A stretch of 24,000 nucleotides of DNA from Candidatus Pantoea formicae (GCF_011752625.1 NZ_VWXD01000009.1:73749-97748), one strand, 5' to 3'; shown: positions 1 through 24,000, numbered from the stretch's first letter. Made by a program: numbers and translations. The notes: generated by a model not told the origin, from the sequence alone.

Positions 1-132
1 GGCTTTGTCCTGACGATTACCAACCAGCACAACGCTGCCGCCGTTCTTCAGGACCAGCTTCGCCGTTTCGAAGCCCATACCGCTTGTACCGCCGACCACT
101 AACAGTTTTTTACCGGCAAAAGATGCGTTCAT
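1..132 (-). CDS. SDR-family oxidoreductase, N-terminal 44 codons only (gene continues past the left edge)
   Basis: Reverse complement of 1-132 reads MNASFAGKKLLVVGGTSGMGFETAKLVLKNGGSVVLVGNRQDKA with no stop. GGTSGMG sits where the Rossmann TGxxxGxG motif of short-chain dehydrogenases lies. The gene is divergent from a LysR regulator, a classical pairing. It is absent from the ORF track because it is truncated. Confidence 0.7.
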   Translation of the reverse strand, partial: MNASFAGKKLLVVGGTSGMGFETAKLVLKNGGSVVLVGNRQDKA

Positions 133-308
133 CACTAACCTCATTTAATTCATAGGGTTGTCATTGATGAAAAGCCGAGCTCCTCATCGTGTGGGATCAG
201 AATGCCACCCGGCTCTCTGATTGACGACTGAGAAGAAATTGCGACTCAGGAAAGAAAATCTTTTTCGCTAACGTATACTGAGGAAAATAATGAATCAGGA
301 TGACCACC

Positions 309-1220
309 ATGCGATCGCTAAACCGGCTCAAATGGCTGCACGCTTTTGAAGCCACAGCCAGACACGGCAGCTTTACCGGCGCGGCACAGGAGCTGGGCGT
401 AACGCCTGCCGCAGTAGGCCAGCTGGTACGCTCGCTGGAAGACTGGGTCGGACACCCGCTTCTTCACCGCACCCGCTCAGGAAAAGAGCGGCTGACGCTG
501 GTCGGCGAAGCGCAGGAAGCGTTGCAGGACATCACTCAGGGGCTCGACAGACTCGAAACCGGATTAAACAAGCTTCGCGGGCGCCGATCGCGCTCGGTGG
601 TGGTGGTGACGGCATCGCAGGTGCTGGTGATGAACTGGCTGATGGATCGCCTGAACCGCTTTTCGGAAACGTATGAGAATATCGATCTGCGGCTTAACGT
701 CACGGAAAAGCTGATGGACGTGTCGCATGGCGAGGCGGATATCGGTATTCGCTGCGGACAGGGTGACTGGTCAGGCGTGAATAAAACCTGGCTGATGGAT
801 GAAGAAGCCGTGCTGGTATGCAGTCCGCGCCTGATGCCGCCCGGGAAAATGGCCTGCAGTGAATGGCTCGCCACGCAAAAACTCATACACGATGACACGC
901 CGCATCCCGGGGCGGATTTTCCGTCATGGAATGATGTCCTTATGGCGGTCGGTGCACCCGAAGCGCTGGAAAGCGGACTGCATATTAACTCCACCTCAGC
1001 AGTGATCCTGTCAGCCCTGAGCGGCAGGGGAGTAGCTATTGTCCGGTATGCTCTGGTGAAAAACCTTATCGAAACCGGGCAACTGGTCCAGCTGCATCCC
1101 GACTACCGGTGGCCACTCACATGGTCCTATTATCTGGTCACCCCGCAGCAAAAAGTCATGCGCGATGAAGTAAAAGTTTTCCACGACTGGCTTCTTCAGG
1201 ATGTCGTCTCAGACCATTAA
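309..1220 (+). CDS. LysR-family transcriptional regulator (GcvA-like by N-terminal sequence)
   Basis: The N-terminal helix-turn-helix LKWLHAFEATARHGSFTGAAQELGVTPAAVGQLVRSLE is typical LysR, followed by about 200 aa of substrate-binding-type sequence. The ORF track starts at 300, but AGGA (297-300) overlaps that ATG and lies 8 nt before the ATG at 309, so 309 is preferred. The start is uncertain by 3 codons. Confidence 0.9.
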   Translation: MRSLNRLKWLHAFEATARHGSFTGAAQELGVTPAAVGQLVRSLEDWVGHPLLHRTRSGKERLTLVGEAQEALQDITQGLDRLETGLNKLRGRRSRSVVVVTASQVLVMNWLMDRLNRFSETYENIDLRLNVTEKLMDVSHGEADIGIRCGQGDWSGVNKTWLMDEEAVLVCSPRLMPPGKMACSEWLATQKLIHDDTPHPGADFPSWNDVLMAVGAPEALESGLHINSTSAVILSALSGRGVAIVRYALVKNLIETGQLVQLHPDYRWPLTWSYYLVTPQQKVMRDEVKVFHDWLLQDVVSDH

Positions 1221-1460
1221 TAAACTGCCGCCTCAGGTATTACGCCGCCCCGGCGGTTATCCGGGCGCATAATGCTTATTCCACGACGCGCTACGACATA
1301 GAATTTCTTCTCTGCTCCGCAAGATTATCTGATTTGTTGAAGCTGTCAGGCTTACCGATAATCGCTCTCAACGGCAGTGAATACCGGCCGTTTTTTAAAA
1401 CGGATGTATTTACGGCGTCATGTAACTAACGATCTTTGAGAAAATAAACCGGAGTTTTGA

Positions 1461-1805
1461 ATGTTCTTGAACTGGAACGAATATCGCAATGGTCTGCTCT
1501 CCACCATCGGTAAATTTGCCAGACTGCAGCCAGAGTTTATGAAAGGTTTTCAGCAGATGGATAAGGGTGCATCTGAAAACAAGCATCTCGATCCCAAAAC
1601 CCATGAACTGATTGCACTGGCCGTGGCCGTAACCACCCGCTGTGACGGTTGCCTGGCCGTACACGTGGACGCTGCGGTTAAGCACGGTGCCACGCGTGAA
1701 GAGATCGCCGAAGCGCTGGCCGTTGCCATTAACCTGAACACTGGCGCCGCGCTGACGTATACCGCGCGTGCTCTGGATGTTTACGATAACCTGCCAAACA
1801 AATAG
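1461..1805 (+). CDS. Carboxymuconolactone decarboxylase / AhpD-like family protein (114 aa)
   Basis: Small all-helical protein with the CxxC-type motif TTRCDGCLAVH that characterises AhpD/CMD-family cores. GGAG lies 8 nt upstream of the ATG. A longer antisense ORF (1410-1889) has no motif support. Confidence 0.8.
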   Translation: MFLNWNEYRNGLLSTIGKFARLQPEFMKGFQQMDKGASENKHLDPKTHELIALAVAVTTRCDGCLAVHVDAAVKHGATREEIAEALAVAINLNTGAALTYTARALDVYDNLPNK

Positions 1806-1809
1806 GCCT

Positions 1810-1836
1810 TCAGACGGTCCCCGCAGGGCCGTCTGA
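1810..1836 (+). other. GC-rich stem-loop between the CMD-family gene and the cupin gene (attenuator or mRNA-stabilising hairpin; not a canonical terminator)
   Basis: tcagacggtcc-ccgca-gggccgtctga gives 8 bp plus 2 bp of stem with one mismatch and a 5-nt loop. It starts 5 nt after the stop codon. No U-tract follows, and the next gene starts 10 nt later. Confidence 0.3.
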
Positions 1837-1845
1837 TCACTGACT

Positions 1846-2529
1846 ATGATGTTACTAAACTCTGATTTTTCGCAGCGTGCGATCGTCACCCCGGATAATT
1901 ATCAGTGGATACCTTCTCCCCAGGCCGGTGTAGAGCGCGTGATGCTCGACCGGATTGGTCACGAGCAGGCCCGCGCAACCAGCCTCGTCAGGTATGCGCC
2001 CGGCTCCGAATTTCCCGCACACAGCCATCCCGGCGGCGAGGAGATTCTGGTACTCGCGGGGACGTTTACCGAAAATGGTGTCGACCACCCTGCCGGCTGG
2101 TACCTGCGCAGCCCGGACGGTTCTTCTCACCAACCCTCAAGCCGCGACGGCACAACCATTTTCGTCAAGCTGCGCCAGATGTCTGCCGAAGAACGCCAGC
2201 CGGTCAGGATAAATACCCGGGAGGCAGCTAACTGGCACGGTCAGCCGCAAAGACAAATCTGCCCTTTATTCTCCGGCACGCAGGAAACCGTGGTGCTTCA
2301 GAAGCTGGCTCCGGGCGAGCGGATCTTTTGTGAGCCACTTGCTGGCGGAGCAGAACTTCTTCTTCTGAAAGGGCAACTCGGGGCGCCGGAGGGCTGCTAT
2401 GAGGCAGGAAGCTGGCTGCGGTTTCCGCCGGGTGATATGCCTGCCCTGATGGCTACCGCCTCTGGCGCACTTTTTTATCTGAAAACGGGACATCTCAGCC
2501 CTGCCACCCTGACCGGAGCGACATTATGA
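1846..2529 (+). CDS. Cupin-domain protein (ChrR-like bicupin by recollection)
   Basis: FPAHSHPGGEEILVLAGTF matches cupin motif 1 (HxH...E...G). A second, degenerate cupin-like half lies around GGAELLLLKGQL. The stop overlaps the next start (ATGA at 2526-2529). Confidence 0.7.
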   Translation: MMLLNSDFSQRAIVTPDNYQWIPSPQAGVERVMLDRIGHEQARATSLVRYAPGSEFPAHSHPGGEEILVLAGTFTENGVDHPAGWYLRSPDGSSHQPSSRDGTTIFVKLRQMSAEERQPVRINTREAANWHGQPQRQICPLFSGTQETVVLQKLAPGERIFCEPLAGGAELLLLKGQLGAPEGCYEAGSWLRFPPGDMPALMATASGALFYLKTGHLSPATLTGATL

Positions 2530-3620
2530 AGCAGAGCGTAGTGATCATTGGTGCGGGCATAAGCGGCCTTTATGCCGCCACGCTGCTTGAAAAAGCGGGT
2601 GTTGATTATGTGATCCTTGAAGCCCGTGACAGAACTGGCGGCCGCGTGCTGTCAGGCCCGGAACTGGCGGGCACCTCCGCAGGCATTCATGCAGACATGG
2701 GGGCAGCGTGGTTCTGGCCCGATATTCAGCCGGACTTCGCCCAACTTATCGAGCGGCTTGAGCTTTCGGTCATCGCGCATGGCCGTCCGGGTGACATGCT
2801 TTACGAACGCCAGCTGACTTCGCCCCCCGAACGCTACCCGGCATGGGAGAGCTCCCCGGCGTCTTTCAGGCTGAAGGGAGGAATGCACGCGCTGACGGCG
2901 GCACTTAAAAGTCAGATCCCGGCTGAGAAGATTAAAACCGGCCATCAGGTGGTGGCGATTTCCCGGGCTGGCAAAGAAGTGCAGGTCCATACCAGGGCCG
3001 AAGGCAGTAAAAAAACCGTGTTTAACGGTGAGCATGTATTCCTCGCTCTGCCTCCTGCCCTGGCAGCGAAAATAGAATTCAATCCGGCAATGCCGGAACA
3101 GGTGCTGTCAGGCTGGCGGAAAACCCCGACATGGATGGCCCCTCATGCGAAATATGTCGCTGTATATAAAACGGACTTATTGCATGCACGACAGCTTTCA
3201 GGGCATGCAGGGAGCCGCGTGGGGCCAATGGCAGAGATCCACGACGTATCCGAGCCAGACTCGGGTAAAACGGCGATTTTTGGTTTTATTGGCGTACCGG
3301 CAAAATCGAGATGGACTGTCAGCGAAGCTGCTCTCAAAAACCTTTGCCGGGAGCAGCTGGTACGCTTATTTGGCCAGGATGCGGCAGAGCCCGAAGCTGA
3401 GTATATTAAAGACTGGGCGGCGGATCCGTTTACTGCAACGGAATTTGATCTGCTGCAGGAAGCCGGACACATAATGCCTGAGCAACTTCCCGCCAGTGAA
3501 GAATGGTCTGGTGTGATAACAGGTATCGCCAGTGAATGGTCGCCGCAGTTCTCAGGCTATCTGGCAGGTGCCATTGAGTCTGCAACAATGGGGGTTCAGT
3601 GCTGGCTACAACAGAATTAA
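2526..3620 (+). CDS. FAD-dependent amine oxidase family oxidoreductase (364 aa)
   Basis: The N-terminus VVIIGAGISGLYAATLLEKAGVDYVILEARDRTGGRV carries the GxGxxG dinucleotide fold plus the EARDRxGGR signature of flavin amine oxidases. The start is translationally coupled to the cupin gene. Confidence 0.85.
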   Translation: MKQSVVIIGAGISGLYAATLLEKAGVDYVILEARDRTGGRVLSGPELAGTSAGIHADMGAAWFWPDIQPDFAQLIERLELSVIAHGRPGDMLYERQLTSPPERYPAWESSPASFRLKGGMHALTAALKSQIPAEKIKTGHQVVAISRAGKEVQVHTRAEGSKKTVFNGEHVFLALPPALAAKIEFNPAMPEQVLSGWRKTPTWMAPHAKYVAVYKTDLLHARQLSGHAGSRVGPMAEIHDVSEPDSGKTAIFGFIGVPAKSRWTVSEAALKNLCREQLVRLFGQDAAEPEAEYIKDWAADPFTATEFDLLQEAGHIMPEQLPASEEWSGVITGIASEWSPQFSGYLAGAIESATMGVQCWLQQN

Positions 3621-3642
3621 TCCTGTGAGAATGGTTCGTGGC

Positions 3643-3654
3643 CTTTCGAGCCAG
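3643..3654. repeat. Inverted-repeat arm (putative subterminal IR of the IS110-family element)
   Basis: ctttcgagccag is the exact reverse complement of 5103-5114. A 12-bp match restricted to the roughly 200-bp flanks of the transposase is very unlikely by chance (order of 1 in several hundred). Confidence 0.5.
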
Positions 3655-3751
3655 AAATAGGGTGTTAAAAAAAAATAATGATCCCGCTGGATTGAAAAGG
3701 AGCTGGCTTCTGGAACGTCCGCTTCACGCCCTGAGACATTCGACAAGCTTT

Positions 3752-4990
3752 CTACGGCATTAGTAAAGGCGATTTTCGCGCTTCCAGTGCCAGCAAATAT
3801 TTCGCTTCGTCATAACGGGTTCTGGTCTTCCAGCAGCGGTAAATAATCCTTATCCATTTGAATGCCAGAGCCCGGATCGCTGATTGATGAGATTTTCCTT
3901 TTTCTCGCATCCCCTGATAATACAGCTTGGCCCAGTATGATGAGTTAACCGTTTTGGCAGCCCATTCGACAAAGGTTTGCCTGACGAACTTTGCACACTG
4001 CCATCGCCAGTGAACCCAGGATTTCTGGCCAATTCGCTCAGTCACCGGAGCAATACCTGCGTAGTTTTGAATTTCCTCAGCGCTGCTGAAACGGTCGCGG
4101 TTATCACCCAGTGCGGCAAGCATACGTGGGCCCATACACGGCCCCATGCCCGGTAGTGATTTGAACAGCTCTGCATCCGGAAGCGTATCGAATAACGATT
4201 CGATTCGTTCGTCGTAGGTTCTGATAAATTCACCTACAAGTTTGATTTGTGATGCAAGAGCTGTTGCCATTAGCGCGTTCGCCTCGATGACACTTTTATC
4301 AGTGGTCAGGGGAATCGCGTTGGCAATGCTTGTAACCCGCTGTTCTGTATACGCAACAGCGGGACCACCTCTTGCGTTCATAAAATGACGGACGGTATTA
4401 CTCCGGGCACGTTTGAGCTGTTGCAGGCTTGGCCAGCGAATTATGAGCTCACAGAACAATGAACTGTCCCGATGCGAGAACCATTCCAGGGGTTGAGGAT
4501 AATACTGCTTAAGCGTGTTAATGAGCCGATTAACAAAGCGGCATTTGTCTTCTACCAGCAGCCTACGCTGCTCGACTAGTTGTAGAAGTAAACGGATATC
4601 AGCATTGTCGGGTTCGATGGCTTTTATCTTTTGGGGATAGCGTAGCATCAGATCTAACGCCAACTCGGCATCCTGAGGATCATCCTTCGCACCACTTGGC
4701 CAGAAGGTCTGCCGATAGCGGGCCAATGATAACGCGTGTACAGGAAAGACAGTAATAAAGGGGTACTTTTGGAGAGCATATACTACCGGGCCTTTCTTCA
4801 GTTCAAGGGCGATAGCGATCCTGCCTTTGACCTAATGGTGCAACTCATTGAGCCAGGTATCAAGCGCTTCCGGCGTATGGTTAATCACATGGAATGTGCG
4901 CTCACCGTTTTTAAACTGAACGCAGACATCGTGCTTTTTATCCGCCCAATCCAGACCAACATGAGCAGCAAACTGAGCTATAGCAGTCAT
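3752..4990 (-). pseudogene. IS110-family transposase interrupted by a single in-frame TAG (codon 53)
   Basis: My reverse-complement translation from the ATG at 4988-4990 (AGGAG 8 nt upstream) gives MTAIAQFAAHVGLDWADKKHDVCVQFKNGERTFHVINHTPEALDTWLNELHH*VKGRIAIALELKKGPVVYALQKYPFITVFPVHALSLARYRQ... It runs in frame into the 324-aa ORF of the track (3752-4726). The stop is the complement of 4832-4834. DEDD-type N-terminal motifs (GLDWA, ALELKKG, AKDDPQDAE) and the C-terminal IS116/IS110/IS902-type domain (GIAPVTERIGQKS...AIRALAFKWIRIIYRCW) are present. Confidence 0.85.
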
Positions 4991-5102
4991 CACCAACTCC
5001 TTTTAAACGGGGATTGGTATGCATTCCACGCCCTTCGAAAGAAATATAGTCAGCAGTTTATCTGCATGCCCTGAGTATTCGTTAGCGAACGTGGAGCACT
5101 TA

Positions 5103-5114
5103 CTGGCTCGAAAG
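5103..5114. repeat. Inverted-repeat arm (partner of 3643-3654)
   Basis: ctggctcgaaag is the exact reverse complement of 3643-3654. Confidence 0.5.
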
Positions 5115-5578
5115 CAAAGCGGCAATCATCAGATCACATGATTCTGGCACAATATTCGTAACCAGTAAGCGCATACCCTGAATCACTTAAAAGTGTAATC
5201 CTCAGGGTTCGAATGACTATATCTGGCACACAGCAGACATCCACAACAGCTAATGCCCGCTGTGAGCGAAAGCGGATCTTCGGCATCAATTTTGCCCGAC
5301 ATAAAATAATGCTAGTTAATCGTGTAAAAACGCAGCCTTTCGTCTCGACGGCCATACCCCAAGGTAATTATCGCTAAGATTTGAGTCGGAAATTAAGTGC
5401 GGTCCTCATCCTTACGCTTTCTGTTTCCACCATTTCTGCTGTCTCAATCCGTTCATCTATACTGACTATTACAGCGATCATTTGCTCAGGATGCCGCGCC
5501 GTCGTCAGCATTTTCATTTTTCAGAATGAGTCAGACGCGCAGCGGCTGTAGAAATTCTTTTTATCCGGAAGACACCCG

Positions 5579-6052
5579 ATGAAAATAACGGAATTTGTCT
5601 ATTCAGCCTTAATTGGCCTTGTCGCCAGTTGCCGTTCTATGACACCAATGGCGGCTCTCGCTGCAGCACGTATTGCCGGACGCGACACATCAGGCAGACT
5701 TATCCTGCTGGATCGTCCCCTGTTCAAATATGGTGCGTTAGTAATGGGTGCGGGTGAACTTTTTGGTGACAAGATGAAGTCCGCGCCAGACCGCACTGTG
5801 TTTTTGGGCTTGTCAGCACGCGTGGCCAGTGCAGGGATTGCAGGTGCCGCGCTGGCACCCGGTGGAGAAGAAAAAACCGGGGCAGCGATCGCTATTTCTA
5901 CCGCTGTGCCACTTGCCTATGCCACGCTTGCGGCACGCAAAAAGGCTATGGGTGAAATGAGTCAGACCAAGAGCGGGCTGATTGAAGATACGCTCATTGT
6001 CGCCATCGGCGCAGCGGTGGTCTTCTTTGCCACACGCCCAAAGCGTGTTTGA
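5579..6052 (+). CDS. Small integral membrane protein (resembles the family annotated DUF4126, from memory)
   Basis: The 157-aa ORF has several Gly/Ala-rich hydrophobic segments (IGLVASC, GALVMGAGELFGDK, GLSARVASAGIAGAAL, IVAIGAAVVFFA). The GDKxxSAPDR-type loop matches my recollection of DUF4126. No strong competing ORF. Confidence 0.55.
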   Translation: MKITEFVYSALIGLVASCRSMTPMAALAAARIAGRDTSGRLILLDRPLFKYGALVMGAGELFGDKMKSAPDRTVFLGLSARVASAGIAGAALAPGGEEKTGAAIAISTAVPLAYATLAARKKAMGEMSQTKSGLIEDTLIVAIGAAVVFFATRPKRV

Positions 6053-6413
6053 AAATAATCTTTATTCAAATGATGAGCCCGGCGAGCCATCATGAAGGGG
6101 TTAGTAACGTCTTATGGCACACAGTTGCCGGTCACGCAATGCGATGTTCCCCTCAGCATCGGTGGCGATGGTCAAGCAAAATGCAAACGGGTAATCAAGT
6201 GAATGCAAATACCCAGCCAAAGAGCCTTCCTTAACTGTTTCTGGCGCCTACATGCCGCTGACGCGGCATCCAGATGCATGCTGCGCACTGCTCGCCTGAC
6301 CCGGTATCAGATCCGATATCCAGCCAGGACTGGCTGTACTACTATGCTTTTTTAAGATTGTGGCCAGCATGCACTGCTGCCTGAGGATTTTAAATAAATA
6401 CCTCTGAGGGTGT

Positions 6414-6776
6414 ATGACCGACAGCGAAGAAGCAGAGTTTAAGGATGTTTTGCTCATTATGATTAAGCGGTCCGTGGACTGGTATCGTGAGCAGGACTTT
6501 AGCCACATGAACGATGACGTGCGGCCAGCGCTGGAAAGTATATTCAGCCCGGGAGAAGGGTATGACCCCAGTGCCAGCGCCCAGATTGGCATTAATATGA
6601 TGATGATTGGTCAGGTATGGCAAGATGAACGCTTCACGGCATTTGCCGACAGGGCTGCCCGGACGTCATGTAACAGGAGAACCATGGGCAAACTTCCCGA
6701 AAAAATTGCCCTTCGGCAGCTGCTGGATGAAGTCAGTGAAGTGCTCAGAGAGCCCCGGTTTAATACGACTGAATAA
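6414..6776 (+). CDS. Hypothetical protein (120 aa)
   Basis: ATG preceded by GAGGG at 5-nt spacing. The composition is protein-like (acidic, helical). The overlapping antisense ORFs are Ser/Cys/Pro-rich junk. No motif recognised. Confidence 0.5.
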   Translation: MTDSEEAEFKDVLLIMIKRSVDWYREQDFSHMNDDVRPALESIFSPGEGYDPSASAQIGINMMMIGQVWQDERFTAFADRAARTSCNRRTMGKLPEKIALRQLLDEVSEVLREPRFNTTE

Positions 6777-7004
6777 CCTGATTAAATCCGGCTCCATATG
6801 TTGCAGCCCCGGATGATGGGGCATGGCCAGAACTTCATCCCGGAGCTGTGGCAGTCTCATACTGTACGAAATTTGTACTCACTCGGCCCGCGGCGATGGT
6901 AACCTGATTTTCAGTCTTCTCAGGCAGCGGGCTGGCCGTCCTGATACACCTGTTTCACTGTCAGCATGCATTCGTTATCGAATACAACTTCAGCGGGGGG
7001 GCTG

Positions 7005-7238
7005 ATGAGAACTAGTGAAGATGAAACTGACCAGGATATTTACCACGATGCCTGCTTCGCGGCCGGCATGTGCTGCCTGAAGCTTGCCAGCGAGGGTGGA
7101 GAAATTAACCGTGAGCGGCTGGCCATCGAGCTGATGCGGCTGCTGGGCGCCCTGATCGAGAAAAGAGAAGAGTGCCCCTCCTCGCTGATATTTGCCATTG
7201 AGCAGTTGCGCGGCGAACTGGATGAAGAAGCAGGATAA
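7005..7238 (+). CDS. Small acidic helical protein (77 aa), possibly YmgB/AriR-like
   Basis: The ORF track starts at 6966, but the ATG at 7005 follows a G7 purine run (SD-like) while 6966 has no RBS. Size and the helical pattern (LKLASEGGEINRERLAIELMRLLGALIEKRE) recall YmgB/AriR-family proteins. This is recollection only. Confidence 0.4.
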   Translation: MRTSEDETDQDIYHDACFAAGMCCLKLASEGGEINRERLAIELMRLLGALIEKREECPSSLIFAIEQLRGELDEEAG

Positions 7239-7261
7239 GGCTCCCCGCTAAATCACGCCCG

Positions 7262-7942
7262 TCAGTCCTGTCCTTCCCGGACGGGCTCAATCAGCTCTCT
7301 GCCCTGATGGTGAATGTTTCCCACCTTTCTGCTCACCGGATGCCAGATAAACGCCTTTTCCGGCAGGGCGGCGTCATGGGCAATTTCTTCTGCCCGCGAG
7401 GGCGTCGTCTCCGGGCTAAGCCACTCACGGACGGCGTCAGGGGAAAGCACCAGCGGGCGCCTGTCGTGAATGTCGACCATGCCCCTGTTGCTGGCCGACG
7501 TCACAATCACAAACCCCTCTTTGCCGTGATCCTCTCCGTAAGGCTGTTTACCGATCGCGGCAAAAAACAGGGGCTGATTATCTTTATGATAAATGCAGAA
7601 CGGCTGCTTCTTATCATCTTCCTTCTTCCATTCGAACCAGGCGTCAGCGGGCACGATGGCGCGGCCGTGGTTCCACAGAGGTTTAAACATGCGGCCGCTG
7701 GCCGCTGTTTCCCCGCGTGCGTTAATCAGCGGCTGCTTATCCCACCATTCCGGTCCGTATCCCCAGAAAACCGGGTCGAGGCGCAGGACGTCTTCCTGCT
7801 CGTTGAGGAGCAGCACCTTCGTGCCCGGCGCAACGTTAAACCGGCCGATGGGCTCAGGGTCGAACGTGATTTCGTCCGGCTTCAGGCCGAGCGCATCAAA
7901 ATACTCATCACGGCTGCTGTACTGCGCAAATCGTCCGCACAT
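7262..7942 (-). CDS. yedK: SOS response-associated peptidase (SRAP/YedK family, abasic-site DNA-protein crosslinking)
   Basis: The sequence begins MCGRFAQ with the catalytic Cys2 directly after the initiator Met. The ATG at 7940-7942 has AGGAGG 5 nt upstream; the track's 7948 start is a GTG two codons earlier. Conserved blocks NVAPGT, DPVFWGY, LINARGET, WFEWKK and DIHDRRPLVL match E. coli YedK as I recall it. Confidence 0.9.
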   Translation of the reverse strand: MCGRFAQYSSRDEYFDALGLKPDEITFDPEPIGRFNVAPGTKVLLLNEQEDVLRLDPVFWGYGPEWWDKQPLINARGETAASGRMFKPLWNHGRAIVPADAWFEWKKEDDKKQPFCIYHKDNQPLFFAAIGKQPYGEDHGKEGFVIVTSASNRGMVDIHDRRPLVLSPDAVREWLSPETTPSRAEEIAHDAALPEKAFIWHPVSRKVGNIHHQGRELIEPVREGQD

Positions 7943-7996
7943 AGTCACCTCCTGCAGTAAGGAGAGCCGGGTATACTGACCTCAGGAGGATTTCAC

Positions 7997-8242
7997 ATGT
8001 CACAGTATTTAGCCGCACGCATCCCGGAAGAACGGGCGAAGGTCAACGTGGATCTGGCCGCCTCAGGCGTGGCGTACAGAGAGCGCCTTAATCTGCCCGT
8101 TATCCCGGCCGAAGCTGAAAGGCAGCAGCCACGGGAGCTGCGCGAATACTTCATGGAACGGCTCCAGTATTACCGCAATCTGGCCCTGCAGTACCCGCGG
8201 GGAACCGACCCGGTCTATCAGAAAGAACCAAAGGGAGAATGA
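7997..8242 (+). CDS. Hypothetical protein (81 aa), divergent from the SRAP gene
   Basis: ATG with AGGAGG 7 nt upstream. Charged helical composition. No motif recognised. Confidence 0.55.
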   Translation: MSQYLAARIPEERAKVNVDLAASGVAYRERLNLPVIPAEAERQQPRELREYFMERLQYYRNLALQYPRGTDPVYQKEPKGE

Positions 8243-8266
8243 AAGTAAACGTCCGTGCGGTATTTT

Positions 8267-8494
8267 TCAGAGACGCGAGCGCTTACTCTGCCAGGCGACA
8301 AGGAGCAGGAGCGCCACCGCGCCGGACAGTACGAGGTAGACCGCCCTGTGCGTGTCTGCGCGGCCAAGAAAGTAGAAAAGGGTACTCAGCCCCGTCACGG
8401 CGAACAGCATGGCGGCTAAACCGATATTCACATAGCTGCCGAGGACTTTAAGGAGCCATTCCTCAGATTTTTTTGCCGATGACTGCTTTAACAT
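8267..8494 (-). CDS. Small membrane protein, two predicted TM helices (75 aa)
   Basis: VLGSYVNIGLAAMLFAVTGLSTLFYFL and AVYLVLSGAVALLLLVAW are clear hydrophobic helices separated by a short polar loop. The gene is co-directional with the Rpn gene upstream. Confidence 0.55.
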   Translation of the reverse strand: MLKQSSAKKSEEWLLKVLGSYVNIGLAAMLFAVTGLSTLFYFLGRADTHRAVYLVLSGAVALLLLVAWQSKRSRL

Positions 8495-8593
8495 GGTGTC
8501 AGCCTTTAAGGATGCGCGTTTGAGCCTGAATTTTAACCTTTTATGACGCGAACAAACAGGTGCGGAATGACGGAGGTTAACGTCCGGGTAAAT

Positions 8594-8857
8594 TCAGGCC
8601 CGGGCCCCGGGCTGGGGCTCTTTTAACTTCCGATGTGATGAAGATAACGAGCCCAGCATAATGCCAGTCATTGCGAGCCCGGTAATATACAGCCCCGCTA
8701 TCAGGATCACGCCGGTCAGCCCCGTCAGCTGGTTTGTTTCAAACCACGAGGTCATCAGATGAGCGCCCTCATCCAGCGCCGTGCGTAATCCAGTGGGCAG
8801 CCAGGACGACAGCAGTTGCGCGCCGCCGTCCAGTAATCCCGTCAGCTCATTAGCCAT
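8594..8857 (-). CDS. Small membrane-anchored protein (87 aa)
   Basis: An amphipathic N-terminal half is followed by one long hydrophobic segment, LTGLTGVILIAGLYITGLAMTGIMLG. The start lies only 22 nt downstream of the Rpn stop, so co-transcription is likely. Confidence 0.55.
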   Translation of the reverse strand: MANELTGLLDGGAQLLSSWLPTGLRTALDEGAHLMTSWFETNQLTGLTGVILIAGLYITGLAMTGIMLGSLSSSHRKLKEPQPGARA

Positions 8858-8879
8858 GGTTTCGTTATCCTGTTTTCAG

Positions 8880-9779
8880 TCAGTGGCGAATTTTTGCGAG
8901 GTCGTCATCCGACAGCCCGGTTAGTTCTCTCACCGATTCCAGCGGAATGCCTTTCTGCAGCAGGTTGCGGGCGACCTCCATTTTGCCTTCCTGACGCCCT
9001 TCCTGACGTCCTTTCTCCAGTCCCTTCTGCTCCAGCTGCTGTGCAATCGTCATCAGTTCGTCCTCATGCTGCGGCACTCTCTGCGCCAGGTTGCGTACGA
9101 AGGCTTCGGCGTCGTCGGTTTCGCCCGCCTGTACGAGGTAGTTTATCAGCGAAACCAGCTGCTGTCCCGTGAGGTGACCGGCCATCAGGGTGGCGACCAG
9201 CCGGTCCAGCAGGTCAGCCATGTCGCGCCGGTGGATGTGCTTCTGCAGCAGGGTCAGCGCGGCCATGCTGCGGTGATTCATGATCTCATCGTCCGGGATC
9301 ACCGTGACGTCGACCAGCGGGAACGGCGCGCCGTAAAGGCGGCCGGCCAGCGCCGGGTCATCAAACTCCTGCAGCCAGTCGGTGGAGTACGGATACGGGC
9401 TGCGCTTCCCGGTGTAGAACAGCACCGGGATGACCAGCGGCAGCTTTTTATGCCCGGCGTCGAGGTGGCGCTGCATGGCGGCCACGGCGTAGCGCATCAG
9501 GCGAAACGCCATGTGCCGGTCGGGCGTTGACTGGTGCTCGATCAGCACGTGGATGTAGCCGTCGCCGGCGGCGGTCTTCAGGCTGTAGAGCACGTCGCTG
9601 TAGAAAGCGCGCAGGTTTTCCTCCACAAAGCTGCCGGACTCCAGCTTCAGGGTGCTCAGGTCACAGACGGCGCGCAGCTCTGCCGGCAGGTGCAGCTCGA
9701 TAAAGTCCCGGGCCGTATCGGGATGCGTCAGGAAAGCCTTGAAGGTCGCGTCGTGAGGCACCGGTGTAGGTTTTTTCAT
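8880..9779 (-). CDS. Rpn-family recombination-promoting nuclease / putative transposase (YhgA-like PD-(D/E)xK)
   Basis: The N-terminus PHDATFKAFLTHPDTARDFIELHLP, the core block SDVLYSLKT...GYIHVLIEHQS (D...ExQ/K nuclease core) and PLVIPVLFYTGKRSPYPYS are the hallmark blocks of E. coli RpnA-E/YhgA-like proteins. The C-terminal tail QQLEQKGLEKGRQEGRQEG...ARNLLQKGIPLE is also typical. Confidence 0.9.
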   Translation of the reverse strand: MKKPTPVPHDATFKAFLTHPDTARDFIELHLPAELRAVCDLSTLKLESGSFVEENLRAFYSDVLYSLKTAAGDGYIHVLIEHQSTPDRHMAFRLMRYAVAAMQRHLDAGHKKLPLVIPVLFYTGKRSPYPYSTDWLQEFDDPALAGRLYGAPFPLVDVTVIPDDEIMNHRSMAALTLLQKHIHRRDMADLLDRLVATLMAGHLTGQQLVSLINYLVQAGETDDAEAFVRNLAQRVPQHEDELMTIAQQLEQKGLEKGRQEGRQEGKMEVARNLLQKGIPLESVRELTGLSDDDLAKIRH

Positions 9780-9963
9780 GCATTTTCCATCTTTTGAAGT
9801 GCAGCGGACAGCTCGTTTATAGGCTGAGTAACGTCACAAAAATTCCGCATACTGACTGGGTCTAAGCTTCGCAGGACGTAATGGCGTAAAAAGACAGGTG
9901 CAGATCAGGACGTTTGCGGCACTCATTTAAATTTCATGCGACACAAGTTTGTCAGCCAAGAAT

Positions 9964-10836
9964 TCATTTTGTTATGTCCGGGAAGATTTCATCAATTTTG
10001 ACATATAAAGATCCTGTTTCTGCGGCGCGTCGTATTTTTTCCTCCATTAATATTCTGAAGCTCACGTTGTTTTTCAGCATCAGTGCCAGGTCATATCCGC
10101 TTACGCATACCACCCGCTTACCCCTGCCCCATGCATCCAGTCCTTCTTTTGTAAAACCGGACCAGCTGATAAAGGCGCCGCGGGCCCATGAAGCTTTTTG
10201 CTCCAGTTTCCCCTGAAGAACGTGAAGATCTGCATGACCTGTTTTCGCGTCCTGCCATTTGGCCTCTATAAGATAGGTTTCATTATTCAGCTGAAAGCTG
10301 CCGTCAATCTGTTCGCCCCTGAGCCTGAAGGCCCCCTTTGGGGCTAAATAAAATGCCTCAAACAGTTCATTGAGCCATTTTTCAAACCCGTAGCCCCTCT
10401 GCTGTGAAGGGAGTTTATGGAGCGCCTCAAGGCCGCCTAAAAAGTATTTGTTATCAATACCGGTAGGTACGACTAAGGCCGGCGTGAAGCCGGAGGCAGC
10501 CTGACTGTCCGCTCCCTGGATTTTTAAAATCAGGCGACCGTAGTTGCTTTCGTCCTGGGCGGTAATTGGATGGTCACTCAGCGTTTTCCGGTATTCCCAC
10601 AGGCGGGTCACGACTTTCAGAACGGTAATGCGTTCAGTTTTTTTAACGAAGCAGCGCAGACGCTTCATCTTTGAGCCGCCGTCGTCGCGGTAAAGTTCGT
10701 TATCAATATCTATCGAGAATTCGGATTCAAAAAATTCCCGCATGGTTTTATCAGTAAAGTCCAGAACGTAACCCGCATTGTTTTTATCTTCGAAAAGCTG
10801 CCCTACCGCCTTGATATCATTAGATGTTAATTTCAT
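9964..10836 (-). CDS. Two-domain protein: unassigned N-terminal domain plus C-terminal Mrr-like PD-(D/E)xK restriction-endonuclease fold (290 aa)
   Basis: The C-terminal half GYGFEKWLNELFEAFYLAPKGAFRLRGEQIDGSFQLNNETYLIEAKWQ contains the D...ExK arrangement (IDG ... EAK) with spacing typical of Mrr_cat-type nucleases. The N-terminal roughly 150 aa (DIKAVGQLFED..GYVLDFTDKTMREFFESEF...GGSKMKRLRCF) is not assignable by me. It is the last gene of the KAP operon, 52 nt after the KAP stop. Confidence 0.7.
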   Translation of the reverse strand: MKLTSNDIKAVGQLFEDKNNAGYVLDFTDKTMREFFESEFSIDIDNELYRDDGGSKMKRLRCFVKKTERITVLKVVTRLWEYRKTLSDHPITAQDESNYGRLILKIQGADSQAASGFTPALVVPTGIDNKYFLGGLEALHKLPSQQRGYGFEKWLNELFEAFYLAPKGAFRLRGEQIDGSFQLNNETYLIEAKWQDAKTGHADLHVLQGKLEQKASWARGAFISWSGFTKEGLDAWGRGKRVVCVSGYDLALMLKNNVSFRILMEEKIRRAAETGSLYVKIDEIFPDITK

Positions 10837-10888
10837 ACCTGATTACCCGAAAATGCGCATAAAAATTAGTTGTGAATTTGAGACATTC

Positions 10889-13126
10889 TTACCGATTGAA
10901 CGAGATCGCGTCTCTCACTTGGTTAACAAGCTCTGGAAAATTTCCGCTTCTCTCAATGTCATCCAGCCTTTGAGTCACCGTCTCTTCTCCTTCAAGAAAT
11001 TCTGCGATATCACTCAGACGCAGTGCACGGTAATAACCGGTGGCGCTGCTGAGCCCGCGATAACGGAGCTGAAGAAGCAATTTCAGAAAACTTTCGTCAT
11101 CACGGATCTTCGATGCAACCCAGGTGCTGACAAGAGCCGTTGTGCCTATATCTTTCCAGGCGAAGATAAATCCGGGTAGATCCTCGAAATGAATAAACCA
11201 GTCTGACAACTCGCGATCGTCAAGACGCTGGCAAAAAATGGTGCAGAGTTGTGTCAGTTCATTGTCAGCGAAAACCCTGTTCTCTTCGGGCTCAGGCCGG
11301 GTACCGGCCATGCCATTCTGCCAGACAAGATGGCGCAAATAGATGGCTGTCCAGTAAACGGCTTTATCGTTCCTGAGTCTTTCAGACAGATAATCAAGCG
11401 TGGAAGGACGCTCCTCGCTGAGCAGCCTTGTTAGCAGACGATCGACCAGAGTATCCAGCTCAATATCATACATGGCAAACCAGTTCCCGTGTCCCCGATA
11501 GCGGCTGACCAGATCATCGGCATACTCGAAGAAAAACCATAACAATCCCCGGCACTGTGCTGCTGTAATTACGCTGAGTCTTTGTGGAGTCAATTGATCA
11601 ATAACCTGCTCGAACTTTGTGCGTGAGGAGAAGCCGTTCAAGGTCACCAGATTAAGCAGCTTTTCAGCCAGCAGCAGGGGCTTCGGATCGCTCCCGGCCA
11701 GCCTGAAAAGTTCGTCAAAAAAGTCCGGAAGCAGGATGTTTTTGGGCGGGCTGAAGGCGAAGTAATAACGCCACCAGTCTCTGCTGCTTAGCCGTCTTCC
11801 AGATGAACGCTCCTGCTCCTCAACATGCACCGTTTTAGAGAAAAGCACCGGATTGTCGTTCCTGATACCCTCGATGCCGGGCAACCAGCGCCTCAGCGTC
11901 ACGACTGAGAGCGGTGAGACTGCTGGGAGCGACTCAAGAATACCGGTCAGTGCATTACTCATGGCGGCTTTTTCTCTATCGGATACCTGTCCCTCACCGG
12001 AATCGACAACTGCCTGCTCGGTCAGATAATGTTCTATCCAGTAGTACATTTCTGGAAGTGTAACTCGCAGCAGCTGCAGCAGGCAGAGATCCGGAAACCA
12101 GCAGAATTCCCGCAGGGGGGGATAGCGAAACGCAAGGGCACTGAGCGCCAGCCTCACCTCACGTGGCGTACTCAGAGTGGCTCCAAATGTATTCGCCACG
12201 TTTTTGAGATCGGTCAGGAGTGTTTTATCAGGCTCCCTGCCGCTCACGTTCATGTATATCTTTACAGCCTCATTAAAAAATTCACGTCGAAGATCAAACG
12301 ATTCGTGACGAGGCAGCGGAAATGGCAGCTGAACAATTTTTTGCAGGTAATGCTGACCGTCTGCAACGCCCAGCCCACGCTTCACGGCATGCCCGAGCAC
12401 CTCCGGGTCGTAGCACATCACGTAACGGAAGCGGGAAAAGTCTGCAACGGAGCGCACCAGCCGGAGAACCTCAACGGCCTGGGCGGGTTCGAGTCGGTCA
12501 AGGTCATCCAGAACAACGATAAAATTCAGGTCCAGTGAAGCGATTTTCTTTTCAATATCATCCCTCAGTGCATCAGCTGTCCGGCCACTGGCGGATAAAT
12601 CTGTTGCTGAGAGGGTTTTCATTGAGCTGGCCACTATCCCCGCTCCGGGAATGAAGTTTCCAGCCAGTTCGGCCAGAGGAGCCAGTCGTCCGCTGGCCTG
12701 CTGCGCGTAGCGCACCACATCAGTGGCCAGCGCAGAGGCTTTACTTCCGCGCAGACGGTGCCACAACCTGCACGGCCATGAAGAATTGCCCTGCTCAACC
12801 TTGTTCAGGATGTCCGCAACCGGTATAAGCAGGTTTTCAACCTTACATCCTCCGTCAGGGCTAAGCCAGGGTGAAACCTGCAGAACGTATGTTCCCTCAG
12901 GACGGTCCTGCTCCATACGATGCCGCAGCAGGTTCAGCAGGCTGGTTTTACCGGAACCCCACGGTCCCTCAATGCCGATCACCGAGCTGACATTGTCATC
13001 CAGCGCGATGATGCTGCGTGACAGGCTTTCTGCCAGTGCCACATAGCCATAGCGGTCTTCCTCTGGAGTGGTTACAGGGAGGTCATTGCCGGCCGCGGCC
13101 TGTATAGCAGAATTCTGTTCACGCAT
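10889..13126 (-). CDS. KAP-family P-loop NTPase (745 aa)
   Basis: The leader DRYGYVALAESLSRSI, Walker A VIGIEGPWGSGKTSLLNLL and the distant Walker B FIVVLDDLDRLEP give the characteristic KAP layout. About 500 aa of unassigned helical C-terminal sequence follows. The start codon lies 1 nt after the upstream stop (TGAtATG at 13124-13130). Confidence 0.9.
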   Translation of the reverse strand: MREQNSAIQAAAGNDLPVTTPEEDRYGYVALAESLSRSIIALDDNVSSVIGIEGPWGSGKTSLLNLLRHRMEQDRPEGTYVLQVSPWLSPDGGCKVENLLIPVADILNKVEQGNSSWPCRLWHRLRGSKASALATDVVRYAQQASGRLAPLAELAGNFIPGAGIVASSMKTLSATDLSASGRTADALRDDIEKKIASLDLNFIVVLDDLDRLEPAQAVEVLRLVRSVADFSRFRYVMCYDPEVLGHAVKRGLGVADGQHYLQKIVQLPFPLPRHESFDLRREFFNEAVKIYMNVSGREPDKTLLTDLKNVANTFGATLSTPREVRLALSALAFRYPPLREFCWFPDLCLLQLLRVTLPEMYYWIEHYLTEQAVVDSGEGQVSDREKAAMSNALTGILESLPAVSPLSVVTLRRWLPGIEGIRNDNPVLFSKTVHVEEQERSSGRRLSSRDWWRYYFAFSPPKNILLPDFFDELFRLAGSDPKPLLLAEKLLNLVTLNGFSSRTKFEQVIDQLTPQRLSVITAAQCRGLLWFFFEYADDLVSRYRGHGNWFAMYDIELDTLVDRLLTRLLSEERPSTLDYLSERLRNDKAVYWTAIYLRHLVWQNGMAGTRPEPEENRVFADNELTQLCTIFCQRLDDRELSDWFIHFEDLPGFIFAWKDIGTTALVSTWVASKIRDDESFLKLLLQLRYRGLSSATGYYRALRLSDIAEFLEGEETVTQRLDDIERSGNFPELVNQVRDAISFNR

Positions 13127-13127
13127 A

Positions 13128-14213
13128 TCAGAGATCCCCGTACAGGGCGCGCATGTCGGCCAGCACCGGCGCCACGTCCGGCTCGGCTACCATGGACAGA
13201 AACTCCGCCTCCAGTGCCAGATACTCTTCCAGCTTCACGAAGAAGTGCACCCCGTCCAGGGAAATGATGACGTCTTCAGATTCGTTGTACGGGAAATAGA
13301 CGCCGGCCAGACTGCCCCGGTCGCTCCAGGCCTTCGTGACGTTCAGCCACGCGCGGGCCTGAAACAGGCGTGTCAGTTCACTGAACATTGACCAGCCGAA
13401 CGCCAGCGCCACCCGGTCAGCCGTCAGCGTCAGGCTCAGCTGCGGCGCCTTATGGTGTAGGCCGTGCGCCTGAGGCATACGGTTGCCGCGGATCCATACC
13501 TGCAGGCAGACATCGTTAATTTTTACGACGCGGTTCAGATCCTCCGTCACCAGGCCTGTTGCGATCGCCCAGTCTTTCTGCGCCGCCGGCTGATACTGCT
13601 GCGCGCGGACGAGCAGCGGGAAAATGAGCTTCAGGCGCTCAGTGGTGCAGATCCGGGCGATCGCCTCGTCGGGAAAGGCCTCCAGGTTCAGGGCGCCTGA
13701 CGAGAGCGGGCGCAGCAGGAACTCTGCCCAGGTGGTGTCCACGTTGCGGCGCATGCCGGCCATGAACCGGTCCGCCTCTTCGCGGTAGTTTTCACCGCTC
13801 AGGTCAAAGGCACGGTTGATGTAGTAGTTGTCCACCGGAATGCCGTTCTCCTCCGCGTAAACCAGCGCGTTAAAGGTGATGTCCAGAAGCGCCTCTATCG
13901 CCGGCCAGCTCATGAACGTGCTGCCGGTCTGTGTGGCCTGATGCGCGCGGGTAAAGAGCCAGCGCAGCTCGGCCGGCTTCAACGCCTGGCGACCAAAGGT
14001 TTCCCCGCGCACAATCTTCCGGTAAAGCGACAGGTTGGTTGCACCAGGATCGGCATTCAGGCTCAGCCACTCGTCGTTCGGCGCGGATGCCATCAGTTTT
14101 TCTTCAATAAAGCGCCCCGCCAGGGCGTTGACCGAGGTGTCTTCGGCGGACGCCCGCGACTTCAAGCTGTCGATCAGCTTTCTGGGGAAACGTAGGTTAA
14201 GCTGGCTGAGCAT
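13128..14213 (-). CDS. Ribbon-helix-helix (CopG/Arc-like) N-terminal domain fused to a roughly 310-aa domain of unknown function (361 aa)
   Basis: The N-terminus LNLRFPRKLIDSLKSRASAEDTSVNALAGRFIEEKL fits the beta-strand/helix/helix pattern of RHH DNA-binding domains. AGGAG lies 7 nt before the ATG. It is the first gene of the operon, directly behind a palindromic operator-like array. The rest of the protein has no motif I recognise. Confidence 0.7.
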   Translation of the reverse strand: MLSQLNLRFPRKLIDSLKSRASAEDTSVNALAGRFIEEKLMASAPNDEWLSLNADPGATNLSLYRKIVRGETFGRQALKPAELRWLFTRAHQATQTGSTFMSWPAIEALLDITFNALVYAEENGIPVDNYYINRAFDLSGENYREEADRFMAGMRRNVDTTWAEFLLRPLSSGALNLEAFPDEAIARICTTERLKLIFPLLVRAQQYQPAAQKDWAIATGLVTEDLNRVVKINDVCLQVWIRGNRMPQAHGLHHKAPQLSLTLTADRVALAFGWSMFSELTRLFQARAWLNVTKAWSDRGSLAGVYFPYNESEDVIISLDGVHFFVKLEEYLALEAEFLSMVAEPDVAPVLADMRALYGDL

Positions 14214-14232
14214 GATAGTCTTCCTTTATATG

Positions 14233-14291
14233 ACAAGCATTAAAAATGCTATCATAGCATTGTATTTGCTAAATAATATATTTAATGCTTG
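14233..14291 (-). promoter_or_regulatory. Operator-like array of AGCATT/AATGCT half-sites overlapping a putative extended -10 promoter for the RHH/KAP/nuclease operon
   Basis: caAGCATTaaaAATGCTatcatAGCATTgtaTTTGCTaaataatatatttAATGCTTg contains a perfect 6-3-6 palindrome at 14235-14249 and a second AGCA-N7-TGCT site at 14255-14269. A half-site at 14284-14289 lies 40 bp from the first centre. The outer 8-mers caagcatt and aatgcttg are reverse complements. On the minus strand, TGcTATGAT (extended -10; TATGAT is the complement of 14250-14255) sits between sites 1 and 2, about 35 nt upstream of the ATG. Confidence 0.45.
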
Positions 14292-14379
14292 ATTTTTTCT
14301 TATTGTGCATCACCTGGGTGCTGTTGATTTATTACGGTGAAGGTCTTCTCATCACATATCGCGTTCGCCTTTTTGGACT

Positions 14380-14407
14380 GGATCCGGAAAAAGGCAGAAG
14401 CGGATCC
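14380..14407. repeat. Hairpin repeat copy A (7-bp stem GGATCCG/CGGATCC, 14-nt purine loop)
   Basis: ggatccg-gaaaaaggcagaag-cggatcc. It matches copy B at 24 of 27 aligned positions (one gap). It lies in the divergent intergenic region between the RHH/KAP operon and the PIN-like gene. Confidence 0.6.
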
Positions 14408-14505
14408 GACAACAGCCACCTGACGTCATGAAGGTGCATTACCGCGCGCAGGAGGTGGGTTATATTTATTGCTTACAAACAACATCAATACAAAAGGCCC
14501 ACCGC

Positions 14506-15603
14506 ATGGAGCTACAGACGCGACTTGTGTTTATCGATACTTCCGCCTATGAAATGAAAAGGCTTCAGTTTGGCCACTACGCGCTGGCTAGGCTGGAACA
14601 AATGGTCGCTGAACGGAAAATACACCTGCTGATAACTGACGTCGTGCGTTCTGAGATTGAGTCTCATCTGAAAAAATTTGCCACTGAGGCGGTCAGGCAC
14701 CTGAACCAATTTAAGAAGGACGCCAGTTTTTTGCGCGTTGCAGATGAAGCCACCGGCGGCGGCCTTTTTCCGGCGGTGACACTTGACGCTGTTCTGGGCG
14801 AAGCCACCCGAAAATTCCGTGCCCTGGTGGATAATGGCCTGACCGAAACTATTTCAGTCGCCGCAGTCAGTCCCAACCAGATCTTTGATGACTATTTCAG
14901 CGGGGCACCACCTTTTCACCGGGAGGCGAAGAAGTCAGAGTTTCCGGACGCGTTTTCACTTGCTGCGGTGGATGCCCTGGCAAGGGCCCGCATGCACAAA
15001 GTCTATGTGGTAAGCGGTGACAGGGATATGGAGGCGGTTGCGGCAGCTAACAATAATTTCCTTTATCTGTCCGGCATTGACGAACTGCTTGACCTGGTTA
15101 ACAGAAACGATGCTGAGCTGGCGGAGCTGTCCACGTTCGCTGATAGCGTGCTGGAGCAGCTCCGGGTGGATATCCTTGCAACGGCCCGGAAACAAATTGA
15201 AGAGGCTGAGTTCAGTGTTTCTTCCGATGAAGGTATCGATCCTGAAGTAGAAGATATCAAGATAATGAGCCTGGAGATCGCGACGCTGCAGCTGATTGAC
15301 GTCAGCCGGGACGGGGCCACTTACGATGCCGAATTCAGCGTCGGGCTGAACGCCACTCACGGATTTACCGATTACACACATGCCAATTATGACCGGGAAG
15401 ACCGGGTTTATTACGGGGTTGAGCACAGCACGCACCTGTACAGTCACGGGGAGCTTTACAAAGCCACGCTTGAAATCGGTTTTACTGACGGGCTGAGGAA
15501 AAATGCAGAAATTATCGGTCTGGATTTTGAGGAGGGCATTTTTGATCTTGACCTTGACTCCGCCCGTCACATACGGGAAATATTTCCGAATTATGGTCAA
15601 TAA
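14506..15603 (+). CDS. PIN-like nuclease-domain protein (N-terminal PIN-like domain, DUF4935-type by recollection) with unassigned C-terminal half (365 aa)
   Basis: Acidic residues are positioned as in PIN folds: LVFIDTSAY (strand 1 Asp), LLITDVVRSEIESH and KVYVVSGDRDME. The track ORF starts at 14428 with no RBS. The ATG at 14506 has AAGG upstream and places the first Asp at residue 10, as usual for PIN domains. The 214-aa antisense ORF has no support. Confidence 0.65.
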   Translation: MELQTRLVFIDTSAYEMKRLQFGHYALARLEQMVAERKIHLLITDVVRSEIESHLKKFATEAVRHLNQFKKDASFLRVADEATGGGLFPAVTLDAVLGEATRKFRALVDNGLTETISVAAVSPNQIFDDYFSGAPPFHREAKKSEFPDAFSLAAVDALARARMHKVYVVSGDRDMEAVAAANNNFLYLSGIDELLDLVNRNDAELAELSTFADSVLEQLRVDILATARKQIEEAEFSVSSDEGIDPEVEDIKIMSLEIATLQLIDVSRDGATYDAEFSVGLNATHGFTDYTHANYDREDRVYYGVEHSTHLYSHGELYKATLEIGFTDGLRKNAEIIGLDFEEGIFDLDLDSARHIREIFPNYGQ

Positions 15604-15670
15604 ATACGTGCAGTCGGACGCCTTTGAACGCGGCGGCCCGGGTTGTGAAGGATTATGCCGGGCATGAATA

Positions 15671-15700
15671 AGCCACTCTCAGGAGTGGCTCTTCTCGTTT
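15671..15700 (+). terminator. Intrinsic terminator downstream of the PIN-like gene
   Basis: agccactc-tcag-gagtggct is an 8-bp stem with a 4-nt loop, followed by the T-rich cttctcgttt. It lies between convergent genes (15603 and 15708). Confidence 0.6.
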
Positions 15701-15707
15701 CAGGGCA

Positions 15708-16310
15708 TCACAATACCGGCCGCTCCGTCTGCGGCATGTGCAATTTCTCGCGTATCTGATCCACCATGTCCAGGAAGTCCTCCTCTTTCTGCAGGAAGAA
15801 CAGCGTGCGGTGAACCTTCAGCAGCGTGCTCAGGTCGCGTCTGGCAGCTTCGGCAAAGAGCGCAAACGCCAGCGAGCTGCCGTGCGGAATGTGCGTGACG
15901 TCAGCGAGCTGTTTCGCGCGGATCTCCAGCAGCGGCACGCCGTCACGCATGATGCGCGCCAGCTGCTCCTGACTGACGATACCCAGCAGGCGGCACCAGG
16001 CGCGGTTTTCGGCCAGCGTCTGGGCGCTGTCATACCAGTAGTCGGCGAGGGCTGCGTTCATCATACGGGCCACATCCCTGTCCATCAGCGCCACTAGGCC
16101 ATCCGAACGCATGTAGTTGCCGATCAGGTCACCGAACGAGGCGGAGAGGAATTCCTTCAGGAACTCGCTCTTCGACCGGTTCGCCGCCCTGGCCTGCGCG
16201 GTTATCTCTCGGTCGACGTCCGGCGGGAGGTTGCGCACCGTAATCGCCCTCGCCGCTTCACGTGGAGTACTTTCATCATCTTCCGTCATTATTACCTTCG
16301 TATCCGTCAT
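15708..16310 (-). CDS. Ribbon-helix-helix (FitA/VapB-like) N-terminal domain protein with unassigned C-terminal domain (200 aa; may start at the Met at 16289)
   Basis: ITVRNLPPDVDREITAQARAANRSKSEFLKEFLSASF is a textbook RHH pattern. The second in-frame ATG (16287-16289) has AAGG 5 nt upstream, while the first ATG lacks an RBS. G+C is high, like the 361-aa RHH gene. Confidence 0.65.
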   Translation of the reverse strand: MTDTKVIMTEDDESTPREAARAITVRNLPPDVDREITAQARAANRSKSEFLKEFLSASFGDLIGNYMRSDGLVALMDRDVARMMNAALADYWYDSAQTLAENRAWCRLLGIVSQEQLARIMRDGVPLLEIRAKQLADVTHIPHGSSLAFALFAEAARRDLSTLLKVHRTLFFLQKEEDFLDMVDQIREKLHMPQTERPVL

Positions 16311-16399
16311 ACAGCGAACAAATCGCCGTCATGAAGTCACATTACATTTAGAATATTAATGTTGCAATAACTGACGCTGTATTGATGGTTGTGACGCTG
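16282..16399. repeat. Phased TGACG(G/C) motif array spanning the 5-prime end and upstream region of the 200-aa RHH gene
   Basis: On the plus strand, ccgtcat occurs at 16283-16289, 16304-16310 and 16326-16332 (21-22 bp spacing). On the minus strand these read ATGACGG, and two of them are the in-frame Met-Thr codons 1-2 and 8-9. In the opposite orientation, tgacgctg occurs at 16372-16379 and 16392-16399 (20 bp spacing). A sixth, tgacgct, lies at 16586-16592. Confidence 0.35.
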
Positions 16400-16450
16400 A
16401 TAGTGATATTTTTTGACCGACCGTTTGAATCGGGTCATTGTTAAACCCCG

Positions 16451-16481
16451 AAGATCCGGAAAAAAGGAAGAACCGGATCTT
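16451..16481. repeat. Hairpin repeat copy B (9-bp stem AAGATCCGG/CCGGATCTT, 13-nt purine loop)
   Basis: aagatccgg-aaaaaaggaagaa-ccggatctt. It has the same orientation and near-identical sequence to copy A, 2.07 kb away. It is intergenic. Confidence 0.6.
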
Positions 16482-16618
16482 TCAGTTGTAGGGCGGTTTT
16501 TTGTTCACACTACTACATATAGTGTCTTAATCAGATGTATCAGCCACAACATACGGGTTGCATTAGAGAAAGATGCGGGAATAGATGACGCTATGACGTT
16601 CCATATCGGCGTGCTACG

Positions 16619-16675
16619 CTTCCGGGAAAGTCGTAAATAAAGAAGAAAGCGGATCCAGCTCGCAAGGTGATCCGG
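16619..16675. repeat. Hairpin repeat copy C (degenerate/rearranged)
   Basis: cttccgggaaagtcgtaaataaagaagaaaGCGGATCCagctcgcaaggtGATCCGG. The segment aagaagaaagcggatcc aligns with the loop and right arm of copies A and B. The left arm is decayed (cttccgg versus gatccgg). A new 6-bp hairpin forms from cggatc (16650-16655) and gatccg (16669-16674) with a 13-nt loop. Confidence 0.4.
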
Positions 16676-16747
16676 TAATTTAGTGTGGTGGCTGTTTGAT
16701 GGCTTACTGTTTCATCGCTAAATGTAACTTAAGATATTTTCACTCCC

Positions 16748-16772
16748 TATAATGTCATTACCGCAACGGTAA
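16748..16772 (+). promoter_or_regulatory. Possible -10 element (TATAAT) followed by a perfect 6-3-6 palindrome upstream of the recombinase operon
   Basis: A consensus TATAAT lies at 16748-16753 and TTACCGcaaCGGTAA at 16758-16772, 47 nt before the ATG at 16819. No convincing -35 or TG extension is present, and a 6-3-6 palindrome is expected a few times per 24 kb by chance. Confidence 0.3.
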
Positions 16773-16818
16773 CCATATGTGACAGTGTCCGTCCGTTTTT
16801 ATAAAACGAGGAGCCCTG

Positions 16819-17196
16819 ATGTTCGAGTCTCTTTTTAACCGCAGCGACTTCCGCTGCGCCTTTGAAAAAATCAGCGCTGCCGTGGCCGATCCCTCCGCCG
16901 AAAACGTGCACGCCGCCACCCATCTCGGGCTGAACGTCCTGAGCGCCAAGTTCAGCACGTTTCGCCACGAGCTCGATGAGGCCGGCGCGATCGGGGAGTG
17001 GCGTGACGATCTGGACACCTACGAACACTGCCTAGGGGTGCTGGAGCGCTACCTGACCGGGAATCCGGACGGGCTCACCGGCCCCGACGCCCGCATTTAC
17101 TGCCGGTACCTGCGCTGCGAGTACGTGGAGTTTACCGAGCTGGCCCACGACCTGGTGGAGCGGTCCGCAGGTAATGAAGGACGTCAGGCCGGATGA
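16819..17196 (+). CDS. Hypothetical protein (125 aa), first gene of the recombinase operon
   Basis: GAGGAG lies 6 nt upstream of the ATG. Helical, acidic composition. The stop overlaps the next start (ATGA at 17193-17196). No motif recognised. Confidence 0.6.
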   Translation: MFESLFNRSDFRCAFEKISAAVADPSAENVHAATHLGLNVLSAKFSTFRHELDEAGAIGEWRDDLDTYEHCLGVLERYLTGNPDGLTGPDARIYCRYLRCEYVEFTELAHDLVERSAGNEGRQAG

Positions 17197-17870
17197 GCGC
17201 AGGGATTTCAGTGTGGGTGCCGGTGATTACGGCTCTGGCCGGTATCGGTGGTGCACTGGGCAGCCAGTGGCTTTCACACCACTTTGCCACTGCCCGTGAA
17301 CTGCGGGCGTCAGAAGAAAAGCTGGCCAGAGAGCGCTACTTCATCGCCACCGAGCTGGTTTTCCTGCTGGAACGATTTGCCCAGCAGTGCGTGCTTTCTG
17401 CCACAGAGTCCGGTGATTATGACGACCGAGGCCGTATCATGCTTGAACACTATCTCCCAGAAATCGACTATTCCGGTGTTACAGGAGACTGGCGCTCGCT
17501 TCCTCACGCGCTGATGTACCTGATCAGCGAACTCCCTGTTTTGCGGGAGGAGGGGCGAAAATCTGCTGGGTGTGCGTTCGAAAACGACACTCCTTTTGAC
17601 GGTAGCGATGGTATCCACGAGCTCAATAGCCAATCATGCAGGTTGGGGCTCAGGGCCATCCGGATTTCGCGGGAGCTAAGGCGAACCTGCGGCATGCCTG
17701 ATGATGGACTTTCATTACATCACTGGTCTGCCTGGCGCGTTCTCTCAGCCGTTAGGGCCAGAATCATTGACACCGATCTCCGATACGGCCGTAGCCGTCG
17801 TAAAACCATGGACGCGCTAAAACTGCTGAATTCAGCTGGCTCAGATAAACAGGAAAGTGTTCCATCATGA
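17193..17870 (+). CDS. Hypothetical protein with N-terminal TM helix (225 aa)
   Basis: VWVPVITALAGIGGALGSQWL is a hydrophobic anchor, followed by a soluble domain. ATGA overlaps at both ends indicate translational coupling. No motif recognised. Confidence 0.6.
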   Translation: MSAGISVWVPVITALAGIGGALGSQWLSHHFATARELRASEEKLARERYFIATELVFLLERFAQQCVLSATESGDYDDRGRIMLEHYLPEIDYSGVTGDWRSLPHALMYLISELPVLREEGRKSAGCAFENDTPFDGSDGIHELNSQSCRLGLRAIRISRELRRTCGMPDDGLSLHHWSAWRVLSAVRARIIDTDLRYGRSRRKTMDALKLLNSAGSDKQESVPS

Positions 17871-18649
17871 CCGGTCTCGTTTCATACGGTCACGCCGCGC
17901 CGCCTGCGCATCTGCCTGTGGCCATCGATTATCCCGCCGCGCTGGCCCTGCGTCAGATGGCCGCGCTGGTTGACGACCTGCCGAAGCATCTGCTGGCGCC
18001 GGAGGTCTGCGCCCTCCTCCACTTCACGCCTGACCTGCGCCGCAAGATGCTGTTCACCACCCTGTGGAACACCGGCGCGCGCATCAGTGAGGCACTGGCG
18101 CTGATAAGGGGGGACTTTCTGCTGCGACAGCAGTACCCGTTCGTGCAGCTGGCCACGCGCAAGCAGCGGGAGGATAAGGCGGAGCACCGGGCCGGACGCC
18201 GCGCCGCCGGCGTCGTGCCCCACCGGCTGGTGCCCCTTTCCGACGCGCAGTACGTCACGCAGCTGGATATGATGATCGCCACCCTGCGCATACCTATTGA
18301 GCGCCGGAGCGAAAAGACTGGGCGCATGGAGCGGGTGCGGCTGTGGGACATCACCGACAGGACGGCGCGTACCTGGCTGAACGAGGCTACCGAAGCGGCG
18401 GCATCAGAGGGTGTGACGTTTTCCGTTCCGGTTACCCTGCACACCTTCCGGCACAGCTACGCCATGCACATGCTATACGCCGGCACGCCGCTCAAGGCGC
18501 TGCAGAGCCTGCTCGGGCACAAAAGCGCGAAGTCGACGGAGATCTATACAAGAGTGTTTGCGCTGGACGTCACCCGCCAGCTCGGCGTGCGGTTCTCGCT
18601 GGATCCGGCTGAGGCGCAGAGGCTGCTGCTGCCCGGGGAGGGCCTGTGA
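17867..18649 (+). CDS. Tyrosine-type site-specific recombinase (short, 260 aa, catalytic domain only)
   Basis: Catalytic signature present: NTGARISEALAL (Arg I), HTFRHSYAMHML (His-x-x-Arg) and LGHKSAKSTEIYTRV (His/Tyr nucleophile). No recognisable N-terminal SAM-like core-binding domain. Confidence 0.9.
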   Translation: MTGLVSYGHAAPPAHLPVAIDYPAALALRQMAALVDDLPKHLLAPEVCALLHFTPDLRRKMLFTTLWNTGARISEALALIRGDFLLRQQYPFVQLATRKQREDKAEHRAGRRAAGVVPHRLVPLSDAQYVTQLDMMIATLRIPIERRSEKTGRMERVRLWDITDRTARTWLNEATEAAASEGVTFSVPVTLHTFRHSYAMHMLYAGTPLKALQSLLGHKSAKSTEIYTRVFALDVTRQLGVRFSLDPAEAQRLLLPGEGL

Positions 18650-18651
18650 TA

Positions 18652-18906
18652 ATGGACTGGCGGAATTTTGTGACGCTGACGGACCTGCTGCTGATGTCCG
18701 GCCTCGCGGCGGTGAACCTTTATCTCTGGGTGAACCTGCTTTGTTCCGCGATAAACTGGCGGCGCCGGCGTGCAAATCTTAAAGGCCGGGAATTCTGGTT
18801 TCGTCCTCAGCCGCCGGCGCTTTCTCCGCTGCCCCTGCTATTCGTAACGCTGGCCACCGGACTGATCAGCGCATGGATGCTGAGCGTGCTGCTGCCCGTG
18901 ATCTAG
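18652..18906 (+). CDS. Small membrane protein, two TM helices (84 aa from the ATG at 18652; a GTG at 18646 would overlap the recombinase stop)
   Basis: LLLMSGLAAVNLYLWVNLLCSAI and LPLLFVTLATGLISAWMLSVLLPV flank a basic loop, WRRRRANLKGREFW. The gene starts immediately after the recombinase gene. Confidence 0.5.
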   Translation: MDWRNFVTLTDLLLMSGLAAVNLYLWVNLLCSAINWRRRRANLKGREFWFRPQPPALSPLPLLFVTLATGLISAWMLSVLLPVI

Positions 18907-19061
18907 GCAGGGCAGATATCAGGAGACGGCCGGCGGGAAAATTTCCGGTGAAGCGGGTAACGGCCTGATTGCTGTCGGCGCGTAATTATCCATAATAAAG
19001 GTCCGTTTATCATCTGGATCTGATTGTATGCTCCTCAGGAGAAAAAAATGCCGCACCCACG

Positions 19062-19101
19062 GCGAGGATCGCCTGCTTGCCCTCACGGCAGGCGTCCTCG
19101 C
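19062..19101. other. Strong GC-rich hairpin between convergent transcription units (possible terminator or REP-like element)
   Basis: gcgagga(t)cgcctgc-ttgccctcacg-gcaggcgtcctcgc gives 14 bp of stem with one bulge and an 11-nt loop. No adjacent U-tract on the plus strand. A T7 run lies about 12 nt beyond the stem on the minus strand. Confidence 0.35.
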
Positions 19102-19141
19102 ATAACAGGAGCCGGCGCCCGTATCGAAGAACCTGCTGGCG

Positions 19142-19738
19142 TTACGGCTTACGTAATGGAACGAGCCAGGTACTGCCATCTTCAGGCGTTATAATTCCTG
19201 CTTTATTGTCCGTCCGGAAACACCGTGTGACTTTGCCGTTAACCTTGCAGTTTCCCCATTGCAGCGGGTAGCCTTCAGCCTCCTCCTGCAGCTGTTCCAG
19301 TACCGTCCGTAGCGCGTGTATCTCATCCAGCGAGGGTACAAGCGTCACGATAAGCACGCTGGCCACCAGGCACATCATTCCCTGTGCGACCAGAAACCAG
19401 ATCCAGCTGCGCCAGCCGAGCGACCGCCAGGCGCGCTCATAGCGGTCGGCAGCCTTCTTTGCTGCACGATCGGCTTCGCTAAAGTGGCCAGCCAGAAGCC
19501 GGGCAGACTCCTGCGCCGTTGACTCGGCCATGGACGTGACGGCACCGATGACCTCATCCCTGACCTCACGCATCTGCCTTTCATGCACGGCGGTGACCTT
19601 AAGCAGCGCAGACGTCGCTCTTTCTGCTGTATCTCCCTGCCGCTGTGAGGCCTGAAGGAGCCGGTCTGCAGCGTCGAAAAACAGGCGTATGTCGTCTTCG
19701 CTGACGGCGTTTGTGTTTTTCACCGGCTCAGCTCCCAC
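19142..19738 (-). CDS. Membrane-anchored coiled-coil protein (193-198 aa); architecture recalls MbeB/MobB-type mobilisation accessory proteins (weak)
   Basis: A helical N-terminal half is followed by the central TM segment WIWFLVAQGMMCLVASVLIVTLV and a C-terminal Cys-containing domain, WGNCKVNGKVTRCFRTDNKAG...STWLVPL. Both candidate starts are GTG: 19738, or 19723, which forms a GTGA overlap with the upstream stop. Confidence 0.55.
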   Translation of the reverse strand: MGAEPVKNTNAVSEDDIRLFFDAADRLLQASQRQGDTAERATSALLKVTAVHERQMREVRDEVIGAVTSMAESTAQESARLLAGHFSEADRAAKKAADRYERAWRSLGWRSWIWFLVAQGMMCLVASVLIVTLVPSLDEIHALRTVLEQLQEEAEGYPLQWGNCKVNGKVTRCFRTDNKAGIITPEDGSTWLVPLRKP

Positions 19739-20427
19739 CCCGTGTCGCGATCGGTGGTGTGCTCTCTGTCCAGCACTGCCTGATGCTCCAATTCCTGCCT
19801 GTATCCGATCCAGTGCTCATGCGTCATTGACAGCTCCATAATATTTTTCAGCTCAGCGTACCGCAGGTTCCCCCTGCCGTCGCAAACGACGATAAGCGCG
19901 CCTGCGCTGCTCGCTTCATCCACCCCCTGGCACCACCTTACCAGCTTCAGGTAGTCACTGACGGCCTCCGGGTTTTCTTCATCAGTATGACCTGCAAAGA
20001 TACTGCGCGTCGTCTGCCTAATAAAGCGCTCAAGGTTAAGGGGCACAGCCTGACGGGCCGGCAGGGAAAGTGCGCTGAGATAGCTCGAAAAGTAGGTTTT
20101 TACACCCGTTTGCACGTCAGGGGGTGGTCTCAACGTACCAGTGGATCCGGTGCGACAGCGTCGTCAGTGCCTTTTTACAGGTCAGCGCGTGTGACAGCTT
20201 TCGGAAGCGGGCTTGCTCTTTATCGGACCGGTTTGCCGCACTTTTGAACTCAATCAGCCGCAGCGGGCCGGGGAATGACAGCAGGACGTCACACAGCGCC
20301 TTGTCTTCTGGCGTCTGCTGCAGCAGGTTAACGGAGGCCGGCAGCACGTTACCCCCAGGCGCGCGCCCACTGAAACGCCCAGTCCGTACAGAAAATTACC
20401 AATGACCACGTTTTCATAGAGCTTCAC
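19720..20427 (-). pseudogene. PD-(D/E)xK-like gene broken by two compensating frameshifts at G5/C5 homopolymer tracts (or two assembly errors)
   Basis: Three consecutive ORF fragments on the minus strand all lack ATG starts. Segment 1 (from the GTG at 20427, purine-rich SD-like run upstream) reads MKLYENVVIGNFLYGLGVSVGARLG. Segment 2, in another frame, reads NVLPASVNLLQQTPEDKALCDVLLSFPGPLRLIEFKSAANRSDKEQ...HWYVETTP. Segment 3, back in the first frame, reads PDVQTGVKTYF...TGWELSR. The junctions fall at CTGGGGGTAAC (about 20349-20353) and ACCCCCTGA (20121-20125). D-x12-E-F-K in segment 2 fits a PD-(D/E)xK core. Confidence 0.5.
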
Positions 20428-21074
20428 TGCCTGCTTCCCCCCCTGGTGTTTTACGCGGATCTGAAGGCAACGCCCCCTCACTCCGGCACGGGCTGATTCA
20501 GGAGCAGTTCTCCCTGTCTTCGGATGATTACCGGCCGTGTACCGGAAATGCTGAATGATTTCAGGAGGGATTGTTACATTACCGGCAACGCCGGCGCAAA
20601 TCTGCGCGCCGGAAAGTGAGAAAAGAAATCCTTCCTTTCTCTTTCCTCTTTTGTCCGGAAAATGCGTATCCGACGTAACGCGTTAACTTTCTCTCGAAGA
20701 AGTTAACCGGCTTAGAGTCATTAAGGACATTCTCGACAAGCAACTAGCAACCCACCCCTGCTGAGTGTCTCGGTATTTCCGGCCGGAACTGAAAGAGCAG
20801 GAATATTAATTTAACTGAGTGACTGCGGTGGATGCTGCTTATTCAATCATATTCTACTCAACGAGAATCTTAACAAAGGACCCGTTCAGCCAGATTCTTG
20901 AATATGCACAATCACTGCTGACCCTAAGCATTTTCAAAGGAGGCTTAAAACGGCTTTGCATAACCTTGTCTTGAAAAACGAATTCTACCGTTCTTGTTTT
21001 CAAACTAATAAATGTACACGTTTAATGAACTATGCGGTTCTGTTAAAATAAAAATCTAAGCAGGGAGAATTAAC

Positions 21075-21692
21075 ATGCGAACGCTGACTGAAAAGAAACG
21101 AACTGACATTCTGAATGCGGCCACGACCGTTTTTATCGAGCAGGGCTACGAGCGCGCCTCCATGGAGGCTGTAGCAAGAACTGCAGGGTGCTCCAAAGCC
21201 ACGCTTTATAATTACTTTTCCTCCAAAGAAAGTCTCCTTGAAGCCGTTGTCAGGACCTACGGCACCAATTTTCTGACACGGGCGGCAGACGATATATACA
21301 GTCATGAAAATCTTCATCTCCCTTTATCTGACAGGCTGCAGCGCTTTGGTGAAGGCATGCTGGGTGCCATGACGTCTGACTGGAAGGGATTACAGCTGTA
21401 TCGCATGGTAATCGGCGAGGCAGGTCACTCGGACATCGGAGACATTTTCCATGAGTCCGGCGTTCGTGAAAGCATGAACGCTCTGGCGGCACTGATGGAG
21501 CACCATATTGAAGCCGGCGACCTGCTGCCCGCCCGGCCAGACCTCAGGGCAAAACAATTTTCTGCACTGGTCAGGGCCGAGGCTGATGAAATTTTTCTCC
21601 TGCATAGTATGCCGGTGTATACGCGCAGCGACATCATCACGATGGTGAAAAGCGCTGTGGAGATCTTCGTAGCGGGCGCCTCTCCTCGCTGA
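21075..21692 (+). CDS. TetR/AcrR-family transcriptional regulator (205 aa)
   Basis: The N-terminal HTH ILNAATTVFIEQGYERASMEAVARTAGCSKATLYNYFSSKESLL is a canonical TetR_N. GGGAG lies upstream of the ATG. Confidence 0.9.
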   Translation: MRTLTEKKRTDILNAATTVFIEQGYERASMEAVARTAGCSKATLYNYFSSKESLLEAVVRTYGTNFLTRAADDIYSHENLHLPLSDRLQRFGEGMLGAMTSDWKGLQLYRMVIGEAGHSDIGDIFHESGVRESMNALAALMEHHIEAGDLLPARPDLRAKQFSALVRAEADEIFLLHSMPVYTRSDIITMVKSAVEIFVAGASPR

Positions 21693-21787
21693 TACCGTCA
21701 GACTGGCTTAATTTTTAACATAAGTGATTGACTAATCATAAGGCATAAGTGAACTGATACGTACAGTTTAATTATGAGGGTACAACG

Positions 21788-21865
21788 ATGTCATATCGCT
21801 TTGTAGTGGTGGCCGTCCTGGCCTTGAGTTCGCTTTTACTGAGCGGCTGCGTTTCGTTATTCTGA
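21788..21865 (+). CDS. Very small predicted lipoprotein (25 aa precursor)
   Basis: MSYRFVVVAVLALSSLLLSGCVSLF has a basic n-region, a hydrophobic core and the lipobox LSGC. GAGGG lies 8 nt upstream. It is below the ORF-track size cut-off and was read directly from the sequence. Confidence 0.45.
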   Translation: MSYRFVVVAVLALSSLLLSGCVSLF

Positions 21866-21874
21866 GGAGCTGAC

Positions 21875-21955
21875 ATGCGTCTTGTTTACAGTCTCGTTAC
21901 GGGTATAGCCGTGCTGATGCTCTCCGGTTGTCTTTCCATCGGCAGCCACATCTGA
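21875..21955 (+). CDS. Very small predicted lipoprotein (26 aa precursor), tandem to the previous one
   Basis: MRLVYSLVTGIAVLMLSGCLSIGSHI has the same LSGC lipobox. GAGGAG lies 5 nt upstream. An intrinsic terminator follows. Confidence 0.45.
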   Translation: MRLVYSLVTGIAVLMLSGCLSIGSHI

Positions 21956-21963
21956 ACCTTATC

Positions 21964-21988
21964 AGCCCGCCCTCCAGGCGGGTTTTTT
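21964..21988 (+). terminator. Rho-independent terminator after the tandem mini-lipoprotein ORFs
   Basis: ag-cccgcc-ctcca-ggcggg followed by tttttt: a GC stem, a 5-nt loop and a T6 tract. Confidence 0.8.
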
Positions 21989-22006
21989 AATGCTGACTGT
22001 TAGCAG

Positions 22007-22309
22007 CTAAAATGACGCGCCCGCCAGCATGAGTACAATCAGACCGCTGATGGCCAGAGCCACCAGAATTTCTGCGAGAAGCAGCGTTATCAATGAATTC
22101 TGGCGGGTCCCCCAGGCACCTTCAGCATATTTTCGCCCGCGAATGGCTTTCAGGCGCCTGATACGGATGACTTCGGATATATTACTTATTACGCGCCACC
22201 ACATAATCATGACGGTTGCAGTAAGAGTGCCAAATAAAATCAGGATACTTATCATGCCCCAGTCCATCCAGGATGCGTCACCTCTGATTCCCGACAGCTT
22301 TTTTACCAT
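22007..22309 (-). CDS. Small inner-membrane protein, two TM helices (100 aa)
   Basis: GGGGAGGG lies upstream of the ATG. The TM segments GMISILILFGTLTATVMIMWW and LITLLLAEILVALAISGLIVLMLAG are separated by a basic loop. Confidence 0.6.
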   Translation of the reverse strand: MVKKLSGIRGDASWMDWGMISILILFGTLTATVMIMWWRVISNISEVIRIRRLKAIRGRKYAEGAWGTRQNSLITLLLAEILVALAISGLIVLMLAGASF

Positions 22310-22759
22310 TGGACCCTCCCCTTTTAAAGTCGCTGAAGCCTTCTGCAGGCAATACCCGTGATTACCATACTGATAGTGCGTATAGCATTCATATAAGGGT
22401 GACGTTACTGAGAACCAGCATAGTCAGCGCGCACAGCGCATTGACTGCAAGGCATTCTGTCCCCGGAAATATTCGCAACGGCCCTGAAGGCCCACTACTC
22501 TCTTACGGCATAATACCGTGCCCGACGCTGCACGGGCCGGCAAAGGCGATTCATCTCCCGGAGGCGGGATACGGCCCGTAGCAAGGTGCACGCCCCGGTC
22601 AGGAACATGACCCTTTTCGAGAACCATTGCCGGGGCGACAGATTCTCCAGGTCATTCGCTGACAGCCACTCATTCATCAGGCAAAACGGATGCCATATTC
22701 GGTGAGGAAGCCACCAGCCATAAAAACAAGTACTAGAGCAGCTCTGATAAGTAACACCT

Positions 22760-23245
22760 TCATGCCTCTGCTGCCGCCGCGTAACGCCGCAGAAAATCAG
22801 CCGTTCTTCGCCTGACTTCTTTACGGAGATGCGGCTTGTGCTGATGAGTGCCGTTCATTACTTTCATTAGTGCCTCCGCCTGCGCCAGGTAGTCGCGCGC
22901 CATTTCACCGGATGGGCGGCAACGCAACTCTCCGCGCAGCATCGCCGTATCAATAACGCTGCGCGCATAGTCCGCTGCTGGTGTAAAGGAGTACCGATTC
23001 CGGGAATCATCTCTGCCCATAGCGTCTCCACACTTCTGCAGTGCCAGCATCATTCTTATCAGCCTTCGCCGCACCGGCAGGCCGGAATAGCGGAGAGGCA
23101 GACTCCAGACAAAGCCGCCGCTTTCACCGTTCTCTTTGAATTCAGGTGCCGGCCATTCCTCACTCCTCGCCGGCCTGATCACCTGCCGGGCTCGTGAAAC
23201 GTAGGTGATGTCCGAAGACGAAAGATCCGGGTAAATGTAAAGCAT
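22760..23245 (-). CDS. Hypothetical protein (161 aa)
   Basis: GAGGAG lies 7 nt upstream of the ATG. Arg-rich soluble protein. No motif recognised and no competing ORF of similar quality. Confidence 0.55.
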   Translation of the reverse strand: MLYIYPDLSSSDITYVSRARQVIRPARSEEWPAPEFKENGESGGFVWSLPLRYSGLPVRRRLIRMMLALQKCGDAMGRDDSRNRYSFTPAADYARSVIDTAMLRGELRCRPSGEMARDYLAQAEALMKVMNGTHQHKPHLRKEVRRRTADFLRRYAAAAEA

Positions 23246-23364
23246 GCCGCGCTCCTCTTCTGAAAGTTACAGACACGAACTGAAACATTTTCTTGACAGA
23301 GTCATAATAAACCACATTAACTATACCGTACAGTTCATTTATAAAAAAACTTACCGGAGATTTT

Positions 23365-24000
23365 ATGGTTCGTCTGACACAACAGCTTTCGCACGCGCTT
23401 ATTCTGACCGCCGTCATTATCGCTGCGGGGTGTTCTTCCACTTCACCAGTAAAGTATACCGACATCGGGGCCACGTCCCGAATGACGCCCAACACGGCTG
23501 ACGACAGCGACCGAATCCCCTTTCGCTACGCCATCCCCGTTGACTGGAGTAAATACCGCAACATCATACTGGACCCCATAGAAATCTATGGCGGCAGCGA
23601 CGCGCAGTTTAATGACCTTTCACAGGAAGATCGGCGAAATCTGGCCGACTATATGCAGAAGAAGTTTGCAGAGGTGCTGGCGCAGAAGTTTACCGTCAAC
23701 GACAGTGCCGGCACTGCTCCCTCACTCCGCCTGAAGCTGTCGCTGACCGGCGCGGAGACCACGCCACAGGTTGTGGGCACCTTTACTAAATTCGACCTTG
23801 CCGGCGGGCCTTATAACATCGTTCAGTCTGTGCGAGGCGGGCGCGGACTGATGAGCGGGTACGTTAACTATGCCGTTGAAGTAAAAGACGACGCTACGGG
23901 CGAGCTTCTCCTTGCCTACGTAGCGGAGCAGTATCCTAACGCCATGAACGTGGGTGCAACATTCGGTTCAATGAGTGCGGCAGAAACGGGGGTAGACAAG
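23365..24000 (+). CDS. Predicted lipoprotein, partial (212 codons, runs off the right edge); resembles the family annotated DUF3313, from memory
   Basis: My translation reads MVRLTQQLSHALILTAVIIAAGCSSTSPVKYTD... with a signal peptide and the lipobox AAGC. It stays open to the end of the window (636 nt, in frame). GGAGA lies 4 nt upstream. It is absent from the ORF track because no stop is reached. Confidence 0.65.
   Translation, partial: MVRLTQQLSHALILTAVIIAAGCSSTSPVKYTDIGATSRMTPNTADDSDRIPFRYAIPVDWSKYRNIILDPIEIYGGSDAQFNDLSQEDRRNLADYMQKKFAEVLAQKFTVNDSAGTAPSLRLKLSLTGAETTPQVVGTFTKFDLAGGPYNIVQSVRGGRGLMSGYVNYAVEVKDDATGELLLAYVAEQYPNAMNVGATFGSMSAAETGVDK

Follow-up and report, generated by a model that had tools for sequence, protein, structure and literature searches.

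Does a tight cluster of three co-directional genes in the genome of Candidatus Pantoea formicae, encoding a DNA-binding protein, a KAP-family NTPase and a nuclease, represent a new defense system or a variant of a known one? The first-pass annotation of the 24,000-nt stretch of DNA analyzed here (hereafter, the window) described three minus-strand ORFs separated by gaps of 1 nt and 52 nt as a defense-type operon. The ORFs, the gaps and all the coordinates were confirmed, the 1-nt gap between the pifC stop and the pifA ATG being position 13127 (Table 1). The neighbors named in that annotation, namely an Rpn nuclease, a PIN-like protein, a recombinase (a tyrosine recombinase encoded further along the window) and an insertion sequence, were likewise all found, and both the defense-type character of the operon and its mobile-element setting were correctly recognized.

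Table 1. Features of the locus and its surroundings (positions counted from the first nucleotide of the window)
Feature	Position (nt)	Residues	Strand	Remark
Co-inherited block (operator, pifC, pifA, gene 3)	9961-14266		-	Comparison with L181
Gene 1, pifC homolog, 361 aa	13128-14213		-	ORF
Gene 2, pifA homolog, 745 aa	10889-13126		-	ORF
Gene 3, AbiJ-NTD2-type and Mrr-type nuclease, 290 aa	9964-10836		-	ORF
pifA-gene 3 spacer, 52 nt	10837-10888		-	Between pifA stop and gene 3 ATG
Perfect palindrome	14246-14260		.	Putative pifO-type operator, 47 nt upstream of pifC ATG
PifA NTPase domain	12128-13033	32-333	-	
PifA Walker A	12944-12967	54-61	-	GPWGSGKT
PifA Walker B	12494-12517	204-211	-	VVLDDLDR
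Gene 3 AbiJ-NTD2-type N-domain	10513-10836	1-108	-	
Gene 3 disordered linker		109-125	-	
Gene 3 Mrr-type PD-(D/E)xK nuclease domain	9964-10452	129-290	-	
Gene 3 predicted catalytic residues	10258-10308	D178/E191/K193	-	D...ExK motif
Rpn/YhgA	8880-9779			Neighbor, confirmed
PIN_12	14428-15603			Neighbor, confirmed
RHH protein	15708-16310			Neighbor, confirmed
IS110	about 3714-5240			Neighbor, confirmed

The pif genes and their operator

The product of gene 2 matches the PADLOC model of PifA (PDLC02361) end to end (E-value 5.2e-268; residues 11-744 aligned with positions 4-718 of 720) and is 38.6% identical, over 96% of its length, to the products of genes annotated as 'phage T7 exclusion protein'. 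Its earlier assignment to the KAP family is borne out by the match to the Pfam KAP_NTPase profile (PF07693; 8.9e-39) and the presence of both Walker motifs. In KAP proteins, the NTPase domain typically contains inserted transmembrane helices. No segment of transmembrane-grade hydropathy was detected in the gene 2 product (maximum KD19 of 1.42), in agreement with its initial description as a soluble KAP variant. F-type PifA lacks such segments as well (maximum of 1.27), so that the absence of these helices is a trait of the PifA family rather than a peculiarity of this locus.

The C-terminal half of PifA (residues ~371-745) is hypervariable: identities for the N-terminal and C-terminal halves are 47% and 29% with PifA of plasmid F, 77% and 46% with that of the related locus L186, and 96% and 79% with that of locus L181. 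In plasmid F, gp1.2 / gp10 trigger PifA to exclude T7-like phage by abortive infection (PMC8594841). Given the 29% identity in the C-terminal half, the trigger specificity of the PifA encoded in the window is probably different. The concentration of the variability in this half, with alleles swapped behind a conserved pifC, is a pointer to the site that determines trigger specificity.

Gene 1 produced full-length tblastn matches (at least 80% coverage, 36-38% identity) to genes annotated as 'transcriptional repressor PifC' in 1283 plasmid records. Identity of the protein amounts to 37% with F-type PifC and to 88% with the homolog in Pantoea SS70, and many of its homologs carry the name PifC. 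By homology, gene 1 is identified as a pifC homolog, the predicted repressor of the pif operon; PifC of F is both the repressor of this operon and a fertility-inhibition factor (PMC5696584). The N-terminal ribbon-helix-helix (RHH) domain proposed in the first-pass annotation is recognizable as an RHH-like segment in the structural model (pLDDT 83.5), where it is followed by a helical middle region and a C-terminal double beta-beta-beta-beta-alpha repeat, but the Pfam Arc-like RHH profile was matched only below the threshold (E-value 0.009; 16.3 bits against a cut-off of 20.4). The resemblance of the C-terminal fold to Whirly/PUR-alpha was sub-threshold as well and is left out of all conclusions. 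PADLOC, NCBIfam and Pfam searches returned nothing for PifC.

Upstream of pifC lies the perfect palindrome ATGCTAtcaTAGCAT (ATGCTAtgaTAGCAT on the operon strand), which is present in a single copy in the window (chance expectation, 0.01) and is surrounded by extra AGCAT/ATGCT half-sites (14236-14291). The motif ATGCTA-N3-TAGCAT is found at -46/-47 from pifC in plasmid F, F-type L001, Pantoea SS70, L181 and L006; one mismatch is present in L017 and L023, and a symmetric double change in L186. This position is held despite the PifC proteins of F and the window being only 37% identical. The palindrome is a probable pifO-type operator, to which PifC would bind, and its conservation from F to Pantoea-type plasmids may be of modest use to specialists. 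A scan for sigma-70 promoters upstream of pifC and of gene 3 revealed no convincing site.

The initial view of the triad as uncharacterized and not matched to a named system is therefore incorrect for genes 1 and 2. Judging by homology along the full length of both proteins, these two genes represent a diverged version of the Pif phage-exclusion system (pifC, pifA) of plasmid F, whereas gene 3 falls outside canonical Pif.

The nuclease encoded by gene 3

The assignment of a PD-(D/E)xK core to the gene 3 protein in the first-pass annotation, made from the IDG and EAK motifs, holds: both motifs (residues 177-179 and 191-193, respectively) are present and invariant in the homologs, and the Pfam Mrr_cat profile is matched with an E-value of 2e-07 (31.5 bits; cut-off, 21). 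All 31 aligned members of the gene 3 family match Mrr_cat, and the motifs GEQIDGSF and YLxEAKW, along with D178, E191 and K193, are invariant. In the structural model (pLDDT 81), the N-domain consists of a helix (residues 5-15), short strands and then helices up to residue 107. This domain had no counterpart in the searched profile collections: PADLOC, NCBIfam and Pfam returned nothing for the gene 3 N-domain, Pfam matched nothing within residues 1-145 of any of the 31 family members, and a sequence search of PDB with gene 3 found nothing. The N-domain family comprises 759 clusters, in which the domain is fused to Mrr_cat, Abi_C, TIR, SIR2, SAVED, CHAT and others; among 62 relatives, the fusion partners were Mrr_cat (14), Abi_C (12), TIR (3) and Ymh (1), in addition to others.

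These features are shared with the AbiJ-NTD2-Mrr REase class, a class of stand-alone proteins defined only computationally (Anantharaman et al. 2013, PMC3710099), in which a mostly helical N-domain of ~100 aa, with a strand after helix 1, is joined to an Mrr-type REase. As with the gene 3 N-domain, AbiJ-NTD2 is elsewhere fused to the AbiJ HEPN domain (Abi_C), Ymh or TIR. Unlike members of this class, gene 3 is the third cistron within a pif operon. The gene 3 protein is an AbiJ-NTD2-type domain combined with an Mrr nuclease, with the N-domain likened to AbiJ-NTD2 via its published description. The AbiJ-NTD architecture has been proposed to combine a sensor with a suicide effector (PMC3710099), and by analogy, the N-domain would mark gene 3 as a self-contained sensor-effector protein. 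In the databases, proteins of the gene 3 type are mislabeled as DUF3644, and a search of the literature returned no experiment on any protein of this family.

Could gene 3 instead be a conventional Mrr-like restriction enzyme of type IV (modification-dependent), adjoining pifA by chance? The Mrr_cat match points in this direction, as do the 'restriction endonuclease' annotation in many records and the results of a Foldseek search with the gene 3 model, in which the type IV enzyme MspJI was the best match, with Can2, Card1 and AF1548 also at the top. The MspJI match, however, is restricted to the nuclease core, with a low TM-score of 0.28, and the N-domain, which matches nothing in Pfam or PDB, is not Mrr_N or any other known modification reader. 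Moreover, the same domain occurs in effectors of the RNase, NADase and protease kinds, a distribution that speaks against a role in reading DNA. We regard a type IV restriction enzyme as very unlikely.

Another possibility is that the operon is mainly a weapon of one plasmid against another, in which PifC would block the coupling proteins of rivals and the nuclease would attack incoming or rival DNA, phage exclusion being a side effect. PifC of F and R64 acts through the type IV coupling protein to inhibit conjugation of IncP and IncW plasmids (PMC5696584). The phage range of F PifA is very narrow and its primary role, as well as its anti-phage role, has been questioned. The location is compatible with such a function, given that the locus lies in the accessory part of a plasmid, where the neighbors in relatives include Rpn, pol III theta, SRAP and UmuDC-type genes, and HEPN-type DUF3644 proteins are anti-plasmid, although their domain is unrelated to gene 3 and provides an analogy only. 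The PifC encoded in the window is, however, only 37% identical to that of F, and the AbiJ-NTD fusions (to HEPN, TIR, SIR2, CHAT and SAVED) are typical of anti-phage abortive infection; on balance, a primarily anti-plasmid role appears improbable.

Linkage and distribution of pifA and the nuclease gene

Comparison of related loci delineates the unit in which gene 3 is inherited. In a blastn comparison, L181 is 89% identical to the window across exactly the block given in Table 1, beyond which the flanks are unrelated. In L182, the shared part is limited to pifA and gene 3 (about 9961-13037 in the window), with an identical 3' end point. L186 shares pifC and the N-terminal half of PifA but lacks both the matching C-terminal half and gene 3, and in L185, a truncated gene 3 adjoins an intact pifA. 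Altogether, pifA and gene 3, with the same spacer, are found in three unrelated flanking contexts, one of these without pifC. The 3' part of the spacer (...TTTTCGGGTAATCAGGT-ATG) is kept in all pifA-linked copies of gene 3, and neither a terminator-like nor a promoter-like site was found in the 52 nt. The GC3 values of pifA (0.56-0.58) and gene 3 (0.52), compared with those of pifC (0.80) and rpn (0.81), make the two genes look like a lower-GC cassette between higher-GC backbone genes. The dS values of pifA and gene 3 are close (0.29 vs 0.24 and 0.98 vs 0.87), and both genes are under purifying selection (dN/dS of 0.18-0.24 and 0.08-0.10). The two genes are a stably co-inherited block in one narrow Pantoea/Erwinia-type lineage; their linkage, maintained to dS of about 0.9, exceeds a loose defense-island neighborhood and could reflect functional dependence.

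Outside this lineage, the two genes are rarely found together. PifC is encoded upstream in about 12 of 80 PifA genome loci, only 1 of 78 PifA loci contains a tightly linked gene 3, and F and most PifA loci encode no nuclease. Conversely, among 88 loci of the gene 3 family from metagenomes and viral contigs, a KAP NTPase is a neighbor in one, and PifC and Rpn in none. The adjacency of gene 3 and rpn seen in Serratia is therefore not a general pairing. The commonest enterobacterial version of gene 3, indexed in 510 collection blocks, is partnered by a small serine resolvase, without PifA, in all eight distinct places shown (24 contigs); other copies are solitary or lie beside Hachiman or other systems, and in 14 of the 88 loci a relative of gene 3 immediately precedes HamAB. 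Two tight pairings of a KAP NTPase with a nuclease of the gene 3 family have arisen independently, in Reyranella (L043) and in a metagenome (L129, with a 4-nt overlap). The Reyranella pair is not conserved in rhizobial plasmids, and close relatives of its nuclease have no KAP neighbor.

We consider it probable that an autonomous nuclease of the abortive-infection type has been stacked, at this locus, on the 3' end of a diverged Pif operon under the control of PifC. PifC would set the transcription of the whole unit, and the fast-evolving C-terminal half of PifA would sense phage proteins and elicit abortive infection, as in F. Gene 3 appears to have been captured once behind pifA, bringing along about 19-25 nt of leader sequence, and would be read through from the pif promoter; capture and co-inheritance are suggested by the sharp boundaries, the conserved spacer devoid of a terminator, the GC3 values and the equal dS. 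The N-domain of gene 3 would restrain the PD-(D/E)xK nuclease until an infection cue is received, whereupon the nuclease would cut DNA, either as a second layer of defense or as an activity against rival elements. Such action would be independent of PifA because the family nearly always occurs without PifA and a wide range of other toxic effectors carry the same N-domain.

Alternatively, the three genes could work as one integrated system: the Mrr-type nuclease would serve PifA as its effector, with PifA activating gene 3 via the AbiJ-NTD2 domain, or the reverse, and PifC providing autoregulation. The persistence of the pifA-gene 3 block in three contexts, with an unchanged spacer and irrespective of pifC, speaks for this arrangement, as do the similar dS and composition of the two genes, the correspondence between the presence of gene 3 and one allele group of the PifA C-terminal half (L186 lacks both) and the independent nuclease-KAP pairs in L043 and L129. 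Yet PifA of F functions without such a nuclease, the tight pairing is limited to single cases among 78 PifA loci and 88 gene 3 loci, the nuclease of Reyranella has close relatives without any KAP neighbor, the truncation in L185 left pifA intact, and the architecture of gene 3 is that of a self-contained sensor-effector. We therefore view functional integration as unlikely. The initial proposal that the triad unites an NTPase sensor, a nuclease effector and an autoregulatory component accordingly finds no support as a general arrangement; what stands is a co-inherited block in a narrow clade, with no general association of the triad with either PifA or gene 3. The broader notion that PifA-type KAP NTPases can recruit AbiJ-NTD2-Mrr nucleases as partners, forming a two-protein unit here and, independently, in Reyranella and in the metagenomic KAP pair, likewise seems unlikely. 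If the nuclease does depend on PifA, it would offer a handle on signaling by PifA-type KAP NTPases, and a true partnership would provide a first experimentally tractable output for PifA, decades after the discovery of this protein.

Comparison with named systems

Hachiman (HamAB) and Lamassu-Mrr share the general logic of a sensor NTPase and a nuclease effector proposed in the first-pass annotation, and the PADLOC models of Hachiman and Lamassu-Mrr-like systems matched none of the three proteins. The Qat system was rejected: the matches to QatA are only partial (PADLOC E-value of 1.2e-15; 43 bits against an NCBIfam cut-off of 600), and QatB, QatC and QatD are absent from the window. EF_KAP and its relatives (PMC13552941) resemble PifA in combining a KAP NTPase with a large, uncharacterized C-terminal region that is required for defense, and resemble the window in their association with small serine recombinases and defense islands; unlike PifA, EF_KAP contains transmembrane helices and is not abortive.

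The closest counterpart is Pif of plasmid F, which has the same pifC-pifA order with a 1-nt junction (F 44672 / 44670), full-length homologs of both proteins, a palindrome at an equal distance from pifC, a PifA without transmembrane helices and a location in the accessory region of an F-like plasmid. The differences lie in the protein identity of only 37-38% (29% in the C-terminal half of PifA) and in the region downstream of pifA, where the window contains a co-directional nuclease gene after 52 nt, whereas in F, a convergent gene begins 50 nt away. No same-strand third gene that could represent the historical pifB follows pifA in F, and the only proteins retrieved by a text search for pifA/pifB were unrelated ones from Wolbachia.

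Given that genes 1 and 2 are Pif and gene 3 is probably a captured, mobile single-protein nuclease gene, the locus is a Pif variant with an extra gene, not a new system. The main value of this analysis is corrective, in that the 'unnamed' triad is classical Pif with one additional gene, namely a very common plasmid protein, AbiJ-NTD2-Mrr, usually accompanied by a small serine resolvase, that has become a stable third pif cistron in one lineage.

Gene layout and identity of genes 1 and 2

Three co-directional minus-strand ORFs, as described in the first-pass annotation, were recovered at exactly the coordinates and spacing claimed, with gaps of 1 nt between genes 1 and 2 and 52 nt between genes 2 and 3. 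The product of gene 2 matched the Pfam family KAP_NTPase (8.9e-39) and that of gene 3 matched Mrr_cat above the curated cut-off (2e-07); the Walker A and Walker B motifs of the former and the IDG and EAK motifs of the latter, all named in the first pass, were found and are invariant across homologues. For the RHH domain assigned to gene 1, only a match to Arc/RHH below the threshold was obtained (Pfam E 0.009).

Features of the three-gene unit and its surroundings (window coordinates)
Feature	Coordinates	Strand	Remarks
IS110-family element	about 3714-5240		98% identity to a Rahnella plasmid element
DNA polymerase III theta homologue	7997-8242		Pfam 6.5e-26
Rpn/YhgA nuclease	8880-9779
Gene 3, Mrr-type nuclease	9964-10836	-	ORF, 290 aa
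Gene 2, pifA homologue	10889-13126	-	ORF, 745 aa
Gene 1, pifC homologue	13128-14213	-	ORF, 361 aa
Perfect palindrome ATGCTA-N3-TAGCAT	14246-14260		47 nt 5' of the pifC ATG
GGATCCG inverted repeats	14380-14408		in the 214-nt pifC/PIN_12 intergenic region
PIN_12 protein	14428-15603	+	391 aa; divergent from pifC
Protein with FitA-like RHH N-terminus	15708-16310	-	200 aa; beyond the PIN_12 gene

The three-gene locus is real but largely explained. For genes 1 and 2, the view that the architecture cannot be matched to a named system did not survive the comparison with Pif, the pifC-pifA phage-exclusion system of Escherichia coli plasmid F. Gene 2 matched the PADLOC PifA model (E 5.2e-268; residues 11-744 on model positions 4-718 of 720) and is 38.6% identical across 96% of its length to plasmid genes labelled 'phage T7 exclusion protein', and gene 1 aligns end to end, at 36-38% identity, with genes labelled 'transcriptional repressor PifC'. 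By every membership feature that can be assessed in sequence, genes 1 and 2 appear to belong to the Pif system. In the literature, PifC regulates the pif operon and doubles as a fertility-inhibition factor directed against the coupling proteins that rival plasmids use (PMC5696584). F PifA aborts infection in response to T7 gp1.2 and gp10, and its phage range is narrow (PMC8594841; PMC13552941). Gene 2 contains no TM-grade hydrophobic segment, and neither does F-type PifA; the solubility remarked on in the first pass therefore characterises PifA proteins as a family rather than this locus.

In the PifC model, residues 226-358 (window 13128-13538) form a terminal pair of beta-beta-beta-beta-alpha repeats. 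In the PDB these most resemble the Whirly/PUR-alpha ssDNA-binding folds, with every match below threshold (E 0.02-0.05, probability 0.97-0.99). This resemblance is possibly relevant to the action of PifC on conjugative DNA transfer.

The palindrome 5' of pifC occurs once in the window, against a chance expectation of 0.01, and recurs unchanged in F (position -46) and in several further PifC loci (-47); in Erwinia billingiae (L186), it carries a symmetric double substitution. We infer that this palindrome is the PifC operator. In a second PifC subgroup (six loci), the region 5' of pifC lacks it and contains other palindromes, such as ACATGATGTCAT and CTGTATTCAGAGAATACAG, which suggests a divergence in operator specificity.

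Identity across PifA relatives is 47-96% in the N-terminal half and 29-79% in the C-terminal half. pifA is mosaic (window 10889-12016 versus 12017-13126; L186, L004). In Pantoea SS70, pifC retains 87% nucleotide identity, but DNA similarity ends at the pifC/pifA junction. PifA alleles, and above all their C-terminal halves, seem to have been exchanged downstream of a pifC that is itself conserved.

Domain composition of the gene 3 nuclease

In the AlphaFold model of gene 3 (pLDDT 81), residues 1-108 make up a helical N-domain in which short strands follow helix 1; a disordered linker joins it to an alpha/beta C-domain. Among PDB entries, the C-domain is best matched by the nuclease cores of MspJI, Can2, Card1 and AF1548. 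When only the N-domain was searched against a set of 1.84 billion representative proteins, 759 clusters of very different lengths were recovered. In 62 of the longer clusters, its fusion partners are Mrr_cat in 14, the AbiJ-type HEPN domain Abi_C in 12 and TIR in 3, while SIR2, SAVED, CHAT, a DpnII-type REase, Ymh, a cyclase and a nucleoside deoxyribosyltransferase each occur once. Anantharaman et al. (2013, PMC3710099) described AbiJ-NTD2 as a mainly helical domain of about 100 aa in which a strand adjoins the first helix; its fusion partners are AbiJ, Mrr REases and TIR, and Pfam DUF3644 has wrongly absorbed it. They proposed that such N-domains detect phage components and thereby control a suicidal effector. 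The size, helical make-up and fusion partners of the gene 3 N-domain fit this description, and an identical protein of Pantoea sp. Acro-805 is named 'DUF3644 domain-containing'. The predicted gene 3 product fits the computationally defined AbiJ-NTD2-Mrr class, on which no experimental work was found in the literature searched; PADLOC models gave no match to it. Gene 3 does not fit a classical type IV Mrr enzyme, because it has no modification-reading N-domain.

Linkage of gene 3 to pifA

The linkage of pifA and gene 3 is real within a narrow clade. The window and a Pantoea MAG (L181; PifA 87%, gene 3 96%) have 89% nucleotide identity over precisely 9961-14266, a stretch reaching from the operator across pifC and pifA to 3 nt beyond the gene 3 stop, and their flanks are unrelated. 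A second group of seven loci (PifA 73%, gene 3 87%) has only pifA and gene 3 in common with the window, in a different neighbourhood without pifC; the spacer is the same, and similarity stops at the nucleotide where it stops in L181. L185 has the arrangement of this group, but with gene 3 shortened to 148 aa; in L186, pifC is shared but pifA only in its N-terminal half, the C-terminal half and gene 3 being absent. Synonymous divergence of pifA and gene 3 is the same in both comparisons (0.29 vs 0.24 and 0.98 vs 0.87). Purifying selection acts on both genes (dN/dS 0.18-0.24 and 0.08-0.10), and their GC3 is 0.52-0.58, against 0.80-0.81 in the flanking pifC and rpn. Homology of gene 3 to resolvase-linked copies starts 19 nt 5' of the ATG and runs to the stop. 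Together, these comparisons point to a single capture of gene 3 behind pifA, the pair having since been inherited and moved as a unit.

As a general unit, the three-gene architecture does not hold: the triad is conserved in L181 but not in the second group, without pifC, or in F-type plasmids, without gene 3. In F-type, Klebsiella and Pantoea SS70 plasmids, unrelated genes follow pifC-pifA. PifC lies upstream of PifA in about a dozen of 80 PifA-family genome loci, all from Enterobacterales, whereas a gene-3 relative is tightly linked to PifA in one (Reyranella L043, nuclease first) and near it on the opposite strand in one more. The 88 gene-3-family loci drawn from viral contigs and metagenomes include none with PifC or Rpn, one (L129) with a KAP NTPase that overlaps by 4 nt, and 14 that adjoin Hachiman; other copies are solitary or adjoin vapBC, Rpn or an ATPase-helicase pair. 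The commonest enterobacterial version (74% identical; indexed in 510 blocks of the collection) overlaps a 216-aa small serine resolvase by 4 nt, indicating translational coupling, in all eight distinct contexts among 24 contigs read. This fits the reported role of small serine recombinases as markers of defence genes (PMC13552941). Gene 3 is not, in general, part of the Pif system, and, as far as these samples show, the three-gene combination is confined to a few Pantoea/Erwinia-type elements.

The right flank of the resolvase-coupled version is constant (YjaZ, DUF2913) and the left one variable (EcoRII RM, ParAB, IS). In the 14 loci that adjoin Hachiman, the AbiJ-NTD2-Mrr gene lies 14-18 nt 5' of HamA (Pfam 1.1e-10), after which comes the second gene of the pair, for a helicase of 650-1186 aa; this suggests that the nuclease repeatedly takes up an accessory place in front of Hachiman operons. 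On Rhizobium tropici pRtrCIAT899a, a gene-3 relative at 4025-4906, with 76% identity to the Reyranella copy, is flanked on one side by an 'ABC-three component system' and on the other by an AAA ATPase plus helicase pair, a further case of the nuclease at the edge of other defence modules.

The best DNA matches of the window are Erwinia and Pantoea plasmids, and identical or near-identical proteins occur in Pantoea records, indicating Pantoea/Erwinia provenance. The IS110, theta and Rpn/YhgA genes, together with SRAP and UmuDC on related plasmids, make up a typical plasmid accessory or leading-region neighbourhood. The PIN_12 and FitA-like RHH genes lie outside the conserved pif block, since L006 and L181 carry other genes there.

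In six loci of distant bacteria, including Vicinamibacterales, Pigmentiphaga, Pseudofulvimonas, Xanthomonas melonis and Stagnimonas, a gene for a 1635-1820-aa Eco57I/MmeI-type N6-methylase protein shares its last 4 nt with the gene of a KAP NTPase of the PifA family (about 5974-8270 in each locus). A ~320-aa protein is encoded 5' of the methylase in four and a 633-aa Schlafen AlbA_2 + HATPase_c_4 protein after the NTPase in three. The arrangement resembles a conserved RM/BREX-like unit of several genes in which a relative of PifA is embedded.

Proposed mechanism and comparison with plasmid F

PifC would repress the unit from its palindromic operator, and pifA and gene 3 would be transcribed together because no terminator or promoter signal was seen in their 52-nt spacer. 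PifA would work as in F, with the hypervariable C-terminal half setting trigger specificity, and gene 3 would be an independent sensor-gated DNase. We hold this mechanism as a whole to be reasonably probable. The homologies, the gene arrangement and the co-inheritance stand as results, whereas the regulation, the joint transcription and the activities of PifA and gene 3 are predictions. The main rival, a genuine PifA-nuclease partnership, is supported by the stability of the pair and by two further independent KAP-nuclease juxtapositions, but the rarity of such pairs, the shortened gene 3 in L185 and the self-contained architecture of gene 3 render it unlikely. The interest of the locus lies in this functional tie, if true, and in the AbiJ-NTD2-Mrr plasmid protein, which is very common and not known to have been characterised. 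For genes 1 and 2, the closest known system is that of plasmid F (NC_002483), in which pifC is likewise followed by pifA across a 1-nt junction, and a convergent gene lies 50 nt after pifA.
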